This document shows, piece by piece, positions 1 to 64,000 of a stretch of DNA of 64,000 nucleotides. How positions within the stretch are numbered: position 1 is the stretch's first letter; every line of letters begins with the position of its first letter. Below the pieces are notes generated by a model. It searched no databases. It was not told where the DNA came from and worked only from the letters and a program-made list of their open reading frames with translations. A program made the position numbers and the translations under genes. The DNA comes from a virus (taxonomy: Duplodnaviria > Heunggongvirae > Uroviricota > Caudoviricetes). The stretch spans positions 246,418 to 310,417 of IMG/VR virus record IMGVR_UViG_3300009784_000001. The stretch is one strand, 5' to 3'.

Positions 1-41
1 TATTTATTAATTTAATTACAAATATGTTATATTACATAATG

Positions 42-178
42 TGTATACGCCAGTCTGGTGCAGATTTATAACTTTTTTATAATTGAATTTACAAGTTGTT
101 ATAGGTGGTTAAATATGGAAAGACCTTTGTTTATGTATACGCCATGACTGGTGCATAAATCTGTAACTTTTTTATTGA
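42..178 (+). repeat. Two imperfect ~45-bp direct repeats (core TGTATACGCCA-N3/4-TGGTGCA, 42-62 and 134-155) upstream of the SSB gene
   Basis: GC-rich core repeated 92 bp apart in AT-rich DNA; each is followed by a similar AT(T/C)T(A/G)TAACTTTTTT..ATTGAA tail. Confidence 0.75.
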
Positions 179-241
179 AGAAAAATGAATAGTTGGTATG
201 AGATTTCATACTGTGAATAATTAAAAAAAATTAAGAAAGAA

Positions 242-1306
242 ATGTACACACAATTTAATCCCACAAGGGAAATGATGGATGCGCTTTATGCGTTGGAAGA
301 AGAAGATAGAAAAAAGAAAGAAGAAACAAAAAAGAAATTTTTCAAAAAAGTAGAATTTTCAGTTAATCATTATTTGTCAAATAGTTTAAGATTAGAAAAT
401 AATGAAAAAGAAAAGATTGTTGTGTTTAGACCATTACCATTTATTCTAGAAGATGGTTTTACAACTATGTTTATTAAAGTAGCTGCTCATGCAGTTAAAA
501 AGGGGAAAGAATTTAATTATTATATTTGCCCCAGACACACCAAAGGGATTGAACATTTTGAATTGGGTAAAGAATGTCCTTTCTGTGAATTAGAAGCTCG
601 TTTTTTAAGTGAAAAGAAAAATGCTATAACAGAAGAAAAAAAGAAATCTTTTGGAATGGAAGCTATAAAAAATCGTGTTGTTTATCAATGGATAATGAGA
701 GGAATTGAGAGGGGAAAAGAACAAGATGGGGTAAAATTTTGGAAATTTAATGATGTTACTAAAGGTGGTAATTATGATAGAATTGTTAAACTAGATCAAT
801 TAAGAAATAAAGAAAGTGTTGAAGCTGGAGATGGAGTATATTCAATTTTTGATTTGGAGAAAGGAAAAGATTTAAATATTCAATTATCTAAAAGCATTAA
901 TAAAGATGGAAAGGAAGTTGTAACTATTACCTCAATAACTGATTCTGGAAGAGAAACTCCAATTTCAAAAAATGAAGAACAAGGTATGAAATGGCTTACT
1001 GATGATGTTAGATGGTATGATGTTTTTACACCAAAACAATATGATGTTTTAAGAATATTTGCTATGGGCGGCACACCTATGTTTAATAAAGAAGCTAAAG
1101 TATGGACAAATAAAGATGACTTTGACAAAATTAAAAATGCAGGTGGTAATCCTATTTATGATGAAGAAAGTGATGAATGGATAGATGAAAAAGATTATAA
1201 TACCAAACACAATAAAACTTCTGAAATTGACGAAATTGAAAAAATAGAAGAAACTTATTCTAATGTTGTTGAAAATCATAATGAAGAAGATGATTTACCG
1301 TTTTAA
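242..1306 (+). CDS. T4 gp32-like single-stranded DNA-binding protein
   Basis: H..CP..CPFC metal motif, GVKFWKF, FDLEKGKDL motif, acidic tail ending DDLPF, first gene of replication cluster. Confidence 0.75.
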   Translation: MYTQFNPTREMMDALYALEEEDRKKKEETKKKFFKKVEFSVNHYLSNSLRLENNEKEKIVVFRPLPFILEDGFTTMFIKVAAHAVKKGKEFNYYICPRHTKGIEHFELGKECPFCELEARFLSEKKNAITEEKKKSFGMEAIKNRVVYQWIMRGIERGKEQDGVKFWKFNDVTKGGNYDRIVKLDQLRNKESVEAGDGVYSIFDLEKGKDLNIQLSKSINKDGKEVVTITSITDSGRETPISKNEEQGMKWLTDDVRWYDVFTPKQYDVLRIFAMGGTPMFNKEAKVWTNKDDFDKIKNAGGNPIYDEESDEWIDEKDYNTKHNKTSEIDEIEKIEETYSNVVENHNEEDDLPF

Positions 1307-1334
1307 TTTTTTAATTTAATATTGTTACGTTTTT

Positions 1335-1913
1335 ATGGCAAAACTTGTATTTAAGTTTGGAAGCATGGGAAGCAGAAAGACTGCTAATCTTCTTATTCAA
1401 GCATATGACTTTGATGAGAAAGATATAAATTTTCTTTGTATGAAACCTGGTATTGATAATAGAAATGGTATTAATATTATTAAATCTAGGATACCAGGTT
1501 TACAAAGGGAATGTATAACTATTTACGAAAATAGTGATATTTTTGAAGCTATTTCATCTGTAATGAATAGTTTAGATTCAGATAATCCAATACAATATAT
1601 ATTAATTGATGAAGCACAATTTTTATCTTCCAAACAAGTTGATCAAATTGTTAAAATAGTTGATGATTTGAATATTAATATATTTTGTTATGGACTTCGT
1701 ACTAATTTTCAAACACACTTATTTGATGGTTCAAAGCGTTTATTTGAAATGGCAGATAAACTTGAAGAATTTGATACTATTTGTGAATGTGGAGAAATGG
1801 CTATTATAAATGCACGAATTGATAATAATGGCAATGTAGTAAAAGAAGGTGAAGAAATTGAAATAGGTTATGATTATATAACTGTATGTAGAAAATGTTA
1901 TGGAAAAATGTAA
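1335..1913 (+). CDS. tdk: Thymidine kinase
   Basis: GSMGSRKT P-loop, ILIDEAQFL, YGLRTNF, ICECG, VCRKCY. Confidence 0.95.
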   Translation: MAKLVFKFGSMGSRKTANLLIQAYDFDEKDINFLCMKPGIDNRNGINIIKSRIPGLQRECITIYENSDIFEAISSVMNSLDSDNPIQYILIDEAQFLSSKQVDQIVKIVDDLNINIFCYGLRTNFQTHLFDGSKRLFEMADKLEEFDTICECGEMAIINARIDNNGNVVKEGEEIEIGYDYITVCRKCYGKM

Positions 1914-1925
1914 AATAAAAAAATT

Positions 1926-2213
1926 ATGGAAAAATTAATATTAGTATTTTATATAGATATTGGAGCGATTGATAGTTCTGATATATATCAATTTATGAAA
2001 GAGGTATCAGAGAATTTGAAAGATGAAGAATGTAAACAATTTTTCATTCCTATTATGGGAAATGGAACTAAAACAAAAATTGAATGTCTTAATCCAAAGT
2101 TATTGAGTGAGAATGAATATGAAGATGTAAGAAAAAAATTAGAATATATAACAAATAAATACGAAGAATTATATGGTAAAACAACCAGTACCAGCCAAGA
2201 AAAAAAGTGCTGA
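1926..2213 (+). CDS. Hypothetical protein
   Basis: ORF in operon, overlaps the next start. Confidence 0.6.
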   Translation: MEKLILVFYIDIGAIDSSDIYQFMKEVSENLKDEECKQFFIPIMGNGTKTKIECLNPKLLSENEYEDVRKKLEYITNKYEELYGKTTSTSQEKKC

Positions 2214-3339
2214 TGATTTTAAAAAAATATCTAATTTAGATAAATTAGAAATAGTCAATAAATTAAAAGAAGAAAATAATTTAAATGGTGTAAAAGATAA
2301 AGAATTGGAATGGTATATTTTTCCAGAAGCCTTTGAAGAATCTGTTAAATTACCTGGTGTTCCAAAAGGCTTTTTTACAATTTTTAGGGGAAAAAGTAAT
2401 ACAGGAAAAAGTACTGCTAAAATTCATGCGATTGTAGAAGCACAGAGGCAAGGTGATTTACCAATTATATATGAAACAGAATCTAATTTTCCTTGGGATC
2501 ATGCAAAAATGATGGGTATGGAATTTGAAGAAGTATGGGGTGATGTAATTGATGAAGAAACTGGTGAAACTATTAAAAAAGTAATTGATCACACAGGTTT
2601 TTTTATTTTTTATGATAATCAAAAATTATTTGAAAAATATGGGAATATAGATCATACAACAGGCGAAAGGAAAAAAATTCCAACAAGAAGAGTTCCAGTT
2701 ATTGAAGATATTGCTTATTCAATGAATGAATATAGAGATATGCAAGAAGATGGGAAATTACCTATGAATATTGTTTGTATATGGGATTCTGTTGGTTCTA
2801 TAATTTCATATAAATCAGCAACAGCTAAAGTTATTAATGCGATGTATGATGCAGGAGCAATTAATTTATGCTTCAAATCATTAATAAATAATAGAATTCC
2901 TTCTTCAAGGAAGGAAACTTCTCAATATTATATGACATTTATTGCAATTAATAAAGTTTGGATAGATAATATGCAAATGGGAGGTCCGCAAGTTAAAAAT
3001 TCAAATGGTGAAAGTTTTTATTATGGAGCTCGTTTAATTGTTCATATGGGAGGTATTATGTCTGCTTCAGTTGAAAAGTTAAAAGCAACATCACTTGGAG
3101 ATACTTATTATTATGGTACTCAAACAAAGATAAAAGTAGAAAAAAATCAAGTAAATGATATTACTTATGAAGGTAAAATTGCTTGCACTCCCCATGGATT
3201 TTGGTCGCCAGATAAATTAGAAGAATATAAAAAGAAAAACGCAAAATTTTTACTTGGAAGAATAGGACAATTATCTGGAGGTAAAGAATTTGATGAGAAT
3301 AGTGAAATTGAATTGGGTAGTGAAGAAAGTGATGATTAA
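2173..3339 (+). CDS. RecA/UvsX-like recombinase
   Basis: Walker A GKSNTGKS, YETE, Walker B IWDSVG, KVEKN. Confidence 0.85.
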   Translation: MVKQPVPAKKKSADDFKKISNLDKLEIVNKLKEENNLNGVKDKELEWYIFPEAFEESVKLPGVPKGFFTIFRGKSNTGKSTAKIHAIVEAQRQGDLPIIYETESNFPWDHAKMMGMEFEEVWGDVIDEETGETIKKVIDHTGFFIFYDNQKLFEKYGNIDHTTGERKKIPTRRVPVIEDIAYSMNEYRDMQEDGKLPMNIVCIWDSVGSIISYKSATAKVINAMYDAGAINLCFKSLINNRIPSSRKETSQYYMTFIAINKVWIDNMQMGGPQVKNSNGESFYYGARLIVHMGGIMSASVEKLKATSLGDTYYYGTQTKIKVEKNQVNDITYEGKIACTPHGFWSPDKLEEYKKKNAKFLLGRIGQLSGGKEFDENSEIELGSEESDD

Positions 3340-3351
3340 GAATGAAAAGTT

Positions 3352-3552
3352 ATGGCTAAAAGATTATTTAGAGAACCTTCAATAGAAACAAGGCAAAAAA
3401 TGAGCGCAAAAAAGAGTGGTAGTAATAACCCAAATTATGGTAAACCAAGAGATGAGAAAACAAAGAAAACTATTTCAGAAAAACTAACCGCATATTGGGC
3501 ATTATTACCAACCAAAGAAGAGTATGAAAAAAGTTTGTTGAATAAAGAGTAA
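3352..3552 (+). CDS. Small stand-alone NUMOD3-motif DNA-binding protein
   Basis: SIETRQKMS..KSGSNNPNYGK..DEKTKKTIS is the NUMOD3 pattern; no nuclease domain. Confidence 0.7.
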   Translation: MAKRLFREPSIETRQKMSAKKSGSNNPNYGKPRDEKTKKTISEKLTAYWALLPTKEEYEKSLLNKE

Positions 3553-3557
3553 AAAAT

Positions 3558-4706
3558 ATGCAACAACCAATAAAAAAAGAAGTACTTGATAATGGAATTA
3601 AGATAAAAGAAGATCCATTTTACACATTACTTTTGGACGGGACTTCACTTTTGAAAGTATGTATGGCTGATCCTACATTAAACGAAAATGGTAAATTAGT
3701 AGGTCCAATATTTCAATTTCTTCTTCAAGTTAAAATACTTATGAATAAGAGAAATTTCAAACATTGTTATTGCTTTTGGGATTGTTCTTTGTCAGGTTTA
3801 CTTAGATACAATTGTTATTCTGATTACAAAAAAAATAGAGATAAATCTTACTCTGAATATGATCAACAATTAAAAGCATTTACAAAAAAGGTTTTATCTT
3901 ATTCAGAAAAGACGGATAAGCAAAATAAAATAGATAATGAAAGAAAGCAATTTGAAGAATTAAAATTAGTTCTTCATTTGATTTTAGAAGAATTATATGT
4001 TCGTCAGGTATGGGATGAAGAAGGAACAGAAGCAGATGATTTAATAGCTTATTATTGTTTGAACAAATTGCCAAATGAGAAAATTTATATTATTAGTAGG
4101 GATAATGATTTAACCCAGCTTATAGATGAAAATATTTGTATATATCAACCTACTGAAAAATTGTTTTTACATAAAGGTAATTTTCAACAAATAAAAGGAA
4201 TCCCAGTTGAAAATGTAGTACTTAAAAAGATATTAACTGGAGATGTTTCTGACAATATAAAAGGTATAAAAGGTTTAGGCGAAAAAACTTTATATGAATT
4301 ATTTCCTGATATAAAGAAAAAACCTATTACACTTGATTATATTTTTGATACTGCTAAATTAATAAATGAACAAAGATTACAAAATAAACCAAAACAAAAA
4401 CCTTTATCAGTATGTGATAATATTTTAAATAAAGTTACAGATGGAGTACAAGGAAATGAAGTTTATGAAATAAATGAGAAAATAATTAATTTGAAAAATC
4501 CATTATTAACTAATTCAATAAAAGAAGAAATGGATAATCTAATACATATTCCAATAGACCCAGAGGGAAGGAGTATGGAAAATTTATATCAGATAATAGT
4601 TAATAATAAAATACAGGATTTAATGGGTAATAAATTTTCAATTTTTTTTTCAACATATAAAAAATTGATTGATAATGAACTATTATTTTTTAATGAAAAT
4701 ATTTGA
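3558..4706 (+). CDS. 5'-3' exonuclease (Pol I N-terminal / T4 RNase H family)
   Basis: LLDG, YKKNR, EADDLIA, SRDNDLTQL, GDVSDNIKGIKGLGEKT helix-3-turn-helix. Confidence 0.92.
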   Translation: MQQPIKKEVLDNGIKIKEDPFYTLLLDGTSLLKVCMADPTLNENGKLVGPIFQFLLQVKILMNKRNFKHCYCFWDCSLSGLLRYNCYSDYKKNRDKSYSEYDQQLKAFTKKVLSYSEKTDKQNKIDNERKQFEELKLVLHLILEELYVRQVWDEEGTEADDLIAYYCLNKLPNEKIYIISRDNDLTQLIDENICIYQPTEKLFLHKGNFQQIKGIPVENVVLKKILTGDVSDNIKGIKGLGEKTLYELFPDIKKKPITLDYIFDTAKLINEQRLQNKPKQKPLSVCDNILNKVTDGVQGNEVYEINEKIINLKNPLLTNSIKEEMDNLIHIPIDPEGRSMENLYQIIVNNKIQDLMGNKFSIFFSTYKKLIDNELLFFNENI

Positions 4707-4791
4707 TATATGTGTTGTAAAATATTAATAAAAAATATATTTTAGTTATATTATAAAAAATGAATGTTTAACTATTAAAAAGAATTTAAAA

Positions 4792-5565
4792 ATGGATATT
4801 AAAGATAAAAATGTGGTATTGAATAATAAAAGTAGCGTTCCTTTAGATTACAAAAATTTTGATTATGAATTTTTATTTAAAATAAATGATGATATTATAT
4901 GTCAGAGATTATTTGATATAAGATTTTTTGATAATAGTTCAATTAGAAGTTTTGATCTAAAATATGCTATTGATGAAATAGTAGAACTTATAAATGATGA
5001 TTTAAAAAGTAAAACAAGAATTTATATGTTTAATATGTGTTATTCAAGAGATAATGAAAAACAGGAAAAAGGAAATAAAATTGTTTTAATAAGTGGAGTA
5101 AGAGGTAATGGAGAAGAAGTTATTGTAGATTATAATGATATGTGGGTGTATCTAGAAAAATCTCCTGAATTTATTCCTATTAAAAATGAAAAAAGTGTAT
5201 ATGAAACATATTTAAAAAATGGTTTTTATACTAATAATAAAGGAGAAAAAACAGAAGTTACGGGCTTTTATAATAGACCAAAAATGGTTAATGGAATAAA
5301 AACATATTTACATGATTATGAAAATCAATTTTCTTTTTCATTTAAAATAAAAGGAAAACCAGTTATTACAAAGATATGGTCAGCAGATGATTATCCTACT
5401 TTTGTTCGTTCTAGTGTTGATATAGCTAATAAAAAAGTGTATATAGGAGTAAATGAATCTCAATCAAGCTATGAATTAAGAAAAAAAATGTTTGAGAATA
5501 GAGAAGATTTAATTCCTAAAATTATTTCAATTTTTAGAGATACTTGTTCAAAAGTAAAATTTTAA
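4792..5565 (+). CDS. Hypothetical phage protein
   Basis: 257-aa ORF between exonuclease and helicase. Confidence 0.7.
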   Translation: MDIKDKNVVLNNKSSVPLDYKNFDYEFLFKINDDIICQRLFDIRFFDNSSIRSFDLKYAIDEIVELINDDLKSKTRIYMFNMCYSRDNEKQEKGNKIVLISGVRGNGEEVIVDYNDMWVYLEKSPEFIPIKNEKSVYETYLKNGFYTNNKGEKTEVTGFYNRPKMVNGIKTYLHDYENQFSFSFKIKGKPVITKIWSADDYPTFVRSSVDIANKKVYIGVNESQSSYELRKKMFENREDLIPKIISIFRDTCSKVKF

Positions 5566-5573
5566 TTAAACAA

Positions 5574-7028
5574 ATGAATAAAAGTAAAGGAAGAACGGAT
5601 CTAGCTTATTTAGGAGAAGATTTTCAGTTTAAACTTATTAAAGCATTTATGGATGATAATGATTTATTCAAAGAATTACTTCCATTTATAGATCAAAACT
5701 GTTTTACAATTTCAAATTTAAAAGTTATAGTTGGTTTTTTGAAAGAATTTTTTGAAAAACAAAATTATATCCCATCCTATGAATTATTATCTATTCAATT
5801 ATCTAATTTTATTAAAAATGGCATAGAATTGGAAGAAATAAGAGAAACTATTAAAGAAATTAAGAAAACTTCTGTTGAAGGTGCTGACTTAATTAAAAAA
5901 GATGGCATTAAGTTTTTTAGACAACAACAATTTTTAAGACTATTTAAAGAAGGCATAGAATATTTGGAAAAAGGAATTGATATTGAAGAGACTGATGTTG
6001 AAACTAAACTTCAAAAAACGATGAATATTGGTAAAACAGAAAAAATATGGGGTACTGTTTTTGAAGATTTGGAAAATACATTATCAGAAGAAGAAGATAT
6101 AAGAATTCCATTGGGCGTTCCAGAAATAGATGAATATTTAGAAGGAGGTTTTATAAAAGGTAATTTAGCTGTTGTTGCGGCAGGAACAGGTGTTGGTAAA
6201 ACTACCATTAGCAGTACTTTAGCTGCAAATGCTGCTACTTATAAATGTGAAAAAAATAATTATGAAGGATTTAAAGTTTTACAAATATTTTTTGAAGATA
6301 AGTTTAAAGCCATAAGAAAAAAACATTTTGGAAAGATAACTGGAATAGAAGCACGTAATTTGAGTAAAAAAGAATATGTAGATTTGGTTAAAGAACATCT
6401 TTCAAATTATGAAGATAAGGAATTATTAGAAAAAAATCTTAAGTTAGGAAAATTTAGAACAGGTGAATTAACAGTATCTCAATTAAAAAATTATATTAAA
6501 AATGTAACTCAATCTGGTTTTAAACCAGATGTTATTTTGATTGATTATTTTGAATGTTTACTCAGCCCTAAACTTAATACTAAAAGTAGTGAATGGACAG
6601 GAGAAACTGCTAGGATGCGTGAATTAGAAAATTTAACTGATGATTTTAATGCACTTGTTGTGATTACAACTCAAGGAACAAAAGAAACAGCACAAGGTAT
6701 GTTAATGACACTTGATAAGATTTCTGGTTCAGCAGGAAAAGGGCAAGTGGCCCATATAGTTCTTTCAATAAGTAAAACTAATAAGGATAAGGATGAAGAT
6801 AGAGCAACTATATATATACCCAAATTTAGAGAAGGTAAAAGTGGGAAATCATTTAGTTGTTATTTTAATAATGGGACATGCGAAATAAAAGTTGAAGAAA
6901 TATTTGATAATCTTGATGAACTATTTAAAAATCAAAACAAAGATACAGATAAATTAAATAAAGAAATACAAAATGAAGTTTTAAGAAATACAAGTAAAAA
7001 ACAATTTAACCAGGAAGTACCATTTTGA
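5574..7028 (+). CDS. DnaB/gp41-like replicative helicase (ATG start at 5574 preferred to 5544)
   Basis: AAGTGVGKT Walker A, ILIDYFE Walker B, TTQG, KFREG arginine finger. Confidence 0.9.
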   Translation: MNKSKGRTDLAYLGEDFQFKLIKAFMDDNDLFKELLPFIDQNCFTISNLKVIVGFLKEFFEKQNYIPSYELLSIQLSNFIKNGIELEEIRETIKEIKKTSVEGADLIKKDGIKFFRQQQFLRLFKEGIEYLEKGIDIEETDVETKLQKTMNIGKTEKIWGTVFEDLENTLSEEEDIRIPLGVPEIDEYLEGGFIKGNLAVVAAGTGVGKTTISSTLAANAATYKCEKNNYEGFKVLQIFFEDKFKAIRKKHFGKITGIEARNLSKKEYVDLVKEHLSNYEDKELLEKNLKLGKFRTGELTVSQLKNYIKNVTQSGFKPDVILIDYFECLLSPKLNTKSSEWTGETARMRELENLTDDFNALVVITTQGTKETAQGMLMTLDKISGSAGKGQVAHIVLSISKTNKDKDEDRATIYIPKFREGKSGKSFSCYFNNGTCEIKVEEIFDNLDELFKNQNKDTDKLNKEIQNEVLRNTSKKQFNQEVPF

Positions 7029-7061
7029 TTATAGTATAAAAAGATTTTTTTAAACTCTTGG

Positions 7062-7093
7062 AATGACTTATTTGTGAAAATAGGTCATTTTTT
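7062..7093 (+). terminator. Intrinsic terminator after the replication operon
   Basis: AATGACTTATTT-GTGA-AAATAGGTCATT followed by a T run. Confidence 0.75.
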
Positions 7094-7129
7094 ATTTTAA
7101 ACTATTGATTTTGAAAATATATTTTTTAA

Positions 7130-7137
7130 TATTTATA
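7130..7137 (+). promoter_or_regulatory. Putative late promoter motif TATTTATA before the baseplate operon
   Basis: The same octamer lies 7-25 nt upstream of starts at 41999, 44662, 59313, 60443 and of minus-strand 34249 and 51628; AT-rich background lowers certainty. Confidence 0.5.
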
Positions 7138-7156
7138 ATAACAAAAGTATAATAGA

Positions 7157-7543
7157 ATGGCGACTAAAAAATATTATTCTATAAATTTTCCATTTACGGC
7201 TGATGCTCCTGAAAACTTTTATGTTGATTTAGCTTCTGATCCTTATGTAGGTATAAAACAGGATTTGATGCATTTATTATTTACACCAAAAGGGCAAAGG
7301 TTACGAAATCCTGATTTTGGTACTAATTTAATGAGACAAATTTTTGAACCAAATGATGATGTAACATTTGGTGATATTAAGATAGAAATGCAAACAGTTA
7401 TTTCTAAATATTTCCCTAATGTTAGTATTACTACATTAGATGTTATTCCAGATGCAGAAAATAGGAGTGTAACTATTAATTTAGCTTATGATATAAATCA
7501 AGGCAATTTTACTGTTCAAGATCAAATAAATTATAGTTTATAA
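7157..7543 (+). CDS. Baseplate wedge subunit, gp25/GPW family
   Basis: LLFTPKGQRLRNPDFGTNL..IFEP motif. Confidence 0.9.
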   Translation: MATKKYYSINFPFTADAPENFYVDLASDPYVGIKQDLMHLLFTPKGQRLRNPDFGTNLMRQIFEPNDDVTFGDIKIEMQTVISKYFPNVSITTLDVIPDAENRSVTINLAYDINQGNFTVQDQINYSL

Positions 7544-7545
7544 TT

Positions 7546-8532
7546 ATGGCTAATAAAATAAATGAAAATATAGTTATAAATAGAATATTGAATAAATGTA
7601 AAGATATGGATTATGAATTTAGGGGATTTGCCAATGATGATAATTCATATCAAGGGAATATTACATATTTAATATTGTATTGTAATAAGCATAATCATGA
7701 ATGGAAAAGTACATATGCTAATTTTATTAGGGGAAGAAAATGTAAATTTTGTGGGAATGAAAGTAAAATACAGAATAAAACTATAGATAAAACACTTGCA
7801 AGAAAAAAAATAGAAAAAAAATGTAAAGAGAAAGAATACATTTTTAAATGTTTTAAAAATGAAAAAAATGAATATCAAAAATGGGATGATAGATTATTAA
7901 TTTATTGTGATAAACATCAATATGAATGGGAGGTTAGTTATACAAATTTTGTAAATGGTTCTATTAATTCTCCTTGTTGCAAAGGAGGTATTGCATTAAA
8001 AGAAAAAGATGTTATAAATAAAATAAATGATAAATGTACTAAATTAAATTATACTTTCAAAGGCTTTATTGGAAATAAATATAAAAATAATAAAACTAAA
8101 TTGATTTTGTTTTGTAATAAACATAGTTATGAATGGTATCCTATTTATTCTGATTTTATTTGTAGAAATTCAGGTTGTCCTATTTGTAGAGAATCTAAGA
8201 TAGAAAAAGAAGTTGTTGATATATTAAAAATCAATTTAATTAAATTTGAAAGATGGTATAAAGATTTTGATTGGCTAAAAAATAAAAAAACTAATAGGAA
8301 ACTTGAACTTGATTTTTATCTTCCAGATTATAATATTGCTATTGAATGTCAAGGCGGACAACATTTCAGAGCTATAAAACAATTTGGTGGCATAAAAGGA
8401 TATGAAAAAATAAAATATAGAGATCAAATAAAAAGAGAATTATGTGAAAATCATAATTTAGCTTTATATTATATTAAATATAATGATAATATTAAAAGTG
8501 AAATGAATAAAATATTAAATTTAATAAAATAA
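7546..8532 (+). CDS. Free-standing endonuclease: three C..H zinc-ribbon repeats plus C-terminal PD-(D/E)XK (Vsr/DUF559-like) domain
   Basis: CNKHxxEW repeats; LELDFYLPDYNIAIECQGxQH; inserted between gp25 and gp6. Confidence 0.8.
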   Translation: MANKINENIVINRILNKCKDMDYEFRGFANDDNSYQGNITYLILYCNKHNHEWKSTYANFIRGRKCKFCGNESKIQNKTIDKTLARKKIEKKCKEKEYIFKCFKNEKNEYQKWDDRLLIYCDKHQYEWEVSYTNFVNGSINSPCCKGGIALKEKDVINKINDKCTKLNYTFKGFIGNKYKNNKTKLILFCNKHSYEWYPIYSDFICRNSGCPICRESKIEKEVVDILKINLIKFERWYKDFDWLKNKKTNRKLELDFYLPDYNIAIECQGGQHFRAIKQFGGIKGYEKIKYRDQIKRELCENHNLALYYIKYNDNIKSEMNKILNLIK

Positions 8533-11000
8533 TGACAACAGTACCAACTAAACGCATTTCTGGTTTAGCTAGATCTTTCGAGGAATATCAAAACGAATTA
8601 CTGAATTTTACTAAATTATTTTATCCTGATATATTGAATAATCTTAATGATAGTAGTGTAGGAGCTTGGTTTATTGATTTAAACGCTTCAATTGGGGATA
8701 ACTTATCAAATTATATAGATAGAAGCTATCAAGAAACAAGTATAGACCAAGCACAGTTAAGAAGAAGTTTATTTTCAATTGCTAGAACAAAAGGATTGAA
8801 AATACCTGGCAAAAAAGCATCATTGGTTGAATGTGAAATAGCTTGTGATGTACCTATGGATAGTAATCTTAATCCAAATGTTAATTATTTACCAATTATA
8901 AGAAAAGGATCACAAGCAACAGGAAATGGTAGAGTTTTTGAATTTATTGATGATTCAGATTTTTCAAATCAGTTTAGTAAAAGTGGAGTTAGTAATAGAC
9001 AAATTATTCCAAAAAGAGATAGTAATGGAACGATAACTGGATATACTGTTAAAAAGTTGGAAGTATTATCAGGAAGTCAAACAAAAATATATAATACTGT
9101 AATAGATGATTTTATGGTAGTACCTTTTATGGAAATTGTATTACCTGAACCAAATGTATTATCAATAGATTCTATAATTTTTAAAGAGGGCACTAACTTT
9201 CAATATACTCCATCTAATCAAGATTTTTCTTTACAACAAGAGTTTTTAGATGGCAGTTCTACAAGTGATGGATTGCCTACATGGAAATATTTTGAAGTGG
9301 ATAGTTTATTGGAAGATAAATTATTTTTACCTGATTTAGAACAAATACCTGGTGGATTTGATAACTATCCACATGAAGTATCTAATAATTTTAATGGTGT
9401 TTCTGTTAATTCAAATGTCAGGATTATAAATGGTGGAACTGGTTATACAACAGGAAATGTGTCTATAACACAAATAGGCTCTGATAATAATGCAACAGGA
9501 ACGGTTACTGTTGCCAGTGGTGTTGTAACAGCAGTTACTATTGTTAATGGTGGAACAAACTATACAAATGGTGCAACAGTTATAATTTCACAAGGTTCAA
9601 ATAGAACAGCAGCAGGAATTGCAGTTGTTAATAGTAGTGGCATAATAACAAGTGTTACAGTTCCAAGTGGAAGTATTATTAACAATGCTGATATAAGACC
9701 AGGTGTTGGTTACAGTATTAATATGATTAATTCAAGTGGAAATGTTCCTGTAATTACATATAATGGGAGAACTTATGCAGCAAATTCTAACAATCAGTTT
9801 TTTGGTATTAATGGTGTAACAACAGGTACAGCACCCATAACAAATCCTACAAATGCTTCTGTTCTTGATATAACTAATTATAATGTTTCAATCGTACCAG
9901 GTTCATGGAAAACTATTAGACAAAAATATATTACAGAATACACAGATAAAGGATTTATGAAAATCATATTTGGTGCTGGTTCTGATTATGGCTATTTTTC
10001 AAATGGCATATTAAGCTCTGGACAAGAACAAATAAGAAGAATTATTAATAATGATAATATGGGTGTATTGCCAAATCCTGGTTGGACTATGTTCATTCAA
10101 TACAGGATAGGTGGAGGTGTGCAATCTAATGTAGCTTCTAATGTTATTAATCAATTAAGTTTTAGAAATATTGATATACCAGGTATTGGAGATGGAAGTG
10201 GTGATGATGCTTATTGGAAAAATTATGTAGATAGATCAATTACTATAACCAATACTTCTCCTTCCGTTTCAGGAAGAGATGAACCATCTAATGATGAAGT
10301 TAGATATATGATAAAATATAATAATCTTGCTCAAAATAGGTGCGTTACAATTCAGGATTATAAGGATAGAATTGAAAAAATGCCACCTTTATATGGTACA
10401 CCATTCCGTTTGGGAATTATAGAAAGAAATAATATTATATATATTTCAATATTAGGTATAGATCAAGGTGGTCATTTAACTGATAATGTAAGTACTACGT
10501 TAATTGATAATATGAGTAATTATTTGAGTGAATATAAAATAATGACTGATTATGTTATAATTAAGCCTGGTAAAATTGTAAATTTACAGATTGAAGCTGA
10601 TATAATTGTTAATAAGGCTTTTAATAATAATGATGTTGTTAAAAATATTATTGAAACAATTCAAGATTTTTTTGATATTAATCAACGAAAAATGGGAGAA
10701 AACATATACATTTCTCAATTAAATCAATCAATATTGTCAGTATCAGGTATTAACAATTTAATTGAAATAAGGGTTTATAATATATTTGATAATGAATATT
10801 CAAAAAATAGAATAAGTCAAGCTATTATTGCAGGGCAATTTACAAATGGTGGAATATGGCAGCCAAGTCAAACTGCTGGAACAAATAGAGTTCAAGTTGA
10901 TTTATTAAATAGTGAAGGTATTCTTTTTGCTGATATAGATACAATGTTTGAAGTAAGAAATATAAATGTTGATATAAAAATAAGAGTTAAAAATAATTGA
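8532..11000 (+). CDS. Baseplate wedge protein, T4 gp6-like, with an inserted G-x-GYT repeat module
   Basis: N-terminal RSFEEY..YPD..DNLSNYID..ET..A..RRSL..IA and AQNRCVTIQDY motifs. Confidence 0.85.
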   Translation: MTTVPTKRISGLARSFEEYQNELLNFTKLFYPDILNNLNDSSVGAWFIDLNASIGDNLSNYIDRSYQETSIDQAQLRRSLFSIARTKGLKIPGKKASLVECEIACDVPMDSNLNPNVNYLPIIRKGSQATGNGRVFEFIDDSDFSNQFSKSGVSNRQIIPKRDSNGTITGYTVKKLEVLSGSQTKIYNTVIDDFMVVPFMEIVLPEPNVLSIDSIIFKEGTNFQYTPSNQDFSLQQEFLDGSSTSDGLPTWKYFEVDSLLEDKLFLPDLEQIPGGFDNYPHEVSNNFNGVSVNSNVRIINGGTGYTTGNVSITQIGSDNNATGTVTVASGVVTAVTIVNGGTNYTNGATVIISQGSNRTAAGIAVVNSSGIITSVTVPSGSIINNADIRPGVGYSINMINSSGNVPVITYNGRTYAANSNNQFFGINGVTTGTAPITNPTNASVLDITNYNVSIVPGSWKTIRQKYITEYTDKGFMKIIFGAGSDYGYFSNGILSSGQEQIRRIINNDNMGVLPNPGWTMFIQYRIGGGVQSNVASNVINQLSFRNIDIPGIGDGSGDDAYWKNYVDRSITITNTSPSVSGRDEPSNDEVRYMIKYNNLAQNRCVTIQDYKDRIEKMPPLYGTPFRLGIIERNNIIYISILGIDQGGHLTDNVSTTLIDNMSNYLSEYKIMTDYVIIKPGKIVNLQIEADIIVNKAFNNNDVVKNIIETIQDFFDINQRKMGENIYISQLNQSILSVSGINNLIEIRVYNIFDNEYSKNRISQAIIAGQFTNGGIWQPSQTAGTNRVQVDLLNSEGILFADIDTMFEVRNINVDIKIRVKNN

Positions 11001-11013
11001 TATATAGATTGTT

Positions 11014-11346
11014 ATGGGATGTAATTGTAAGGGGGTCGAAAAAGCTCAAAAAATTGAAAGAATATTTAAAAATCATGCGACTAATATTAAACCAAAAGAG
11101 AATGTTGAAAAAGAAGGAGTGACTTTATTTTCAATTATAAGTAAATTGTTTGAAGTTATTGGAAAATTTATTTTTACTTCAATAATTGCAATATTAGTAT
11201 TTATAATATTGATTCCTGTTTTATTATTCATAAGTATATGGAATATTTTTTCAAAAAAGGAGTTAACAGTTAAACTTCCAATATATTGGTTTAAAAAATA
11301 TAAAAAATTAGCAGATAATGTAGAATTCAATGTCAGAGATAAATAA
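11014..11346 (+). CDS. Small membrane protein starting MGCNCK
   Basis: Long hydrophobic segment, lies within the structural operon. Confidence 0.7.
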   Translation: MGCNCKGVEKAQKIERIFKNHATNIKPKENVEKEGVTLFSIISKLFEVIGKFIFTSIIAILVFIILIPVLLFISIWNIFSKKELTVKLPIYWFKKYKKLADNVEFNVRDK

Positions 11347-14300
11347 TAAATCATATAGAATAAAGGTAAAGTCAAATGCCACAGAAAGTTCTAAAATTTC
11401 TGTTAAATTGGATAGAGATTATAGTTTTATTGAAATTTTATCATTAAAAATTAATCAAGAAGATTTTTATAAATTATATACATCAGATTATGGAATAGTT
11501 GTTGGTAGAGTTCAAGCTAATGGGGGGATTGGTGTAGAAAATGCTAAAATATCAGTCTTTATTCCTGCTGATAGTACAACTTTTAATGATCTTGAAAAAT
11601 ATCTTATTTATCCTTACACTACATTACAAACAAAAGATATAAATAATATTCGTTATAATTTATTACCAAGTACTAAATTAAATGATTGCTATCAAGTAAT
11701 TGGAACATTTCCTAGTAAAAGATTTGTTTTAGACAATAATAGTGTTCTTGAAATTTTTGATGAATATTATAAGTATACAACAGTTACTAATAAAGCAGGA
11801 GATTATATGATATATGGTCTTCCTGTTAATAATAATTTATTACATGTTGATATAGATTTAAGTGACATTGGTATTTTATCACAAAAACCTCGTGATATGT
11901 TTTACAAGGGATATAATGTGGAACAGTTTCAATCTTCAACCCAATTTAAGACAGATAGTAATTTAAATAATTTAACACAAATTATAAGTCAGGATCAAAA
12001 TGTATTTGTATATCCATTTTGGGGAGATGAGAGTGAAACTAATGTTGCTATTACAAGATGTGATATAAATATTCAGTATAAATTTGAACCTACATGTATT
12101 TTTATGGGTTCTATCTTTACTGATACACAAGAAGCTGGAATATTAAAAAATTGCAAAGTACAAAAAGCTGTTGGAAGAATGTCTTCATTAACTACAGGAG
12201 AAGGTAAAATTGAAATGATAAGGAAAACTTTTGATGGTATTATTGAGGAGTTTCAAATTAAAGGAAATAGATTAATAGATGGTGATGGGGTTTTTTGTTA
12301 TCAAATACCAATGAATTTAGATTATGTAACAACTGATGAGTTTGGTAATTTGATTCCAACTGATAATCCAAATAAAGGTATTCCAACAAGAGCAGAAGTT
12401 AGATTTAGACTTTCATTAGATAATGTTGGTGATGAAGGATTTAGTAAAAAAAGAGGAGAATTTTTAATTCCACATAATCCACAAATTCAAAACGAAATTG
12501 ATTTTAATTTTGGAGTTACTACAAAAGATACTAGTTTCGTCAATTTATTTTGGAATAAAGTATATAGTGTTAAATCATATATTCCAAGGTTACAATTAAT
12601 AAATAGTTATCGTAATAGAGAATTTATTGGGATTAAAACAATTAATGATTATGGTCAAAATAATCCATTTCCATACAATACTGTTTATATAACAATGCCT
12701 ATTGCATTTAATATATTATGTTTATTAACAGACTTTGTAATTAATATTGTTTCAGTTTTAAATAAATTTTTAAGTTGGCTTCATAACTTAGGATTTTTGG
12801 GAGTTCATCCTTTTCGATCAGTTAATTGTATTAGTGTAGGTAGTGGTTGGTGTACTTATCTTGATCAAACATTATATCCTGGCTGTTATGGAAATGCAGC
12901 AAGAGGAAAATATACAAATACGGATGTTATTAGAGATTGTGTAACAACAAGTTTGGCTGATGATTTTAATGTATATAATTTTGACTTTGGTAATGATTGG
13001 GTAAATGGCTCAATTTATTCACCTTTATTTCAAACAAAAATAAAGAAAAAGAAAAAAAGAAGATTTTTAGGATTATTTGGTTCTAGAGTTATAAGTGAAA
13101 CTCTTACATTTTGTGGTTTATATAATAATGATGTAAGTGCTGCTACAAATAGCGGATTTTGGCTGTGGAGTAGAGGTGCTGGTAATGTTCGTTTACTTAG
13201 CAATTGTATTGTTAAATTAATTAGTAGTGGTGATAGCTGGTCTTATTCAGCCAATTCAAATTCTGATTGTAAAAATAATAATTGTTATAAACAAAGTGGT
13301 AATTTTCCAATAGGTCAGGGATATATTAATCAAGTAACAGATGAAAATAATAATATACATTATTATTATATTCCAGCAATTATGAGAACTAATAATGGTA
13401 ATCCTTATCCTGTTCTTTTATATACTATTGATGTTATATTATTAGGTTCAATGAATGATTGTGATATAGATGGTATATTTCCATTACATAAATTTTTACC
13501 TTCAACAACATATCAATTACCTTCTCCAATGTATGATACTGGTCAAAATGTTGAACAAAGTGATGACCCAAATGATCCAACTAACACAGGTACTAATACT
13601 TCAACCTACACAGAAGCAGCAGGTATAAATTGGGGAAGAAATGGGGGACATAGAGGAGATGATCAAGTAACAACAAGTGGTATTAATGGAAGAAAATATG
13701 AGCAAAGTTCTGGCGGGTTGTTTATGGGAATTGGATGTACAGGATCAGATACATATCCAAAGTCTTGTTTTAATGTTACTAGAATATGTGAAGTTGGTGT
13801 ATCATTGGATGAATCTGATATTGAATTTAATAGTTGTAATACTGATGGTATTGTAATTGCGCCTGATGGCTGGATTTTGAAAAAAAATGAATTAATTCAA
13901 TCTGAAGTTAGACAGATGTTTGCTACTTTAAATTCTATACCATTATATAATAGAACAAATGAAAAAAATAATATTATTTCTATTTCAGGTAAATATTTTT
14001 ATAATTTTAAATATTATTATCCTGAAAATTTTGATGGAAAATTAAAATATTTTATAAGTAATTCTGCTATTACTCAAGTTAATTATGTTAATGAAATTAA
14101 AAATTCAGATTATATGGATTTTAGGTTTGGAACTAATTCTAGCCAATTACAATATTATTCTCCAATAGATTATACTTTACCTAGATATATAAATTCTTTT
14201 TATTTTTATTTTGGAATAAGACCTGGTAAAACAGCAATAGATAAATTTAGAAGTGGATTTTATAGTGAATGTGTTTCGATTGTAAAACCTCCTTTTATTG

Positions 14301-17300
14301 TTCAACCTAGAGTTTTGAATGGAGCATTAATTTGCGCTTGTGATAGCAGTAAAGTAATTCCTGTTATAATTAGCATTAATATAAGAGAATTTATTGGAAG
14401 TTATTCAATTCAATTAGAGGATATGTTTGGAACTTTATATCCATTAACTCCTACTCCTTCACCAGAACTAAGAAAAACAAATTTAATAATAAGTTCAAGT
14501 CCAACATATTCTCCTCAAGATTTTTATAGTACTATTTTAGCAAATGGCGGCTTTTTTTATTTAACAATTAAAGATGAGAATGGTGTTAATGTTAGAAGAG
14601 AAATAAATATTCCTGTTTTTGGGATTGTTAATTTTGATTATACAACGGAATCTATTACAAATAATACAGGTGATGATCCTAATAATTATATTGGTCATCA
14701 AACTTCTCTTAATTTATTGAATAAGGGAAAAATAAATATATCTAATTTGAGTGATATTGCTGAAAAAGGATGTCTTCTGAAAAATTATACTTTATCAATT
14801 ACAAGACAAGTTAGAACTGGTACAGATCCTAACACAGGTGGACCGACTTTTGGTCTTCCCTCTACTAAAATTTATAATAGTAGTGATCCTGATTGGTTAG
14901 CAATAGCTAATTATTTTGATACTGGCGCAATATCAACAAGTGGTAATGTATTTAGAATTGTAAGTGGGGGTTCAGGATATACAGCAGGAACAGTTAATAT
15001 TATTCAAGGAACAAATTCAACAGCAACAGCAACAATAACAGTAAATAGTGGGATTATACAAACTGTTACAGTTGTAAGTGGGGGTTCAGGATATACAGCA
15101 GGAACAGTTAATATTATTCAAGGAACAAATTCAACAGCAACAGGAGTACTTAATGAACCACATAGTTTTACAATATATCTTTGGGATGGTAATTATACTA
15201 TAATATTACAAAATAATTATAATTGTCCTTCTTCTTGTCCATGCAAAAATGATTCTAAAGAAATAAATGAAGTTTTTGATGTTGTTCCTCCAATTGAATT
15301 AATAATTGGTGATAGTAATATACGTGCTAAATATTTAACAATTAATAATATATCTTCTGGTTTTGATATATGGTGGCAGAATTTTTATCAATATTTAACA
15401 GGTGGAGATATTACTCTTAATACCTTAAAAAGTTATTATAATGATGAAATGATAACAAGTGAAAATATGGCAGATATAAAGCAAGCATTACAAAACACTT
15501 TTATTAGTTATTGTTCTAATATAAGTATACATTTGACAGGTTTGGGTACTAGACCAGTTTACAAGACTTATTTATTTGGAAAAACTGCTATTATTCCCAT
15601 AATATCAATTGATTATGGAGGAACTGGTTATACAACAGGAATTGCTGATATTATTCAAAATGGTAATGATTCAAGTGAAAATATTATGATAGTGAATATA
15701 ACTGCTATTTCTGGAGCGATAACACAAGTAACTTCAATTAATACTTATGGGCTTGATTATGTTAATACAACTCTTGATGGTTTAAATCCAATTTCATTTC
15801 GACAAGATGGTTCTGGTAATAATGCAACTGGTAAAATTAATGCTCCTCAAGCACAAGATTTCTTGAATAATAATAGTAATCCTTTTCCTGTAATGACAAA
15901 TGAAAGTGCATTGGATGGTACAAGTCAAGTTGTTTTTACATGTAGAAGATTAATAGTAAATGGTAGTAATCTTACTCTTCCTACTGGGTATAAAATGGGT
16001 GGTTATTTTGCAGGAATTATAGGAAATAATGGAGATGGAAATGCATGGAATGATAATTTTAATCAATATGTTTTTGATTACAGAAATAATTTTCCTGTAC
16101 CTGGTAGTGAAAATGATAATGCAATTGATATATTTAATTTGTATGCTATAAACTCTAATAATTGGAGTACTGATCCTTCTACTTATACATTTCCATATAA
16201 AAATTTTGTTTATTTTCAATTATTTGATAGACAATTGAAATTTTATTTGCCATTGTGTAGAATAACAACTAGTAAAACTAATTATTATCTTTATTCTATT
16301 GATTCAAGTACACCTGTTATTCCTATAAATATAGAAACTTATGCCAGTTTTATATATTTTAATGGAGCAGTTTATGATATTAATGGTCATGTTATAAATG
16401 ATGATGGTCATGGAAATAGTACTTTATCTTTTGTTTATGATGATAGTGGTGGAACTGATGCCAATCCAGTTTTTAATTTTGTTGCACAGGTATCTCCTAA
16501 TTTAACAGGTTTTTCAATGGAGAATACTAATAGTCCAGGTATTTTTTTGTTTGGGACTACTTCTCAAACTTTACCAAGTATAAGAGGGTTTAATACAATT
16601 TTTGGGCAAAATATAATGCCATTAGTTTATAATTTTACTATAATAGATGAATATAATGATTGTGAAGATATTACTATTAGTATAAATACTGTTTTTGATT
16701 TAATAAATTCAAAAATATTAGTAATAGATAGTGGTACAAATGATAGTATTCCTAATATTAGCAATACTGCTACATTTACAGTTACAACATTACCACTTAT
16801 TACTAGTACTTTTTATCTAATTAATGCCAGTACAGTTAATTTATTGCCAGAGAAAATTTTATATCCAGATAATACTTTTCCTTTAACAGGTACTATTAAT
16901 TCAGATCCAAGTAAAGTTTATTTTAACTCATTGGATGTTGTTGAGGCAATTTATTCTGATCTAATGCCAACACCACCAAATAGTCATTTTATTGATAGAT
17001 TACCAGAAAGAATTTTAACAAATACAGGTATAACAAATAAAATTTATGTTAAGAAGCCTGGAACTGTAACAGATAATATTAATGGAAATGTTACTTATAG
17101 TGAATCTGGCATGACTGATATGTATTATGTAATTGCGGTTAAAGATGATTCAGTGAGAACTTTTTCACAACCTATTAATTTATCGTATAATAGAATTGAA
17201 CTAGATTTGCCATTTGTTGATAGTGATATAAAAGTAAATTTTGTAGGTTATTCCATTTTACAAAGTTTTGGATATACCTTTAAATTACATAAAGGTAATT

Positions 17301-18343
17301 ATAACCTAAATTATACTACTATAGAAGCAGATGACTTTTTTATTGCTGATTCCAGTTTTACTGAAATTGTACAACTAGTAACAAATGATAACACTTATAC
17401 ATTTAATAATGTAAGTGTAGATACAACAGATCCAACTAAAATAATTAGAATATCTGTTTCAAATGTATTAGGAGTTACTCATATCCTTTATACAAGTATG
17501 TTTAAAGGAATTTCTCCAAATGATGAAATTGCATGTGCATTATGTAATAGTACTGGGGAAAGAACTTATGGAACTAGACCTATTGGAAGTACTAATGTTC
17601 CAACTTCTTTTGTATATTATACTGCAAGTTTAGATTTTATTGGTAGTATTCAATTAAATTCTGATAAAACTTTAAAAGGCGAACCAGTTACAAGTGGAAC
17701 GATAACAAAAGATGAGTTTTTAGGATTAGGTATAGGTGATGAAAGTAAACTGCCTGATTGCTGTGATTGTGATCCTGTATTATCATCATTAAGTATTTCC
17801 TCAACCCCAAATACTTTTACTCCTGCGTTTAATTCAAATACTTTTGCCTATACAGCAACTTATACTACAAGACCAAGTGGAAATGCAACTGCAACTGCTG
17901 TTATTGATACTACAGTTAGTTCCCCAACAATAGGACAGGTTACAAATATTACAGTAAATAATCCTTCAAATGTTGGATATACAACAGCACCAATAGTTAC
18001 AATATCAGCACCAGGTGGAGTAGGGAATGTAACAGCAACATCAACTGCTGTTATTGATACAGTTTCAACATCTCCAACTTATGGTCAAATTACAGCTATA
18101 AATATAACAAATCATGGATCTGGTTATACATCAGCACCAAATGTTACAATATCAGGTGGAGGATATCTTATTAATATTAATGCAACTATTTCAAATAATA
18201 ATTGTTATGAAATAGTAAGTGGGACAGGACAACAATCAATTACTTCAAATTCTCAACAACTTCAAGTAATTGTTCGCATTAAAGATGATGTTCCTGTTAT
18301 TAGTAATACTTATGTAATTACAGTAGTTTCTAATTTTTTATAA
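11330..18343 (+). CDS. Very large virion (baseplate/tail) protein, 2337 aa
   Basis: Open 7-kb ORF in the baseplate operon; beta-rich, G-x-GYT repeats, C-terminal cadherin-like segment (LSSLSIS..FTPAFNSNTFAY). Confidence 0.7.
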   Translation: MSEINNKSYRIKVKSNATESSKISVKLDRDYSFIEILSLKINQEDFYKLYTSDYGIVVGRVQANGGIGVENAKISVFIPADSTTFNDLEKYLIYPYTTLQTKDINNIRYNLLPSTKLNDCYQVIGTFPSKRFVLDNNSVLEIFDEYYKYTTVTNKAGDYMIYGLPVNNNLLHVDIDLSDIGILSQKPRDMFYKGYNVEQFQSSTQFKTDSNLNNLTQIISQDQNVFVYPFWGDESETNVAITRCDINIQYKFEPTCIFMGSIFTDTQEAGILKNCKVQKAVGRMSSLTTGEGKIEMIRKTFDGIIEEFQIKGNRLIDGDGVFCYQIPMNLDYVTTDEFGNLIPTDNPNKGIPTRAEVRFRLSLDNVGDEGFSKKRGEFLIPHNPQIQNEIDFNFGVTTKDTSFVNLFWNKVYSVKSYIPRLQLINSYRNREFIGIKTINDYGQNNPFPYNTVYITMPIAFNILCLLTDFVINIVSVLNKFLSWLHNLGFLGVHPFRSVNCISVGSGWCTYLDQTLYPGCYGNAARGKYTNTDVIRDCVTTSLADDFNVYNFDFGNDWVNGSIYSPLFQTKIKKKKKRRFLGLFGSRVISETLTFCGLYNNDVSAATNSGFWLWSRGAGNVRLLSNCIVKLISSGDSWSYSANSNSDCKNNNCYKQSGNFPIGQGYINQVTDENNNIHYYYIPAIMRTNNGNPYPVLLYTIDVILLGSMNDCDIDGIFPLHKFLPSTTYQLPSPMYDTGQNVEQSDDPNDPTNTGTNTSTYTEAAGINWGRNGGHRGDDQVTTSGINGRKYEQSSGGLFMGIGCTGSDTYPKSCFNVTRICEVGVSLDESDIEFNSCNTDGIVIAPDGWILKKNELIQSEVRQMFATLNSIPLYNRTNEKNNIISISGKYFYNFKYYYPENFDGKLKYFISNSAITQVNYVNEIKNSDYMDFRFGTNSSQLQYYSPIDYTLPRYINSFYFYFGIRPGKTAIDKFRSGFYSECVSIVKPPFIVQPRVLNGALICACDSSKVIPVIISINIREFIGSYSIQLEDMFGTLYPLTPTPSPELRKTNLIISSSPTYSPQDFYSTILANGGFFYLTIKDENGVNVRREINIPVFGIVNFDYTTESITNNTGDDPNNYIGHQTSLNLLNKGKINISNLSDIAEKGCLLKNYTLSITRQVRTGTDPNTGGPTFGLPSTKIYNSSDPDWLAIANYFDTGAISTSGNVFRIVSGGSGYTAGTVNIIQGTNSTATATITVNSGIIQTVTVVSGGSGYTAGTVNIIQGTNSTATGVLNEPHSFTIYLWDGNYTIILQNNYNCPSSCPCKNDSKEINEVFDVVPPIELIIGDSNIRAKYLTINNISSGFDIWWQNFYQYLTGGDITLNTLKSYYNDEMITSENMADIKQALQNTFISYCSNISIHLTGLGTRPVYKTYLFGKTAIIPIISIDYGGTGYTTGIADIIQNGNDSSENIMIVNITAISGAITQVTSINTYGLDYVNTTLDGLNPISFRQDGSGNNATGKINAPQAQDFLNNNSNPFPVMTNESALDGTSQVVFTCRRLIVNGSNLTLPTGYKMGGYFAGIIGNNGDGNAWNDNFNQYVFDYRNNFPVPGSENDNAIDIFNLYAINSNNWSTDPSTYTFPYKNFVYFQLFDRQLKFYLPLCRITTSKTNYYLYSIDSSTPVIPINIETYASFIYFNGAVYDINGHVINDDGHGNSTLSFVYDDSGGTDANPVFNFVAQVSPNLTGFSMENTNSPGIFLFGTTSQTLPSIRGFNTIFGQNIMPLVYNFTIIDEYNDCEDITISINTVFDLINSKILVIDSGTNDSIPNISNTATFTVTTLPLITSTFYLINASTVNLLPEKILYPDNTFPLTGTINSDPSKVYFNSLDVVEAIYSDLMPTPPNSHFIDRLPERILTNTGITNKIYVKKPGTVTDNINGNVTYSESGMTDMYYVIAVKDDSVRTFSQPINLSYNRIELDLPFVDSDIKVNFVGYSILQSFGYTFKLHKGNYNLNYTTIEADDFFIADSSFTEIVQLVTNDNTYTFNNVSVDTTDPTKIIRISVSNVLGVTHILYTSMFKGISPNDEIACALCNSTGERTYGTRPIGSTNVPTSFVYYTASLDFIGSIQLNSDKTLKGEPVTSGTITKDEFLGLGIGDESKLPDCCDCDPVLSSLSISSTPNTFTPAFNSNTFAYTATYTTRPSGNATATAVIDTTVSSPTIGQVTNITVNNPSNVGYTTAPIVTISAPGGVGNVTATSTAVIDTVSTSPTYGQITAINITNHGSGYTSAPNVTISGGGYLININATISNNNCYEIVSGTGQQSITSNSQQLQVIVRIKDDVPVISNTYVITVVSNFL
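14958..15143 (+). repeat. Perfect 72-bp direct repeat (14958-15029 and 15072-15143) encoding VSGGSGYTAGTVNIIQGTNSTAT
   Basis: Identical nucleotide strings 114 bp apart. Confidence 0.95.
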
Positions 18344-18370
18344 AATAATCTAAATATATTTATGTAAGAA

Positions 18371-20977
18371 ATGGAAATATTATTACCAACAGCAACCTCA
18401 ATAACTTCTCCTTTAAGTGATATGCAAATGGGTATATCACTTAATAGGGATTATAATGTAATTGATGAATTTGATATAAAAAATACAATTAATTTATATG
18501 ATCAATATGTAAAAGAAAGAAATGATTGTACATTATATAGATTAATTCTTACTATTGATCCTGTTTGTACCAATGTTTTATTTAATCCAGTAACTATTGT
18601 ATTAGATAAAAATAAAAATAGATTAGAAGATAAACCTATTTTATCTGGAACTACTGTTATTGGAGTTAATGATTATAATTATGTTACAGATGCAGTTTAT
18701 TGTCCATCTAATAATCAAACTTCAAATCCTAATATTTCAGCAAAAAAACCATATACTTATTATTGTGGATATAATATATTTGATAATTATTTATTTAGGA
18801 CAGAATTATTTAAAAGAGCAATAAAATTAGATGATATATCAAATAATTTATATGTTTATATAATGGATGATATTATATCATTTCCATCTGCTATTACTAA
18901 TTCTTTAATTGAATATGATGGTTGGGTTGGTTTTAGAAATCCATCAAAAATAATAACATATACTCAAGCTACTTCAACTTCTCCTTATACAAAAGAAACT
19001 TCTGCCCTTTCTTTTTTAGTGAATAAGAATAATTGTGATATAATTGATATGTTTCCAACTCGTGAAATGTTTTCATTTAATCCAATTGTTAGTGGTGAAA
19101 GTACTAATGGATTTTCGATGGAATATAATTGGAATTATATAATAACATATCCATTTGAATCATATTATGATCATTTTCTTGTTCAGAGTGATAATATAAA
19201 TGGTATTCCAATATTATATGTTTCTTTTTTGAGTGTTGGTGATACAGGGAATACATTTTCTATTCCAGTTTTACAAATTCAAACAGCATATAATAATGGT
19301 TTAAATTTTGATGATACAATTGAAATTGAAACTCAAACAATAAAGAGAACATATAAAGTAACAAAAATAATAGATAGTTATACTTTTAATGTAAGAAATG
19401 ATAATGTTTTAACCTTAACAGATTTTAATAAAAGTAGATTAAGAAGGATAGTTAGTGGTATAAGGAGTGAATATTATATTAGAAAATTTAGAAAACTTCC
19501 AAATTGGAAATTTGAATCAGAAGAGATTACTTTGAATAATATTGATGATAAATTAGGAAGTAATAATATTAATTTTACAAATTCATCATATGGTTTATCA
19601 TTTGCTAGTAATATATATGATGATAAAATAAATCAAACAGTATTTACAGATAGTTTAGACATAAAATATTTAACAGATAATCTTGGAAGACCATTAACTG
19701 AATTATATTTAACAATTATAAAGAATAGTGATAAAAATGCTACTTATCAACAATATTGGGGTGATATTTCTTCTGGCTTTGAATTACAGGATTTAATTGA
19801 TAATAATTTATGGTTTTCACCTGCTGATTTAAATACTTTTATAAGTAATTATCCTTCTATTTTTTATTTACATAATTTACAAAAAAATGGAGGAAGTAAT
19901 GTAGTTCTTCCAAGTTTGACTGCATCATTACCTTATATTTTAAGTGTTAATACTATAACTGTAAATACAGATACTACACAACCTATTTTAAAATTTCCAG
20001 TTTCTCCTAATTCGTTAGATTCTAATGTTAATGATATTGAAATATCTGGTGACATTGTTGAATTTAATAAGTATACAATGAATGAAATTGTATTAGCCCC
20101 TGTTATGTACAGATTTAATACTGCAACTAGAGAAAGTTTTGATGAAAGAGATAGAGTAATTAAATTTCATGAAATATATCAAGATGACAATGATAAAGGG
20201 TTAGATTCTAGTGGACATACACAATTAACTTTTCAATATGATGCTTTAGGTGGAAGATATTTTTCCAATACTATTAATAGAGATTGTGATGGAACTGGTA
20301 CATCTTCAAATTATTTTATATACAGAGGATTATTAAATGTCGGTCCAAGACCAGAGGGGTATTATTATCAAGCACATAATAGAATACCATTAAAAAATTG
20401 GTCAAATAATTTAAATCAAACTTCTTTTGCTTTGATAGATTTTAGTGAAATGAATGAAGAAGATTATTCATGGGTTAGAAATGGTACTTCTAATAGTTTA
20501 AAACAGATATGTTTTATTACAATTGCTATACATCATTTAATTTCTGAAGATTTAGTTAGAATAGAATGGGATTATAATAATAAGCATTATGATAAGATAT
20601 TTACAGTTAGAATTGATCTTAAAGATAAATATAAATTTTTGATTTTGTATGATGATACTTTATATAATGGAACTAATGTTCAAGTGAGATATTTTAGCTT
20701 AGATGTTCCTTCTTATTCTCAACATATTGGTAATGGAAGATATGTTTGGAAAAACATATTAGTAGAAGGTGAAAGAGAAGATATAAATACAACTTCTCTT
20801 GAACATGTTTTCACTAATGGTCATCTTTATCTTGATAGTAATATTAAATTTTATTTGAAAAGACAAGACCCATTTGGAGAACATGGAATGATTTATACTG
20901 AATTTCCAAATGATATATATGGAGATAAAATTAATCTTGAAAATTCTATTTATAATCAAGTAAATGAGCAATGTTAA
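18371..20977 (+). CDS. Putative virion structural protein
   Basis: 868-aa ORF in the structural operon. Confidence 0.6.
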   Translation: MEILLPTATSITSPLSDMQMGISLNRDYNVIDEFDIKNTINLYDQYVKERNDCTLYRLILTIDPVCTNVLFNPVTIVLDKNKNRLEDKPILSGTTVIGVNDYNYVTDAVYCPSNNQTSNPNISAKKPYTYYCGYNIFDNYLFRTELFKRAIKLDDISNNLYVYIMDDIISFPSAITNSLIEYDGWVGFRNPSKIITYTQATSTSPYTKETSALSFLVNKNNCDIIDMFPTREMFSFNPIVSGESTNGFSMEYNWNYIITYPFESYYDHFLVQSDNINGIPILYVSFLSVGDTGNTFSIPVLQIQTAYNNGLNFDDTIEIETQTIKRTYKVTKIIDSYTFNVRNDNVLTLTDFNKSRLRRIVSGIRSEYYIRKFRKLPNWKFESEEITLNNIDDKLGSNNINFTNSSYGLSFASNIYDDKINQTVFTDSLDIKYLTDNLGRPLTELYLTIIKNSDKNATYQQYWGDISSGFELQDLIDNNLWFSPADLNTFISNYPSIFYLHNLQKNGGSNVVLPSLTASLPYILSVNTITVNTDTTQPILKFPVSPNSLDSNVNDIEISGDIVEFNKYTMNEIVLAPVMYRFNTATRESFDERDRVIKFHEIYQDDNDKGLDSSGHTQLTFQYDALGGRYFSNTINRDCDGTGTSSNYFIYRGLLNVGPRPEGYYYQAHNRIPLKNWSNNLNQTSFALIDFSEMNEEDYSWVRNGTSNSLKQICFITIAIHHLISEDLVRIEWDYNNKHYDKIFTVRIDLKDKYKFLILYDDTLYNGTNVQVRYFSLDVPSYSQHIGNGRYVWKNILVEGEREDINTTSLEHVFTNGHLYLDSNIKFYLKRQDPFGEHGMIYTEFPNDIYGDKINLENSIYNQVNEQC

Positions 20978-20980
20978 TAT

Positions 20981-23107
20981 ATGGAAAGATATACAATAAA
21001 TAATTCAAATCCTCAAATAGAAATTAAAATTTATAATTTATTATTATATTATAATAATATAGATTATAATTTTTTTGAATTTTATTTAACTGCACCACAT
21101 TTATTAGTTGATAATACATTAATTAATGTTACTGATGAGGATAATATTGATGTTGCTTTAAATACTTCTGTATATTTAAGAAATCAGATAAAAATAGGTA
21201 TTAATGTTAATTTTGTATTAAAATGGAGATATATTGATGACAGTAATGAATGGCAAGACATAGGAACTGTTACATCAACACTAGTAGTAAATCATATATT
21301 ACCTGATTATGATTATATAAGTACTTTTTCAGATTATAGCATAGATTATCAAATAAATAATGGAATTGTTCAAATTAAAGAAACTCATAGTAATATATGG
21401 CAAAATTTAATAGATGTATCAGAAATAAATGCAATTGCTTCAAGTGGGACATTTTTATCTAAAAACTCTAATATAAGAAATGTACCTATTAATGATACTT
21501 ATTTAAGAATTTTTTCATTTGATTTAAATAGAGAAGTTAATATATTAAAAAGAGGATATAATGATGATAAAAGTGATTATATATTTACCACTGATTATTT
21601 CATGGATATTAATAATATATTTCTTGCTCAATTAAAAACAGGAGATAAATTAATAGCAACTTTAATACCAGATTTTTTAGACCCTGATTCTTTATTTTTA
21701 CCTAGTCTTACTGATCCAGATGGTTCAATTCCTTTAATGAATGAATATTGGATGAATCAGGATTGGTTTAATTCAAATATTGCAAGTTCTATTGAAGAAG
21801 GAAAAACATATAAAGTTATCCAAGGCAGTATAGTTTATAATGGAAATACTTATACTATAAATCAATTATTTCAAGGAACAAGTAATTCTTCTTTTGATTC
21901 ATTTTCAACAGATGCAGTAGTATATATTGTTAATAATCCAGATAATTTATATAATATAAGTGCAGATCCTGTTTCATTACTTCCTGCTCAAGAAATAGAA
22001 ACTGTTATTGTAAATGTTGATCCTCCTTGTGAAAGTGATTTATTTTACACTTTTACTATAACAAATTTAGCAGTATTAAATATTTTACCTGAAAATATTG
22101 ATATATTATATAAAGAAATAGATTTAAATACAGTTCATTTTTGGAAGGAATTTGGAAGTTATCAAATTGGAATTAATATGGAAACTAATTTCTCTATTAA
22201 TGTACAACAAAGTGATTTGATTGATAGAGATTTTTTTGAAGCTGAAATAGCAAAAGTTATAAATCCAATTATTGATAATGAAAGAATAAGATTTGAACCA
22301 TATTATCCTGATACTTCTCAACCTAGTGGATTTAGGAAGATAAATTGTATTAATTTTAGGTTAAAATTTGATGATGGTGATACAACTTATCCAAATACAA
22401 CAAAATGGGGTAGTTCTATTTTAAATTTTACAGATGAAGATGTTAAATATCAGAAATTGAGATTAAAAAATACATTTCTTAGATTAAGTTATTATAATAT
22501 GCAAAATCCAACTGTTCAATTATTAGAGCATTATAATACTGTTTTTGTTGATACAAATATGATGTATGCTGATTATGTAAATAATCTTAATAATATGAGT
22601 GGTATAAATCCAATAACTAATCAAGCCTTTATTGATGCAACAACAGGTCAACCAACAGGAGGATTTAATACTAGTTTTTATGTTTATAATCCATATATTA
22701 AAGAAATTGTAAGAGATGTCACTAAGAAAATTAATTATTCATATACTGGTTCATCAGAAGGATATTATATTTATCTTTTCGGGCAAGAATATAAAGATTT
22801 GATACCAACTGATATTTTTATGAAGATTGAATTTAATAATGCAATGACAGGAAAAAGGACGTTATTTTTTAATAGATCAACAACTACTGGAAGTCCTCTT
22901 AATAATGTTTTTTTTGATATTCCTGATAGCGTAACCCCTACAAGTTTGAATTTTGTTTATATTAAATTTTCAGTTGTTTATAATAAAATCTTAGACAAAT
23001 TTATATATTATCCAAATTCAAAATATATGGATAATACAGGTAAATGGGGCATATCAGTTAATAATGATATAATGACAATAAGCCTTTTTGAAGCAAATGT
23101 GCAATAA
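20981..23107 (+). CDS. Putative virion structural protein
   Basis: 708-aa ORF in the structural operon. Confidence 0.6.
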   Translation: MERYTINNSNPQIEIKIYNLLLYYNNIDYNFFEFYLTAPHLLVDNTLINVTDEDNIDVALNTSVYLRNQIKIGINVNFVLKWRYIDDSNEWQDIGTVTSTLVVNHILPDYDYISTFSDYSIDYQINNGIVQIKETHSNIWQNLIDVSEINAIASSGTFLSKNSNIRNVPINDTYLRIFSFDLNREVNILKRGYNDDKSDYIFTTDYFMDINNIFLAQLKTGDKLIATLIPDFLDPDSLFLPSLTDPDGSIPLMNEYWMNQDWFNSNIASSIEEGKTYKVIQGSIVYNGNTYTINQLFQGTSNSSFDSFSTDAVVYIVNNPDNLYNISADPVSLLPAQEIETVIVNVDPPCESDLFYTFTITNLAVLNILPENIDILYKEIDLNTVHFWKEFGSYQIGINMETNFSINVQQSDLIDRDFFEAEIAKVINPIIDNERIRFEPYYPDTSQPSGFRKINCINFRLKFDDGDTTYPNTTKWGSSILNFTDEDVKYQKLRLKNTFLRLSYYNMQNPTVQLLEHYNTVFVDTNMMYADYVNNLNNMSGINPITNQAFIDATTGQPTGGFNTSFYVYNPYIKEIVRDVTKKINYSYTGSSEGYYIYLFGQEYKDLIPTDIFMKIEFNNAMTGKRTLFFNRSTTTGSPLNNVFFDIPDSVTPTSLNFVYIKFSVVYNKILDKFIYYPNSKYMDNTGKWGISVNNDIMTISLFEANVQ

Positions 23108-23112
23108 ATCAC

Positions 23113-25113
23113 ATGGAATTAATTAAAAGAAATATAAAAATAACAGATTATCAATGTTTGAATACAGTCCAAAATGTAAAAGTATTCAATGGATTTTTGA
23201 ATTCTGATGGTTTATTAACTTCAGCATCATGGTCAAATAATATTCCAGAATATAATAATATACCTTTATATATTTTATCAAATGGTCAATGGATTATTAA
23301 TCCAAATTGTGATATTACACAAGAATTAACTTTTAATCCATTTGGTAGAGTTATGGCTGATTTTATATTACCAAAAGGAAATGGAAGTAATGGTATAACA
23401 CAATATAATCCATATTATTCAAATAATGATATTATTCTTCCTTATAGCCAGATTAGAAGAATGTACAATGATATTGTAAGATATCAAGATTTTATTACTC
23501 TTTTATGTCAAGAATGTAAGTTGGACATTGCAAATTTTATTACAGATTACATAGATTTGATAGATCAATATTATTATAGTGATGGCGATTTTTTATTAAA
23601 ATATTCTGCAAATCTTTTATTTACCAATTTACCAAAATACATACCATTAAGCACTGGGCAATCATCATTTTTGAACTATATACTTGCTGCATGTGGTACT
23701 AATACAAGTTATCCATTTGATTTTACTAATGATTATAGTTTACTTATTATATTTGGAAATACAACTAGTGTAAATAATTTTATTCATGAATATGTTTTAT
23801 TATCAAATAAAATTATGGTACTTATTGATTTGATAACAAATTATATATTAAATAATAATACTTCATTACCCAATGATTTAAGGGATACAAATTCAGAAGT
23901 AAGGAATATTGTTACAGGTTTTATATATGATAGTGCAATTAATTATTATAATTTATACAGTAATTGTAATTTTATAACTATTCCATTTTATACAAATTAT
24001 AATTATGTAATGGATAAAAATCCTACCATTTCAATTCCTATTTTAATTACTTCTGATTTTGAAGATTTAGGTATTTCATTTAATCCAGTGGAAGATTGGG
24101 TTCTAGGAAAGAGATATTATGTAGGGGATGTTGTTTTATTTAATGATTTTACTTATATTTTAAAAGATACAAATCCTTCTTCTTTACCTTTTGACAGTTT
24201 AAATAATCAATATTATTTCACAGGTGCATTAAATCCTTTAGAAAATATAATTTACTTTGATAATTTTAATAAAGATAGCAATGGTTTTACTACTTCATTA
24301 ATAATGAATGGAAATAATTATACACACTGGATTAGAAATGTTAAAAATAATTATTCTTCAAATGATGAAGAACTAGTTCAAGCAAGAATAGATAGTCAAA
24401 TAGCTACATTAAGATCATATAGAAAATCTTCATTCACTAACTTTTGGGATCCATTTGGCAATTTTAAAACTAATGTTTATTTTAATCAAGAAACATTTAC
24501 TGATAATAATGGTGTTAGTAGAATTTATCAAAGTTATATATCTGATGTGTATAAAAAAGATACTCTCACATTTTGGCACAATGGTATAGATGTAACTTCA
24601 TCAACAACTACTCTACAAAGTTTACAAGCATTAACAGATCTTTTTGGTTTTAATATTAATGAAATTGGGCATGATTTTGTTTTATATCAATATACAATTG
24701 ATGAAGCTATGGTAAATAATAAAGTAGTTAATAATGGTATACAATTTTCAGAAGTTTATCATAGATATAAAATTGATAATAATGGGAATTATGTTTATGA
24801 TTTTCAAGAACAACCATTTATTTCATATCAAATAAGTAATTCTAATACAATAAATAATTTTACTAGTCCTAATTTAGATAACAATAATATTTATTTGAAA
24901 GGTGAGCCAGAAATATTAAATTATGCACCTCAATCTAAATTAGAATATGAAAATAATATAGTTTTTTCTCCTTATGTTGAAAGTGATGTTTTTGTAGATA
25001 GGGGAATAAATTATGCATGGGACAAACATTTAAAGTTAAGTGAAATAAAAAGTCTTGCACAATTATACAGTTATAATAATGGGGGATTTTTTACAATAAA
25101 TAATAATAATTAA
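23113..25113 (+). CDS. Putative virion structural protein
   Basis: 666-aa ORF; WVLGKRYYVGDVV resembles a small carbohydrate-binding-type motif. Confidence 0.6.
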   Translation: MELIKRNIKITDYQCLNTVQNVKVFNGFLNSDGLLTSASWSNNIPEYNNIPLYILSNGQWIINPNCDITQELTFNPFGRVMADFILPKGNGSNGITQYNPYYSNNDIILPYSQIRRMYNDIVRYQDFITLLCQECKLDIANFITDYIDLIDQYYYSDGDFLLKYSANLLFTNLPKYIPLSTGQSSFLNYILAACGTNTSYPFDFTNDYSLLIIFGNTTSVNNFIHEYVLLSNKIMVLIDLITNYILNNNTSLPNDLRDTNSEVRNIVTGFIYDSAINYYNLYSNCNFITIPFYTNYNYVMDKNPTISIPILITSDFEDLGISFNPVEDWVLGKRYYVGDVVLFNDFTYILKDTNPSSLPFDSLNNQYYFTGALNPLENIIYFDNFNKDSNGFTTSLIMNGNNYTHWIRNVKNNYSSNDEELVQARIDSQIATLRSYRKSSFTNFWDPFGNFKTNVYFNQETFTDNNGVSRIYQSYISDVYKKDTLTFWHNGIDVTSSTTTLQSLQALTDLFGFNINEIGHDFVLYQYTIDEAMVNNKVVNNGIQFSEVYHRYKIDNNGNYVYDFQEQPFISYQISNSNTINNFTSPNLDNNNIYLKGEPEILNYAPQSKLEYENNIVFSPYVESDVFVDRGINYAWDKHLKLSEIKSLAQLYSYNNGGFFTINNNN

Positions 25114-25123
25114 TTAAAATAAT

Positions 25124-26041
25124 ATGGCAGTAGGTTTAGTTGGGACAAAAACGATAGCAGTAGTAGATCCAGCAATTGATGTGGATGTTTATTATAGCTA
25201 TAGACCAACAAGAAATTCAATAGATAATACTTTTGGGAATGGTTTTATGAAGCATCCAAATCCAGTTGAAATGTTACAGACTGTTAATGTACAGGGTACA
25301 GCTACTTCATCAGTAAGTTCTACTCTTAATGGTGTGTATAATTTAAATTTACCTTTAACTATTTTTTCAAATAAGGGAATTTATACTATATTAATTGCAC
25401 CTAAAGAAATATATGGAACTATAACTGATTCTCCTTCTGTCTTAACTGCATATCCTTCTGTAAGAGGAGTTGTTATTAAAGCAAGTGATTTTACAGGTCT
25501 TGTAGTGCAAAATCAGGGTTTAGTTGGATGGAAAATTTCATATTTTGATGAGAATGGAAATAAATTGGATGATTTTAAAATTATAACAAGCAATGGTTTA
25601 GTAGAACCAGTAGCAACTAATTTATCTAATACAAGTCAAAAAAGTATTTCTTATAGATATAATGATAATTCAAATTTAATATTTTTGACAGTTAGCCCTT
25701 CTTCTGCACCTGTAGTAAGACCAAACGCTCTTCCATCTATTGGTGCAGTAGGGCAAACTATAAGTCTTTCAAATACAAAATTTAATCCTATATTAGTAGA
25801 AGTAGAAATGATAGATTCTGATAGTAGTACAATTACTGATTTATTATCAAGTGATCAGGCATTAAATTTGGATAATGGGATTTTAACAACATATAATATA
25901 AATCAAGATATTGTAAATCAAGTAGAGATATTACAGAAAAAGGATAGTTATACTGGTAGGGCAATATATGAAATTAGAAGAAATTTAAGAAATACTATTA
26001 ATAGAAATGAAAATTATCAAAATACATTCAGTGGGGTATAA
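25124..26041 (+). CDS. Putative virion structural protein
   Basis: 305-aa beta-rich ORF in the structural operon. Confidence 0.6.
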   Translation: MAVGLVGTKTIAVVDPAIDVDVYYSYRPTRNSIDNTFGNGFMKHPNPVEMLQTVNVQGTATSSVSSTLNGVYNLNLPLTIFSNKGIYTILIAPKEIYGTITDSPSVLTAYPSVRGVVIKASDFTGLVVQNQGLVGWKISYFDENGNKLDDFKIITSNGLVEPVATNLSNTSQKSISYRYNDNSNLIFLTVSPSSAPVVRPNALPSIGAVGQTISLSNTKFNPILVEVEMIDSDSSTITDLLSSDQALNLDNGILTTYNINQDIVNQVEILQKKDSYTGRAIYEIRRNLRNTINRNENYQNTFSGV

Positions 26042-26065
26042 TTATTATAAAATAAATTAAAAAAA

Positions 26066-29000
26066 ATGCTAGAAAACAATAATATTTTAATATCAAGATC
26101 TTTATTTTCTAATAGACAAAGGCATCAAACATTAGATGGAAATATAAGTACAATTTTTGAAACTGATTATTCTACTATTCAAACAAATTTGAGACAAAGT
26201 GTAGATACAGGTAATTTTAAAATTATATTTAATACTGATTCAAATGCTTCAAAAAAATATGGTACAGGTAATTGGATACAACCATCCTTAAATAGTGGAG
26301 ATTTAATACAAGATCCAGATAATATATTTTGGACTTATAATGAGTTAGTGTTTGATAATGTACAAGATAATACAGATACATCAAATACAACTAATGATGA
26401 AGCAAAATTGAAATTAGATTTTTCTTTATTAACTAGTTTTGCTTATTTTGGCTCATTAATAGAATTAATTAGAAGTTCGGTTGAAAATATAATTGAAACT
26501 TTTCCTGGAAGTTTGTGGATAAGAGTAAATACAGATAATACAATTTATGAATTAAGTAATCCTTTTAACTTAGATTTACAAACAGAAGAAATTGATGCTG
26601 ATCCATTAAATTTTAAAATACTATCAAAACAATTTCAGAATTATGAAGTTGTTAAAACTGTATATTTTAATGGTTATTTGGAACCTTGTGGGATAGTTAA
26701 TTATAAACAGAATCAATTGGTAGATTGTAGATATGATATTAGCAGTATTGTTCAAACTTACTGGTATGTATATGTAAAAAGAGCAGGCTGGGCTGGTACA
26801 AACGATGGTAGTTTTACAGGTAATTTTTATAAAATACCTGATGCACCTAATTCTACATTAGATGGAAGTAATGCTTATTATCCTTATATAAAATTATTAA
26901 ATGTCGTTACTTTTAATTGTTCTAAAAATAATGATAGCACAGAATGTGATGTAATTGATCCAAATACATTAACTATAACTTTAAGTTATATATATAATGA
27001 TGCTAATGGAGAGCCTTGTACACTTTTAAGAATTGAAAGCAGAGTTTCAGGTAAAACTTCAACAGGTGATTCTCTTAATACCTTACCACCAGCATATCAT
27101 ATAAAACCTAAACAATCTTTTATTGATTTATTTTTTCAAAATTTAAATGATTTTCAATCAGTTTTATTGAGTACCTATACAAATCCAAGATATACTTCTA
27201 ATTTTAAAGTACCTGATGAAGATGAAACAGGAGTTCATTATGTAGATAACATATTTACATGGACAACACCTGATGGATGGAATATAGATGTAACTTCATT
27301 AGATTATGTTAATTTTATGGACAGATTAATAAATGCTGCTGAATTTTTTGATAATTTTAAAACAGACAATTTATATAGGATGCTCACTCATGATTCTATA
27401 AAGAATATGGATTGGTCATTTGAAAGAATTATAGATGAAATAAAAACACAAGAATATATAATAGGTGGAAGTAGAATAAATAAGATATTAAGAATATATG
27501 GAAGGGCTTATGATGAGTTAAAAAAATTTATTCGTGGAATTGAGGTTATGAATAATCTTTCATATGATGAAAAAGACAATTATCCAGATGTTTATTTAAA
27601 AGTCAATCTAGAATATGAAGGATGGAGATCATTGTCATTAGTAAATTCAGGTAACATTGGTAATATAACAAATAATTTATATTATGGGCATATAGAAGGT
27701 TATTCTATAAATGAGCTTGAAACGGAATTTTATAGAAGATTACTATTAAATTCTCCTTATATTACAAGGTGGAAAGGAACAAAACATGGTCTTGAAATGT
27801 TGATGAATTTATTTGGTATTGATAGAAATGATTGGGATATTCAAGAATTTATCTATGTTGCAAATGCTTCAAATTTTTGTGCCCCAAATGGCTGCAATAA
27901 TTTAAATTTATTTAAGGATCAAGTAAATATTACAAATACTCAAATAAAAGAAGGATATATATATCGAGTATTGGCTAATGTTGGGATTTCTTATTATGTA
28001 ACATATAATGCTGTTAATTATTATAATGGAGATTCATTTATTGGTGTATATAATGTTCCAAATTATACATCTACTGGTGGGGCGACAGTTTATATGGATG
28101 AATTAGAAAATTTAGCTTATCTTAATAAACAAAGAAGTTATACAATGAATGGAGCTGTATATTATGAAGGTGAATTATCAAATGAAAGTGAAGCAGAATA
28201 TGATGATCCTGATGATTTACATGATTTATGTGTAGAAAGATTTTATTATGGAAATTTTATAACTTGTCCTGTTTGCGGAACTTATGATTCAGTAACAAAT
28301 ACAGGTGGAGGAGTTACATTTATAGATGGTCAAAAGGCTATGTGTCCAAGATGTAATGGAACTGGTGTTATAAGAAAATTTTATGGGGTTCCTGTTTTTA
28401 AAGGAAATTCTGAAATTTTGTATTATCAACAATTTGGTGAATGGTATCAACAAACTTTTAGAAGTTTGAAAATGGCTAATACATTGGATGAATTATATAG
28501 ATTAAATAGAAGTGATTTAACAATTGGGGATGTATATTTTGTTAATAACAGTAATGTTATAACTGACATAACTTATTATTGGACATTGGTTAATCTTAGC
28601 TCATTTAATGATATAGAAGGATGGTTTAATATGACAAAAACTGGATATGATTACAGTATTAATAACCAAGATTTTGTTGGAGTATCTAATACAGTTATCC
28701 TTACACAAACTGGAAGTGGAAATAATGCTACAGGAATAGCTACGATTTCAATTGATGGTAAAATACTGGATGTTACACTTACAAGTGGTGGTTCAGGATA
28801 TACAGCAGGAACGATTCATGTTGCTCAAGGAACAAATTCAACAGCAATAGGAAGTATTGTGGTTAATAATGGGGCTATACAAAGTGTTACAATTACAAAT
28901 GGTGGAACTACTATTTACAATCCTATATTTCAAATAAATTTTTATATATTGGAAAATACAAAAGATATTACAGATGGAAATAATCCTCATGGCGGAGATT

Positions 29001-29536
29001 ATGATATGGGTATTTCTTATTTGAAAAATATAGGTTATAATATCACTACAATAAATGATGGCATTTTACCAGTAATACCTAATAATGGGCTATTTAAATA
29101 TGTAATTGATAATTCTCCTGAATGTATTCAAGATAAACCACAATATCTTAATATGATTGGTAAAGGTTTTATGATAAAACAAGTTTTGGATACTAAAAAA
29201 TGCTGGGGAGTATATAATAATACAGATAATAAATTGTCTATTTCATCTACTTATAATTTGTTTGCATTAAAAAAATTACCTTTTGTTAATATGGAAACAG
29301 AAACTGATAGAAAAAATTGTAATATATATAGATGGCAAAAAGGTATAAATATAAGAACTGTAGATTATAGTAGTATTAATAATTTAGAATTTTACAGAAT
29401 TATAAATACAAAAAATATAAAATTTACTTATAGAGCAAGTACTGATTATAAATTAAATGAATTTAATAATACAATTTTACATTATATTGAAGAAATGATA
29501 CCTTCAACAACAATAATTGAATTATATACACCTTAA
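26066..29536 (+). CDS. Baseplate/tail protein (KGT..GL..L..LFG motif of tail-protein-I/gp7-like wedge proteins)
   Basis: FYRRLLLNSPYITRWKGTKHGLEMLMNLFG; CPVC..CPRCNGTG zinc finger; G-x-GYT insert. Confidence 0.65.
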   Translation: MLENNNILISRSLFSNRQRHQTLDGNISTIFETDYSTIQTNLRQSVDTGNFKIIFNTDSNASKKYGTGNWIQPSLNSGDLIQDPDNIFWTYNELVFDNVQDNTDTSNTTNDEAKLKLDFSLLTSFAYFGSLIELIRSSVENIIETFPGSLWIRVNTDNTIYELSNPFNLDLQTEEIDADPLNFKILSKQFQNYEVVKTVYFNGYLEPCGIVNYKQNQLVDCRYDISSIVQTYWYVYVKRAGWAGTNDGSFTGNFYKIPDAPNSTLDGSNAYYPYIKLLNVVTFNCSKNNDSTECDVIDPNTLTITLSYIYNDANGEPCTLLRIESRVSGKTSTGDSLNTLPPAYHIKPKQSFIDLFFQNLNDFQSVLLSTYTNPRYTSNFKVPDEDETGVHYVDNIFTWTTPDGWNIDVTSLDYVNFMDRLINAAEFFDNFKTDNLYRMLTHDSIKNMDWSFERIIDEIKTQEYIIGGSRINKILRIYGRAYDELKKFIRGIEVMNNLSYDEKDNYPDVYLKVNLEYEGWRSLSLVNSGNIGNITNNLYYGHIEGYSINELETEFYRRLLLNSPYITRWKGTKHGLEMLMNLFGIDRNDWDIQEFIYVANASNFCAPNGCNNLNLFKDQVNITNTQIKEGYIYRVLANVGISYYVTYNAVNYYNGDSFIGVYNVPNYTSTGGATVYMDELENLAYLNKQRSYTMNGAVYYEGELSNESEAEYDDPDDLHDLCVERFYYGNFITCPVCGTYDSVTNTGGGVTFIDGQKAMCPRCNGTGVIRKFYGVPVFKGNSEILYYQQFGEWYQQTFRSLKMANTLDELYRLNRSDLTIGDVYFVNNSNVITDITYYWTLVNLSSFNDIEGWFNMTKTGYDYSINNQDFVGVSNTVILTQTGSGNNATGIATISIDGKILDVTLTSGGSGYTAGTIHVAQGTNSTAIGSIVVNNGAIQSVTITNGGTTIYNPIFQINFYILENTKDITDGNNPHGGDYDMGISYLKNIGYNITTINDGILPVIPNNGLFKYVIDNSPECIQDKPQYLNMIGKGFMIKQVLDTKKCWGVYNNTDNKLSISSTYNLFALKKLPFVNMETETDRKNCNIYRWQKGINIRTVDYSSINNLEFYRIINTKNIKFTYRASTDYKLNEFNNTILHYIEEMIPSTTIIELYTP

Positions 29537-29832
29537 AAATCATTTTCTTGAATAACATAATATTTTATTTTTTTTAAGGTAAGGAAAGGCATATCATCAA
29601 TTCTGACCCATGCTTTTTGTGTTGGTATTGCAACATTATAGGGATTATTATTGTTTAATAATTGAATTTTATACCAGTGTCCTCCAATATATCTTCTCCA
29701 TATTTTAAAATTTGAAAAGAAAAAATCAATGGGATGTTTTTCACCATCTATTTTTAATTTATAATAAACTCCTATAAAAGAAATAAGTATATATATTGCA
29801 ATTAATAATAAAGTTAATGTAGTTCTGCTCAT
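29533..29832 (-). CDS. Small membrane-anchored protein
   Basis: N-terminal TM helix; has its own TAnnTTTG promoter. Confidence 0.65.
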   Translation of the reverse strand: MSRTTLTLLLIAIYILISFIGVYYKLKIDGEKHPIDFFFSNFKIWRRYIGGHWYKIQLLNNNNPYNVAIPTQKAWVRIDDMPFLTLKKIKYYVIQENDF

Positions 29833-29860
29833 ATAAAAAATAATTTAAAATATTTATTTA

Positions 29861-29892
29861 CAAAGGTACAAAATAATTTTTTAATTAACAAA
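29861..29892 (-). promoter_or_regulatory. Bacteroidota housekeeping-sigma promoter
   Basis: Minus strand TTTG-N20-TACCTTTG. Confidence 0.75.
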
Positions 29893-29893
29893 A

Positions 29894-30616
29894 ATGTCAT
29901 TAGCACAAAATGATATAATTCAATTAACATTGAATCAAGAAGGTGGTTATGGAATTGATAACAATGGCGCACAAGTATATAAAGGTATAAATCAGGCTTA
30001 TAATAAAGACTGGGATGGCTGGGCAATTATCAATAGATTAGTTTCTTCTCTTGGAGGTTCTGGAGCAGCTAGAAAAGCAACCTCCCAAAAACCCTATAGT
30101 TTTGGAAATACAGATTTAGATTCTTCACTTATTTCAAGAGTTATAAAAAATTATTGGAATGGGCATAACTTTGAAAGTTATACAGATGGAAAAGTTACTG
30201 CACAACTTTTTGATCATTTATATAATGCAGGTCCTGGAGGGCTAAATTCATTATTAATGAATTCTTTTAATGCAACTCAATCAACAGCACCAGGTATTAT
30301 TAATGCTGATTCTCAAGCTGTTCAAAAAGTAATTGAAGCAAGAAAAGCGTTTTATTCTAAATGTACTTGGCACACAGATGATTTAAAGAAGAGAGAAAAT
30401 TATACAAAAGGAGCTTATAGAAGAGTAGACGATATTGCTTCATCAACTGGTTCCCAGCAGTTTAGTGGTCAAGTAGCAAATGTTAATAATCTTCAAAATA
30501 ATGGGGGAGCAGCTATGCAACAACAATTATTATCTTCTCCATTTGACCAGATGGATAATATTTATTTTAGAGAAAGAGGAAAAATTACTACAACATCTTC
30601 TTTACCTATTATTTAA
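29894..30616 (+). CDS. Glycoside hydrolase family 108 lysozyme (endolysin or virion lysin)
   Basis: QEGGY catalytic motif, YKGI, YW, LFDHLYNAG, G.YRRV. Confidence 0.8.
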   Translation: MSLAQNDIIQLTLNQEGGYGIDNNGAQVYKGINQAYNKDWDGWAIINRLVSSLGGSGAARKATSQKPYSFGNTDLDSSLISRVIKNYWNGHNFESYTDGKVTAQLFDHLYNAGPGGLNSLLMNSFNATQSTAPGIINADSQAVQKVIEARKAFYSKCTWHTDDLKKRENYTKGAYRRVDDIASSTGSQQFSGQVANVNNLQNNGGAAMQQQLLSSPFDQMDNIYFRERGKITTTSSLPII

Positions 30617-30617
30617 A

Positions 30618-31589
30618 TTATAAAGTTAATAATTTAAATTCAGGTATTTTGTATGAACTATGTAATAATTCTGCAATTCCTTTATTTCCTTGTTTTTTAA
30701 ATATACTTGAAGGATCTTCCTTTGAATTATAATTTACAATTTTAATTTTTCCTTTTAGTTTATTACAATTCAAATTTTTATATATTTTTAACCAATCATT
30801 AAATGCTTCACCATCTCCAAGTAAAGTGATACTATTAGCTTTTTCCATTAATTGATGAAATAGATAAAAAGTTTTGTCAAGCTCTTTTCCAAGAATTGGA
30901 ATTGAATTAGGAACCACTATATGATCAAATGTACCTTCTAATAATCTTATATCTCCGTCCCAGTTAATTAAATATTCATTAAATATAATATCTTTTTTAT
31001 TTTTATCTGGATTTAGATATTTTGTTTGATAATTATTTTCTTTATATAACCTACCTACCCAGTAATTTAATTGATTAAATCTGTCATAACTAGGAATTAT
31101 TATTCTAAATCTCATCTTCCAATCATTACAATCAAATTGTGTACAGTAAATATTATATTTTTTTATTATTTCATCAGTTAGCCCTCGTTCTTCAAATAGA
31201 TATTCACAGGCTTTTTTATGTTTATAATTTTTAACATTTACTTTTTGACAACATGTAGGTAATTCAAATAGATTTTCTCCAACACTTAAATCTTCAAGAT
31301 TTTCATTTTTATCTAAAATATATAATCTACTTGTTCGGATATTATCAATTTCTTTTTTATATTCTTCAAATATTGTTTGATCTCCATATCTTTTTATAAG
31401 AGTAGATAATTTTCCACTATTATCTTGGCATGACCAACATTTAAATATGCCTTTTTTAAAATTACATTCAAGATTAAATTTACCATCATCACATTCTGGG
31501 CAATCAAACTGACATTGTGAATTTTCATTAATGCCTCTTTTGCTTTCACCTAAAAATGATTCAAATATGTATAATAGTTTATCCCACAT
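30618..31589 (-). CDS. DNA primase (zinc finger + TOPRIM)
   Basis: CPEC..CWSC, YL..RGL, RIIIP, GR, KYLNP, EGTFD. Confidence 0.9.
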   Translation of the reverse strand: MWDKLLYIFESFLGESKRGINENSQCQFDCPECDDGKFNLECNFKKGIFKCWSCQDNSGKLSTLIKRYGDQTIFEEYKKEIDNIRTSRLYILDKNENLEDLSVGENLFELPTCCQKVNVKNYKHKKACEYLFEERGLTDEIIKKYNIYCTQFDCNDWKMRFRIIIPSYDRFNQLNYWVGRLYKENNYQTKYLNPDKNKKDIIFNEYLINWDGDIRLLEGTFDHIVVPNSIPILGKELDKTFYLFHQLMEKANSITLLGDGEAFNDWLKIYKNLNCNKLKGKIKIVNYNSKEDPSSIFKKQGNKGIAELLHSSYKIPEFKLLTL

Positions 31590-31596
31590 AATAGGG

Positions 31597-31604
31597 CAAA
31601 GATA
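31597..31604 (-). promoter_or_regulatory. TAnnTTTG (-7) element for primase
   Basis: TATCTTTG on the minus strand just upstream of the ATG. Confidence 0.6.
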
Positions 31605-31624
31605 CTATTATTTTCTTAATCTAC

Positions 31625-32467
31625 CTAATCTATTTCATTTTCCCATTTTACTATATGCTTCCAATTATCTTGTCCTCCAAAAGAAGTTACATATTCAATA
31701 TAATTTTCTTCTTCTGAACAACAAACAATTTGTAATTTTTCTGAATTATAGTATTTTTTATTCAAATATCCTAAAATACAACAAAGCGAATCACTTCCAT
31801 CAAAATTTGATTTTACTAATTCTCCTTTTTTATCAAATAACCAATCAATGTTAGGGAACTGTTCACTTATTTTATTCAATATTACTTGTTTTTTTTCTAT
31901 CTGAAATGGATAACTACCAAATAGAACCACTTTATCATTCTTGATTGCTTTTTTTATTTCTTTTGCATCTCTTTTTTCATTTTTTTTGTTATAAACATGT
32001 ACTGAAACAAGTTCAGGAAAAGCATAATATCTACTATCATAACTACTGATATATTCTGGTACTATATTAAGTTCATCATAAATAATACTTGATATAATAC
32101 CATTAAATTTCAATAAAGTAGCACAGGTATACATATTATTGCTACTAATTAATGGTTCTTCAATTATACATATATCAATATTTTTATTGTAGGTTGTTTT
32201 AACCAGTAATTTTAATTCTTTTAATTTTTCCTCAAACTGTTTTTTCTTTATAAATAAAGTTTCGGTTCCTTTCATCTTTGTTGGTGCTTTTAATACTAAT
32301 CCTGTGATTAGAATAACTTCACCTTTGTTTGATGGCGTTCCAACTTCATGTTTATATAAAGTGATGCCTAAAGTAGCTGTTGATATATCAAGACCAAGAA
32401 TTATTTTTTGCTCATTCATAATACTATTTTTTGTATACAAAATAAATGTATTATTTGTATATTTCAA
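31625..32467 (-). CDS. RuvC-like Holliday junction resolvase (likely start MNEQK at 32419)
   Basis: ILGLDIST..G, IIEEPL, FDGSDS acidic triad. Confidence 0.8.
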   Translation of the reverse strand: MKYTNNTFILYTKNSIMNEQKIILGLDISTATLGITLYKHEVGTPSNKGEVILITGLVLKAPTKMKGTETLFIKKKQFEEKLKELKLLVKTTYNKNIDICIIEEPLISSNNMYTCATLLKFNGIISSIIYDELNIVPEYISSYDSRYYAFPELVSVHVYNKKNEKRDAKEIKKAIKNDKVVLFGSYPFQIEKKQVILNKISEQFPNIDWLFDKKGELVKSNFDGSDSLCCILGYLNKKYYNSEKLQIVCCSEEENYIEYVTSFGGQDNWKHIVKWENEID

Positions 32468-32485
32468 GATTTAGCTATATATTTG
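32454..32485 (+). promoter_or_regulatory. Bacteroidota-type promoter
   Basis: TTTG-N20-TATATTTG. Confidence 0.65.
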
Positions 32486-32506
32486 TGATATAATATATTT
32501 TTAAAT

Positions 32507-32626
32507 ATGATAGAGGCATTAATTGGTATAGGTGGAGTGATTGTAATAGCACTTATTTCTTTGGGAATAACTCTTTGGATAAGAAAAAAAGAAAATGAAT
32601 ATAGAAATAAAAGAAAAATTATATAA
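32507..32626 (+). CDS. 39-aa single-TM protein, not in the ORF track (MIEALIGIGGVIVIALISLGITLWIRKKE...)
   Basis: Translated by hand; directly after a promoter; TM helix plus basic tail. Confidence 0.65.
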   Translation: MIEALIGIGGVIVIALISLGITLWIRKKENEYRNKRKII

Positions 32627-32939
32627 AAAAATTGAAGAATATTGCAAATTAAATTTAATTGAAGATATTCCTCAATTTATAAATAAGTTATTGGAGAAAG
32701 AATATACTATTGAAGTATATGGAGATAAGCCTGGTGGTTTAAAAAGTGATGTAATTGAGAAGTCAAAAGAAATAAAAAAAGAGGAAAAAGTTGAAATTGA
32801 AAAAGAAGAAGAAATTATAACATCTGATATTTCAAACATAGAAATAGATAATGTCCAAAAAATTGAACATTATGATAATGGGATAGAAATGGTAATTATG
32901 GAAAATATGCAAAAAAGAAAGAGAAGAATTTTGAAATAA
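32595..32939 (+). CDS. Hypothetical protein
   Basis: ORF track. Confidence 0.6.
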   Translation: MNIEIKEKLYKKIEEYCKLNLIEDIPQFINKLLEKEYTIEVYGDKPGGLKSDVIEKSKEIKKEEKVEIEKEEEIITSDISNIEIDNVQKIEHYDNGIEMVIMENMQKRKRRILK

Positions 32940-32959
32940 TTTTATAAAATAAAAAAAAA

Positions 32960-33235
32960 ATGATAGAAAAAATTGAAAAAAAAGATGATAAATTATATGT
33001 TTATCATAAAGATTTATCAGGATACTTTTATGTATTCAATATTAATGAATTTAATGGGGTAAGTAGTGATCGTGATAATAATGATGTATTAGATGAAAAT
33101 TTAATCCTTAAAAGAATAGGAGAAATTGATGTTTATAATCAGGAACTTTTTAATAAACAATTAATAGGTAATTCTTTGAAAAATTTTTATTTTGAAAGAT
33201 TAAATGAGTGTTTAAATCAATCAAATGAAGAATAA
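32960..33235 (+). CDS. Hypothetical protein
   Basis: ORF track. Confidence 0.6.
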   Translation: MIEKIEKKDDKLYVYHKDLSGYFYVFNINEFNGVSSDRDNNDVLDENLILKRIGEIDVYNQELFNKQLIGNSLKNFYFERLNECLNQSNEE

Positions 33236-33292
33236 TGGAATATAGAATAGTTTGGAAATAACAATATAATATTTTTTTTACTTTAAAGGATT

Positions 33293-33327
33293 AAAATCCT
33301 GATACTAATAGATATCAGGATTTTTTT
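33293..33327. terminator. Bidirectional intrinsic terminator
   Basis: AAAATCCTGATA / TATCAGGATTTT inverted repeat between convergent genes. Confidence 0.8.
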
Positions 33328-34249
33328 ATTTTAGAATTATATTATTCAACAACTTATTTTTATCAAAAAATATATTTTCAATTTTTATTGATTTAGAATA
33401 ATATAAAATTTTAATATTATGTTCTTTACATAATTTATATTTTATTTTATCTCTATTTTTAATTTGAAGTAAAGTCTCCTTCCCTTTAAAATGTTTAACT
33501 TCTTCAAAATGTTGTATTCCTTGACATTCAATAGCAATATTATAATCTGGAAGGTAGAAATCTAATTCTAATGGTTTTTTATATTTTAACCATTCAAATT
33601 TTTGTTCATAAATATAGTTTATATTATTAGAAATTAACATTTCTTCTATTTCCCTTTCTAATTTTGATATGTCGCAAAAAGAACATCCACATCCACTTAA
33701 ATGAGTATTTGGTGTTTGCCAAAATTCACCATGTTCTGGACAGATTATACATACTTTTATATTACTTTTAATATATTTTACTTTATTATACTTATACTTA
33801 TTTTTATGAATTTTTATAGCTTTTCCTATAAATTCTTCTGTATTTGACCGTTGAGTTTCACCCATATTTAGTTTTCCACATTTATAACATATTGCTTTAT
33901 TTAGATGATTATTTGGAATTTGCCAAAACTCACCATGTTCTGGGCAAATAATACATACTTTTGTATGCGCATCAATATAATTTACTTTGGAATAATCATA
34001 TTTATCTCCATGTGTCTCTTTTGCTTTTTCAATAAATTCTTCTGTTGTTAATTTTTTTGTTCCTCCACATTTTTGACATCCTCCCCCTCTCAAAATTACT
34101 TTTGGTGTTATATAAAACCCTCCATGTTCTGGGCATATAATACATACTTTTTCATTAGTTCCATTATATTCCGCTTTTGAATAATCATACTTATCTCCAT
34201 GAATTTTTTTTGCTTTTTCAATAAATTCTTCTGTTGTTAATTTCTTCAT
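33326..34249 (-). CDS. Free-standing endonuclease: CPEHGEF (DUF723-like) repeats plus PD-(D/E)XK domain
   Basis: Three HG.KYDYSK..ICPEHGEF repeats; LELDFYLPDYNIAIECQG.QHF. Confidence 0.85.
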   Translation of the reverse strand: MKKLTTEEFIEKAKKIHGDKYDYSKAEYNGTNEKVCIICPEHGGFYITPKVILRGGGCQKCGGTKKLTTEEFIEKAKETHGDKYDYSKVNYIDAHTKVCIICPEHGEFWQIPNNHLNKAICYKCGKLNMGETQRSNTEEFIGKAIKIHKNKYKYNKVKYIKSNIKVCIICPEHGEFWQTPNTHLSGCGCSFCDISKLEREIEEMLISNNINYIYEQKFEWLKYKKPLELDFYLPDYNIAIECQGIQHFEEVKHFKGKETLLQIKNRDKIKYKLCKEHNIKILYYSKSIKIENIFFDKNKLLNNIILK

Positions 34250-34275
34250 AGGTATATTATATTTAATTATAAATA

Positions 34276-34307
34276 TTTGTTTTAATGAATATTTATATGT
34301 ACTTTTG
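34276..34307 (+). promoter_or_regulatory. Bacteroidota-type promoter for the sbcCD region
   Basis: TTTG-N20-TACTTTTG. Confidence 0.7.
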
Positions 34308-34331
34308 TAAAAAGTATAAAATTTTTTTTCT

Positions 34332-36746
34332 ATGTTAGAAATACCAAGAAGTGCGAAAATTAATATAAGTTGGGAAGCGCATAATTTTAATTGGAGCCGT
34401 GATAATGAATTGACAATAAAAAATCAATTTAGTAAAAAATATAATATTCCTAAAAATCACATTAAAGTAACACCACATTTTATTAATGTGGATGAAAATG
34501 GAAAAAGTGTTTCTGTTAAATCTGAAGTTATAGATAATATTCAATCGCCTGCTTTTCAACAACATTTATTTGAAGAATATATTAAAATGAATGGAATAGA
34601 GAATATTGATTTTAATAAGATTGTAGAAATAGATAATGAAATTAATACTAATATTGATTATGATGTTTATGATAAGTTTGGAAAAATTGTTATTAAAAAG
34701 ATAGAATTTGACAATTTTTTATCTTATGGGAAGGGAAATGTAATTGATTTTACTAAATTAAATGGCTTAATATTAGTAAAAGGAGAACCAGTAAATAAAA
34801 CAGGAAAAACAACTGCAATGATTGAAGTTGTTAAATTTGCTTTATATGGCTCTTATACAAAAGCCAAAACATTAGATGATTTATTTAATTTATATTTACC
34901 AAATGAAACTGAAATACTTGTTAGATGTTATTTATCAATAGATGGTGAAGATTTTGTTATTGAAAGAAGAGTAACACGTCCTAAAAAGAGAACAGAAAAA
35001 TCAAAAGCATCTTCATCAGTTAAATATTATAGGATTATTGATGGTATATGGGATATAAATGAGCCATTGGAAGAATATGATGAGAATATTGTTAAAAATG
35101 AAAGTGATAATGTAATAAACACAAATAAAAAAATAAAGGAGTGTTTACCAAAAGAAACTGATTTTGATCTAGTTATTTTTGCAAATAGTGAAAATTTATC
35201 TTCTTTGATTAATGTTGGCTCAACAGAAAAAGGTCGTCTTTTTAGTAGATGGACAGGACTTTTACCTTTAGAAAATAAGGAGAATTTAGCAAAAGATAAA
35301 TGGTTAAAAGAAATTAATCCAAAACTATTATCTAATCAATATAATACTGAACAATTACAACAAGATAATATTGATTTGAAAGTTAATATTGAAACTTCTA
35401 CTGAATCTATTGAAAATTATAATAATAATCTTGAAGCAAGTAAAAAAGTAATTGATGAATATGAAATAGAAAAATCTAATATTTTAACAACAAAAAACAA
35501 AATTGATGATAATTTATTGAAGTTGGATATTCAAACAGTTGAAACTAAAAAAAATAATTTAATAACAGAAGGGAAAAATTTAAGAGGAAAAGAAGAAATA
35601 TATCTAAAAGATATAGATTTATTAAAAAATTATTTAAATAATGATAAAGATAAAACTCTTCTTTCTTCTAATAGGATAAAAATTAATACTTTGACTGGCG
35701 AAATTGCTACTATTAAAGCCAATATAAATAATCTAAAAGGTCAAAATCAAAGTTTAGAAGGCAGTAAAAAATGTCCTACTTGTGGAAGAGAATATGATAA
35801 AGAAACTATATCTAAAATAGAAGAAAATATTAATATAAATAAAGAGAAAACAAATTCTTTAATAAAAGAAGGTACGATTAAAAATGAACTTAAAATAAAA
35901 TTAGAAGAAGAAAATGTTGAAATAGAAGAAAAGATAAAAAAAGCAGATGAAAAAACAAAATTAGAACTTAAATTAGCACAAGTAAGAGTTGATATTGCTA
36001 ATACAACAAGTCAATATAAAGAAACTATTCAATTGATTAAGGATTATGAAAAGAATAAAGAAGATATTGATAAAAATAATAAAATAGATATTAATATCAA
36101 TAATTTAAATGCTAAAATAAAGATTGAACAGAATGTAAGAGATAGTATCATTAAATCAATTTCACAGGAAGAAAAGAATATTGAAACTTGGAAAAAAGAT
36201 ATTCAAAATAAAGAAGATATAATTAAGAAATTATTTATTGAAGTAAATTATGTAAGGCATTATAAATTATATCTTGAATTGGTGGGTAAAAATGGTATTA
36301 AAAAGATAATATTAAGAAAAGTATTACCAATTATTAATGCTGAAATAAATAATTTAATATCTGACCTTGATGATTTTAATATTGAGATTATAATGAATGA
36401 TAAAAATGATATAATTTTTAATATTATCAAATATGATGAAGAAGGAAATTCAGTTAAAACTAATCTTGTGGCTTCTTCTGGATATGAATCAACTTTGTCA
36501 GGAATAGCATTGCGTTCAGTGTTATCTAAATTTTCAACTATATCAGTTCCCAATTATTGTCTTTTTGATGAGGTGGTTGCAAGAACAGGAGAAACAAATT
36601 ATGAAATATTATATAAGTTGTTGGAGAGAGTAAGTCAAAGTTATCAATTTATATTTGTTATATCTCATAGTGAGGTATTTAATCAATTATTTGATAAGAA
36701 AATAACGATTATTAAGGAAAATAATATTAGTAAAATTAAATTATAA
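34332..36746 (+). CDS. SbcC/Rad50/gp46-like recombination ATPase
   Basis: NFLSYG, G...NKTGKT, coiled coil with CPTC hook, SSGYE signature, LFDE, ISH. Confidence 0.92.
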   Translation: MLEIPRSAKINISWEAHNFNWSRDNELTIKNQFSKKYNIPKNHIKVTPHFINVDENGKSVSVKSEVIDNIQSPAFQQHLFEEYIKMNGIENIDFNKIVEIDNEINTNIDYDVYDKFGKIVIKKIEFDNFLSYGKGNVIDFTKLNGLILVKGEPVNKTGKTTAMIEVVKFALYGSYTKAKTLDDLFNLYLPNETEILVRCYLSIDGEDFVIERRVTRPKKRTEKSKASSSVKYYRIIDGIWDINEPLEEYDENIVKNESDNVINTNKKIKECLPKETDFDLVIFANSENLSSLINVGSTEKGRLFSRWTGLLPLENKENLAKDKWLKEINPKLLSNQYNTEQLQQDNIDLKVNIETSTESIENYNNNLEASKKVIDEYEIEKSNILTTKNKIDDNLLKLDIQTVETKKNNLITEGKNLRGKEEIYLKDIDLLKNYLNNDKDKTLLSSNRIKINTLTGEIATIKANINNLKGQNQSLEGSKKCPTCGREYDKETISKIEENININKEKTNSLIKEGTIKNELKIKLEEENVEIEEKIKKADEKTKLELKLAQVRVDIANTTSQYKETIQLIKDYEKNKEDIDKNNKIDININNLNAKIKIEQNVRDSIIKSISQEEKNIETWKKDIQNKEDIIKKLFIEVNYVRHYKLYLELVGKNGIKKIILRKVLPIINAEINNLISDLDDFNIEIIMNDKNDIIFNIIKYDEEGNSVKTNLVASSGYESTLSGIALRSVLSKFSTISVPNYCLFDEVVARTGETNYEILYKLLERVSQSYQFIFVISHSEVFNQLFDKKITIIKENNISKIKL

Positions 36747-37006
36747 TGAAATACTTAGTAGGTTTGTTGGTTGGTGGTTTAATGGAAGACCCACAGTTAT
36801 GTTTTAATCCCCCTTATGATATAATTGAAGGGGATAATAGAGAAGAATGTTTGAGTATATATAATAAAAAACATAACTGTTTTTATTTCTATGGTAGTAT
36901 TATGTGCAGTTTACATGAAGATGGGATAATAGGAATGATTTCTAAATATTGTAGTGAAGATGAAATAGATAAAATTTTGTTAAATAATATTGCAATTGAT
37001 ATATAA
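36746..37006 (+). CDS. Hypothetical protein
   Basis: Overlapping start/stop, sits between sbcC and sbcD. Confidence 0.6.
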   Translation: MKYLVGLLVGGLMEDPQLCFNPPYDIIEGDNREECLSIYNKKHNCFYFYGSIMCSLHEDGIIGMISKYCSEDEIDKILLNNIAIDI

Positions 37007-37008
37007 AA

Positions 37009-37833
37009 ATGGTTAAATATTTAATACATTGTGCTGACATTCATGTTAAGAGTTTACAAAAACATCAAGAATACAAAGAGGTTTTAACTAATTTTATTAA
37101 TCAAATAAAACCATTTCTTGAGAAACATAGAGAAGAAACAAGAATAATTTTAGCAGGAGATATTTTTGATAATTTTCTCACTATAACAAATGAAATGGAA
37201 ATATTTGGTGCATGGTTTTTGAAAGAATTGGATAATCTTGGCACAACTATTGTAATAGCTGGAAATCATGATTTAGTAAGAAACAATATGGAAAGAGTAG
37301 ATAGTATAACTCCTTTCTTTCATCTAGTTGATTTCAAAAATACATCATATATGGATATGATAACAGGTTATAAATCTGGTTGTATTGAAGATGAAGGTGT
37401 TATTTGGTGTTTATATTCTATTTTTGATAATTATTCAAGACCTGATATAGAAAAAATTAAAGAAGAAAATCCTGACAAGATATTTATAGGTTTATTTCAT
37501 GGTCCAATTATTGGAAGTAAAAATGAAATAGGATTTACAATGTCAAAAGGGATAAATTCTGATATTTTCAAAAATTTGCATTTCGTATGTATGGGGGATA
37601 TTCATCAAAAACAATTATTAACAAGTAAGGATGGAGTTAAAATGTATTATCCTGGATCTTTAATCCAGAAGACATTTGGGGAGTCTATTAACAATCATGG
37701 CTATTCAATTATAACATTATCTGATTTTAAAATTGAACATAAGGAGGTGATTAATCCTTACAATTTCTATAATTTCAGAATTGAAAATGTAGATGATATT
37801 ATGAATGATAAAGAAATTTTAATTAATAAATAA
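37009..37833 (+). CDS. SbcD/Mre11/gp47-like metallophosphoesterase nuclease
   Basis: ADIH, AGDIFD, GNHD, MGDIH, YPGS. Confidence 0.92.
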   Translation: MVKYLIHCADIHVKSLQKHQEYKEVLTNFINQIKPFLEKHREETRIILAGDIFDNFLTITNEMEIFGAWFLKELDNLGTTIVIAGNHDLVRNNMERVDSITPFFHLVDFKNTSYMDMITGYKSGCIEDEGVIWCLYSIFDNYSRPDIEKIKEENPDKIFIGLFHGPIIGSKNEIGFTMSKGINSDIFKNLHFVCMGDIHQKQLLTSKDGVKMYYPGSLIQKTFGESINNHGYSIITLSDFKIEHKEVINPYNFYNFRIENVDDIMNDKEILINK

Positions 37834-37834
37834 G

Positions 37835-38821
37835 ATGGAGATAAGAACACAAATTTTATTAAAAGAAGAATATGAATATCTAATAAATGAGGAATTATCG
37901 GTATCAGAACATGTTATTAGTGTAACCCAAGAAATAGAAAAACATTTAAAAAATCATTGGTATTTAGATTTTCATTTAAATAATTTTGATTTTGTGGGTA
38001 AGCTAGAAATAGAAATAAATAGAGTTAAAAGTGATGGTGGCGGTTCTTCCTCTATATTGGATTCAACAAATGTCTCATTAGATAATAATGGTTTAATAAT
38101 TGGTTGTAAGTTAAATATAAATGTTTCTATTAGTGAAAATAATGAAAGTGATATAGATTATTTATATGCTTCAATATTTCATGAAATAGAACATTTATTT
38201 CAAATATATCAAAAATTAAAAAATGATAAATATACCCAGCCGAAATCTTCTTTTTCTTCAAAAGAATATAAAAACAAATATTCTTTATATGATTTAGCCC
38301 AATTAACATTACAGAATGGCGATATAGAAAATATTTATATATCCTTATTATCTTGGTTATTTTATTTAAATGAATATGAACAGGATGCTACTGCTTCAGA
38401 ATTATATAATATAATGTTAAAAAAAGATTATCGTTCTGATTTTGAATTTGATATGTTTTATAAACAGTCACAAACTTATAAAAAATTGTTAAAATTAAAA
38501 GATGCTTATAAATTATTTAATAATATTAATCAAAATGATTTGGGGTACAAAGAAATGATACAATGGTTATATCAAAATAATGTAACTTTTAATTTACAAA
38601 GAACACAACAATTAATTGATTATAATATTAAAAGATTTGAAAGTAAAATTGGTAAAGTTTTGACAAAAATTAAATTAGATAAAGGAATGATGGGCGAATC
38701 TGATAGAGGTAAAATGATAGAAACTAATATTAGGATTTATTCAGATAAAGAAATAGAACAGCAAAAAAGAAGTCATGATTTAATGAAAAAGTTAATAAGA
38801 GAAGAATATAACACTTACTAA
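37835..38821 (+). CDS. HExxH (zincin-like) protein, possible internal head protein
   Basis: FHEIEH plus distal EQDA; leader with LKE/INE. Confidence 0.55.
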   Translation: MEIRTQILLKEEYEYLINEELSVSEHVISVTQEIEKHLKNHWYLDFHLNNFDFVGKLEIEINRVKSDGGGSSSILDSTNVSLDNNGLIIGCKLNINVSISENNESDIDYLYASIFHEIEHLFQIYQKLKNDKYTQPKSSFSSKEYKNKYSLYDLAQLTLQNGDIENIYISLLSWLFYLNEYEQDATASELYNIMLKKDYRSDFEFDMFYKQSQTYKKLLKLKDAYKLFNNINQNDLGYKEMIQWLYQNNVTFNLQRTQQLIDYNIKRFESKIGKVLTKIKLDKGMMGESDRGKMIETNIRIYSDKEIEQQKRSHDLMKKLIREEYNTY

Positions 38822-38847
38822 AAGAATAAAGTATTAATTTTTAACAA

Positions 38848-39537
38848 ATGATTATAAATGAATATGATGAAAGTACAAAAACATATTTTAACAAAATTAA
38901 AGAGTTTAAACCCCTAACTTTGAAAGAAGAAAAAAAACTTTTTAAATCTTATAAAAAGGGGAATTTAAAAAGTAGAGAAACATTGATAAATAGCAATTTA
39001 AAATTTGTTGTACATGTAGCAAAAAATTATAGAGATAGAGGCGTACCATTTTCGGATTTAATTTCAGAAGGAAATTATGGATTATTAAAATCTTTTGAGA
39101 AATTTGATTCTAAAAGAGATAATAAGCTGTCATCTTATGCTGTTCATTGGATTAGATTTTTTATTGAAGATAAAATAAGGCGAGATAATAATTTAAATCA
39201 ATATCCAATAGAAACTTCAATATTAAATTCATTTGAAAATGACGAAGAGATAAATTTAGAAAAAAAAGATTTTGATATAATTGATGAACAAATTGATTAT
39301 GAAAAACAAAATTATTATAAAACTATTATTGATAATTTATTAATAAAAATATTGAATGATAGGGAAAGTGAAATATTAAAGTATTCTTTTGGATTAGATG
39401 ATTTCCCAATATTAAATTTGAAAGAAATATCAGTTAAATTAAATATTTCACAGGAAAGAGTTAGACAGATAAAAGATAAAGCATTAATGAAATTAAGAGC
39501 TAAATGTTTGGAAAATAATATTGAATTAAATTTATGA
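38848..39537 (+). CDS. Phage sigma-70 family RNA polymerase sigma factor
   Basis: NLKFVVHVAKNY, DLISEGNYGL, SSYAVHWIR, region 4 SQERVRQIKDKALMKLR. Confidence 0.95.
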   Translation: MIINEYDESTKTYFNKIKEFKPLTLKEEKKLFKSYKKGNLKSRETLINSNLKFVVHVAKNYRDRGVPFSDLISEGNYGLLKSFEKFDSKRDNKLSSYAVHWIRFFIEDKIRRDNNLNQYPIETSILNSFENDEEINLEKKDFDIIDEQIDYEKQNYYKTIIDNLLIKILNDRESEILKYSFGLDDFPILNLKEISVKLNISQERVRQIKDKALMKLRAKCLENNIELNL

Positions 39538-39543
39538 AAAAAA

Positions 39544-39852
39544 ATGAATAAAGTTAAAGAATTTTTAGAAAATTATATGATACACATACTTTGTGTCTTG
39601 TTTTTGTTGATTGTGTGGAACAATTGTTCTCAAAGTAAAACTAATGGTAAATTAGTTAAGCAAAATAATGAATTAATATTACAATTAGATAGTATTAGAA
39701 ATACACTTGTAACAAAAGATCATTTATCTAAACAATTACAAATTGAGGGTTTAAGAACAGAAAAACGTATGATACAATCTACTGATAGAAAAATGATGGA
39801 TTTAAATAGACAAACGGAAATAGATAGTGAACTTAAAAAATTAGGGAATTAA
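39544..39852 (+). CDS. Membrane-anchored / lipoprotein-like coiled-coil protein
   Basis: Hydrophobic N-terminus then NNC. Confidence 0.55.
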   Translation: MNKVKEFLENYMIHILCVLFLLIVWNNCSQSKTNGKLVKQNNELILQLDSIRNTLVTKDHLSKQLQIEGLRTEKRMIQSTDRKMMDLNRQTEIDSELKKLGN

Positions 39853-39881
39853 AAAAGAGAGAATAATAATATTTATGTTTT

Positions 39882-40730
39882 ATGAGAAAGATATTAAACT
39901 GGATAAATAAAAATAGAGAAACATTATTAAAATCTTGTTATTCACTACCTATATTATTCGCTATTTTTATTTCTATTAATCACTGTATAAGATGGTTTGA
40001 GATTGCTAATCCTAATAGTTTTGCTATATTATTAAGTGTAGGAGTTGAAGTAGCAGCTTTTTCAACATTATTAGCATTAATATTTTCTAAGGGTAAATCT
40101 TTTAATATATGGCTTACATTTTTTATTGTAACTTTTGTTCAGATATTAGGGAATGTTTTTTATTCTTTCAATTTTATAGATGAAACTGGGCAATTATTTC
40201 AAACTTGGCAAAAATTTGTAAAAATAATATTTGATGAAGCATGGGACATTGATAAATCAAAATTTTGGTTATCTGTATTAGAAGGAAGTATTGTACCTTT
40301 GTTATCATTACTGTCATTAGATTTAATTGCTAATTTTGAAATGAAAGATAAAAAAAAAGATGATAGCAAGATGAAAGTATTAACTACTACTGAAGAAATT
40401 AAACCAACAGTAGAAGAAATATATCATAGACCTGGAACAGCAGTTCTTGATAAAGTAGAAGAAATATTAAAAAATGAAGAACCAATAATTGAAGAAAATA
40501 GTGATGAAGAAGAAATGGAAGAAGAAAAAGTAAATGAAATAGAAAAAAAAGAAGAAGTTATAACTCCTGAAATTGTTAAAGTTGTTCCAGAAGAAGATGT
40601 TAAACAAATAAAAAAGGAAGAATTAACCAAAAAAAATGTAAATAAAGCTGGACCTTTAGCTGAAGGTATTCCACCAAAACAACAAAGTGGCATAATTCCA
40701 AAAATAAAAATTACAAATAAAAAAAGCTAA
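39882..40730 (+). CDS. Multi-TM membrane protein with acidic tail
   Basis: About four TM segments. Confidence 0.65.
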   Translation: MRKILNWINKNRETLLKSCYSLPILFAIFISINHCIRWFEIANPNSFAILLSVGVEVAAFSTLLALIFSKGKSFNIWLTFFIVTFVQILGNVFYSFNFIDETGQLFQTWQKFVKIIFDEAWDIDKSKFWLSVLEGSIVPLLSLLSLDLIANFEMKDKKKDDSKMKVLTTTEEIKPTVEEIYHRPGTAVLDKVEEILKNEEPIIEENSDEEEMEEEKVNEIEKKEEVITPEIVKVVPEEDVKQIKKEELTKKNVNKAGPLAEGIPPKQQSGIIPKIKITNKKS

Positions 40731-40741
40731 AATGTAATGAT

Positions 40742-41194
40742 ATGATAAAGATATTAACAGAAGATTTGGCAACTAGGAAAATGTTGGACAAAATTTTTAA
40801 ATTAAATGAAGAAGATTTATCAATGGATAGTAATACTACACAGAGTGATGAAGTTCCTATTAATGATAGTACTTTCCCAAATATACTATCAAATATAAAA
40901 GAAACTTTAAGTCAAAAATTACCTAATGTAACTTTTGATGAAAATCCATTTGTTCTTAATAAAAAAAATAATACTGTTACATTGAAAGGAAAAATACAAA
41001 ATTTAAATTTAAATTTTATTATGACAACTGATACTTCCAATGGTGGAGATGGACTTTATATATCAACACAATCATTGAATTTGAATGATAAAACACTTCA
41101 AACATTGAATGTATTATATGGTCATTCACAAATATTCCAATCTGAATGGACAATAAACGAAGTAGAAAAGAAATTAAATCCCAAGAATCTTTAA
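40742..41194 (+). CDS. Hypothetical protein (LTE/LNE leader)
   Basis: ORF track. Confidence 0.6.
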   Translation: MIKILTEDLATRKMLDKIFKLNEEDLSMDSNTTQSDEVPINDSTFPNILSNIKETLSQKLPNVTFDENPFVLNKKNNTVTLKGKIQNLNLNFIMTTDTSNGGDGLYISTQSLNLNDKTLQTLNVLYGHSQIFQSEWTINEVEKKLNPKNL

Positions 41195-41196
41195 TA

Positions 41197-41907
41197 GTGA
41201 GAAAATTAACAAAGGAAGAATTTATAGAAAAAGCTAAATTAGTACATGGCAATAAATATGATTATAGTAAAGTAAATTATATAAATAATTCAACAAAAGT
41301 CTGTATAATATGTCCAGAACATGGAGAATTTTGGCAATTACCAAACAGTCATCTTCTCAGTTTTGGATGTTCTAAATGTACTAATAATTATAATTATACA
41401 ACAGAAGAATGGATAGAGAAAGCAAAAAAGGTTCATAGAAATAAGTATGATTATTCCAAAGTTAATTATCTAAACAATTATACAAAAGTGTGTATAATAT
41501 GTTCTCTCCATAGCGAATTTTGGCAAACTCCTGATAATCATTTAGGAGGAAATAATTGCCCTAAATGTATGAATAAAAGTAACCTAGAGGTAAAAGTATC
41601 CACATTTTTGGATGATAAAGTAAAGGTTTTAAAAAATTATAGAGGATTTAAATGGTTAAGATATAAAAAGCCATTAGAATTAGATTTCTACCTTCCAGAT
41701 TATAATATTGCTATTGAATGTCAAGGAAGACAGCATTTCTATTCAAAAGGTACATTTTTTGAAAACAATAATCAAGAATATAAAAATGTAAAAGAAAGAG
41801 ATAGAATTAAGAAGGAATTATGTGAAAAGAATAATCTTCCCTTATATTATATAAATTATAATGATGATGTGGAGGAAAAATTAAATGAGATATTGAAATT
41901 GAGTTGA
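41197..41907 (+). CDS. Free-standing CPEHGEF-repeat PD-(D/E)XK endonuclease (GTG start at 41197 likely)
   Basis: Paralogue of 33326-34249, which begins MKKLTTEEFIEKAK. Confidence 0.85.
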   Translation: MRKLTKEEFIEKAKLVHGNKYDYSKVNYINNSTKVCIICPEHGEFWQLPNSHLLSFGCSKCTNNYNYTTEEWIEKAKKVHRNKYDYSKVNYLNNYTKVCIICSLHSEFWQTPDNHLGGNNCPKCMNKSNLEVKVSTFLDDKVKVLKNYRGFKWLRYKKPLELDFYLPDYNIAIECQGRQHFYSKGTFFENNNQEYKNVKERDRIKKELCEKNNLPLYYINYNDDVEEKLNEILKLS

Positions 41908-41931
41908 TCTCTCATTTGAGAGAAACAAATC

Positions 41932-41975
41932 AAAGAACGCAAGCTATAGATGCTATGCGTTTTTTGTTTTAAAGA
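41932..41975 (+). terminator. Probable intrinsic terminator
   Basis: AAGAACGCA..TGCGTTTTT hairpin plus T run. Confidence 0.55.
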
Positions 41976-41998
41976 TATTTATAACAAAGTATTTAATA

Positions 41999-42160
41999 AT
42001 GACTAACAAAGAAAAGAAAGAAACTGAAGAATGGTTAGATAAACAGTTGAAGTCAAAAGAATTTGAAAAAATTGTTAAAAGAATAATAGGAGATGCTTTT
42101 ATAGAATATTCTAAATTACAATATGACAATCGTTATTTTATAAAAAATAGATTTAAATGA
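41999..42160 (+). CDS. 53-aa protein not in the ORF track (MTNKEKKETEEWLDKQLKS...)
   Basis: Translated by hand; follows TATTTATA; stop overlaps the next ATG. Confidence 0.65.
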   Translation: MTNKEKKETEEWLDKQLKSKEFEKIVKRIIGDAFIEYSKLQYDNRYFIKNRFK

Positions 42161-44631
42161 AATTAATGCAAGATAATATATATGAAACAATATATTCAAT
42201 AGTTTCAGATAAACTTTTATTGGAAGCTACTGCACAAGAAATACATCAAAAAGATGAAGTTTTTGGTAAGTCAATGTTTGAAAACAAAATTAATAATAAA
42301 AAGTTATTAAATGAGAAATTGGGTGTTTCTTCTGAAGTACAAAATACAGCAAAAAAAGTTGCTGATGAAATATGGAAAAAAAGAAATGAATCTCATTCAG
42401 CATTTATGCTGCAAGATATTGATTTTATAGGTAAATTATGGGTTAATTCATATTTAACAAAAGATAAAAATGAAGTTAATGCTGACATTAATCATATTCG
42501 TTTTCCTGGTGTTTATAATGATAGATTATATGATTTTACATATAAAGAAGATACTTCAATAGAAGATTATATTAATAGAGGAATGTCTGCAATATCTTTA
42601 AATGTTTATTTTTTCTCAAATGATTATAATAGTTTGTTAGATATAATAACCCATGAAGTTAATCATATTTATGATTTTTATATAAAAGGTAAGAATAATA
42701 AAGAAGTCCCATTTACAAGGTTAGATGTAAATGCAAGAAATGCAGAAGATTCAGGCAATCCAGAGGCAAGAAAGGTGGGAGCGTTAATATATTATGGTAG
42801 AGATAGTGAAATACAATCATATACACAACAATCATTTAGTGAAATGAAAAATGGCACCCCATATGATAAAACTGTTTTATATAACATATACAATGATTTG
42901 ATTTATATGCAAAGTAAAATTAATGCTTATGATGATGATGATTGGGAGCAAGTTATGTATTATGTTTTTCCCAATACAAAAATAAAAGGTCATGCTGATT
43001 TAGATTATTTATATAATAATGATTTTTCAGAAAAAGATACTCCTTCTATAGAATATATCAAAAAATATGTTAATAATTTATTAGATAAAACATTGAAAAA
43101 ATATATTAAAAACATAGGTAGATTAAGAGCAAATTTTAATACTAATGAAGAAATAAAAGGTAAAAAAGTAATTATAAAAGAAGAACAAGTTAAATTATTG
43201 AGACAGATTATTAATGAAGATAATAGAGAAGTTACTTATTATGAATTTTTATCACAATTAAAAGCATTTTTGAGAGATCTATTATCTAATCCTGTTACTT
43301 CTCAATTAGATGATTTTTGGAAATTAAGAGGTTTTTCAAAATCAAAACTTATTTTATATTTAATAAAGAAAGGTATTATAGAAAAAGATGAAAAGTTAAA
43401 TGAGGATAATCCAGAAGAAGTTAAAATGGATATATCTTATAAAATACCAAAAAAAAATTTTCAGCGTTCAGTAAAAAGAATGTACCAACGTTTTTTTGAA
43501 AAGAATGATATAGAACAATTGGAAGAAGATGGGGCTACTGGCGCAGGTGCAACTTCTGTTGGGGGAGCGGGGTTAGATGGGTCAAATACACTTTTAACTC
43601 CTGTTTTTCCTGTTCAAAGTCGCCCTATATATAAACCAAAATTACAAGAAGGTTTAAGTTCTATTTTGTATCATTTTACATCGCCAGATAGATTAGTTGA
43701 AATATTACAAAGTAATGAAATGGTAAGTCATCATCATGCAGAAAAACCTTATGATAATTTTTATCGTTTCTCTTTTACAAGAACAAAAAAAGGAGATACT
43801 GGTTATCAAATGAATAATTATGGTGCAAGAATAACATTTGATGGAAATTTGTTATCTACTAAATATAAAGGCGTTCCATATGATTATTACAGTAGTACTG
43901 GAAATGAAGGTTGGGGAAGTAAAGAAAATAGAAGAAAAGAAGATTTAAAATCAATACCATCTGATCTTGTTAATAGAGGAGAAAGTGTACTAGCGAGATA
44001 TACTGAAATGGAAGATATGTTATTATCACCAAAAGATACTATTGATAATATTAGTAAATATATAATAAGGATAGATGTTTTACTTGAAAATGAGAATAAT
44101 TTCAAGAAGTATATAAAGGATTATAAACCAAGATACAAAACAGCAATAAAAGAATTAACAAACACTAATTTTTATAAATCTGGTAAAATGTACTTTTATG
44201 ATAATATGAAGGATTTTAATTTTCAAACTAATAATATTGTTATTAATAGTCAATTAATTTTATATCTTAATGAGGCTTTATCTCCAATAGCTGGTTTACC
44301 AGGAATTAGTATAGATGATGTTAAACTAATTCAAAATAGCCCATTAACAATGGGAATTATTGGAAATACAAAAAGTGAAAAGAGAGATAATTTAATAAAT
44401 AAAATAAATGATAATATTATGAATAATAAAGGATTAAAATTTGCCACCTCAAGTTCACAACCAAAATGTAATCTTGCAAGATTCCCCCAACTTTGGGATG
44501 AATATAAAAGCAATTTAAATTTTTATAATTCAAAAGAAGAGGCTATTAATAATAGAAAGAATAATGATTATGTGTTATATATTGCAAATTCTGATGACTC
44601 TTATAATAATATAGAACATTTTTCAATTTAA
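42157..44631 (+). CDS. Modular 824-aa protein (HExxH domain plus YHFT ART-like domain), putative processed internal head protein
   Basis: ITHEVNH; LYHFTS..FSFTR..EMED; domains bounded by [LI]xE. Confidence 0.55.
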   Translation: MKLMQDNIYETIYSIVSDKLLLEATAQEIHQKDEVFGKSMFENKINNKKLLNEKLGVSSEVQNTAKKVADEIWKKRNESHSAFMLQDIDFIGKLWVNSYLTKDKNEVNADINHIRFPGVYNDRLYDFTYKEDTSIEDYINRGMSAISLNVYFFSNDYNSLLDIITHEVNHIYDFYIKGKNNKEVPFTRLDVNARNAEDSGNPEARKVGALIYYGRDSEIQSYTQQSFSEMKNGTPYDKTVLYNIYNDLIYMQSKINAYDDDDWEQVMYYVFPNTKIKGHADLDYLYNNDFSEKDTPSIEYIKKYVNNLLDKTLKKYIKNIGRLRANFNTNEEIKGKKVIIKEEQVKLLRQIINEDNREVTYYEFLSQLKAFLRDLLSNPVTSQLDDFWKLRGFSKSKLILYLIKKGIIEKDEKLNEDNPEEVKMDISYKIPKKNFQRSVKRMYQRFFEKNDIEQLEEDGATGAGATSVGGAGLDGSNTLLTPVFPVQSRPIYKPKLQEGLSSILYHFTSPDRLVEILQSNEMVSHHHAEKPYDNFYRFSFTRTKKGDTGYQMNNYGARITFDGNLLSTKYKGVPYDYYSSTGNEGWGSKENRRKEDLKSIPSDLVNRGESVLARYTEMEDMLLSPKDTIDNISKYIIRIDVLLENENNFKKYIKDYKPRYKTAIKELTNTNFYKSGKMYFYDNMKDFNFQTNNIVINSQLILYLNEALSPIAGLPGISIDDVKLIQNSPLTMGIIGNTKSEKRDNLINKINDNIMNNKGLKFATSSSQPKCNLARFPQLWDEYKSNLNFYNSKEEAINNRKNNDYVLYIANSDDSYNNIEHFSI

Positions 44632-44661
44632 TACCAAACAATAAACTATTTATAATAAAAA

Positions 44662-44847
44662 ATGGTAAGTAATTTTTATGATATACAGGGTTCTTCTTTA
44701 GATAAACTTTGTAAAGTTAAAGAAGAAATTGATGAGGAATATGAAAAAGAGGAAATTGATAAGAATAAAATAAATAAATTAATGTATCAACAACTTATGG
44801 TAAGTTTACCTTTAACTGTACAAAATAGATATTTAAGACCATATTAA
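44662..44847 (+). CDS. Hypothetical protein
   Basis: ORF track; TATTTATA upstream. Confidence 0.55.
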   Translation: MVSNFYDIQGSSLDKLCKVKEEIDEEYEKEEIDKNKINKLMYQQLMVSLPLTVQNRYLRPY

Positions 44848-44872
44848 ATAAAAAAATGACAATAATATTCAT

Positions 44873-46690
44873 ATGAATAAATTATATAATGTAGAACAAT
44901 TGAGAAAAATCATTGCAGAATCAATTGAAGAATTTGAACCTGTAATTGGTAAAGATGTTGAGAAAGATAATAAAAAAAATAATACAGAATCTTATAAAGA
45001 TGCTCAAAAAAGAGCAAAAGATTTTGATGGTGGATTAACAGAAGATACTGGAAATCCTTCTGTTGAAGATAGTATTTTTCAAACAGCCGCTGATAGAGAT
45101 AATATGGGTATGGAAAGATTAAAATATACTAATCCTGTTGGAGAACCTTTTAAAAAAAGAGTTCAAGCTCAAATAATGGGTAAAAATTCTGATTTGGAAG
45201 AAGATATTGATGATAAAAGTGGGGTATCTACAGAAGGTAATAAAAAATTTTTAAAAAAAGCAGAAGAAATGAATAAGTTTGATAATGATAACCTTGGAAT
45301 TGGTGGTAAGAATCAATCACTTGTCCAATTTGGTGATAAAATAGCCACTGGTACAGGGACACCAAAAAATAAAGAAAGTGCTTTTGAATCAGTTAATGAA
45401 GGTAAATGCAATGGTAGTTGTGTGAGAAAAGTTGGAAATGATTGGAGAGTAGTATCTAATAAAACTGGTAAACTCTGGCCACAAACTTATGATTCAAAAG
45501 AAAGTGCAGAAGATGCATTAAAAGCATATCATGTTCATGAAAATAAAGTTAAGATTGGTCAAATATTTACTGAAACAAAACATAATTTAAAACTGAAATT
45601 AACAGGATTAAATGAGGATAAAACAAAACTTAATTTTATTGATGAATCTTCAAATAAAAAATATTCTTTATTAAAGGAAAATTTCAAAAAAGCCTTACAA
45701 GAAAAAAAGATATTAAGAGAATTAGATGTAGCTACTAACTTTTCACAAGGAACACCAAATGTACAACCTGCTGGTTATAGTGTAGGTGATATATTGGAAA
45801 CCCCTGAATATGGTGGTAAATATTTAATAACAAAAATAGAAAATGGTCAAGTTATTTATAAAGATTTGAAATATGATGAAATGTCAGGTGATTCAACAAG
45901 AGAAGTTAATGATAGAATAAATTCAGGCTATTATCGAGTTATACAAAATAATAATAATAATATGCAAACAGAAAATAAAAAATTGAAAGAAGGTAGAATT
46001 TTAAATGAGTGGGGTTTTGGAAATAATGAAATGCAAACTAATAATCAATCAATGGTGCAAAAGTATCAAGAGATACTTAATATATTAAAGGGTTCAAATA
46101 TTCCTTTTAATTTAAATAATGTAACACCTCCTGATTTCGCATCAGGTAAAAGAAGATTTGATGTAAGTGCTAATGTAAGATTTGATGAAAGAAATAGACT
46201 TTTTGAATATGCTGAATGGTTGAAAAAGAATTATCCAAATTTAATACAAAATGCAGGTTCTGGTTCTAATAATACTAATGGAGAAAATCTTCAAATTATA
46301 TATATAGATGTTAAAGATGACAGTTCTCAACAATTTGAATCTAAATTAAAAAGATTAAATTTTAAAAAAGATAATTTTGTATGTGAAAGTCATATGTTTT
46401 CATTAATACCAGAAGAATATAAAGTTAATGGCAATAAGTTTTATATGAAAGATGCTTCTGAAAATGAATATTTGATTGAATGGAACAATAATTTGAAACA
46501 AAAAGCTGTTATTCTTGAATATAAAAATGAAAAGAAATTAAATGAAAACATGTCAAGAATGAAAGATTTATGGAATTATAATTCTTCAGATACAACAAAA
46601 TCTTTGAATGAACAAGAAAGAATTAGTGAGAAACAAAATATAGGAAATTTCATTCAAAAAGTTAAAGAAATTTCCAAAAAAAATGATTGA
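44873..46690 (+). CDS. 605-aa protein rich in [LIFV]xE motifs, putative head core/internal protein
   Basis: IAE, LTE, VNE, FTE, LKE, LRE, LNE repeated. Confidence 0.55.
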   Translation: MNKLYNVEQLRKIIAESIEEFEPVIGKDVEKDNKKNNTESYKDAQKRAKDFDGGLTEDTGNPSVEDSIFQTAADRDNMGMERLKYTNPVGEPFKKRVQAQIMGKNSDLEEDIDDKSGVSTEGNKKFLKKAEEMNKFDNDNLGIGGKNQSLVQFGDKIATGTGTPKNKESAFESVNEGKCNGSCVRKVGNDWRVVSNKTGKLWPQTYDSKESAEDALKAYHVHENKVKIGQIFTETKHNLKLKLTGLNEDKTKLNFIDESSNKKYSLLKENFKKALQEKKILRELDVATNFSQGTPNVQPAGYSVGDILETPEYGGKYLITKIENGQVIYKDLKYDEMSGDSTREVNDRINSGYYRVIQNNNNNMQTENKKLKEGRILNEWGFGNNEMQTNNQSMVQKYQEILNILKGSNIPFNLNNVTPPDFASGKRRFDVSANVRFDERNRLFEYAEWLKKNYPNLIQNAGSGSNNTNGENLQIIYIDVKDDSSQQFESKLKRLNFKKDNFVCESHMFSLIPEEYKVNGNKFYMKDASENEYLIEWNNNLKQKAVILEYKNEKKLNENMSRMKDLWNYNSSDTTKSLNEQERISEKQNIGNFIQKVKEISKKND

Positions 46691-46720
46691 TATAAATTTA
46701 AAAAACCAAAATTAATTAGT

Positions 46721-47437
46721 ATGGAAAATGTTGGAGAAGTTATTGGGAAAAACAAAAATATAATTACCTCTTTAATGGAAGCGATAGGAAAATATGGTAA
46801 AAATACTTTGCTTTTTGCTACTATGGCTTTTCTTGTATATGTATTTGCAATTAGAGAAATAATTAATCCACCATCAAAAATGGTTAAAGAAGAATTTACT
46901 AGAATTGATGAAGCTAATAAAAAAGAAGAAATAGATGGAATTGAAAAAAGAAAAAAAGCTGATGTTTTAATACCATCCTTATTAAGTCAATTAAGAATTG
47001 ATGTTAATGCTTCTAGAGTTTTAATATTAGAATTTCATAATAGTACTAAAAATGTTAATAAATTACCTTTTTATTATTTTAGTTCAACTTATGAAGAAAT
47101 TAATAATAGTGATTTATCTATAGGGTATATAAGTGATGATTTTTATTATCAAAGAACAGGAGATTATGGTGATTTTTTAGCTAAATTAAGACAAAATCGT
47201 TCTATTTTCATTCCTGATTTATCAACAAATAATAATTCTAGAATGACAGATAAATTGATAAGAGCTGGTGCAAAATCTGTTTATTTTTATGAAATAGAAG
47301 GTATAAGTTTACCTACTGGTATATTATTAATAGAATCTGATAAAGAAACATTAGATGAAAACTTAATTAATAAAAATATTACGAAAGTTATTTCATATGT
47401 TACTTCATTATTGGAAGGAATTCCAATACCTAAATAA
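46721..47437 (+). CDS. Single-TM protein with GAF-like C-domain; holin candidate (T4 gpT-like architecture)
   Basis: TM at about aa 29-46; ASRVLILEFHN..GAKSVYFY..PTGILLIE pattern. Confidence 0.45.
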   Translation: MENVGEVIGKNKNIITSLMEAIGKYGKNTLLFATMAFLVYVFAIREIINPPSKMVKEEFTRIDEANKKEEIDGIEKRKKADVLIPSLLSQLRIDVNASRVLILEFHNSTKNVNKLPFYYFSSTYEEINNSDLSIGYISDDFYYQRTGDYGDFLAKLRQNRSIFIPDLSTNNNSRMTDKLIRAGAKSVYFYEIEGISLPTGILLIESDKETLDENLINKNITKVISYVTSLLEGIPIPK

Positions 47438-47456
47438 AATATTATAATAAATAAAA

Positions 47457-48113
47457 ATGAGTGATACTACATCAACTACTTCAAATAATACTCATAAGAT
47501 AACTGACATTTTACAATGGGTACTAATTGTTGGGTTAATTGCATTATTATTTTATTATTGGAATAATGTTCATACATTAAAAGATAATATATATAAAATA
47601 GATCAAGAAAATGGAGCTACAATTACTTATCAGGCTTCTCAAATATCTGATTTAAAACAAATAAATGATTCTTTATATCAAAAATATAAAGATGATAAAA
47701 ATGTTGAATCCATTATTCAATATAAATATATAGTAAAAAGAGATACTGTATTAAAAGAGCCTACTCAAAAAATAGAAAATGACAGTATTGTTAAATTTTT
47801 ATATTCCAATCAAAATCAATATTTTAATTATGATATAGGCGTATATACGAAAGAGAAACCTGATAGCATTGGTTTTAATTTTCAATTAAGTGATACATTC
47901 ACTATTGTTAATAAAAAACTTTATGATGATGTTTATCAAACATATATAAGCTCAAAATCTCAATCTCCTATAGAACCTCTTGTTGTTTTTAAAAAGAAAA
48001 ATAGTTTTTGGAGCAATTTTCATTTTGGACCACAAGTAGGTGTTGGATATGGTTTTATTAATAAAAAACCAGATATTTATCTTGGTATTGGAGCTCAATA
48101 TAATATTAAATAA
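47457..48113 (+). CDS. TM + coiled-coil + C-terminal amphipathic beta-hairpin protein; spanin candidate
   Basis: Ends GPQVGVGYG..PDIYLGIGAQYNIK; follows the holin candidate. Confidence 0.45.
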   Translation: MSDTTSTTSNNTHKITDILQWVLIVGLIALLFYYWNNVHTLKDNIYKIDQENGATITYQASQISDLKQINDSLYQKYKDDKNVESIIQYKYIVKRDTVLKEPTQKIENDSIVKFLYSNQNQYFNYDIGVYTKEKPDSIGFNFQLSDTFTIVNKKLYDDVYQTYISSKSQSPIEPLVVFKKKNSFWSNFHFGPQVGVGYGFINKKPDIYLGIGAQYNIK

Positions 48114-48136
48114 AATATTTAAAAGTTTATATTAAT

Positions 48137-48164
48137 AAGACTTGATTAATTCAAGTCTTTTTTT
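48137..48164 (+). terminator. Intrinsic terminator
   Basis: AAGACTTGA-TTAAT-TCAAGTCTT plus T run. Confidence 0.75.
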
Positions 48165-48189
48165 ATTTTTAAAAGTAAAAGATAATTTT

Positions 48190-48411
48190 ATGGTAGAAAA
48201 AATAAACATATTTGTATTCATATTTTCAATTCTTTTTTTATTAAAAGAAGGATATTTATTTGTACAACAAATATTAAAGAACAGAGAAATAATGGATGGA
48301 AAAGTATATAATGAAAATGGAGTAATCCCCTATCAAATACCATTTCTAAGACTTTTATTTGTTGGTTTAGCAATTTCATATTTTATAACTTGTTTAATAA
48401 AAGGATTTTAA
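48190..48411 (+). CDS. Small two-TM membrane protein
   Basis: ATG at 48190 lies after the terminator; two hydrophobic helices. Confidence 0.6.
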   Translation: MVEKINIFVFIFSILFLLKEGYLFVQQILKNREIMDGKVYNENGVIPYQIPFLRLLFVGLAISYFITCLIKGF

Positions 48412-48419
48412 TTTTAATA

Positions 48420-48578
48420 GTGAATGAAAAAAAAGATAGTAATGGTTTAAATAAAAGAATAGAAAGAGATAAAATTAAAAGAGAATTATGCAAAAAAAAT
48501 AATCTTCCTTTATATTATATAAACTATAATGATAATATAAAAGAAAAGTTAAATGAAATACTAAAGAATTATGGATAG
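48420..48578 (+). pseudogene. C-terminal remnant of the PD-(D/E)XK endonuclease family
   Basis: ERDKIKRELCKKNNLPLYYINYNDNIKEKLNEILK matches the ends of the 41197 and 50434 genes; catalytic part absent. Confidence 0.8.
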
Positions 48579-49062
48579 TTTAGAAAAACATATTGAGGAA
48601 ATTGGGAATCGTTTTCTTGGAATGAAAAAAGAAAATACTAATATTAATGGGGTAAATGAAATACTTACAAGAATTGAAATTGATTTTAAATCAGATTCTC
48701 CAAATTTTATTTATACTACATTTGGGTTTCCTAATAATGTTCCTGTAAATGAACAAATAATTAAATGTGTTAAACAAAAAGGAGATAATGAAATTTACTA
48801 TTTATTCAGTACATCAAAAGATATTGGTTTTATAGACTTAATAAAACATGCTGAAAAAATAATTGATATTAATTCTTCTATTGAAAAAAAAAGGAATTTA
48901 TTAACTTTAAAAATAGAGGAATTAACAAAATTATTTGGTAAGTTAGAATATAATGAATTGAAAACATTAACATTTAAGTATAAAGAAAAAAGAAAAAAGA
49001 ATGTTGAAACTGAAAAAGAAGAAATTATTAATACAGATAATAGTTCTGTTAAAACAGATTAA
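48571..49062 (+). CDS. Hypothetical protein
   Basis: ORF track. Confidence 0.65.
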   Translation: MDSLEKHIEEIGNRFLGMKKENTNINGVNEILTRIEIDFKSDSPNFIYTTFGFPNNVPVNEQIIKCVKQKGDNEIYYLFSTSKDIGFIDLIKHAEKIIDINSSIEKKRNLLTLKIEELTKLFGKLEYNELKTLTFKYKEKRKKNVETEKEEIINTDNSSVKTD

Positions 49063-49064
49063 AT

Positions 49065-49217
49065 ATGGGTTGTAATTGTAAGAAGAATGTTAATATTAAA
49101 ACTGATGTTAAAAAGAAATTAATTGATAATATTCAAAATAAACAATTTTCTGTAAAATCAAATTTATCTAAACAAAAGAAACTATCTGTATTAGTAGGAA
49201 CAAAAATAATTTATTAA
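49065..49217 (+). CDS. 50-aa basic protein starting MGCNCK, not in the ORF track
   Basis: Translated by hand; fills the gap between genes. Confidence 0.7.
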   Translation: MGCNCKKNVNIKTDVKKKLIDNIQNKQFSVKSNLSKQKKLSVLVGTKIIY

Positions 49218-49227
49218 AGTAAAAAAA

Positions 49228-49665
49228 ATGATTGATTTAATTATTCTCATAATATTTGGGTTGTTAGCATATTCACTTGCTTTTATGTTGGTATTTAAAC
49301 AACCACCAATATTAAAACCTTTATATTGGTTATTTAAATTTGTTGGATTAAAGGATGCTTTGTCTTGCATTTTTTGTATGGGATTTTGGAGTAGTGCATT
49401 TTTGTCAGCATTGAATATTTTTGTATTATCCAATATTAAATTTACAATGTTATTAACTATTAATGGTTTTCCAGAAACATGGTTATATAAATTAATTTAT
49501 ATAGTATTAGATGGTTTTATTGGTGCAGGATTAGTTTATTTAATTCATTCATTTCAAGAATCATTAGAAGTAAAATCTGAACAAGTTAATTATGAATATG
49601 TAGATAGTTCTGATATTGCTGAAAAGATAAATTTATCTTCTTCTAAACAAATATTACATGATTAA
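49228..49665 (+). CDS. Membrane protein with CxxCxGFW motif (DUF1360-like)
   Basis: LSCIFCMGFW, three TM segments. Confidence 0.6.
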   Translation: MIDLIILIIFGLLAYSLAFMLVFKQPPILKPLYWLFKFVGLKDALSCIFCMGFWSSAFLSALNIFVLSNIKFTMLLTINGFPETWLYKLIYIVLDGFIGAGLVYLIHSFQESLEVKSEQVNYEYVDSSDIAEKINLSSSKQILHD

Positions 49666-49667
49666 AA

Positions 49668-49886
49668 ATGGTTGATTATTTGGAAGAATTAAAAGGGTTG
49701 GATAGAGATAAACTTTTATCTGAAAATCAATTGAAAAGTGAAATGAATGGTTTTATTTATCAGTTAAGAAATACTGATTTAGGAAAACAAATAAAAAGTG
49801 AAATTCTAATTCCAAAAAAAGTAAAAGTAGATAAGTTATATAAATGGAAACAAAGAGTTAATAAATTTTTTAATTTATTCGGATAA
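49668..49886 (+). CDS. Hypothetical protein
   Basis: ORF track. Confidence 0.55.
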   Translation: MVDYLEELKGLDRDKLLSENQLKSEMNGFIYQLRNTDLGKQIKSEILIPKKVKVDKLYKWKQRVNKFFNLFG

Positions 49887-50185
49887 TGAAAAAGTATTTT
49901 GCCACTGAAAAAGATATATTTGAAATTGCAACAGTATTGAATGAAAAATTTGATGAATATGATTTATCAAATATGGAAATTAGAATTGGTTTACCATCTT
50001 ATAAATTGAAAAAATTGGATGAATTTTTATTCAAAAAATTTAACCCTAATATTCCTTTATCTAAATTTATTTCGCAGGAAGAAGTAAATATGCATCTTGC
50101 TGGAATTAAATTTATGCTTTATAAGAGTGATGATAAAGGATTAGAAATTAAGGTAGATGAAAATGGTAATGAATATATTGATTAA
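49886..50185 (+). CDS. Hypothetical protein
   Basis: ORF track. Confidence 0.55.
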   Translation: MKKYFATEKDIFEIATVLNEKFDEYDLSNMEIRIGLPSYKLKKLDEFLFKKFNPNIPLSKFISQEEVNMHLAGIKFMLYKSDDKGLEIKVDENGNEYID

Positions 50186-50188
50186 TTT

Positions 50189-50437
50189 ATGACAATAAAA
50201 GAAAGAGAAAAATTTAATAGATATTTGGTAGATAGATATGATCAATGCTATCCAAGAGTGAAAAGAAGTGAAAGTAGAAATATTCCTATAGGAAAAGAAA
50301 TATCTTATAAATACACTTGTTATCCATTATATTTTGATTCAGATAATTATGCAAGATTTCTTGTTAATGAAAATAATTTCGATTTTATTAATTACATGAC
50401 AGATGATGAATGGGAATATCATAATTTTGAAATATGA
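50189..50437 (+). CDS. Hypothetical protein
   Basis: ORF track. Confidence 0.55.
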   Translation: MTIKEREKFNRYLVDRYDQCYPRVKRSESRNIPIGKEISYKYTCYPLYFDSDNYARFLVNENNFDFINYMTDDEWEYHNFEI

Positions 50438-51342
50438 GTAAAAATTTAACACAAGAGCAAATAATTGAACAATTTAGAAAAATACATGGGAATAAGTATG
50501 ATTATTCTAAAGTAAACTATATAAAAAAGCATTCTGAAGTTTGTATAATTTGCCCAATTCATGGAGAATTTTGGATGCAACCAAATAATCATATTGTTGG
50601 AAAAAATAATTGTCCTAAATGTTCAAAAAAGTATAAATGGACGACAGAAGAATGGATAGAAGAAGCAAAGAGAATACATGGAAATAAGTATGATTATAGT
50701 AAAGTTAAATATATTGATGCTCATACTAAAGTATGTATTATTTGTCCTGAGCATGGTGAGTTTTGGCAATCTCCTACTAATCACACACATTTAACACAAC
50801 ATAGAGGGTGCCCTAAATGTAATAAGGGTATAAAATATACACAAGATGAATGGATTGAGCTAGCTAATAAAAGACATGTTGGAATTTATGATTATTCTAA
50901 AGTAAACTATAAAGATTCAAATGCAAAAGTATGTATTTTTTGTAAAAAGTGTAATAATGAATTTTGGCAGCTTCCAAATGCACATATGGCAGGGCAAGGA
51001 TGTCCTCATTGTAAAAAATCTAAAATAGAAATAATTGTTGAAAAGATTCTAAATAGTAAAAATATATTATATTTTTATGAATATAGAAAATTTAAATGGT
51101 TAAAAAATAAAAAGTTATTAGAATTAGATTTCTATCTTCCAGATTATAATATTGCTATTGAATGTCAAGGAAGACAACATTTTGAAGAAAGAAAATGGTT
51201 TGGAGGTATAAAGCAACTTAATATTCTTCAAAATAATGACAGAATTAAGAAAGAATTATGTGAAAAGAACAACCTTTCCTTATATTATATAAATTATAAT
51301 GATAATGTAGAAGAAAAAATGAAAGAAATACTTAGTCTTTAG
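50434..51342 (+). CDS. Free-standing CPxHGEF-repeat PD-(D/E)XK endonuclease
   Basis: Three repeats plus LELDFYLPDYNIAIECQGRQHF. Confidence 0.85.
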   Translation: MSKNLTQEQIIEQFRKIHGNKYDYSKVNYIKKHSEVCIICPIHGEFWMQPNNHIVGKNNCPKCSKKYKWTTEEWIEEAKRIHGNKYDYSKVKYIDAHTKVCIICPEHGEFWQSPTNHTHLTQHRGCPKCNKGIKYTQDEWIELANKRHVGIYDYSKVNYKDSNAKVCIFCKKCNNEFWQLPNAHMAGQGCPHCKKSKIEIIVEKILNSKNILYFYEYRKFKWLKNKKLLELDFYLPDYNIAIECQGRQHFEERKWFGGIKQLNILQNNDRIKKELCEKNNLSLYYINYNDNVEEKMKEILSL

Positions 51343-51628
51343 CTGATGGAATTTTATTATATTTTTTCATAATATTTTCAAGCATTTTTTTATGATTTTC
51401 TTCATCACTAATTAATTCTTGTATAATATTAATATCTTCTTCATCATTTGTATATTGTAGTAAATTCAAATAAATTCTTATTGCATCTGCCTCTGATTTT
51501 ATTGCATTGGAAATCAATTCAGCTAATTTTAAATTAGGAGTTGAATATATTTTATTATCATTATAAAATTCTTCTTCATTTAATTTTCTTAAAACTGAAT
51601 TTGTTATTTCATTAATTATATTCTTCAT
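51332..51628 (-). CDS. Ferritin/rubrerythrin-like small protein (start MKNIINE at 51628)
   Basis: AIKSEADAIRIY..ELISDEENH di-iron half-site; TATTTATA upstream. Confidence 0.7.
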   Translation of the reverse strand: MKNIINEITNSVLRKLNEEEFYNDNKIYSTPNLKLAELISNAIKSEADAIRIYLNLLQYTNDEEDINIIQELISDEENHKKMLENIMKKYNKIPSAKD

Positions 51629-51651
51629 GTGCTTATTTTTATTATAAATAT

Positions 51652-52773
51652 TTAATTGGATGACATACATTTTTTTATTTTTGATATATCCCATCCTGTT
51701 TTTTCTTGAATTAATTTTTCTGTAAAATCGCTACTTAATGGCCCATCACTAAATCCCAAAAAGGTTATGTAATTTATTTTTTTCTTTGTACATATTTCTT
51801 CAATTCTATTGTATAAATCAATTATAACATTTTTATTTGTTCCAATGATCATATCAAAAATATGATCATCATCTTTTATAAGTAGTTTATTTTTATAGAT
51901 AGATATTTGTTTTGATTCATTATTATTTAGTATAAGGTTATCTAAAATGAAAGTTATATTTTTCCTATTTCCATCTCTCTTAAATGAATTATAACCATAT
52001 ACATGATAATCTTCTTCATAATTATATATTTGCTTATTTAGTATAATCCACTTTTTTATTTCTCTTTTTTTATTACCCCATTCAGTTTTATCTAAATCGT
52101 GAGTAGCTTCAACTATATTTTCAATTAATTTTCCATATTCATTTGGAAATTTTGAGTGTTCTAAATCCTCTTCATTCAATTTTAATAATAATATTTCATA
52201 TTTTCGTTCCCAATCATTCCTTTGAGAATATTTTTTAGATACAATGATATTTTTATTATCCTCTATAAATTTATCATAATCATTAATAGCACTTTTTTTA
52301 TCAAAATATCTACCAAGTTTTTTCCTTTCTTTACCATTTAATGTAACTATTATTCTATATTTACATTCTGATTTTTTCTTTTTCTCAATATGAAAGCCAT
52401 TTCTTCTTGCCTCATTCATTAGCTTTACAAGGTATTTACGTTTACATTCATTTGAACAAAATTTCACTTCATTTCCTTTTTTTAAGTATTTCAACTTAAA
52501 TTCTTTCCCACATTCATCACAAACATAAGTTTTTAGATATTTTCCTCTTTTTCTTTTTATAACACCTTCTTTTATAAGTTTTTCTTTATTTTTATAATAT
52601 CTTGCCAATCCTTGCCTTCTTTCAATTATTTTTTCATATTTCTCTTTATCTTCTTCATTTAATATTGTTAATTCTCTTTTTGATATCACTTCTTCTCCTT
52701 TTTCTATTCTTCCAATTAACTCTTTTTTTCTTTTTTCCATTACAATTTCAAAATTTCCTTTTTTTACTGCCAT
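51652..52773 (-). CDS. Basic hypothetical protein with a CxxC..CxxxC zinc ribbon
   Basis: CDECGKEF..FCSNECK. Confidence 0.65.
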   Translation of the reverse strand: MAVKKGNFEIVMEKRKKELIGRIEKGEEVISKRELTILNEEDKEKYEKIIERRQGLARYYKNKEKLIKEGVIKRKRGKYLKTYVCDECGKEFKLKYLKKGNEVKFCSNECKRKYLVKLMNEARRNGFHIEKKKKSECKYRIIVTLNGKERKKLGRYFDKKSAINDYDKFIEDNKNIIVSKKYSQRNDWERKYEILLLKLNEEDLEHSKFPNEYGKLIENIVEATHDLDKTEWGNKKREIKKWIILNKQIYNYEEDYHVYGYNSFKRDGNRKNITFILDNLILNNNESKQISIYKNKLLIKDDDHIFDMIIGTNKNVIIDLYNRIEEICTKKKINYITFLGFSDGPLSSDFTEKLIQEKTGWDISKIKKCMSSN

Positions 52774-52866
52774 AACTTTTTAATTTGAAATATTATTATT
52801 TTAATATAAATATGTGTATATTTGGAAAGTGATTTATTTAATAAAGAAATATTTTTTTCTATAAAT

Positions 52867-52897
52867 TTTGAAATAAGAAAAAAAGGAATTATCTTTG
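52867..52897 (+). promoter_or_regulatory. Bacteroidota-type promoter
   Basis: TTTG-N19-TATCTTTG. Confidence 0.8.
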
Positions 52898-52924
52898 TAC
52901 TATAAATTTTAAATATTATAAAAA

Positions 52925-53419
52925 ATGAAACTATTTCCAATGTCAGAAGACATACAAGAATTATGTGAACAAGTTATGAAAGATGAAGTTCCAGGTCTTG
53001 CTTCTATGGGTTTAAATTTTAAATATGCTGGTAGTCCAAAATCTCCATCAATAGTAAAAATCTCAAAAGGCAATCCTGTTACTGATTTTTTAACACAGGA
53101 AGAAGGTACAATACTTGTTACTGTTTATGAATTAGCTTTTGAAAGATTAACAGATGAATATAAAAAATTGATTTTAGCATCTGCTTTCGCTTCTATTGAA
53201 TATGATTCAGAAAAAGATAAAATTACTATTGGTGGTAATAATGGTACTTCTTTAAATGAAACAATTTATTTGAAGTATAGAGAACCAGCAGTTTTATCTA
53301 TATTTAATGGATATGCTGTTATCAGACAGATACAGGAAGAAGAAAAAGAAGCAAAAGCTCTTGCTGCTGCTGAAAGAGCAGAAAAAAGAAAATTAAAAAG
53401 TTCTTATGCAGGACAATAA
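52925..53419 (+). CDS. Hypothetical protein (possibly a degenerate phage metallopeptidase-like fold)
   Basis: ORF after a promoter; no HExxH. Confidence 0.6.
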   Translation: MKLFPMSEDIQELCEQVMKDEVPGLASMGLNFKYAGSPKSPSIVKISKGNPVTDFLTQEEGTILVTVYELAFERLTDEYKKLILASAFASIEYDSEKDKITIGGNNGTSLNETIYLKYREPAVLSIFNGYAVIRQIQEEEKEAKALAAAERAEKRKLKSSYAGQ

Positions 53420-53420
53420 A

Positions 53421-53543
53421 TTATTTTTGTCTAATAATTACACGTCTGTTTCCACTTCTATTTACAAAAGGTCTTTGAATTGGTTTTTGTATTTGTGAAG
53501 TAGTTCTTTGTTGAACTTGTGGTTTGGATTTACAATTACACAT
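53421..53543 (-). CDS. 40-aa basic protein starting MCNCK, not in the ORF track
   Basis: Translated by hand: MCNCKSKPQVQQRTTSQIQKPIQRPFVNRSGNRRVIIRQK. Confidence 0.7.
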   Translation of the reverse strand: MCNCKSKPQVQQRTTSQIQKPIQRPFVNRSGNRRVIIRQK

Positions 53544-53602
53544 ACTTTCTACTATTTATTGAAATAAATATTGATTAATTATATTTTTTTAACATTTTAT
53601 AC

Positions 53603-53633
53603 TTTGAAATTAAAAAATAAATTTATATCTTTG
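53603..53633 (+). promoter_or_regulatory. Bacteroidota-type promoter at the start of the RNA island
   Basis: TTTG-N19-TATCTTTG. Confidence 0.8.
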
Positions 53634-53742
53634 CAGTGTAATTCAAATGAATTAGTGTTGAAGTGATAACTGAGTAAGAACATGATACTTCAAATAAATG
53701 TAGTGAGAGATGTACAGCTTTATTCATTTTTTTAGATAAGGT

Positions 53743-53864
53743 TCCCCTGTAGCTCAGTTGGTTAGAGTACTTAAAATGAAGTTTTCTGGGTAGGAAATGT
53801 TCAGCAATATCAATCAAAATCGCTGTTAACGAAGGGGTCGGCAGTTCGAGTCTGTCCAGGGGTT
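53743..53864 (+). ncRNA. tRNA-Asn(GTT)-like RNA with a 48-nt insert (53773-53820) in the anticodon stem
   Basis: Removing the insert restores CTTCG-CTGTTAA-CGAAG; D and T arms canonical; T1:T72 mismatch, T73. Confidence 0.85.
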
Positions 53865-53911
53865 CAAAGATTTCTTATTTAGATTAAAATAAGTGGCAGA
53901 GAAGAGGATTA

Positions 53912-53968
53912 AGAAAACATACAGCATTTTTTATCAATTCAACCATAGGAAAGAAAAAGTGTTTTCTG
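53912..53968 (+). ncRNA. Stand-alone stem-TACAGCA RNA module, copy 1
   Basis: AGAAAACA-TACAGCA...TGTTTTCT-G. Confidence 0.75.
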
Positions 53969-54194
53969 AAATAAAAAGATAGGGTTCACTGAGTTAAAGT
54001 GAATAGTTCAATACCAAGGTGAGGGAAGTGTTGAATGATAATATAAGTCCTTACATGTAATATAACTACATATCTAACATGTTTTATATATAGTCATGAA
54101 TGTTATAAAACCTCTGGAACATTTTTTTTTATTAGGGTAGTTTTCATTGGATTAGACCCTGACTTTATGGTAAGTTATATTTACCTTAATTTAT

Positions 54195-54270
54195 TGGAAC
54201 TTAGCTCAGCTTGATTTAGAGCATCTGTTTTACAAGCAGAGGGCCGTGGGTTTAAATCCCCCAGTTCCAA
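54195..54270 (+). tRNA. tRNA-Val(TAC)
   Basis: Cloverleaf, TCTGT-TTTACAA-GCAGA. Confidence 0.88.
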
Positions 54271-54279
54271 CAATTAAAT

Positions 54280-54351
54280 CGGGGGATAGAGCAGTGGTAG
54301 CTCACCAGGCTCATAACCTGGAGGTCGAAGGTTCGATCCCTTCTCCCCCAA
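54280..54351 (+). tRNA. tRNA-Met(CAT), initiator type
   Basis: C1:A72 mismatch, CCAGG-CTCATAA-CCTGG. Confidence 0.92.
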
Positions 54352-54355
54352 CAAT

Positions 54356-54484
54356 AGGAAAGGTACAGCAAATTGAATTAAAATTCTATTTACAATTTTA
54401 CTATGAGGAAGAGAGCTTTCATCTAAAATAGGTGGAAAACAACTCTCAAAGAAATGAGTACTTCTCTAAAAACTCTCTTTCCTG
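54356..54484 (+). ncRNA. Stand-alone stem-TACAGCA RNA module, copy 2, with a large structured interior
   Basis: AGGAAAGG-TACAGCA...TCTTTCCT-G. Confidence 0.7.
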
Positions 54485-54491
54485 ATATCAT

Positions 54492-54621
54492 AAAATAAAT
54501 CTTTACATCAAGGTGTACATAAATCTGTATAGTGGTACAAATGAGGGGCAAAGGAGAAGAATTTGCGTAGTCCGCTTGGAGTATCGGGTAGCTATGGTTG
54601 GGAAAGGTAAAGATTTATTTT
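54492..54621 (+). ncRNA. Structured ~130-nt RNA closed by a perfect 15-bp stem
   Basis: AAAATAAATCTTTAC / GTAAAGATTTATTTT with internal hairpins. Confidence 0.6.
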
Positions 54622-54636
54622 TAATTTTTATATAAT

Positions 54637-55071
54637 ATGTTATATTCAATATTATTAACATTAGGATTATTAATTTTAGCTCATTTTATTGGAGATTGGA
54701 GTAAATTTGTTCCATTTCATCAAAAAGTAGTTAATGCAAAAGTTAATAAAACCAATACATCTGGAAATTGGATATTTTTACATTCAAGTATTGTATCTCT
54801 GTATAAAATATTTGCAATTTTAATTTCATCTTGGATTATTCCAATAGGAAATATGCCAGGTTTTTTGAATACAATATGGTTTTATATTATTCTTGTAGTA
54901 ATATTTTTTGGAGAACTAATAACACATTTTGTATTTGATATTTCTAAATGGTTTCTAAATAATAAATATAATCTGAATCCATCAAAAGATATTTATTGGA
55001 CTGTTGTTGGTATTGACCAAATGCTACATTATTTAGTAATGTTAGGAATGTTATATTTATTATATTGTTAA
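54637..55071 (+). CDS. DUF3307-like membrane protein
   Basis: AHFIGDW, LHS, THFVFD, GIDQMLHY. Confidence 0.75.
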   Translation: MLYSILLTLGLLILAHFIGDWSKFVPFHQKVVNAKVNKTNTSGNWIFLHSSIVSLYKIFAILISSWIIPIGNMPGFLNTIWFYIILVVIFFGELITHFVFDISKWFLNNKYNLNPSKDIYWTVVGIDQMLHYLVMLGMLYLLYC

Positions 55072-55079
55072 TTTTATAT

Positions 55080-55165
55080 GGCTATGTGGCGTAATTGGGA
55101 GCCGCAGGGGACTTAAAATCCCCTCTCCTGTAAAGGAGGTACAGGTTCAAGTCCTGTCATAGCTA
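55080..55165 (+). tRNA. tRNA-Leu(TAA)
   Basis: GGGGA-CTTAAAA-TCCCC, long variable arm. Confidence 0.92.
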
Positions 55166-55168
55166 CGA

Positions 55169-55289
55169 TGAGAATTAGCTCAGTTGGTAGAGCAAAGGTA
55201 TTATAAAAAGTTTCTTGAATAAGAAATGTTCAGCAATATTTAAAAATGGGAACTTTATGTCAGCAGTTCGAGCCTGCTATTCTCATCCA
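55169..55289 (+). ncRNA. tRNA-like RNA (Pro TGG-like) with ~45 extra nt in the anticodon loop
   Basis: Acceptor TGAGAAT/ATTCTCA-T-CCA, canonical D/T arms, stem AAGGT/ACTTT enclosing 52 nt ending TGGGA. Confidence 0.8.
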
Positions 55290-55292
55290 CAT

Positions 55293-55366
55293 TTTCTGGT
55301 AGTTCAATTGAATAGAACCTTCGGCTTCTACCCGAAAAGTTGGGAGTTTGAATCTCCCCCAGAAAG
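55293..55366 (+). tRNA. tRNA-Arg(TCT)
   Basis: TTCGG-CTTCTAC-CCGAA. Confidence 0.9.
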
Positions 55367-55383
55367 CAAAATAAATAGAAAAA

Positions 55384-55614
55384 ATGAGTAGTTGTATTAA
55401 TAGATTAGATGATGAATTAGATGACCAGCAATGGAAAGAAATGGTATTAAAATGGAATGGTTTCAAATTTAAAGTAATTGATGAATTAAATGAAGTTAAA
55501 ATTAAGAATAAATATGATACCAAAGAAGTTGAAGAATGGAAATTTTTATTTAATAATAAATCCAAAATATTAGCGAATAGAGAATTGATTAACTTATTAA
55601 AAAATTGGGAATGA
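55384..55614 (+). CDS. Hypothetical protein
   Basis: ORF track. Confidence 0.55.
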   Translation: MSSCINRLDDELDDQQWKEMVLKWNGFKFKVIDELNEVKIKNKYDTKEVEEWKFLFNNKSKILANRELINLLKNWE

Positions 55615-55823
55615 ATATAAAGGTAAAAGAATTAATAAGTAAATTACAATTATTTAATCCAGAAGCCGAAGTTGATATTCTATTTAATAATCAACCTTAT
55701 CCTTTGGAAATATATGGTTGGAATTGTGGTGGAGATAATAATTATTCTTCAACTGAATCTAAACAAAAAGCTATTTCAGTATCATTAGGTGGGATTGGGT
55801 TAAATGATAGTGAAAGAATGTAA
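55611..55823 (+). CDS. Hypothetical phage protein (KVKELI.KL..F.P.AEV type)
   Basis: ATG at 55611 overlapping the previous stop. Confidence 0.6.
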   Translation: MNIKVKELISKLQLFNPEAEVDILFNNQPYPLEIYGWNCGGDNNYSSTESKQKAISVSLGGIGLNDSERM

Positions 55824-56159
55824 ATGAAAAGTAAATTTGAATGTAGAGATAAAGTATCATATAATACATTTGAAGAAGCAAATAAAGTATTATCAGTATG
55901 GGATAAAAAGAAAAATAATAGTGAACAATATGCTTATTCTTGTAAAGAATGTGGAAAGATACATATTACCAGTAGAAAGAAACATCTAAATAAAGTAAAA
56001 CCAATTAAATATAAGGAAATTGGATTTACAAATGAGGATAGAAAAAAATGGGGTGGTAGTCGTTCAGTTAAAGAGCAAAAAGAACTTGTAGAAGTATTGT
56101 ATAAAGGAAGAGAAAATAAAAGAGTTACTTTTGGAGATTTATTAAAAAAAGAATATTAA
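55824..56159 (+). CDS. Small zinc-ribbon protein
   Basis: C..K..Y...YSCKECGKIHITS. Confidence 0.65.
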   Translation: MKSKFECRDKVSYNTFEEANKVLSVWDKKKNNSEQYAYSCKECGKIHITSRKKHLNKVKPIKYKEIGFTNEDRKKWGGSRSVKEQKELVEVLYKGRENKRVTFGDLLKKEY

Positions 56160-56179
56160 GTTTTTTTAATACAAAATAT

Positions 56180-56210
56180 TTTGGTAACTCAAAAATAATT
56201 CTTATCTTTG
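56180..56210 (+). promoter_or_regulatory. Bacteroidota-type promoter
   Basis: TTTG-N19-TATCTTTG. Confidence 0.8.
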
Positions 56211-56231
56211 TAGTGTTATTTGAAATTATAA

Positions 56232-56419
56232 CGAGAGGTAGCTTAATGGCAGAGCGCAGTCGGAATGTAAAATTGCAATTTAATGTTCTTAAACAAGACT
56301 GAATGGTGTGCTGTGAAAGTTTGAAAAAAGTGAATACAAACTGAATGGGGTTGCAAACCTTGCAAGTTATGATGCTTGAAGTAGAATGAGTAATTGAGGT
56401 TCAATTCCCACCCTCTTGA
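56232..56419 (+). ncRNA. 188-nt tRNA-like RNA with greatly expanded anticodon and variable regions
   Basis: Acceptor CGAGAGG/CCTCTTG-A, D arm GCTT-AATGGCA-GAGC, CAGTC/GACTG stem, GGTTCAATTCC T loop. Confidence 0.7.
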
Positions 56420-56438
56420 CAAAAAAAATTAAATTGAT

Positions 56439-56705
56439 ATGAAAACATTAAGAGAAAGACAAATTGGTGAAAGATTTAAATATAGAAAAAATATAGTTGA
56501 AGTCAAATCTGTTATTTATAACAAATGTTTTTATTGTCAATTTAGAAATCAATCTAAATGGATTGTAATTCTAAATGGTTGTTATCAAGAAAAAAATATG
56601 TTTGATTCTTGTTCAAAGAAACATAATTGTTCAAGATATACCAGAAAGGATAAAAAAGATGTTTATTTCAAACTAGTCAAAAGACTTTATTTAGAAAGAA
56701 AATGA
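56439..56705 (+). CDS. Cys-rich hypothetical protein
   Basis: ORF track; C..C.F..C..RKD.K.VYFK. Confidence 0.6.
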   Translation: MKTLRERQIGERFKYRKNIVEVKSVIYNKCFYCQFRNQSKWIVILNGCYQEKNMFDSCSKKHNCSRYTRKDKKDVYFKLVKRLYLERK

Positions 56706-57265
56706 TAGGTTCAAATAACACTGATAAGTTTAAGATATTCCAAATAAGATGGGCTGAAAAGTTGGGTTATAACGATAATCCATATTTAATAAGGTGGACA
56801 TTTATATTTTTTGGATATTCAATGAGAATACATCATTGGATTAAATCAGATGATAATAGATATTTTCATGATCATTCAAGTGATTTGTTAAGCATTGTAT
56901 TAAAAGGAAAATATACAAATGTTAAACCTCTTATGTGGAAGAAAAATTTACCTCCAACTCATTTATTTGAAGTTGAATTACCACCAGAATCTTCAATAAA
57001 GAGAAAGTTTATTTCAAATACTGTAGAGTATCCAGTTGAAGGTATTTTTAATTCTTGGAAAAATTTCTTCAATATGAAGAAATCAATATGGTTTTCAAAA
57101 GCAACTGAACAACATTACTTGAGTATTCCAAAAAAAGGTGCATGGACATTGTTATTTGAAGGAAAAGCATATCATAAGTGGGGATTTTATGTAAATCAAC
57201 ATAAATGGAGACCATTAAGATATTTCTCAAAGTTTGGTATAATACAAACAGAAAATTATCAATAA
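56702..57265 (+). CDS. Cupin-like protein
   Basis: RIHH..SDD.R.FHDH..SIVLKG.Y..H..WTL..KWGF. Confidence 0.65.
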   Translation: MIGSNNTDKFKIFQIRWAEKLGYNDNPYLIRWTFIFFGYSMRIHHWIKSDDNRYFHDHSSDLLSIVLKGKYTNVKPLMWKKNLPPTHLFEVELPPESSIKRKFISNTVEYPVEGIFNSWKNFFNMKKSIWFSKATEQHYLSIPKKGAWTLLFEGKAYHKWGFYVNQHKWRPLRYFSKFGIIQTENYQ

Positions 57266-57281
57266 TTTTTAACATAAAAAA

Positions 57282-57313
57282 TTTGGTCATTAAAAATAAA
57301 ATTTGTATCTTTG
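57282..57313 (+). promoter_or_regulatory. Bacteroidota-type promoter
   Basis: TTTG-N20-TATCTTTG. Confidence 0.8.
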
Positions 57314-57607
57314 CATTATAAATTATGTTTTATTGATAGATTCAGGTACTGAATATTGGCACTGTAAAATATAGTTTAGAGTAATAGGCAGTAAGTCATA
57401 TATCTATGAGTAGAGGGTAACGTTTGAAATTAGTATATACTCCTTTGAAAAAGTGCAATGACCTATTATTTTTTATTAAATATTGATAATTTTTTAAATA
57501 ATAGTATATTTATATTAAAAAACTTATAAATGGGTATTGAACCATAAATAAAAAGTAAAAACAAAAAAAGCAATGGGAACAGATGCTTAAAAAAAGAAAA
57601 AAAAGAA

Positions 57608-57739
57608 ATGAGAGAATTTAGTAAACATATTAATAATTTTGTTGAGGTTAGTTATAAACCCAATAGTAATTGTAATTCAAATGAAAAACCATTTGAAGAT
57701 GATAATAATTTGCTAAAAGGATTTTGTGTATATATGTAA
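57608..57739 (+). CDS. Attenuator leader peptide 1: MREFSKHINNFVEVSYKPNSNCNSNEKPFEDDNNLLKGFCVYM (43 aa)
   Basis: Translated by hand; A-rich start context; 3' end complementary to the terminator 5' arm. Confidence 0.75.
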   Translation: MREFSKHINNFVEVSYKPNSNCNSNEKPFEDDNNLLKGFCVYM

Positions 57740-57760
57740 CATTTACTCAAATATACGTTC

Positions 57761-57810
57761 CACAAACCCTGATAGCAAAATTAAAAAAGTTATCAGGGTT
57801 TTGTGTTTTT
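57761..57810 (+). terminator. Attenuator terminator 7 nt before tRNA-Glu
   Basis: CACAAACCCTGATAGC / GTTATCAGGGTTTTGTG plus TTTTT. Confidence 0.85.
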
Positions 57811-57817
57811 AATATAT

Positions 57818-57888
57818 GGCGCATTAGTTTAGTGGTAGAACAGGCGGTTTTCAGCCGAAGGAGAGGGTTTCGATTACCCTATGCGCTA
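57818..57888 (+). tRNA. tRNA-Glu(TTC)
   Basis: Loop TTTTCAG; two mismatches at the top of the anticodon stem. Confidence 0.8.
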
Positions 57889-57895
57889 CAAATAT

Positions 57896-57968
57896 GTACC
57901 TGTGGCAGAGTGGTTTATGCACTTGACTGTTAATCAAGACTACGAAGGTTCGATCCCTTCTGGGTACG
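57896..57968 (+). tRNA. tRNA-Asn(GTT)
   Basis: CTTGA-CTGTTAA-TCAAG, G73. Confidence 0.92.
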
Positions 57969-57976
57969 CAAAAATA

Positions 57977-58048
57977 GAGAGTATAGCATAATCTGGTAAG
58001 TGTGCCTTCCAAGTGGGAAGGAGATGTGGTTCAAATCCAATACTTTCT
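57977..58048 (+). ncRNA. Atypical tRNA-like RNA with a non-canonical anticodon loop
   Basis: GAGAGTA/TACTTTC acceptor, D arm, CCTTCC-AAGTG-GGAAGG, GGTTCAAATCC; no U33. Confidence 0.65.
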
Positions 58049-58056
58049 GCAAAAAT

Positions 58057-58128
58057 AGTCTATTGGTCCAGCGGTTAGGATGCCAGATTGTCAATCTGGT
58101 GGCGAGGGTTCAACTCCCTTATAGACTG
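58057..58128 (+). tRNA. tRNA-Asp(GTC)
   Basis: CCAGA-TTGTCAA-TCTGG, G73. Confidence 0.92.
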
Positions 58129-58134
58129 CTATTT

Positions 58135-58207
58135 CTGGGTGTAATTCAGTAGGAAGAATGCTTGGTTTGGGACCAAGATGTCGGGAGTTCGAGCCTCTCT
58201 ACTCAGA
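58135..58207 (+). tRNA. tRNA-Pro(TGG)
   Basis: CTTGG-TTTGGGA-CCAAG, C1-G72, A73. Confidence 0.92.
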
Positions 58208-58214
58208 CAAAATT

Positions 58215-58290
58215 CGGATAGTAGGGAAGCTCGGTCGTTCCCGCCTGCCCTGGACGCAGGAGATCATAGGTTCAAATCCTGTTTATCCGA
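58215..58290 (+). tRNA. tRNA-Pro(TGG), variant loop with C33 and A37
   Basis: CCTGC-CCTGGAC-GCAGG, C1-G72, A73. Confidence 0.85.
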
Positions 58291-58427
58291 CTATAATTAA
58301 AAAAGTTAAAGGGACTTTGAAAAGAATTATAAGTGAAAATAATATGAGTAATAAATTAAAAATAAAACGAAAATGTAGCTGACCTCACAGTTAATATGGG
58401 CTGTGAGGTTGGGAATAAGGATATTAC

Positions 58428-58500
58428 TCCCTCATAGCTCAATGGTTTAGAGCTTCTGTCTTTTAAACAGAAGAACCAGGTCCGATTCCTGGTGGGGGAA
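58428..58500 (+). tRNA. tRNA-Lys(TTT)
   Basis: TCTGT-CTTTTAA-ACAGA. Confidence 0.9.
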
Positions 58501-58518
58501 CTATAAAAATAAAAAAAA

Positions 58519-58740
58519 ATGTTTTGGGATAACAAAAATAAATGTAAGAAGTATTGTATAGGTTGTAAATTTGCAAGTGAATTTAATAATAATTTTTATT
58601 GTGTTAATGAACTTGGTGAATATATTGTTGCAACAAAAAATCAAGTTTTAGTATCATTGGGATATACAGCTTTACATATATGTAGAGGTTTATTAATAAA
58701 GAAAAATTGCCCATTTTTTGAAAAAGATAGAAAATTATGA
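58519..58740 (+). CDS. Cys-rich hypothetical protein
   Basis: ORF track. Confidence 0.55.
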   Translation: MFWDNKNKCKKYCIGCKFASEFNNNFYCVNELGEYIVATKNQVLVSLGYTALHICRGLLIKKNCPFFEKDRKL

Positions 58741-58985
58741 AAGAAATTAGTATTAAAGATGTAATTGATAATAGTAAAAGAGCTAAATTAACTCATGCTA
58801 TTGCAGGGAGATTGTATTATAGGGTAGATGATATAGAAAGAAATACTACATATCAATTTTGTGTAGATATGAATGATAAAGAAGATGTTGGTTCAACTAC
58901 ATTTATTGTAGATGAAAAAGCTATTCTTTTAATGAGATATATTAGAAAATCAAAAGATTCTGGTGATTTAATTCAAATTAAATAG
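58737..58985 (+). CDS. Hypothetical phage protein
   Basis: G.LYY...D.G..TF...EKA..LMRYIRK pattern. Confidence 0.65.
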   Translation: MKEISIKDVIDNSKRAKLTHAIAGRLYYRVDDIERNTTYQFCVDMNDKEDVGSTTFIVDEKAILLMRYIRKSKDSGDLIQIK

Positions 58986-58989
58986 CATA

Positions 58990-59181
58990 ATGAGTTTTAT
59001 TTATGAAATAAAAAATTTAGAGAAAATAAAAGAAGAAGGTAGTATTTACATTCAATGCCCATGTTGCCAAGAAAGTTTTGATTATTATCTAGATAAATAT
59101 GAATTAGATATTTTGAATAAAGAAGAGGACATTTATTGTAAGTGTATAGAATGTGGTAATTCTTTCTATCTTTCTTTGTAG
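58990..59181 (+). CDS. Small zinc-ribbon protein
   Basis: CPCC..CIECG. Confidence 0.6.
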   Translation: MSFIYEIKNLEKIKEEGSIYIQCPCCQESFDYYLDKYELDILNKEEDIYCKCIECGNSFYLSL

Positions 59182-59237
59182 ATTATCAAAAAGTGATAAA
59201 AATCATTTTATGTATTGTAAAAGATGAAAAGAATAAA

Positions 59238-59269
59238 TTTGGTATATTCAATAATAATTTGTACTTTTG
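59238..59269 (+). promoter_or_regulatory. Bacteroidota-type promoter
   Basis: TTTG-N20-TACTTTTG. Confidence 0.75.
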
Positions 59270-59312
59270 CGATATAATTATCTATTTATAGATACAACAA
59301 AAAAGTATAAAA

Positions 59313-59648
59313 ATGAAAAAAAGAATTATTATTTTATTATCATTATTTTTCATAATGAACATAAGTCAAGCAGCTATTTATAAAACAAAAAGTGAAAGTG
59401 ATGTAATTGAGAATAGTACAGGTTTATTTGGAGAAAAAAAAGTAGAGAAAATTGAAAATACAGAAGATAATTATGGTGGATTATTCAGAGCATCAGATCC
59501 AGGTGGAAGACCAGGGAATGGTGATGGAATTGGTCAGCAAGCACCATTAGGTGATGGATTAAAAATATTACTTATACTTTGTTTTTTCTTTCTTCTTTAT
59601 GAATTTTCTACAAACAAAAAAATTAACATAAAAAATTTGGATAATTAA
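59313..59648 (+). CDS. Secreted small protein with a PID-CTERM-like C-terminal anchor
   Basis: Signal peptide ending SQA; G/P-rich linker; APLGDG plus TM plus basic tail. Confidence 0.6.
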   Translation: MKKRIIILLSLFFIMNISQAAIYKTKSESDVIENSTGLFGEKKVEKIENTEDNYGGLFRASDPGGRPGNGDGIGQQAPLGDGLKILLILCFFFLLYEFSTNKKINIKNLDN

Positions 59649-59667
59649 AAAATAAATTGTAATTTTG
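59636..59667 (+). promoter_or_regulatory. Bacteroidota-type promoter for the Met / CAGCA / leader-2 transcript
   Basis: TTTG-N20-TAATTTTG. Confidence 0.7.
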
Positions 59668-59704
59668 TAGAGTAATAAGATATTTATAAGATATAAAAAT
59701 AGAT

Positions 59705-59782
59705 CGTGGTGTGGAGGAGTCTGGCTTTCCTCATCTGGCTCATAACCAGAATGTCACATGGGTTCAAATCCCATCACCGCAA
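59705..59782 (+). tRNA. tRNA-Met(CAT), initiator type
   Basis: C1:A72 mismatch, TCTGG-CTCATAA-CCAGA. Confidence 0.9.
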
Positions 59783-59787
59783 CAAAT

Positions 59788-59841
59788 AGAAAACATACAG
59801 CATTTTTTCAATTTTCAATGGGAGAAAAAAAGTGTTTTCTG
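59788..59841 (+). ncRNA. Stand-alone stem-TACAGCA RNA module, copy 3
   Basis: AGAAAACA-TACAGCA...TGTTTTCT-G, near copy of 53912. Confidence 0.75.
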
Positions 59842-59850
59842 AAAAAAATA

Positions 59851-59932
59851 AGGAAAGATACAGCAATGTTAAATGGTTAAAAGAAAATTCTGTAAAAATT
59901 TTTTGAAAAGGTTCAAATCCTATTCTTTCCTG
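59851..59932 (+). ncRNA. Stem-TACAGCA RNA module, copy 4, enclosing a tRNA-Tyr-like anticodon arm and T arm
   Basis: AGGAAAGA-TACAGCA..AATGGTTA..AAAATT-CTGTAAA-AATTTT..AGG-TTCAAAT-CCT..TCTTTCCT-G. Confidence 0.75.
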
Positions 59933-59968
59933 TAAATTTGAAAAGTTAAATTAAAAAAAATAGAAAAA

Positions 59969-60079
59969 ATGAAACAAATTAGTAGTACATATTGTCTTGG
60001 AAGTTCATCAGCGATTAGTTTTGCTGGTACAACATCCTTTTGTACTTATCATTTTTATGATAATTTTGTTTCAAGTTAA
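59969..60079 (+). CDS. Attenuator leader peptide 2: MKQISSTYCLGSSSAISFAGTTSFCTYHFYDNFVSS (36 aa)
   Basis: Translated by hand; 25 of 36 codons are S/T/Y/C/F/A/L; 3' end complementary to the terminator 5' arm. Confidence 0.82.
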   Translation: MKQISSTYCLGSSSAISFAGTTSFCTYHFYDNFVSS

Positions 60080-60108
60080 AAAAAGAATTACCTTAACCTG
60101 GCAAGGAT

Positions 60109-60153
60109 AAACCTGAAACAAATCTATAAAAAAGAAAAGTTTCAGGTTTTTTT
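60109..60153 (+). terminator. Attenuator terminator 9 nt before tRNA-Ser(GCT)
   Basis: AAACCTGAAAC / GTTTCAGGTTT plus T run. Confidence 0.85.
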
Positions 60154-60162
60154 AATTTATAT

Positions 60163-60247
60163 GGAAAGTAAACCTATAAGGTGTAGGAACCGCCTGCTAA
60201 GCGAGTTGTACAATTAAATGTATGTGAATCGTGTTCACTGCTCTCCG
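60163..60247 (+). tRNA. tRNA-Ser(GCT)
   Basis: CGC-CTGCTAA-GCG, long variable arm, G73; atypical T loop. Confidence 0.78.
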
Positions 60248-60288
60248 CAAAAGTTCTTTGAAATTGTTGGTTAATTATAAATTATTAT

Positions 60289-60371
60289 GGATTAGTTGGG
60301 TAGTGGCAATCCCAAGACACTGTAACTGTCTCGCCTTCGGGCTTTCGCTGGTTCGAGTCCAGCCTAATCCA
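60289..60371 (+). tRNA. tRNA-Tyr(GTA)
   Basis: AGACA-CTGTAAC-TGTCT, variable arm GCC-TTCG-GGC. Confidence 0.92.
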
Positions 60372-60442
60372 CATAAAAATATTTTTCTTAATAACTATAC
60401 TTTTTTAGTTCGATGCGATATTTATATATAAATGTAAATATT

Positions 60443-61384
60443 ATGATAAAGGAACGAGAAGAATTAATTATTAAAATAATAAAAGAGAGTAATAGTATTT
60501 CAGAGGTTTGTAAAAAGTTAAATATATCTGTTACTAATGGTAATTATATAACAATAAAAAAAATAATAAAAAACAATAATTTAGATATATCTCATTTTAA
60601 AAGAGTTTCACAAAATTCTAATAAAAAGCGATATACGTTACAAGAAATTATGGTTGAAAATTCATCATACACCAATGTAAATAAATTAAAGAAAAGATTA
60701 ATTAAAGAAGGGATTAAGGAAAATAAATGTGAAATATGTGGAATAAGTAAATGGAATGGAGAACAAATTTCTTTACAATTGCATCATAAAAATGGTATCA
60801 CAAGTGATAATAGAATAGAAAATTTACAAGTACTTTGTCCCAATTGTCATTCTCAAACACATAACTATGGTGGGAAAAATATAGATAATAAAATAAGAGA
60901 AGATAGATTTTGCAGAATATGTGAGAAAAAGTTAAACGATACACAAAAAAAGTATTGTTCAATCAATTGCTATAATAAAAGTATTGATGATAATATTCCA
61001 ACTAAAAACAAAATCTTATCTTATATAAAAAATTATACAACACTTGTAGAATTATGTAAAAAAGAAAAAATTGATAGAGGGACATTTAGAAATTGGTGTA
61101 ATAAAAGACAATGTATAGATGATGTAAATTTTTTGTTGAAAAAAAATTTTGAAATAAAAATTTTAAATATTGAAGTTAAGAATGATTTATATGAAAAAAG
61201 ATGTGAATTAATAAATAAATTTAAAAAATTTGGGTCATTCTTACAAGTAGGTAAATATTATGGAGTATCCGATAATATGATAAGAAAAAGATGTAAAAAA
61301 ATTGGTTTACCTGTTCATACAAAAGAAATGATAAAATTAATAAATTCGGAAGAATGTCAGAGTGCTTTATTGTACAACTCTTGA
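60443..61384 (+). CDS. Free-standing HNH homing endonuclease within the tRNA array
   Basis: CEICG..LQLHHKNG..DNRIENLQVLCPNCHSQT; the stop codon is the anticodon of the next tRNA. Confidence 0.88.
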   Translation: MIKEREELIIKIIKESNSISEVCKKLNISVTNGNYITIKKIIKNNNLDISHFKRVSQNSNKKRYTLQEIMVENSSYTNVNKLKKRLIKEGIKENKCEICGISKWNGEQISLQLHHKNGITSDNRIENLQVLCPNCHSQTHNYGGKNIDNKIREDRFCRICEKKLNDTQKKYCSINCYNKSIDDNIPTKNKILSYIKNYTTLVELCKKEKIDRGTFRNWCNKRQCIDDVNFLLKKNFEIKILNIEVKNDLYEKRCELINKFKKFGSFLQVGKYYGVSDNMIRKRCKKIGLPVHTKEMIKLINSEECQSALLYNS

Positions 61385-61432
61385 AAAGTTGTGAACTTTC
61401 GAGTTCCGTAGGTTGGAATCCTACTTCTTCCG
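61348..61432 (+). tRNA. tRNA-Ser(TGA)
   Basis: CAACT-CTTGAAA-AGTTG, long variable arm, G73. Confidence 0.9.
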
Positions 61433-61443
61433 CAAGATAATAA

Positions 61444-61516
61444 GGGATAGTAACATAGAAGTTTATGTGCTGGTCTGAAAAACCAGAAATGCTTGAGGCG
61501 GTATCAGCCTATCCCA
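61444..61516 (+). tRNA. tRNA-Phe(GAA)
   Basis: CTGGT-CTGAAAA-ACCAG; atypical T loop GGCGGTA. Confidence 0.8.
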
Positions 61517-61526
61517 CAAATTAAAT

Positions 61527-61612
61527 GCTTCAATGGGGGAATTGCTAGACCCGCTTGATTTAGGCTCAAGTTTCTGGGAACAGAAGTGTAGGTTGGATTC
61601 CTACTTGAAGTA
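61527..61612 (+). tRNA. tRNA-Leu(TAG)
   Basis: CTTGA-TTTAGGC-TCAAG, long variable arm. Confidence 0.9.
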
Positions 61613-61618
61613 CAATAT

Positions 61619-61690
61619 GTTCAGTTGCCAGAGTGATAATGGGGTAGACTGCAAATCTATTTTTCGTTGGTTTGAATCCAACACTGAATT
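61619..61690 (+). tRNA. tRNA-Cys(GCA)
   Basis: GTAGA-CTGCAAA-TCTAT, T73. Confidence 0.9.
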
Positions 61691-61702
61691 CAAAAAATAA
61701 AT

Positions 61703-61773
61703 GCTGTGTTAGTATAAGAGTATTACATTGGCTTTGTAACCCAAAAATGGGGATGCGATTTCCTCACACAGCT
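61703..61773 (+). tRNA. tRNA-Thr(TGT)
   Basis: TTGGC-TTTGTAA-CCCAA, acceptor GCTGTGT/ACACAGC. Confidence 0.85.
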
Positions 61774-61782
61774 CTAAATTAA

Positions 61783-61854
61783 GGGCTTATCATATAATAG
61801 CTATTATGCCACCCCTGCAAGGTGGTTATTGGAGTGCAATTCTCCATAGGTCCA
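61783..61854 (+). tRNA. tRNA-Ala(TGC) with C33
   Basis: G3:T70 wobble, A73, CCACC-CCTGCAA-GGTGG. Confidence 0.85.
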
Positions 61855-61883
61855 CTTATTTAGCATTTATTAACTTGAATAAT

Positions 61884-61914
61884 TTTGATATTAGATAATA
61901 TTTTCTTATCTTTG
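61884..61914 (+). promoter_or_regulatory. Bacteroidota-type promoter
   Basis: TTTG-N19-TATCTTTG. Confidence 0.8.
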
Positions 61915-61933
61915 TATCATTAAAATAAATGGT

Positions 61934-62548
61934 ATGAAAAAGATAGAATTAGTTTATAATAATTTAGATATTAATAATTTACCAGGTGAAATATGGGTAG
62001 ATGCTTATGATTTTGATGGTTATTATGAAGTATCCAATATGGGGAGGATAAAAACTTGTGAAAGAGAAGTCAGTAATGGAGTTGGGACAAGAATAGTAAT
62101 TAGTAAAATTAGGAAACAGGTTTTAGGTAAAGATGATAGATTAACTTGTCCCTTTACTATAAATAATGAAAGTATATCTATAAATGTTTCAAGGTTAATC
62201 TTTCAATCTTTTAACCCCACTAAGATTTTAGATAATTTAGTGGTTTCACATAGAAATAGATGTAAATGTGATAATAGATTGAATAATTTAAAAGTGGAAA
62301 CATTACAAAACAATCATTTTGATAATGTTCATAAGTATAATTATGGCTTAAAAGAACATTTGTTAAAACTGAATAAAATTAAACATGAAAAATTTGTCAA
62401 TACAATAAAAAGCAAAGTTTGTAATAAATGTGGAATAGAAAAAGATATAATAGAATTTGTATATAAAAGAGAAGGAAAAAGAGATGAAAATAGAAATATA
62501 TGTAAAATGTGTAGAAATAAACGTGAAAGAAATAGAATTAAAAAATGA
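61934..62548 (+). CDS. NUMOD4-HNH homing endonuclease
   Basis: GEIW....FDGYYEVSNMGRIK (NUMOD4); VSHRN..KCDNRLNNL. Confidence 0.88.
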   Translation: MKKIELVYNNLDINNLPGEIWVDAYDFDGYYEVSNMGRIKTCEREVSNGVGTRIVISKIRKQVLGKDDRLTCPFTINNESISINVSRLIFQSFNPTKILDNLVVSHRNRCKCDNRLNNLKVETLQNNHFDNVHKYNYGLKEHLLKLNKIKHEKFVNTIKSKVCNKCGIEKDIIEFVYKREGKRDENRNICKMCRNKRERNRIKK

Positions 62549-62967
62549 GTTATAAAGATTTTTTTCAAAAACCAGAGTTTGATTTGGATGAAGTAGAAGA
62601 AAAAAGAGTAAATGCTTTGAAACCAGATGAAAATGGTGATTTAATGGAAAATGGTGATTATATTTTTCAGGATAGAGCAATTCATAATCAACAAGGTAAT
62701 ACAATTCAGCGTTCTTTTACAACTGTAAAGGGAGTTAGAGTAATGGAAGATACTTACATACCCTGGTCATGCTTTCAACCAATGAGGATGACTTTTGTGG
62801 TAGATTTGACATTGCCTGATGATACATTACCAACAACTGAAACAAGTTGGATGCAAAATTGGTATGAGCCTGAAGGATTTGCTCATCCTGCATTTGTAAA
62901 TTTTGAAGATGTTGTTGAATTTATAATTAAATGGAGAAAAAGTAACCCTAAAGTGGTTAATAATTAA
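62545..62967 (+). CDS. Hypothetical protein
   Basis: ORF track. Confidence 0.6.
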   Translation: MSYKDFFQKPEFDLDEVEEKRVNALKPDENGDLMENGDYIFQDRAIHNQQGNTIQRSFTTVKGVRVMEDTYIPWSCFQPMRMTFVVDLTLPDDTLPTTETSWMQNWYEPEGFAHPAFVNFEDVVEFIIKWRKSNPKVVNN

Positions 62968-62975
62968 ATAAAAAT

Positions 62976-63048
62976 GTTCAGTTCTTCTAATGGTTTAGGA
63001 AGCAAGACTGATATTCTTGTAATATAAGTTCGATTCTTATACTGAACA
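62976..63048 (+). tRNA. tRNA-Ile(GAT)
   Basis: CAAGA-CTGATAT-TCTTG. Confidence 0.88.
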
Positions 63049-63050
63049 CT

Positions 63051-63128
63051 GTGTGGGTAGCTAATATTGGTTAAGGCACTAGATTGTGGCTCTAGGTTTT
63101 TATGGGGGTTCGATTCCCCTCTCACACC
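63051..63128 (+). tRNA. tRNA-His(GTG)
   Basis: CTAGA-TTGTGGC-TCTAG, C73; genomic -1 base is T. Confidence 0.9.
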
Positions 63129-63142
63129 AAAAATAAGAAAGT

Positions 63143-63173
63143 TTTGTTATTTAAAAAATTATTCATATCTTTG
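63143..63173 (+). promoter_or_regulatory. Bacteroidota-type promoter
   Basis: TTTG-N19-TATCTTTG. Confidence 0.8.
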
Positions 63174-63193
63174 TATTGTAAATTAAATAAGAT

Positions 63194-63700
63194 ATGAAAA
63201 AAATCAGAAAATTTGTATTTGAAACAAACAGTTCAAGTTCTCATTCTATTACATTAGGTGATTTAGATTCATTTAGAAAAGATAGATATGGATTAAAATC
63301 TTGTATAGATGAAAATAACAATCTTGTATTAAAAGGTGGTGAATTTGGTTGGTATTTAGAAGATGATGAGGGTGCTGAAACAAAAGTAAATTATGTTGCA
63401 GTAGCTTTAACTTATTATTATGAAGCTGCGAAAGACAATGAAGAAAATTATTATGGTTTTACATTAGATGAAATCAATAATATTATTGAATTATTTAAAG
63501 AAGTTTTGAGAGAAGAAACAGATGCAGAAGTTGTTTTCAATTTTAAAGTAGGTTGGGAAGATTCTTACATTGATCATCAATCTATTGATATGATTGCAGA
63601 TGAAATTAAAGGTAAAAATGATTCAGAATTGAAAGAATTTTTCTATAATTTCATTTTTAATGAAAATTCAATATTAATAATTGATAATGATAATCATTAA
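63194..63700 (+). CDS. Phage protein of the R..FETNSSS.HS family
   Basis: N-terminal FETNSSSSHS, YIDHQS, C-terminal DND. Confidence 0.75.
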   Translation: MKKIRKFVFETNSSSSHSITLGDLDSFRKDRYGLKSCIDENNNLVLKGGEFGWYLEDDEGAETKVNYVAVALTYYYEAAKDNEENYYGFTLDEINNIIELFKEVLREETDAEVVFNFKVGWEDSYIDHQSIDMIADEIKGKNDSELKEFFYNFIFNENSILIIDNDNH

Positions 63701-63702
63701 TT

Positions 63703-63888
63703 ATGAATGAAGATAGTGGAGTTAGTTGTGGATGTGGTTGTTTTTCTTTTAGTATAGGTTGGGGGACTATTATTGCTGTAATATTAAGTTGAATGAAATG
63801 GCATTCAATTGGATGGGTAATTATTCATGGGTTATTAGGATGGTTATATGTAATATATTATATTGCAAAATATGTGTTATTAAATTAA
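63703..63888 (+). pseudogene. Small membrane protein interrupted by an in-frame TGA at 63790
   Basis: ..TIIAVILS*MKWHSIGWVIIHGLLGWLYVIYY.. reads as one hydrophobic protein. Confidence 0.6.
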
Positions 63889-63899
63889 AAATATATAAT

Positions 63900-64000
63900 A
63901 TGAAAAAAATTAGAATTAGTGTTTTTGAAACGAATAGTTCCAGCACTCATAGTCTTACAATTGTATCAAAAGAAGATTTTGAGAAGTGGAAAAAAGGTGA
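63900..64000 (+). CDS. Second FETNSSS.HS paralogue, runs off the window
   Basis: MKKIRISVFETNSSSTHSLTI. Confidence 0.75.
   Translation, partial: MKKIRISVFETNSSSTHSLTIVSKEDFEKWKKG

What the first reader, a model, noticed from the sequence alone, without database searches (positions are those of the whole stretch)
53743..53864. tRNA-Asn mimic with a 48-nt hairpin-TTCAGCA module in its anticodon stem
Seen: a complete cloverleaf interrupted between positions 29 and 30 by AAAATGAA-GTTTTCT-GGGT-AGGAAAT-G-TTCAGCA-ATATCAATCAAAAT. It is far too short for a group I or II intron and shows no obvious bulge-helix-bulge. The acceptor end (T1:T72, T73) lacks the G73 of the intact tRNA-Asn at 57896. Inference: either an unrecognised small tRNA intron needing a protein endonuclease/ligase, or a permanent protein-binding module fused to a tRNA mimic (decoy or Y-RNA-like tether).
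Basis: partly seen in the sequence, partly recalled or inferred. Interest (0 to 1): 0.85.

Follow-up and report, generated by a model that had tools for sequence, protein, structure and literature searches.

The report
tRNA-shaped partner RNA of Ro60-like protein
The 48-base insert in this giant phage's asparagine-tRNA look-alike is not junk and probably not an intron: it is a conserved hairpin-plus-CAGCA "handle" found on hundreds of tRNA-shaped RNAs, mostly encoded next to a ring-shaped Ro60-like protein (DUF2828) that this phage also encodes, so it is most likely an undescribed cousin of bacterial Y RNAs.

Summary
Observation confirmed base for base. The window lies in a complete 360-kb jumbo phage from termite gut, probably infecting Bacteroidota. 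The insert (7-bp hairpin, then TTCAGCA) recurs in a second tRNA shell (55169) and, circularly permuted, in four free-standing RNAs nearby. An RNA-only pattern search retrieved over 200 distinct relatives in phages and bacteria. 94 of 143 strict loci carry a DUF2828/DUF7788 gene in the same few kb, always on the same strand (about 1.3% of phage records hold such a gene). This phage has the gene 57 kb away; its model matches Ro60 (Z 19.6). Splicing is unlikely: half the family cannot rebuild an anticodon arm, anticodons switch between 97-99% identical bodies, and A32 is common. Best reading: a permanent, unspliced Ro60-like docking arm on a tRNA mimic. It works like YrlA, but is drawn in true tRNA register and has a different motif. 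It fails Rfam YrlA membership. Binding and expression are inferred, not shown; no RNA run was listed. I found no paper on the family. This scan has met the family before on other DNA (e.g. e1-5338952, e1-3311346).

The parts
53603..53633 (+). Bacteroidota-type promoter-like site (TTTG, 19 nt, TATCTTTG), 110 nt upstream of the element
   Evidence: pattern occurs 122 times in the genome vs 23-43 in shuffles; consensus from own knowledge; function inferred
53743..53864 (+). The finding: tRNA-shaped RNA (acceptor, D, T arms, GUU anticodon loop) carrying the handle in the 5' strand of the anticodon stem. Its presumed partner, the 533-aa DUF2828/DUF7788 Ro60-fold gene, lies outside the window at G000:357212-358813 (+), L001:1456-3057
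   Evidence: partner gene
53773..53820 (+). 48-nt insert between tRNA positions 29 and 30: A-rich linker, hairpin, motif, A/U-rich linker
   Evidence: family inserts are 37-57 nt
53781..53806 (+). Handle: 7-bp hairpin (53781-53798) plus G and TTCAGCA (53800-53806); predicted docking site of the Ro60-like protein
   Evidence: binding inferred
53821..53834 (+). Retained anticodon stem-loop half (2 inner pairs, loop CTGTTAA, then AAG pairing back to 53770-53772)
53912..53969 (+). Free-standing copy 1: terminal stem, TACAGCA, inner hairpin (circular permutation of the handle)
   Evidence: z -2.7; best but non-significant hit of the Rfam Dictyostelium Class I model in this genome
54356..54485 (+). 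Free-standing copy 2, long interior
   Evidence: closing stem read from the sequence, the MFE fold is ambiguous
55169..55289 (+). Second tRNA-shaped RNA with the same handle (hairpin 55210-55227, TTCAGCA 55229-55235), no rebuildable anticodon arm, encoded CCA
59788..59842 (+). Free-standing copy 3, near-duplicate of copy 1
   Evidence: z -2.8
59851..59933 (+). Free-standing copy 4: handle stem replaces the acceptor stem; degenerate D-like loop, GUA anticodon stem-loop and T arm inside
   Evidence: (weak tRNA hit, E 0.82)

Best explanation
The element is a non-coding, unspliced tRNA mimic that is the RNA partner of the phage's Ro60-like (DUF2828) protein. Step 1 (shown): it belongs to a large conserved family defined by tRNA shell + 7-bp hairpin + WCAGCA. 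Step 2 (shown): the family is genetically tied to DUF2828 genes, and that protein has the Ro60 ring fold. Step 3 (inferred): the RNA is transcribed at the head of the tRNA cluster and trimmed like a tRNA by RNase P and 3' nucleases. [quoted passage not shown] Step 4 (inferred, about 45% among functions): the particle presents a tRNA elbow and a freely variable anticodon loop as bait or sensor in the tRNA-damage conflict, that is towards host anticodon nucleases and RNA repair or decay enzymes, while the ring protects it or tethers a ligase or PNPase. The free-standing copies are the same handle with other cargo, like the YrlA/YrlB pairs.
For: Same handle in six RNAs of this window in two permutations, with a compensatory change between the two tRNA-borne hairpins (C-G to U-A). 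244 distinct candidates, 206 after filtering, from RNA-only searches. Hairpin of 7 bp or more in 142 of 214 vs about 15 expected after shuffling; all 7 pairs covary (alignment pre-selected for pairing). Ro-like gene in 94 of 143 strict loci, all on the same strand, 91 within 2 kb, median 463 nt. It is present elsewhere in 33 of 49 further genomes and in 10 of 11 near-complete virus records. Background: 666 of 50,697 phage records. Model pLDDT 89; the top 13 Foldseek hits are all Ro60/Rsr; VIA Z 19.6, rmsd 4.2 over 435 residues, next non-Ro hit 10.5. Phage Moogle has the same handle closing an RNA in exact YrlA order (V, T arm, acceptor hairpin, D arm) beside its DUF2828 gene. Listeria P100-like phages have three copies just upstream of the gene. 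RtcB in 8 and a WYL protein in 15 fetched loci. This phage has RNA ligase and CCA-adding/poly(A) polymerase family genes. Precedent: M. smegmatis YrlA is cut by RNase P and gets CCA, giving a two-piece version of this topology (PMC4201824); a phage Ro60 binds Yrl RNAs and host PNPase (PMC12135203).
Against: No binding, expression or processing data for this RNA. In this genome the protein gene is 57 kb away. The motif is not the GNCGAA of proven Y RNAs. One complete virus record (G036) has a longer, atypical element and no detected Ro-like gene. Many retrieved loci are related gut-Clostridia phages, so counts overstate independence. WCAGCA invariance is built into the search. No repair gene is a constant neighbour, so step 4 is weak.
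Confidence: 0.75

Rival explanations
1. A new small tRNA intron: DUF2828 or a partner recognises the hairpin+CAGCA, a nuclease excises it and an RNA ligase yields a working tRNA (possibly a conditional reserve).
For: Removing 53773-53820 gives a 5-bp stem and a canonical C32-U33-GUU-A37-A38 loop; 103 of 206 relatives can be rebuilt likewise; the genome has RNA ligase genes.
Against: The other 103, including the second copy at 55169, cannot. The site wobbles between 28/29 (37 cases) and 29/30 (26). A32 in 47 of 103 vs 13 of 1096 ordinary tRNAs in the same loci. G73 in only 10 of 36 whose anticodon calls for it (rule from own knowledge). Anticodons differ between 97-99% identical bodies (L076 TCT vs L322 GTT; L263 GAT vs L267 GGT). 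The product here would have U1.U72 and U73, and an intact Asn tRNA exists at 57896. The handle also occurs where nothing could be spliced (free-standing forms).
Confidence: 0.1
2. Ro60-like partner RNA whose tRNA shell is only a stability and processing scaffold (or a ribosome or translation-factor tether); the anticodon loop is a drifting vestige and no decoy role exists.
For: Half the family lacks the loop; free-standing copies carry little or no tRNA cargo; Chen et al. raise this role for YrlA.
Against: Where present, the 7-nt loop keeps U33 and a purine 37 on a covarying stem while the triplet varies, which suggests something reads the loop shape.
Confidence: 0.3
3. Decaying tRNA pseudogene with a chance or selfish insertion.
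For: U1.U72 mismatch, U73, weak overall fold (z -1.0), HNH-endonuclease-rich region.
Against: Hundreds of relatives with conserved geometry and covariation, strict linkage to one protein family, second copy in the same genome.
Confidence: 0.04

Closest known systems
YrlA/YrlB bacterial and phage Y RNAs with Rsr/Ro60 (Rfam RF02553; Chen et al. 2014, PMC4201824; phiLo Ro60, PMC12135203)
   Same: tRNA-like D/T/acceptor domain joined to a stem plus short single-stranded motif on the anticodon side; several RNAs per genome; encoded beside, and on the same strand as, a Ro60-fold gene.
   Different: Circularly permuted: real tRNA 5' and 3' ends, handle closed by a loop. Motif WCAGCA(A), not GNCGAAN0-1G. 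An anticodon stem-loop is often retained. The partner is DUF2828/DUF7788 (9-14% identity to solved Ro60s), not Pfam TROVE. No Rfam YrlA hit at this element.
Dictyostelid Class I RNAs (Rfam RF01414; PMC7919456)
   Same: Terminal stem followed by CCTTACAGCAA, variable interior, A-run, 3' strand ending in CTG: the layout of the free-standing copies here.
   Different: Eukaryotic, 42-65 nt, no tRNA shell, known binder is an RRM protein. The Rfam model scores the best copy here only 15.1 bits vs cut-off 41.5, E 1.15. A link to DUF2828 was not tested.
Archaeal/eukaryotic endonuclease-spliced tRNA introns (BHB) and bacterial group I/II tRNA introns
   Same: Interrupt a tRNA gene in or near the anticodon arm; archaeal non-canonical sites such as 29/30 exist (own knowledge).
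   Different: No BHB pattern, 48 nt is too short for a ribozyme, site and identity not conserved, half the family yields no tRNA.

Membership tests
YrlA-type Y RNA (RF02553) | GNCGAAN0-1G motif near the 5' end | tested here: not met
   Absent from all six copies; WCAGCA stands in its place
YrlA-type Y RNA (RF02553) | T arm - acceptor hairpin - D arm order inside a terminal Ro-binding stem | tested here: not met
   This element is in normal tRNA order; the YrlA order is met by a family member in phage Moogle
YrlA-type Y RNA (RF02553) | Rfam score above gathering (69 bits) | tested here: not met
   No hit on the element; best in relatives 33.7 bits, across tandem copies
Y RNAs in the wide sense | tRNA-like domain with conserved D and T loops | tested here: met
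Y RNAs in the wide sense | Encoded with, usually beside, a Ro60-fold protein | tested here: met
   Family: 94/143 loci; this genome has the gene 57 kb away; fold match
Y RNAs in the wide sense | Bound by the Ro60 orthologue in vivo or in vitro | not testable with these tools
   Needs pull-down or EMSA
Functional tRNA-Asn after splicing | GUU anticodon in a 7-nt loop on a 5-bp stem | tested here: met
   Only after removing 53773-53820
Functional tRNA-Asn after splicing | G73 discriminator and paired 1:72 | tested here: not met
   U73, U1.U72; rule from own knowledge
Endonuclease-spliced tRNA intron | Bulge-helix-bulge or fixed splice site with conserved junction | tested here: not met
   Site varies 28/29 vs 29/30; junctions merely A/T-rich
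Endonuclease-spliced tRNA intron | Spliced product in RNA | not testable with these tools
   Needs RNA data; see Tried and rejected
Group I/II intron | Ribozyme core | tested here: not met
   48 nt, no Rfam intron hit
Dictyostelid Class I RNA (RF01414) | Terminal stem plus 11-nt motif at Rfam cut-off | tested here: inconclusive
   Motif and layout resemble; score 15.1 bits, E 1.15 for the free-standing copy

The most novel reading that the evidence does not exclude
DUF2828 proteins are a second branch of Ro60 with their own modular RNA class. One CAGCA handle is grafted onto tRNA parts in at least three topologies, and the tRNA-register form displays a fast-switching anticodon loop as an adjustable decoy against anticodon nucleases. 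The same handle may be the origin of the orphan Class I RNAs of social amoebae.
Probability: 0.3. Interest if true: 0.85.

Novelty: new variant of a known kind. Interest (0 to 1): 0.65.

Why it matters
It gives a specific, testable RNA ligand to a protein family of unknown function that is common in large phages (Felix O1-like, P100-like, GAP32-like, large Vibrio phages) and gut Clostridia, several with lab-tractable hosts. It widens Y RNAs beyond the GNCGAA motif, which Chen et al. expected. It explains a recurrent annotation oddity, 110-125-nt 'tRNAs with an intron' that tRNA finders miss or mis-call. The switching anticodon loop bears on the open question of why phages carry tRNA-like genes. 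The resemblance to dictyostelid Class I RNAs offers a lead on their unknown origin.

Tried and rejected
Pfam TROVE and RtcB in this genome: no match. Exact-pattern searches for close copies of this element: none; blastn in GenBank phages gave only short chance-level hits. The search for related loci with the single protein: nothing. PDB sequence search: no Ro60 hit, cGAS noise. Sequencing runs: no RNA holder listed. The one joint skipping the insert (53772-53832, 11 other letters, side 22, depth 4) is most likely an ordinary tRNA of another organism, not a spliced form. The idea that the protein represses its own start codon through the handle: the motif ends at the ATG here (fold weak, z -0.6) but is absent upstream of the gene in the related phage genomes G034, G035 and G037, so it is not general. 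The top non-coding transcript of Listeria phage CKA15 (26,236-26,727; PMC12282133) maps about 700 nt upstream of the CAGCA copies, so it does not prove their expression. Archaeal hits of the pattern (e.g. L122, L127, L165) look like ordinary anticodon-loop introns and were removed. Sigma-70 promoter scan: at chance level. Literature searches for the motif, DUF2828, DUF7788, Ro60+phage+tRNA-like and Class I RNA+Ro60 found no description of the family. The Burroughs/Aravind 2016 and Sim 2020 reviews could not be fetched under the ids I tried, and subscription papers are not searched. No complex prediction was run: the tool does not take RNA.

Full report
Setting. The window is G000:246418-310417 of a 359,943-nt virus record with terminal repeats, rated complete, 26% GC, held by termite-gut runs. 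A Bacteroidota-type promoter pattern occurs 122 times vs 23-43 in shuffles (consensus from own knowledge), so the host is probably a Bacteroidota. One such site (53603-53633) lies 110 nt before the finding, which is thus the first RNA of the tRNA region.

Observation. Rfam tRNA covers 53743-53864 at 36.2 bits. The insert 53773-53820 holds a 7-bp hairpin and TTCAGCA. A Logan contig spans the stretch without differences (possibly the same sample).

The module is repeated. A second tRNA shell at 55169-55289 has the same hairpin+GTTCAGCAATAT, with one C-G pair replaced by U-A and one U.G by C-G. It has an encoded CCA but no anticodon arm that could be rebuilt. Four free-standing RNAs (53912, 54356, 59788, 59851) read GAAA-stem, TACAGCA, cargo, complementary strand, TG: the same helix and motif closed from the other end. 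In 59851 the cargo is a degenerate D-like loop, a GUA anticodon stem-loop and a T arm. A weak seventh copy ends at the start codon of a 533-aa gene at G000:357212-358813, outside the window.

The protein. Pfam TROVE and RtcB are not found, but DUF2828/DUF7788 is (PHROG 850 'RNA-binding protein'). Its AlphaFold model (pLDDT 89, pTM 0.88) matches only Ro60/Rsr structures among Foldseek hits with E<=0.001 (13 of 13). VIA-align gives Z 19.6, rmsd 4.2 over 435 residues with the Ro autoantigen (1yvr); the best unrelated chain scores 10.5. The fold is established; RNA binding is inferred from it.

The family. A cloverleaf filter left 244 distinct candidates, 206 after removing weak and archaeal-intron cases, from gut Clostridia, Bacteroidota, Meiothermus, Saccharibacteria and many phages, often in arrays of two to four. 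A hairpin of 7 bp or more just before the motif is present in 142 of 214 vs about 15 in shuffles. All 7 pairs show two-sided changes (that alignment was pre-selected for pairing, and the motif is invariant by construction). A model built from 73 outside relatives ranks the two window elements first, 81.6 and 73.4 bits, above every true tRNA. Rfam has no family for them beyond partial tRNA hits.

Linkage. Of 143 loci with a strict element, 94 hold a DUF2828-type gene in the same few kb: all on the same strand, 85 downstream, 91 within 2 kb. Of 49 further genomes whose fetched locus lacked it, 33 have it elsewhere, including 10 of 11 near-complete virus records. Only 666 of 50,697 GenBank phage records hold a relative. 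Many loci are related, so the counts are not independent, but the link crosses phyla. Cultured phages agree. Moogle has several free-standing copies after its DUF2828 gene, one enclosing V arm, T arm, acceptor hairpin and D arm, the YrlA order. Listeria P100-like phages have three copies directly before the gene and RtcB 1.3 kb after it. The Rsr-like CKA15_055, which by position and size is this gene, was detected in purified particles (PMC12282133). The handle's 3' strand is more alike within a locus (56%) than between loci (36%), more so than the acceptor stem (48 vs 41%), as expected from co-adaptation to a local protein or from local duplication.

Intron or permanent arm. For: excision here gives a canonical Asn anticodon arm, 103 of 206 relatives can be rebuilt, and the phage has RNA ligase and CCA-adding family genes. 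Against: the other half cannot be rebuilt; the site wobbles between 28/29 and 29/30; position 32 is A in 47 of 103 vs 13 of 1096 ordinary tRNAs of the same loci; only 10 of 36 have the G73 their anticodon calls for; 26 of 107 pairs at least 80% alike differ in amino acid, including 97% and 99% identical pairs. A decoding tRNA cannot freely swap anticodons on a fixed body without mischarging or loss of charging (established knowledge). Here the product would also have U1.U72 and U73, and an intact tRNA-Asn exists at 57896. I put splicing at about 10%.

Mechanism. Most likely the RNA is cut out of the cluster transcript like a tRNA, keeps the arm as a side branch of the anticodon stem, and docks the Ro60-like ring through hairpin+CAGCA. 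The precedent is close: M. smegmatis YrlA is opened by RNase P and gets CCA, which yields in two pieces the topology encoded here in one (PMC4201824), and phage phiLo Ro60 binds its Yrl RNAs and host PNPase (PMC12135203). What the particle does is open. A loop that keeps U33 and purine 37 while its triplet changes, plus RtcB (8 loci) and WYL (15 loci) neighbours, favour a bait, sensor or repair role in tRNA-cutting conflicts. A mere stability scaffold is the main rival. None of binding, expression or function was shown here.

Known or new. It works like a YrlA-type Y RNA but is not a member: motif, order of arms and Rfam score all fail. The free-standing form resembles dictyostelid Class I RNAs (stem, CCTTACAGCAA, 3' CTG), a lead taken from e1-5339483; the Rfam model's best hit in this genome is indeed 53913-53968 but is not significant. 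Ten literature searches found no description of the family; two relevant reviews could not be fetched. The scan has reported the family on other genomes; those notes were read after my own reading was fixed and are not counted as evidence.

Verdict. Real, conserved and widespread; a new variant of the Ro60/Y-RNA kind; interest 0.65.

Noticed in passing
window 56232-56419 (+): tRNA-like shell (acceptor, D arm, T arm) around about 110 extra nt, no CAGCA, behind its own promoter-like site at 56203; missed by ARAGORN and Rfam, 25 bits with model R1.
   Followed up: no
G000:52286-52411 (-), outside the window: Lone tRNA-like gene with a 6-nt anticodon loop and a roughly 55-nt variable region, encoded CCA, no CAGCA.
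   Followed up: partly
G000:355056-358813, outside the window (L001): Cassette of an isochorismatase/nicotinamidase-like gene (by eye; no Pfam hit), a vWA gene and the Ro-like gene; the first two recur with the Ro-like gene in several gut phages.
   Followed up: partly
window 59868-59923, 61444-61516, 61703-61773, 61783-61854: tRNA or tRNA-like genes found by Rfam but not by ARAGORN.
   Followed up: no
window 53970-54030: Two tidy hairpins directly after free-standing copy 1, possibly another small RNA (z -1.75).
   Followed up: partly
window 50434-52773, 60413-61384, 61934-62548: HNH-type endonuclease genes in and around the tRNA cluster; the ORF at 60413-61384 ends inside tRNA-Ser 61348.
   Followed up: no
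L118:3490-3981 (Listeria phage 805405-1): About 490-nt ORF-poor stretch matching the most abundant transcript region of phage CKA15 (PMC12282133), unrelated to the CAGCA copies; not identified.
   Followed up: partly
L260 (G036), similar in L284: Longer variant of the element in a complete 98-kb phage in which no DUF2828 gene was detected.
   Followed up: no

What the first reader, a model, noticed from the sequence alone, without database searches (positions are those of the whole stretch)
53912..59932. Four stand-alone stem-TACAGCA RNAs are circular permutations of the tRNA-inserted module
Seen: elements at 53912-53968, 54356-54484, 59788-59841 and 59851-59932 all read [8-nt strand A]-TACAGCA-cargo-[complementary strand B]-G, with covarying stems (AGAAAACA/TGTTTTCT vs AGGAAAGA/TCTTTCCT). 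In the two tRNA inserts the order is B-GNNT-A-TTCAGCA, the same helix and motif closed from the other end. Three of the four sit in runs directly behind the two initiator tRNA-Met genes. Inference: a modular protein-binding RNA tag attached to variable cargo, analogous in logic to bacterial Y RNAs (Ro-binding stem plus tRNA-like domain), or RNAs that get circularised.
Basis: partly seen in the sequence, partly recalled or inferred. Interest (0 to 1): 0.82.

Follow-up and report, generated by a model that had tools for sequence, protein, structure and literature searches.

The report
Phage tRNA-mimic RNAs sharing protein handle
Six small RNA genes hidden among a giant phage's tRNA genes share one "handle" (a 7-base-pair clamp next to a short fixed motif), in open form or built into a tRNA body; the handle travels in many phages with a protein predicted to fold like the RNA-binding ring Ro60, so these RNAs are most likely its partners, a pairing I found in no paper or RNA database searched.

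Summary
Four open handles (7-bp stem, WWCAGCA, cargo, partner strand) and two hairpin-closed handles inside tRNA bodies lie in a 360-kb phage's tRNA clusters; shuffles give 0.016 and 0.001. A seventh handle touches the start codon of the phage's DUF2828/DUF7788 gene, 47 kb past the window, whose model's 13 significant Foldseek hits are all Ro60/Rsr. Of 42 viral records picked by the RNA pattern alone, 39 encode this protein; 0 of 8 chance hits do. G.U outnumbers A.C 24 to 2, so the helix is RNA. Relatives carry the exact permutation (handle around a back-to-front tRNA, the YrlA layout). Corrections: the tRNA-Met link is incidental; only the handle, not the four whole RNAs, is permuted here; circles are not needed, because tandem DNA duplication can explain the two forms. 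Best reading: Y-RNA-like partners of a second Ro60-fold family, many displaying tRNA parts, possibly as bait for anticodon nucleases. They fail the YrlA, TROVE and Class I score tests. This scan found the same system before in other phages and giant viruses.

The parts
53603..53633 (+). Bacteroidota-type promoter consensus (TTTG, 19 nt, TAnnTTTG) heading the unit with the first tRNA-shaped RNA and open elements 1 and 2
   Evidence: consensus from my own knowledge of Bacteroides promoters; activity not shown
53743..53864 (+). tRNA-shaped RNA 1: 48-nt insert in the 5' strand of the anticodon stem (after position 28 or 29) carrying a closed handle; Asn-type loop (anticodon GUU at 53825-53827); U1xU72, U73, no encoded CCA
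   Evidence: (tRNA 36.2 bits); orthologue in L537 shows a Thr UGU loop
53781..53806 (+). closed handle: strand B 53781-53787, 4-nt loop, strand A 53792-53798, TTCAGCA 53800-53806
53912..53968 (+). open element 1 (57 nt): handle plus one A/U-rich hairpin; best hit of the Dictyostelium Class I model in the genome, far below cut-off
54280..54352 (+). tRNA-Met(CAU), initiator-like, directly before element 2
54356..54484 (+). open element 2 (129 nt): handle plus multi-hairpin cargo with no tRNA T-loop; cargo unexplained
55169..55289 (+). tRNA-shaped RNA 2: complete 5-bp anticodon stem, anticodon loop replaced by about 52 nt with a closed handle and a conserved UGGG; U1-A72, U73, encoded CCA
   Evidence: orthologue L536 with compensatory acceptor-stem changes
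55210..55235 (+). closed handle: strand B 55210-55216, 4-nt loop, strand A 55221-55227, TTCAGCA 55229-55235
59636..59667 (+). Bacteroidota-type promoter consensus heading the unit tRNA-Met, element 3, element 4
   Evidence: activity not shown
59705..59783 (+). tRNA-Met(CAU), initiator-like, directly before element 3
59788..59841 (+). open element 3 (54 nt), paralogue of element 1: handle plus one hairpin whose loop can be read as a Glu(UUC)-type anticodon loop in one of two registers (weak)
59851..59932 (+). open element 4 (82 nt): handle in place of an acceptor stem; D-loop-like stretch, perfect 5-bp anticodon stem 59885-59901 with Tyr(GUA) loop, T arm 59907-59923. (Two further parts lie outside the window: a seventh handle at genome C1:357173-357211 and the DUF2828/DUF7788 gene at C1:357212-358813, L001:1456-3057.)
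   Evidence: sequence; Rfam tRNA model positions 10-63, 22.4 bits, E 0.41; energy folding does not favour this cloverleaf; outside parts:

Best explanation
The stem-plus-WWCAGCA module is an RNA docking handle for the phage's DUF2828/DUF7788 protein (genome C1:357212-358813, outside the window), a distant Ro60-fold ring. The six window RNAs are cut from polycistronic tRNA transcripts and each presents one handle plus a cargo, as Y RNAs do for Ro60/Rsr. The handle works in either connectivity because only the helix and the unpaired motif 3' of strand A matter; open and closed forms interconvert in evolution by tandem duplication of DNA units, not necessarily by RNA circles. Much of the cargo mimics tRNA (whole body, back-to-front body, body without acceptor stem, or a lone anticodon hairpin). 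The mimics are probably not used in translation; the likeliest job is to bring the ring to tRNA-attacking or tRNA-handling enzymes (bait or sensor for host anticodon nucleases, or scaffold for RNA repair or decay). The copy at the gene's start codon probably lets free protein repress its own translation. Shown here: motif, helix, strand bias, two connectivities, co-occurrence, predicted fold. Inferred: transcription, processing, binding, autoregulation. The bait or sensor role is the weakest step (about 0.35 on its own).
For: Non-random in the window. Family: 525 distinct open handles in the fetched loci against 2-17 for seven scrambled motifs; in loci picked by the protein alone 24 sense, 0 antisense, scrambled controls 0-4. 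Picked by RNA pattern alone: 39 of 42 records with handles encode a P0001 homologue, 0 of 8 chance hits; among records at least 90% complete 20 of 20 against 0 of 4. Blind patterns with free stem positions: 10 viral hits that pair, 6 with the gene in the fetched locus on the same strand, 0 of 105 that do not pair; bacterial genomes 3 of 11 against 0 of 23; 9 distinct fully paired hits against 0.84 expected. Non-Watson-Crick stem cells: 24 G.U against 2 A.C. Model pLDDT 90.7; all 13 Foldseek hits with E <= 0.001 are Ro60/Rsr; VIA-align Z 25.4, rmsd 3.7, 406 aligned to 1yvp. Cargo: 86 T-then-D, 22 D-then-T; 101 of 362 cargos without a T-loop show an anticodon-type stem-loop against 6.8 in shuffles, 32 Lys(UUU) and 17 Thr(UGU), anticodons that make up 3.5% and 4% of ordinary tRNAs in such loci and are the prime targets of AriB and OLD nucleases (bioRxiv 10.1101/2025.02.04.636281; PMC12445682). 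Orthologous tRNA-shaped RNA 1 shows Asn here, Thr in L537, Lys in L492.
Against: In this genome the gene is 51-57 kb from the RNAs, whereas YrlA genes lie within 4 kb of Ro60 (PMC4201824). The protein has no TROVE Pfam match and no sequence match to any solved structure; identity to Ro60 in the structural alignments is 10-14%. The motif differs from the Ro60-binding GNCGAA. Records are related to each other, so the counts overstate independent events, and I sorted the loci by eye (before the search). The harvest of open handles requires pairing, so its pair tables are not an independent covariation test. Under my strict definition two tRNA clusters of close relatives (L493/494, L496) showed no clear handle. 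The Lys/Thr excess may partly reflect A/U richness and kinship. Elements 1, 2 and 3 here have no clear tRNA feature.
Confidence: 0.75

Rival explanations
1. The closed handles mark a new kind of protein-dependent tRNA intron: the insert is cut out (perhaps as a circle), giving working tRNA-Asn(GUU) and tRNA-Pro(UGG); the free-standing RNAs are ligated end to end into circles with the same closed handle.
For: Removing 53773-53820 or 55202-55246 in silico gives cloverleaves that ARAGORN accepts as Asn(GUU) and Pro(UGG). Many relatives keep a canonical 7-nt loop on a 3-bp stem after the insert. The phage encodes an Rnl2-type RNA ligase domain (C1:8808) and a CCA/poly(A) polymerase-family gene. 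Open ends AG and CUG are held together by the stem.
Against: The products would lack the synthetase identity bases (from established tRNA knowledge: Asn needs G73, Pro G72/A73; both have U73, and RNA 1 has U1xU72). The phage has intact Asn and two intact Pro(UGG) genes. One scaffold carries Lys, Asn or Ser loops without a long variable arm. No tRNA splicing endonuclease or RtcB. The two inserts sit at different positions. Back-to-front versions with open handles exist and cannot be explained as introns. Tandem spacers match the loop (an array of identical closed handles in L544).
Confidence: 0.1
2. The handle is a cis-acting processing or stability signal that defines the ends of units in the tRNA operon transcript, read by the DUF2828 protein or a host nuclease; cargo is secondary.
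For: Open handles close the 5' and 3' ends of each unit, often 3-15 nt from a tRNA or from the next handle.
Against: Closed handles sit inside a tRNA body whose ends are set by the acceptor stem; most tRNAs in the clusters have no handle; cargo is strongly enriched for anticodon stem-loops; a copy abuts a translation start.
Confidence: 0.07
3. The RNAs are real, but the handle is bound by another protein (host or phage), and the DUF2828 gene merely shares a regulon or a phage lifestyle.
For: Dictyostelium Class I RNAs, which have a similar stem-plus-motif layout, bind an RRM protein (PMC7919456). The gene is far from the RNAs here.
Against: Near-perfect co-occurrence across phages of 75-425 kb with homologues of very different sequence, adjacency in blind searches including bacteria, the handle on the gene's own start, and an RNA-binding fold.
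Confidence: 0.05
4. The repeats are DNA sites (recombination, replication or transcription-factor sites) and are not functional as RNA.
For: No transcript data were obtained; the motif is short.
Against: G.U 24 against A.C 2; 24 sense against 0 antisense; partner strand at very different distances and on either side; copies embedded in tRNA bodies; location behind promoter consensus sites among tRNA genes.
Confidence: 0.03

Closest known systems
Ro60/Rsr with YrlA-type Y RNAs of bacteria and phages (Rfam RF02553; Chen et al. 2014, PMC4201824)
   Same: Ring-plus-vWA protein fold (predicted); small RNAs with a terminal stem and short motif plus a tRNA-like domain; in relatives the same back-to-front layout (T arm before D arm, acceptor closed by a linker, handle at the anticodon stem); several RNAs per locus.
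   Different: Protein is DUF2828/DUF7788, with no TROVE match and 10-14% identity; motif WWCAGCA 3' of a 7-bp stem, not GNCGAA; YrlA model far below cut-off; handle also occurs hairpin-closed inside intact tRNA bodies, in place of the acceptor stem, on lone anticodon hairpins and at the gene's own start codon; genes can be 50 kb apart.
Thermus phage phiLo Ro60 with Yrl1/Yrl2 (PMC12135203; PDB 9KOP, 9L5Y)
   Same: Phage-encoded Ro60-fold ring with phage-encoded stem-closed partner RNAs; top Foldseek hit. That complex binds host PNPase and dampens it.
   Different: A recognised Ro60 homologue, CGAA motif, RNAs directly upstream of the gene; no tRNA-embedded form described.
Dictyostelium Class I RNAs (Rfam RF01414; Kjellin et al. 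2021, PMC7919456)
   Same: About 60 nt, short stem joining the ends with free sequence, unpaired conserved motif just 3' of the 5' strand, variable interior, flanks AAG and CUGU; element 1 is the model's best hit in 360 kb.
   Different: 15.1 bits against a cut-off of 41.5, E 1.15; conserved T3 of the 11-nt motif missing in all six copies, A11 in two; eukaryotic promoter element; known partner is an RRM protein; no tRNA cargo described.
Intron-containing and permuted tRNA genes (archaeal/eukaryotic BHB introns, group I introns)
   Same: Insert in the anticodon arm whose removal gives a cloverleaf; permuted gene order in relatives.
   Different: No splicing endonuclease, insert too short for group I, identity bases do not match the anticodon, intact copies of the same tRNAs present.

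Membership tests
YrlA / bacterial Y RNA (RF02553) | Score at or above the Rfam gathering cut-off (69 bits) | tested here: not met
   Best in the genome 20.7 bits, on a T-arm/D-arm junction between adjacent tRNA genes
YrlA / bacterial Y RNA (RF02553) | GNCGAA(N)G Ro-binding motif near the 5' end | tested here: not met
   The shared motif is WWCAGCA; no GNCGAA at that place in any of the six copies (PMC4201824)
YrlA / bacterial Y RNA (RF02553) | tRNA-like domain with T arm before D arm, acceptor closed internally | tested here: not met
   Not in this window's RNAs (normal order or no tRNA part); met by 86 related open handles elsewhere
YrlA / bacterial Y RNA (RF02553) | Encoded within about 4 kb of the Ro60 gene, same strand | tested here: not met
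   Same strand but 51-57 kb away here; adjacent in many relatives
Y RNA (functional sense) | Binds a Ro60-fold protein through the stem and motif | not testable with these tools
   Only co-occurrence and fold prediction
Ro60/TROVE protein family | TROVE domain match (PF05731) | tested here: not met
   No match in the genome, controls ring; P0001 matches DUF7788 and weakly DUF2828
Ro60/TROVE protein family | Helical-repeat ring closed by a vWA domain with MIDAS motif | tested here: met
   Predicted model; Foldseek TM 0.42-0.54 over the full length to Ro60/Rsr, VIA-align Z 25.4 (rmsd 3.7, 406 aligned) to 1yvp; invariant D323, S325, S327, T393, D426
Dictyostelium Class I RNA (RF01414) | Score at or above gathering cut-off (41.5 bits) | tested here: not met
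   15.1 bits for element 1
Dictyostelium Class I RNA (RF01414) | Short terminal stem, unpaired motif with T3, C6, C9, A10, A11, variable interior | tested here: inconclusive
   Stem, layout, C6, C9, A10 met in the four open copies; T3 in none, A11 in two of four
Spliced tRNA intron | Removal yields a tRNA with matching identity elements | tested here: not met
   Cloverleaves form but U73 and the 1-72 pairs do not fit Asn or Pro (identity rules from established knowledge)
Spliced tRNA intron | Spliced product or excised circle detected in RNA | not testable with these tools

The most novel reading that the evidence does not exclude
A second, undescribed Ro/Y-like ribonucleoprotein family, widespread in jumbo phages, giant viruses and some bacteria, in which a portable RNA handle loads a Ro60-fold ring with interchangeable tRNA mimics whose anticodons (Lys UUU, Thr UGU, Asn GUU, Tyr GUA) track the targets of host anticodon nucleases, making it an RNA-programmed counter-defence or damage-sensing platform; the orphan Class I RNAs of social amoebae would be its eukaryotic offshoot.
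Probability: 0.3. Interest if true: 0.88.

Novelty: new variant of a known kind. Interest (0 to 1): 0.66.

Why it matters
It would give a function and an RNA partner to DUF2828/DUF7788, an unexplained family common in phages and giant viruses, and add a second kind of Ro/Y particle. It explains a class of phage 'tRNAs with introns' and 'pseudo-tRNAs' as protein-tagged mimics. This genome is useful because it holds three connectivities of the handle plus a copy on the protein's own start codon, so one binding assay with 54-130-nt RNAs tests the whole model. A 26-nt handle that works in either connectivity could also be a compact RNA tag. The likeness to Class I RNAs offers a testable lead for a long-unexplained amoebal RNA class.

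Tried and rejected
Rfam at gathering and at E <= 10: no family names the handle. Literature searches for DUF2828, the motif letters, phage Ro60 and permuted phage tRNAs found no description; the library lacks many subscription papers. TROVE, RtcB and tRNA splicing endonuclease are absent from the genome. Sequence search of solved structures with the protein alignment: no hit. Initiator-tRNA link rejected; the Met-anchored scan was not analysed separately since the unbiased scan answered the question. Sigma-70 promoter and terminator scan was near chance level; the Bacteroidota consensus was informative instead. The single-protein locus search found nothing; the alignment did. A stem-blind test on closed handles anchored only on the terminal bases was weak (8 fully paired against 1.3, maximum 7) because the register varies. 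The anticodon-loop count included T-loops and was redone without them. No complex prediction: the tool does not take RNA partners.


Full report
Setting. The window is C1:246418-310417 of a complete 359,943-base phage record with direct terminal repeats and 26% G+C. Promoter-like sites of the Bacteroidota type (TTTG, 19-21 nt, TAnnTTTG; consensus from my own knowledge) head the tRNA clusters, including 53603 and 59636, so the host is probably a Bacteroidota bacterium. The finding lies in the tRNA region, all on the + strand.

Observation. The four free-standing elements are present as described. Each starts with a 7-nt strand beginning AG, then one base, then TACAGCA, a cargo of 30-105 nt, the complementary strand ending CT, and G. 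In two tRNA-shaped genes (53743-53864, 55169-55289) the same helix is closed by a 4-nt G-initiated loop and followed by one base and TTCAGCA. A strict scan gives 4 open and 2 closed handles in 53600-64000 against 0.016 and 0.001 in 1000 shuffles. Over the whole genome there is one more open handle beginning AG and no further closed one. Ensemble folding gives the handle helix a probability of 0.99 in elements 1, 3 and 4 and about 0.7 in element 2, with the motif unpaired in 1 and 3. Corrections: the common helix is 7 bp, and element 2 has G.U at the eighth position.

The partner protein. The extra handle (C1:357173-357211) ends on the base before the start codon of a 533-aa gene 47 kb beyond the window (C1:357212-358813). 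The protein, P0001, matches DUF7788 and weakly DUF2828, not TROVE, and has 1191 homologues in the search. Its model (pLDDT 90.7, pTM 0.90) has 13 Foldseek hits at E <= 0.001, all Ro60 or Rsr, including the Thermus phage phiLo protein; VIA-align ranks Ro60 (1yvp) first at Z 25.4, rmsd 3.7 over 406 residues, well above vWA-only matches at 11.6 or less. A MIDAS-type DxSxS motif is invariant.

Co-occurrence, tested from both sides. From the protein: loci around 76 homologues hold 24 distinct open handles on the gene's strand and none on the other; scrambled motifs give 0-4; 13 of 77 have one at or near the start codon, as does the closest homologue. From the RNA: of 50 viral records found by a D-arm-plus-motif pattern, I classed 42 as handle-bearing (open or closed form) and 8 as chance before searching; 39 of 42 and 0 of 8 encode a homologue, 20 of 20 and 0 of 4 among records at least 90% complete, and the three exceptions are 27-52% complete. 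Patterns that leave the stem free give the same split: hits whose strands pair have the gene in the fetched locus in 6 of 10 viral and 3 of 11 bacterial cases, hits that do not pair in 0 of 105 and 0 of 23. These records are partly related, so the numbers are not independent events, but the complete phages range from about 70 to 425 kb and the homologues from E 1e-193 to 1e-11.

RNA, not DNA. In a harvest that allows one non-Watson-Crick cell of any kind, G.U occurs 24 times and A.C twice; a DNA inverted repeat would not prefer one. Handles keep the strand of their neighbours, the partner strand lies at very different distances and on either side, and copies are built into tRNA bodies.

Permutation. 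About 40 distinct tRNA-shaped bodies with the motif in the anticodon arm were collected, most with the closed hairpin. Among 525 open handles, 86 enclose a back-to-front tRNA (T arm, acceptor halves joined by a linker, D arm), the exact permutation of the closed form and the layout of YrlA (PMC4201824); 22 enclose D-then-T arms like element 4. Circles are not needed to link the forms. In arrays, the commonest single gap between consecutive open handles is 4 nt with spacers such as GATA, the same length and first base as the closed loops (gaps of 9-10 nt are about as common), and an array of identical closed handles exists (L544). Duplicating an open unit in tandem and losing the outer halves yields the closed form; this step is inference.

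Are the two tRNA-shaped genes spliced? Removing the inserts in silico gives Asn(GUU) and Pro(UGG) cloverleaves, so the intron reading is not excluded. But both have U73, the first has U1xU72, neither fits the known identity bases of those tRNAs, intact Asn and Pro genes exist nearby, the genome has no splicing endonuclease or RtcB, and orthologues swap the loop: Asn here, Thr in L537, Lys in L492. The orthologue of the second gene (L536) keeps the acceptor stem by compensatory changes, the CCA and a UGGG run whose role I cannot explain. The phage does encode an Rnl2-type ligase and a CCA-type nucleotidyltransferase, which fit RNA repair as well as circularisation.

What the cargo suggests. Element 4 reads as D-loop, perfect 5-bp anticodon stem with a Tyr(GUA) loop and T arm, the handle standing in for the acceptor stem; the Rfam tRNA model covers positions 10-63 there, though energy folding prefers another structure. 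Across the family 101 of 362 cargos without a T-loop show a tRNA-type anticodon stem-loop (6.8 in shuffles), 32 Lys(UUU) and 17 Thr(UGU), against 3.5% and 4% of ordinary tRNAs in such loci. Lys(UUU), Thr(UGU) and Asn(GUU) are the reported targets of the PARIS nuclease AriB (10.1101/2025.02.04.636281) and Thr(UGU) of P2 OLD (PMC12445682). This makes bait or sensing of anticodon nucleases my preferred function, at about 0.35; a RYPER-like tether to host PNPase as shown for phiLo (PMC12135203) or a repair scaffold are close alternatives. Kinship and A/U richness may inflate the excess. Elements 1-3 show no clear tRNA feature.

The tRNA-Met link. True here, but not general: 15 of 138 tRNAs directly followed by a handle are Met(CAU), against 107 of 1415 in the same loci; 29 anticodon types occur.

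Comparison with known systems. It works like Ro60 with Y RNAs but fails membership: no GNCGAA motif, YrlA score 20.7 against 69, no TROVE match, gene far away. The open form resembles Dictyostelium Class I RNAs in size, stem, unpaired motif and flanks (PMC7919456), and element 1 is that model's best hit in the genome, but at 15.1 bits against 41.5: a lead, not a member. No Rfam family and no paper in the library describes the handle or a DUF2828 RNA partner.

Relation to earlier notes of this scan. I had found the DUF2828 gene and stated the partner reading before opening them. They report the same system in many other phages and giant viruses and supplied the Class I lead, a paper identifier and the 29/30 break; they are not independent evidence. 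The counts above are my own.

Verdict. Real feature; a new variant of the Ro/Y kind with about 0.75 confidence for the protein-partner reading; interest 0.66. Binding, expression and function remain to be shown.

Noticed in passing
window 56232-56420 (+): tRNA-shaped RNA missed by ARAGORN and Rfam: 7-bp acceptor stem, D arm, 5-bp anticodon stem with a loop of about 34 nt, about 110 nt in the variable region, damaged T arm; directly behind a promoter consensus at 56180; no handle motif. No relative among the fetched loci.
   Followed up: partly
window 54492-54622 (+): Unannotated structured RNA candidate right behind element 2: 15-bp closing stem, G+C-rich inner hairpins, fold z-score -2.8; no Rfam match, no relative in the fetched loci.
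   Followed up: partly
window 57976-58050 (+): Called tRNA-Thr(AGT) by ARAGORN, but the loop lacks U33 and has G37/G38; low Rfam score (32.9 bits). Possibly another tRNA mimic.
   Followed up: no
window 57608-57810 and 59969-60153 (+): Short ORFs followed by terminator-like hairpins in front of tRNA runs; earlier notes of the scan read them as codon-matched attenuators. Element 4 ends 37 nt before the second leader and probably shares its promoter.
   Followed up: no
window 60180-60260, 61444-61520, 61703-61773, 61783-61854 (+): tRNA genes (Ser GCU, Phe GAA, Thr UGU, Ala UGC by eye) that ARAGORN missed; several have non-standard T-loops.
   Followed up: partly
window 60413-61384 and 61934-62548 (+): Two HNH endonuclease genes (one with NUMOD4) inserted in the tRNA array.
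   Followed up: no
L001:89-790 (genome C1:355845-356546): A stand-alone vWA-domain gene lies two genes upstream of the DUF2828 gene.
   Followed up: no
L544:2920-3100: Tandem array of at least four near-identical closed handles with short, partly repeated spacers, CRISPR-like in layout.
   Followed up: no
window 55247-55250; L536, L094, L085, L495: The second class of handle-bearing tRNA bodies keeps a UGGG run just 5' of the 3' anticodon-stem strand; it could pair with a CCA end as in T-box or RNase P loops. Unexplained.
   Followed up: no

What the first reader, a model, noticed from the sequence alone, without database searches (positions are those of the whole stretch)
55169..55289. Second tRNA mimic (Pro-TGG-like) carrying the same module at a different position
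Seen: canonical acceptor, D and T arms with an encoded CCA (unlike the canonical tRNAs here). The anticodon stem AAGGT/ACTTT encloses 52 nt containing GTTTCTT-GAAT-AAGAAAT-G-TTCAGCAATAT and ending TGGGA. The hairpin differs from the Asn copy by pairing-preserving changes, while GAAATGTTCAGCAATAT is identical. T1-A72 and T73 do not fit Pro identity (C1-G72, A73 in the two real Pro tRNAs). Two independent insertions with a conserved structure argue for selection.
Basis: partly seen in the sequence, partly recalled or inferred. Interest (0 to 1): 0.8.

Follow-up and report, generated by a model that had tools for sequence, protein, structure and literature searches.

The report
tRNA-shaped RNA with Ro60-type handle
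This phage gene looks like a tRNA whose anticodon loop is replaced by a conserved hairpin-plus-CAGCAA 'handle'; the same kind of RNA occurs in many phages and gut bacteria, almost always with a gene for a Ro60-shaped ring protein, so it is probably that protein's uncatalogued RNA partner and not a proline tRNA or an intron.

Summary
Observation confirmed in every detail. The element (360-kb jumbo phage) has canonical acceptor, D and T arms and CCA. Its anticodon loop is replaced by 52 nt holding a 7-bp hairpin, 2 nt and TCAGCAA. This handle is a circular permutation of five free-standing stem+ACAGCA RNAs in the genome, one abutting a DUF2828 gene whose model matches Ro60 (top 13 PDB hits). I collected 163 distinct 'handle-tRNAs'. 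All 7 handle pairs covary. A DUF2828 gene was present in 34/35 phage records (5/26 tRNA-bearing controls) and within the same <=8-kb locus in 67/69 bacterial or metagenome loci. Three annotated 'pseudo-tRNAs' of vibriophage KVP40 belong here. 'Pro' is only partly right: TGGGA recurs above chance, but close relatives end differently and the body is not Pro-like. Best reading: an unspliced Y-like partner RNA, topologically the inverse of YrlA, which displays tRNA parts to tRNA-acting enzymes. Binding, expression and function are untested; a short intron is disfavoured, not excluded. This scan found the same family earlier on other DNA (e1-5353747, e1-5340904, e1-5595794). I found no paper or Rfam entry.

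The parts
55169..55289 (+). Whole handle-tRNA gene (type II: handle replaces the anticodon loop), 121 nt with encoded CCA
55169..55199 (+). 5' tRNA half: acceptor strand, D arm, 5' anticodon-stem strand AAGGT
   Evidence: helices 93-99% paired with compensatory changes in 43 homologues
55200..55209 (+). A-rich 5' linker; similar TATAAAAAGT-type linkers in other type II members
55210..55227 (+). Handle helix GTTTCTT-GAAT-AAGAAAT (strand B, G-first tetraloop, strand A)
   Evidence: all 7 pairs show two-sided changes, 92.7% paired; loop starts with G in 55/59
55228..55236 (+). 2-nt spacer and box TCAGCAA (family consensus ACAGCAA)
55245..55251 (+). Single-stranded AATGGGA: 3' half of a TGG anticodon loop (TGG, G37, A38)
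   Evidence: same 7-mer in the free module at 59788
55252..55289 (+). 3' tRNA half: ACTTT, variable loop, T arm, acceptor strand, T73, CCA
53743..53867 (+). Sister handle-tRNA (type I: handle after nt 28/29, intact CT-GTT-AA loop); handle at 53781-53807
53912..53968 (+). Free-standing, unpermuted handle RNA (strand A, 2 nt, ACAGCA, cargo, strand B, G)
54356..54484 (+). Free-standing handle RNA with long cargo
59788..59841 (+). Free-standing handle RNA displaying TTTTC-AATGGGA-GAAAA
59851..59932 (+). Free-standing handle RNA with anticodon-arm-like and T-arm-like cargo
53626..53634 (+). Bacteroidota-type -7 promoter consensus (TAnnTTTG) upstream of the RNA cluster; function inferred
55080..55367 (+). 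Run tRNA-Leu(TAA), this element, tRNA-Arg(TCT) with spacers of about 3 nt: co-transcription and co-processing inferred

Best explanation
It is an unspliced, tRNA-shaped partner RNA of the phage's Ro60-like DUF2828 protein. SHOWN: a tRNA body carries, in place of the anticodon loop, a covarying 7-bp helix + 2 nt + NCAGCAA handle; the handle is a circular permutation of free-standing RNAs in the same genome; such genes are tightly linked to DUF2828 genes; the phage's DUF2828 protein (genome 357212-358810, outside the window) models as a Ro60 fold and has a handle right before its start codon. INFERRED: the RNA is cut from the Leu-X-Arg transcript by normal tRNA processing and stays about 121 nt long; the handle docks on the Ro60-like ring, as the stem of a Y RNA does on Ro60; the tRNA elbow, CCA end and single-stranded UGGGA are presented to tRNA-acting enzymes. 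My most likely purpose (about 0.35 on its own) is management of tRNA attack during infection: a protected decoy or tether for host anticodon nucleases and for repair enzymes. The confidence given is for 'unspliced partner RNA of the DUF2828 protein'.
For: Handle helix: 7/7 pairs with two-sided changes in 43 sequences. Unbiased check: in a pattern scan that fixed no pairing, the outer 5 pairs formed at 4-5/5 in 25/28 hits with a D-arm start and in 2/28 other hits. Same geometry, including the G after strand B, in free and permuted copies. Linkage: DUF2828 homologue in 34/35 phage records with a handle-tRNA, the miss an 8%-complete fragment; 0/46 records without one and absent from T4; 5/26 viral contigs picked by a canonical tRNA pattern; within the same <=8-kb locus in 67/69 loci found by an RNA pattern alone, mostly right downstream of tandem arrays. 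AlphaFold model (pLDDT 76) has Ro60 structures as its top 13 Foldseek hits, best 9kop, E 1.2e-6, TM 0.52. Not built for decoding: A32 in 18/85 intact loops against 6/324 canonical tRNAs; anticodons unusual for bacteria in 14/85 against 19/351; anticodon swaps on near-identical bodies; canonical Pro-TGG (two) and Asn-GTT genes already present. Precedent: YrlA joins a Ro-binding stem to a tRNA-like domain at the anticodon-arm position (PMC4201824; bioRxiv 10.1101/312249).
Against: No binding, expression or processing data. Linkage counts include related genomes (about 20 independent phage lineages; mostly Lachnospiraceae among bacteria), so p-values overstate. In this genome the protein gene lies 55 kb from the RNA. 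The protein does not need this RNA form: long model hits in only 3 of 9 cultivated DUF2828 phages, and the phiM12 hit lacks the box. The insertion site of type I members is strikingly constant (76/85 after nt 28 or 29), which an intron would also explain. Structural likeness to Ro60 is moderate (TM about 0.5, 10-14% identity). The purpose is not constrained by any test.
Confidence: 0.7

Rival explanations
1. The 45-nt insert is a new kind of short tRNA intron; the DUF2828 ring recognises the handle and brings a nuclease and ligase, giving a 76-nt tRNA (loop AT-TGG-GA).
For: A single deletion restores a 5-bp stem with U33 and R37 here and in 106/163 members; 76/85 type I inserts lie after nt 28 or 29; GTT members mostly keep G73. 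Both inserts of this genome have T|A...AAAAT junctions. The phage encodes ATP-grasp RNA-ligase-family proteins.
Against: 57/163 members cannot be restored even with a free choice of cut, while 80% of canonical tRNAs pass with none; several have lost the anticodon arm altogether. The product here would have A32, T1-A72 and T73, unlike either Pro tRNA, and is redundant. The handle also exists with no exons. No tRNA splicing endonuclease or RtcB in the genome. Far too short for group I/II; no Rfam intron hit.
Confidence: 0.12
2. The tRNA body is only a processing and stability scaffold: it yields a durable handle RNA that titrates or gates the Ro60-like protein (a handle also sits in that gene's leader), and the residual anticodon letters are passengers.
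For: Handle directly before the DUF2828 start codon; bodies and anticodons are highly variable; Chen et al. proposed nuclease protection as a role of the YrlA tRNA fold (PMC4201824).
Against: Anticodon-like words are enriched in the 3' linker (TGTTAA 16 against 1.5, TGGGA 7 against 1.0), and 85/163 keep a whole loop with U33 and R37; free handles also display anticodon-like hairpins. Enrichment could still be inherited from tRNA ancestors.
Confidence: 0.25
3. The unspliced RNA is aminoacylated or enters the ribosome or an EF-Tu-dependent path, acting as an amino-acid donor or translation modulator while tethered to the ring.
For: Perfect 7-bp acceptor, canonical T loop, CCA; acceptor 99% paired in the family.
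Against: No matching identity set (T1-A72, T73, broken anticodon loop); the bulky arm should not fit a decoding site (inference); acceptor sequences are not conserved.
Confidence: 0.1
4. A decayed tRNA pseudogene hit by a small repeat, without function.
For: Automatic annotation calls the KVP40 homologues pseudo-tRNAs; weak single-sequence fold.
Against: Intact arms and compensatory changes in all helices across phages of Vibrio, Aeromonas, Cronobacter and Synechococcus and in gut Clostridia; tight linkage to one protein family.
Confidence: 0.03

Closest known systems
YrlA-type bacterial and phage Y RNAs with Rsr/Ro60 (Rfam RF02553; Chen et al. 2014, PMC4201824; Wang et al., bioRxiv 10.1101/312249; Thermus phage phiLo Ro60, PMC12135203)
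   Same: A protein-docking helix with a short conserved box stands where the anticodon arm would be; D arm, T arm and acceptor-like stem mimic tRNA; encoded with a Ro60-fold protein; several RNAs per locus. M. smegmatis YrlA is opened by RNase P and gains CCA.
   Different: Inverse connectivity: YrlA has its ends in the docking stem and a closed acceptor; here the ends are in a normal acceptor with CCA and the docking stem is closed by a tetraloop. The box is NCAGCAA, not GNCGAAN0-1G. The protein is DUF2828+DUF7788, not Pfam TROVE. Many members keep an anticodon loop, which YrlA lacks.
Vibriophage KVP40 tRNA-Pseudo-3, -4 and -5 (GenBank AY283928) and equivalents in F86, 1.081.O, BUCT-ZZ01, Ahp1, GAP32, phiWae14
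   Same: Same family: same helix, spacing and box inside a tRNA body; F86 193184-193306 is 71% identical over 95% of this element.
   Different: Annotated only as pseudo-tRNA, tRNA-OTHER or not at all; I found no description of the handle or of the link to DUF2828.
Dictyostelid Class I RNAs (Rfam RF01414; Kjellin et al. 2021, PMC7919456)
   Same: Short stem with an adjacent conserved box; 4 of the 5 near-invariant positions (C6, C9, A10, A11) match the box here; a G follows the 3' strand.
   Different: Eukaryotic, about 60 nt, ends-closed stem, no tRNA body; RF01414 finds nothing in this genome; T3 is G here.
tRNA introns (archaeal/eukaryotic BHB introns; bacterial group I introns in anticodon loops)
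   Same: An insert in the anticodon arm whose removal can restore a cloverleaf.
   Different: No group I core, no splicing endonuclease, a third of members not restorable, and the module also exists without exons.
T4 stable RNAs species 1 and 2 (rnaC, rnaD)
   Same: 120-140-nt RNAs inside a phage tRNA cluster; rnaC has a tRNA-like T arm.
   Different: Neither has the handle geometry, the model finds only ordinary tRNAs in T4, and T4 lacks DUF2828.

Membership tests
YrlA / bacterial Y RNA | Scores with Rfam RF02553 | tested here: not met
   No match in the genome; only a 20.7-bit partial hit spanning tRNA-Leu and this D arm, cut-off 69
YrlA / bacterial Y RNA | GNCGAAN0-1G Ro-binding motif near the 5' end | tested here: not met
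   Box is TCAGCAA, internal
YrlA / bacterial Y RNA | Docking stem formed by the 5' and 3' ends, acceptor closed | tested here: not met
   Ends form the acceptor; handle closed by a tetraloop. Met by the free-standing copies
YrlA / bacterial Y RNA | tRNA-like D and T arms with elbow residues | tested here: met
   T8, A14, G18 and T-loop GTTC.A..C invariant in 43 homologues
YrlA / bacterial Y RNA | Encoded with a Ro60-fold protein | tested here: met
   DUF2828 gene in the genome models as Ro60; adjacent in 67/69 loci, but 55 kb away here; Pfam TROVE itself absent
YrlA / bacterial Y RNA | Bound by the Ro protein in vivo | not testable with these tools
   Needs pull-down or gel shift
Canonical tRNA-Pro | C1-G72, A73 and a 7-nt Y32-U33-TGG loop | tested here: not met
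   T1-A72, T73, 52-nt loop; best excision gives A32
tRNA intron (BHB or group I) | Group I core, or splicing endonuclease available | tested here: not met
   45 nt, no Rfam intron hit; no PF01974 in the phage; host not known
tRNA intron (any kind) | Excision restores a canonical anticodon arm | tested here: inconclusive
   Possible here and in 106/163 members; impossible in 57
tRNA intron (any kind) | Spliced product seen in RNA | tested here: inconclusive
   No RNA run covered the tested homologue, so no test
Dictyostelid Class I RNA | Scores with RF01414; ends-closed stem with 11-nt box | tested here: not met
   No match; 4/5 near-invariant box positions agree
T4 rnaC/rnaD | Shared sequence or structure module | tested here: not met

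The most novel reading that the evidence does not exclude
The handle is a protein-addressed, removable module: the Ro60-like ring binds it and directs cutting and joining (or charging) of the host tRNA body, so that phages and gut bacteria keep a reserve of masked tRNAs, or of swappable anticodon baits, switched on through a ribonucleoprotein. That would be a short-intron or tRNA-masking system without precedent in bacteria.
Probability: 0.12. Interest if true: 0.92.

Novelty: new variant of a known kind. Interest (0 to 1): 0.63.

Why it matters
If the handle binds the DUF2828 ring, this is a second, uncatalogued branch of the Ro60/Y-RNA system, present in at least 666 GenBank phage records by its protein and in gut Lachnospiraceae. 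Its RNAs have the inverse topology of YrlA and often keep anticodons, which makes the open question of what the tRNA-like domain of bacterial Y RNAs does directly testable. It also explains 'pseudo-tRNAs' long annotated in KVP40, and it warns that 110-130-nt 'intron-containing' tRNA calls in phage genomes may not be introns. Cultivated carriers (KVP40, GAP32, BUCT-ZZ01) make the tests routine.

Tried and rejected
T4 rnaC/rnaD homology, suggested by the position of the F86 genes: rejected. Classic TROVE, RtcB and YrlA in the genome: none. Exact 17-mer scan of viral contigs: 22 hits, none in a tRNA context; most follow a group I intron-like GATATAGTCC stretch. Alternative hairpin YTGRRTA/TGTTCAG, preferred by single-sequence folding: only 63% paired in homologues, rejected. 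First combined pattern: no hits. PDB sequence search with the DUF2828 protein: nothing significant. RNA evidence: no RNA holder listed for the KVP40 stretch, and four host RNA runs gave no reads on it, so there was no test; the window itself was not searched because only one search was allowed. Sigma-70 promoter scan: at chance level. Two reviews on bacterial Y RNAs were not held, so a brief mention there cannot be excluded. DUF2828 literature search: nothing on RNA partners. No complex prediction was sent, as RNA cannot be the partner.

Full report
Setting. The window is 246418-310417 of a complete 359,943-nt, 26% G+C viral record. TAnnTTTG promoter words before its gene clusters suggest a Bacteroidota host (inference). 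The element lies between tRNA-Leu(TAA) and tRNA-Arg(TCT) with spacers of about 3 nt, so co-transcription and release by ordinary tRNA processing are likely (inference).

Observation. Every stated feature is present at the stated place: 7-bp acceptor, D arm, 5-bp stem AAGGT/ACTTT around 52 nt, canonical T arm, T73 and CCA. The shared 17-mer is exact and unique to the two inserts, about 1e-8 by chance. Both real Pro tRNAs have C1-G72 and A73, and the canonical tRNAs of the window do not encode CCA. The RNA alone folds no better than shuffles and favours another register, so the structure had to be tested on homologues.

Homologues. BLAST found a 71%-identical full-length copy in Vibrio phage F86, then the KVP40 group, where three are annotated tRNA-Pseudo-3, -4 and -5, a cyanophage, an Aeromonas phage and a 735-kb phage. 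A pattern that fixed no base pairs gave 67 viral contigs. Among distinct hits with a D-arm start, 25/28 formed 4-5 of the 5 unconstrained handle pairs, against 2/28 of the other hits. A scan of GTDB gave 78 stretches, mostly Lachnospiraceae. My detector finds 163 distinct members and only the two expected ones in this genome. In 43 aligned members all 7 handle pairs show two-sided changes (92.7% paired, partly by selection); the rival hairpin is 63% paired.

Anatomy. The handle is strand B, a G-first tetraloop, strand A, 2 nt, NCAGCAA. The genome also holds five clear free-standing copies in the order strand A, 2 nt, ACAGCA, cargo, strand B, G: four in the tRNA cluster and one ending at the start codon of a gene at 357212 (9 hits at 2-nt spacing against 1-4 at other spacings). 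The G after strand B is kept in both orders (55/59), so the two are circular permutations of one module. Members fall into type I (85; handle after nt 28 or 29 in 76, intact anticodon loop behind it; the Asn copy) and forms in which the handle replaces the loop (78; this element). Both types occur side by side in unrelated phages, so they are not fresh insertions here. Handles are more alike within a locus (0.68) than between loci (0.52), which explains the identical 17-mer.

The Pro question. A clean cut could give AT-TGG-GA, AT-TAT-AA, AT-TAT-GA or AT-TAG-GA. TGGGA is enriched in 3' linkers (7 against 1.0), two other loop-replaced members also read AT...TGGGA (L112, L239), and the free RNA at 59788 displays the same AATGGGA as a hairpin loop. 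So the motif is probably meaningful. But the closest relatives end ATGGG, GTAAA or GGTAA, and the body is not Pro-like.

The protein. The gene at 357212 is DUF2828+DUF7788 (PHROG 850 'RNA-binding protein'). Its AlphaFold model (pLDDT 76, pTM 0.73) has Ro60 structures as all 13 Foldseek hits with E<0.001. Homologues occur in 34/35 records with a handle-tRNA, 0/46 without and not in T4, and 5/26 viral contigs chosen by a canonical tRNA-Asn pattern. In 67/69 bacterial and metagenome loci the gene lies in the same <=8-kb stretch, usually right behind one to four handle-tRNAs; no other conserved neighbour was evident in the 19 loci inspected. One handle-tRNA lay on a 32%-complete contig without the gene. 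The converse is weaker: 3 of 9 cultivated DUF2828 phages gave long hits, confirmed as handles in GAP32 and phiWae14. These counts include relatives. The lead to DUF2828 came from earlier scan notes; the tests are mine.

Intron or not. For: excision is possible here and in 65% of members, the type I site is constant, and the phage has RNA-ligase-family genes. Against: 35% cannot be restored although the cut is free, while 80% of canonical tRNAs pass; A32 is ten times commoner (18/85 against 6/324); odd anticodons three times commoner (14/85 against 19/351); anticodons swap on near-identical bodies; canonical genes are already present; the handle exists without exons; no splicing endonuclease or RtcB. 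No RNA data could be brought to bear. I put the intron at 0.12.

Mechanism. Most likely an unspliced 121-nt RNA whose handle docks on the Ro60-like ring and whose tRNA elbow, CCA end and UGGGA are offered to tRNA-acting enzymes (0.7 for the partnership). YrlA gives the precedent: Ro-binding stem at the anticodon-arm position, tRNA-like D and T arms, described as a circularly permuted tRNA (PMC4201824; bioRxiv 10.1101/312249). Ro proteins of jumbo phages have been placed among RNA-repair systems that counter tRNA cleavage (PMC7824862), and the phiLo protein binds Y-like RNAs and host PNPase (PMC12135203). A decoy or repair-tether role is my best guess for purpose (about 0.35); a plain scaffold that titrates the protein is the main rival.

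Comparison and verdict. It works like a Y RNA but fails the YrlA membership tests (model, motif, topology, TROVE family). The box resembles that of dictyostelid Class I RNAs at 4 of 5 near-invariant positions, without a model hit. I found no paper or Rfam family for it, though two relevant reviews were unavailable. Verdict: real, selected, a new variant of the Ro/Y-RNA kind, untested at the bench; interest 0.63.

Noticed in passing
G000:C1:52286-52411 (minus strand; outside the window): A third interrupted tRNA (Thr-TGT call by ARAGORN) with an unrelated 48-nt G+C-richer insert in the D-arm region and no CAGCAA handle.
   Followed up: no
window 56232-56419: 188-nt tRNA-shaped RNA with long inserts, behind its own TAnnTTTG promoter word; no handle.
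   Followed up: no
window 59788-59841 and 53912-53968: Free handle RNAs whose cargo ends in a hairpin with loop AATGGGA, or a CATA-containing segment, like anticodon-loop halves.
   Followed up: partly
L024:1418-1456 (G000 about 357174-357212): Handle whose 3' strand ends at the ATG of the DUF2828 gene: possible autoregulation by the protein.
   Followed up: partly
L024 and upstream, G000 352018-358810: The DUF2828 gene follows ORFs that look from their N-terminal sequence like a kinase, an isochorismatase/nicotinamidase-type enzyme and a vWA protein; not checked by family search except PHROG 7371 for the vWA one.
   Followed up: no
L039:1455-1581 and L089:3718-3847: Handle-tRNAs on long-variable-arm bodies with a duplicated 5' anticodon strand, which allows two pairings; one has a CTA (amber) anticodon.
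   Followed up: no
L242-L318: Chromosomal cassettes in Lachnospiraceae and others (Meiothermus, Fusibacter, Acidaminobacter): one to four handle-tRNAs directly before a DUF2828 gene; some lack the anticodon arm entirely.
   Followed up: partly
window 61444-61516, 61703-61773, 61783-61854, 57976-58050: tRNAs missed by ARAGORN (Phe, Thr, Ala) and an atypical Thr-AGT; Pro at 58215 has loop CC-TGG-AC without U33 or G37.
   Followed up: no
L001, L004, L006 and similar: Gut phages share the exact 17-mer right after a GATATAGTCC stretch, apparently the 3' end of a group I intron; probably coincidence.
   Followed up: no
L224:1319-1435 (minus) and L336:1501-1621: Other 117-121-nt tRNA-like genes with anticodon-arm inserts that lack the CAGCAA box.
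   Followed up: no

Follow-up and report, generated by a model that had tools for sequence, protein, structure and literature searches.

It has long been asked what phages gain from their tRNA genes, codon compensation and the replacement of tRNAs destroyed by host defence being the competing answers. In the locus described here, a predicted terminator ends 7 nt before the first of seven tRNA genes. The locus lies in a 64,000-nucleotide stretch of jumbo-phage DNA (the window), which belongs to a single virus record of 359,943 bases (∼360 kb, 26% GC), and its Glu/Asn/Asp/Pro unit is located in the dispersed tRNA region of that genome. DNA of the phage was present in termite-gut DNA runs only. 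One Logan contig matched the assembly without differences and may be its source, and when sequence variants of the phage were sought in four DNA runs none were found: apart from this contig, the runs yielded just two short pieces, both identical. Since TTTG-N19-21-TAnnTTTG, the promoter pattern of Bacteroidota, has 87 occurrences genome-wide compared with 17 in shuffles, a host among the Bacteroidota is, on sequence evidence, most likely. A BLAST search against cultured phages returned tRNA bodies only, with no cultured homologue of the unit, of the Lys element or of a Tyr/Lys leader.

We propose that the unit is a ribosome-mediated transcription attenuator with tRNA genes as its output, followed by a Lys-specific folding switch. 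We consider the attenuation highly probable and are more reserved about the Lys switch as a sensor; regulation is inferred, in the absence of expression, termination or ribosome data. The features on which it is built are collected in Table 1.

Table 1. Coordinates of features in and around the unit, with the basis of each assignment
Feature	Position	Strand	Basis or remark
Putative Bacteroidota-type promoter, TTTG-N20-TAnnTTTG	57284..57315	+	sequence and genome-wide enrichment of the pattern
TATATTTATA motif, inferred to act as a promoter element	57505..57514	+	homology with ortholog L352 starts here
Mini-ORF 1, 5 codons, upstream of leader	57530..57547	+	identical in ortholog L352; role unassigned
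Mini-ORF 2, 5 codons	57573..57590	+	identical in L352; stop 17 nt before leader ATG
Leader ORF, 43 codons	57608..57739	+	A-rich start context; ortholog P0002 73% identical
Region 1, protector strand	57617..57625	+	predicted to pair with 57709–57717 in untranslated nascent RNA
Putative sensor codons 17–31 (K, P, N, E, D)	57656..57700	+	composition, mask model, class profile
Region 2, antiterminator strand	57709..57734	+	imperfect copy of terminator 3' arm
Region 3	57753..57779	+	terminator 5' arm (57761–57776) and flanks pairing with region 2
Intrinsic terminator 3:4 with T-tract	57761..57810	+	fold, in silico only; 5' arm 57761–57776, 12-nt loop, 3' arm 57789–57805, T5 57806–57810
tRNA-Glu(UUC)	57818..57889	+	atypical anticodon stem with two G.A pairs
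tRNA-Asn(GUU)	57896..57969	+	tRNA prediction
Degenerate tRNA, called Thr-AGT	57976..58050	+	ARAGORN; Rfam 32.9 bits; no U33, mismatched T arm
tRNA-Asp(GUC)	58057..58129	+	tRNA prediction
tRNA-Pro(UGG)	58135..58208	+	tRNA prediction
Second tRNA-Pro(UGG)	58215..58291	+	altered anticodon loop: C33, A37
Putative Lys-sensing mini-ORF, 12 codons, 4 AAA	58344..58382	+	conserved in-frame AAA CGA AAA (K-R-K)
Hairpin, 14 bp, ∼−21 kcal/mol, no U-tract	58379..58412	+	5' arm overlaps mini-ORF stop
Anti-tRNA strand	58397..58408	+	12-bp complement of tRNA-Lys 58430–58441 (acceptor 5' strand and start of D arm)
tRNA-Lys(UUU)	58428..58501	+	tRNA prediction
Third attenuator, Gln/Gly/Trp-rich leader	G000:C1:312751-313265 (L046)		before tRNA-Gln, -Gly, -Trp

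Leader ORF, terminator and alternative helices

Ahead of the array, the first-pass annotation had proposed a 43-codon leader ORF, a terminator immediately before tRNA-Glu, and an alternative pairing between the end of the ORF and the terminator 5' arm, and all three were recovered. The terminator hairpin is predicted at −21 kcal/mol, its region has a z of −3.65 with none of 200 shuffles as good, and the leader stop lies 21 nt before it; a standard terminator scan misses this structure because its 12-nt loop exceeds 8 nt. The alternative 2:3 helix, formed by 57709–57729 with the terminator 5' arm, reaches −16.4 kcal/mol, with p 0.0012 against shuffles and p 0.02 against synonymous recodings, and equally good pairing is reached by 9 further windows among 7057 in the genome. 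A third helix, 1:2, joins 57617–57625 to 57709–57717 with a pairing probability of 0.77–0.93 until region 3 is complete, and this fold is also predicted in the ortholog; in the model, such a protector would favour termination in the absence of translation. The four-segment layout of an attenuator is complete, with 1:2 as protector, 2:3 as antiterminator and 3:4 as terminator, and includes mutually exclusive helices. Since the terminator is the more stable of the two folds at equilibrium (−21 versus −16 for the antiterminator), the switch depends on kinetics.

In the proposed mechanism, a ribosome would translate the 43-codon leader. Were its Glu, Asn, Asp, Pro and Lys codons read fast, the ribosome would cover region 2, 3:4 would form and transcription would terminate before tRNA-Glu. 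Were one of these tRNAs scarce (cleaved, uncharged or out-titrated), the ribosome would stall within codons ∼17–31, also blocking 1:2, so that region 2 could capture region 3, no terminator would form and the tRNA array would be transcribed. With no ribosome, 1:2 would form first and termination would be favoured. Translation of the leader and of the Lys mini-ORF, coupling to RNA polymerase, and the direction and size of the regulation are inferred, and transcription-translation coupling in the host is unproven.

The protein database yielded one homologue of the leader (P0002, 73% identity), and the corresponding DNA (L352) aligns from TATATTTATA onward, including both mini-ORFs. Codons 7–15 have diverged, and within codons 16–39 there is a single synonymous change and a single S-to-N replacement. 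In addition, L352 lacks one T at the 2:3 internal loop. This deletion puts the last four codons into another frame and keeps the position of the stop, and the 2:3 pairing is retained (−18.6 versus −18.4 against the window's region 3). Because pairing and stop position survive the frameshift, RNA rather than the peptide tail appears to be constrained at the end of the leader. The ortholog contig ends at the leader stop and does not extend to where a terminator would lie, so that the 2:3 and 3:4 covariation of this particular unit is unscored.

Motifs resembling TATATTTATA are also found upstream of the Gln/Gly/Trp leader and of the leader at L001. The motif is not enriched genome-wide, and for this reason the evidence for it as a promoter element is weak. 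Both of the tandem 5-codon mini-ORFs that follow it (57530–57590) have A-rich starts, and mini-ORF 1 is a 70% repeat of mini-ORF 2; they may serve to load ribosomes onto the leader or to recycle them there, following the idea of reinitiation (PMC4833913), or add E/P/D sensing. Further upstream, two hairpins at 57322–57480, the last with a U-tract, follow the Bacteroidota-type promoter and represent a possible small RNA. Judging from the fold of this segment, the promoter probably drives a separate two-hairpin RNA ending in the U-tract near 57475; the segment had no Rfam match and is missing from the ortholog context. A 187-aa protein encoded at 56702–57265 has no Pfam match and is 55–70% identical in ∼65 loci, very often within tRNA arrays; its His-rich motif suggests a metal-binding, tRNA-related enzyme. 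No viral relatives were found for two neighbouring proteins, nor were relatives of a 73-aa downstream ORF found in the protein database. A module of a stem with ACAGCA/TCAGCA is repeated at 53743–53864, 53912, 54357, 55169–55289, 59790 and 59853, free-standing and also inserted in two tRNA-like RNAs.

Codon content of this leader and of its class

Residues E, N, D, P and K make up 20 of the 43 in the leader peptide (20/42 in the proteome comparison), a level attained by 134 of 1951 chunks of the phage proteome. Over the whole peptide the match is marginal (p 0.05 against this proteome), and the first-pass annotation had rightly cautioned that the whole-peptide match is weak by itself. The enrichment is sharper in codons 17–34, where 14 of 18 are of this type: 18-codon windows with at least 14 such residues occurred in 6 of 1951 proteome chunks and 1 of 660 short ORFs, and the leader ranked first among 88 viral leaders for E/N/D/P/K. 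When a ribosome footprint of +9 to +15 nt was masked codon by codon, masking to E30/D31 left 2:3 intact and D32 did so partially, whereas N33/N34 and beyond largely abolished it. The count of 14 in the 18-codon sensor proposed earlier thus stands, but its last two or three codons lie too close to the antiterminator to work, and since masking at N33/N34 removes 2:3, the working sensor is slightly shorter, approximately codons 17–31. Codons 25–28 are all cognate and sit at the class-wide peak position; the only Asp codons, D31/D32, are at the margin of the permissive window. Because the sensor codons are also predicted to form conserved hairpins, their conservation in a single ortholog may partly reflect RNA structure.

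The array had been described as Glu, Asn, Asp, Pro, Pro and Lys. These tRNAs are present, but the degenerate tRNA at 57976 had been left out, and tRNA-Lys has its own upstream element. The leader contains no Thr codon, so that the degenerate tRNA is unmatched by any leader codon. Altered anticodon arms were seen in three tRNAs, at 57976–58050 (no U33), 58215–58291 (C33/A37) and 57818–57889 (G.A pairs), possibly nuclease-evading or decoy variants. Positions 58295–58319, just behind the second tRNA-Pro, repeat the loop and 3' arm of the terminator at 80% and are partly complementary to the T arm of this tRNA, as a relic or by chance.

Two further leaders of the genome share the layout: leader 2 (59969–60079), with 25 of 35 codons cognate (p 1.5e-5), and a third one beyond the window, before tRNA-Gln, -Gly and -Trp (12/29, p 1.3e-5). 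For the end of each of the three leaders the best pairing partner is its own terminator arm, and compositional matches across units do not exceed background. No convincing leader-terminator was found upstream of the Val/Met, Leu/Arg, Met or Ile/His tRNAs of this genome. The tRNA array that follows leader 2 is interrupted between tRNA-Tyr and tRNA-Ser by an HNH endonuclease gene (60413–61384).

For class-wide statistics, loci were gathered via a neighbouring protein and via a terminator-then-tRNA pattern, and leaders were chosen by start context, blind to composition, giving 88 dereplicated viral units. The cognate fraction was 0.298, compared with 0.156 for permuted leaders (z 14.8, 0/10000 permutations), and 57 of the 88 match their own tRNA cluster better than do at least 90% of the other leaders. 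The match is confined to the ATG frame, the other two frames giving z values of 0.0 and −0.3. Cognate density is 0.61–0.75 at 7–10 codons upstream of region 2 and drops to background, 0.07–0.25, at its start, the 2:3 helix beats shuffles (p ≤ 0.05) in 39 of 57 matched units, and the stop precedes the hairpin by 13–38 nt (median 25). For Leu, Ser and Arg, leader codons fall preferentially into the codon box read by the isoacceptor that is encoded downstream (52/83, 38.8 expected, z 3.2). Covariation, which the first-pass annotation had put forward as a check, was observed for the 2:3 helix in other units of the class: in two ortholog families region 2 follows region 3 by compensatory changes. 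In one family, when L115 is compared with L122/L129/L182, an A/G change in region 2 is accompanied by a T/C change in region 3, and five Cys/Val/Leu leaders have five different matched region 2/region 3 pairs. The layout, statistics, conservation and covariation are direct observations, and the folds are predictions observed as such.

These data bear on two other accounts of the locus. One is chance: a processing hairpin or an ordinary constitutive terminator that happens to be preceded by a spurious ORF of AT-rich DNA. The residues N, K and E are indeed common, as the 134 proteome chunks illustrate, and in bacterial chromosomes 83 of 103 terminator-plus-tRNA sites have no leader. However, a constitutive terminator 7 nt upstream would silence the array, with no space for a promoter, and chance would have to produce the 2:3 pairing (p 0.001), the protector helix, the conservation in the ortholog, the two parallel units of this phage and a class z of 14.8; we regard it as the least credible of the explanations weighed here. 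Hardly more credible is an untranslated leader, whose RNA would sense tRNAs directly by T-box-like codon–anticodon pairing or be under the control of a phage protein. In favour of such an account, the leader RNA has a well-formed predicted structure, which the ortholog keeps; against this, Rfam gave no T-box or riboswitch match, the enrichment is in the ATG frame only with a peak offset equal to the ribosome footprint, and the ORFs are intact, with A-rich starts and a fixed stop-to-hairpin distance. The attenuator reading of the first-pass annotation thus draws support from the geometry of this unit together with the class statistics, the regulation itself being inferred.

Twenty of the 103 bacterial sites do have a leader, and ∼7 match their own tRNA cluster, which indicates that the leader-terminator design is not strictly viral. 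Bacterial units were noted at L251, L260, L280, L290, L310 and L333. Those of Chitinophagaceae, among them L260, L280 and L290 from cultured Chitinophaga isolates, are accessory tRNA-Ile(UAU) loci whose leaders have ATA codons; others lie in regions with nucleotidyltransferase-like genes or in a tRNA array of a leptospiral genome.

A putative folding switch before tRNA-Lys

The last tRNA of the array is preceded by a second element, without a terminator, so that tRNA-Lys may be additionally, perhaps mainly, under a separate Lys switch. The anti-tRNA strand, contained in the 3' arm of the hairpin, pairs with tRNA-Lys at −20.2 kcal/mol (shuffle p 0.0006). In predicted folds the cloverleaf forms when the hairpin is closed, and when the 5' arm is masked the anti-strand invades the acceptor stem; in the mask model, acceptor pairing of tRNA-Lys is 0.98 for stalls up to R9 and 0.0 at the stop. 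We envisage that the K-R-K mini-ORF is translated on read-through RNA or on RNA from its own, unidentified promoter. A ribosome reaching the stop would melt the hairpin, and the freed strand would invade the 5' end of tRNA-Lys, leaving no cloverleaf and presumably no maturation; a ribosome stalled at the Lys codons would leave the hairpin closed, and tRNA-Lys could fold.

The element recurs in ∼12 distinct phage loci, including L004/L005/L072/L081, L041, L054, L084, L086, L096, L100 and L116. These have an in-frame Lys-Arg(CGA), usually K-R-K, and a stop 39–61 nt before tRNA-Lys that sits on or adjoins the hairpin 5' arm; the ORF shrinks to little beyond K-R-K with its frame kept. Anti-strands track the differing tRNA 5' ends, with −14.8 on the diagonal compared with −10.1 kcal/mol when permuted (0/100000), two non-switch entries having been left in. 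A new search that required no ATG, stop or complementarity gave five true tRNA-Lys matches (two distinct), all with an in-frame K-R-K ORF of 5–6 codons, a hairpin and an anti-strand, and with the mini-ORF stop 43–48 nt upstream; individually, the two out-of-sample anti-strands reached only p 0.02 and 0.07. Strong anti-strands (≤ −14) are found at 8 of 27 eligible Lys tRNAs and at 14 of 744 other tRNAs, and no convincing anti-tRNA switch with a cognate mini-ORF was found for non-Lys tRNAs. In five homologues the anti-tRNA fold wins at equilibrium at all ribosome positions and even without a ribosome, which implies that a Lys switch must be kinetic, acting co-transcriptionally.

This last property, together with the unexplained invariance of the CGA codon, could also be accommodated if the element were not a Lys sensor but an invariable aid to folding or processing, or an Arg-CGA pause, and served to time the maturation of tRNA-Lys or to protect its precursor against nucleases. 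Against such a role stand the ORF that shrinks to about K-R-K and yet stays in frame, with its stop 39–61 nt from the tRNA and on or beside the hairpin 5' arm, and the excess of strong anti-strands at Lys tRNAs, and we find it doubtful. That the Lys element acts as a sensor is the interpretation towards which we lean, with some reserve, on in silico evidence without RNA data. A −1 frameshift at CGA AAA is known from the B. subtilis cdd site. Here it would place the stop only 4 nt earlier, and it does not obviously account for the conserved CGA.

At L074:991, L096:2500 and L100:8333, a spacer strand is complementary both to the 3' end of an upstream tRNA and to the 5' end of tRNA-Thr, possibly coupling the folding of one tRNA to that of another.

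Known systems and the likely trigger

Multivalent attenuators of enterobacteria include trpL, hisL, thrL, ilvL of ilvGMEDA and pheM of pheST. The phage unit resembles them in its short leader ORF with regulatory codons, its 1:2 protector, a 2:3 helix weaker than 3:4, a stop shortly before the terminator and the sensing of several amino acids by one leader. The general mechanism of leader-peptide attenuation has been set out elsewhere (PMC4833913). All structural features of a classical attenuator are met, but the target genes are tRNAs and not biosynthetic enzymes or synthetases. The unit also differs in being phage-encoded, in sensing five residues and in that several unrelated leaders divide the tRNA set into blocks.

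In T-box riboswitches, tRNA status sets the choice between terminator and antiterminator, and it would do so here as well. The phage unit has no T-box fold or motif, however, and sensing appears to need translation in one frame. Rfam searches for a T-box Stem I specifier loop or antiterminator bulge gave no match at the gathering score or at E ≤ 1 except tRNAs, besides which there was one sub-threshold reverse-strand match lying on tRNAs; identity with a T-box or another riboswitch was therefore rejected. Leader stalling in ermCL, cat and tnaC results in translational attenuation. The position of a ribosome on the Lys mini-ORF may likewise select an RNA fold without a terminator, but here the alternative fold would sequester the beginning of tRNA-Lys and not a ribosome-binding site, so that the element falls outside the ermC type and the output would be tRNA folding and maturation.

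The trigger is inferred. Classical attenuators sense uncharged tRNA, and a stalled ribosome cannot distinguish cleaved from uncharged tRNA; the same mechanism could thus respond to amino-acid starvation or a general slowing of translation, and the unit would then serve late protein synthesis as a sensor of nutrients or demand. This alternative, which differs from our preferred explanation in the trigger only, remains possible, if unlikely: extra tRNA is no cure for a missing amino acid, and isoacceptor-level matching with a dedicated Lys(UUU) switch fits tRNA supply. Moreover, Lys(UUU) and Asn(GUU) are targets of PrrC and AriB (PMC12409363). AriB and PrrC cleave tRNA-Lys(UUU), AriB also cleaves Asn(GUU), and phage tRNAs rescue, the tRNA-Lys, -Thr and -Asn of T5 countering PARIS AriB (PMC12409363). 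As in T5, the phage tRNA-Lys(UUU) and tRNA-Asn(GUU) would replace cleaved host tRNAs, and expression level matters for rescue; the relevant passages describe no sensor that induces phage tRNAs (PMC12409363). In our view the likeliest trigger is that functional tRNA runs short, as it would under attack by anticodon nucleases, with plain starvation or demand not excluded.

In our literature search, outside which most subscription papers fell, we came across neither tRNA genes controlled by a leader peptide nor an anti-tRNA switch. Whether jumbo phages audit the host tRNA pool codon by codon through leader peptides, with attenuation freeing blocks of tRNAs and a ribosome-controlled anti-strand gating the folding and maturation of tRNA-Lys(UUU), is in our judgement evenly balanced. 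If the codons of a leader sense the very tRNAs whose genes it controls, the phage treats these tRNAs as an on-demand supply, with a trigger that is directly testable. It would extend attenuation from enzymes to tRNA genes and offer portable multi-codon tRNA biosensors, and leader codons could separate functional from degenerate phage tRNAs, the tRNA at 57976 being unsensed. In the Lys element, if confirmed, the folding of a tRNA would be decided by a ribosome. Such control of tRNA folding, coupled to translation, would then constitute a new class of RNA switch and an inducible form of counter-defence, centred on tRNA-Lys(UUU), a prime target of anticodon nucleases.
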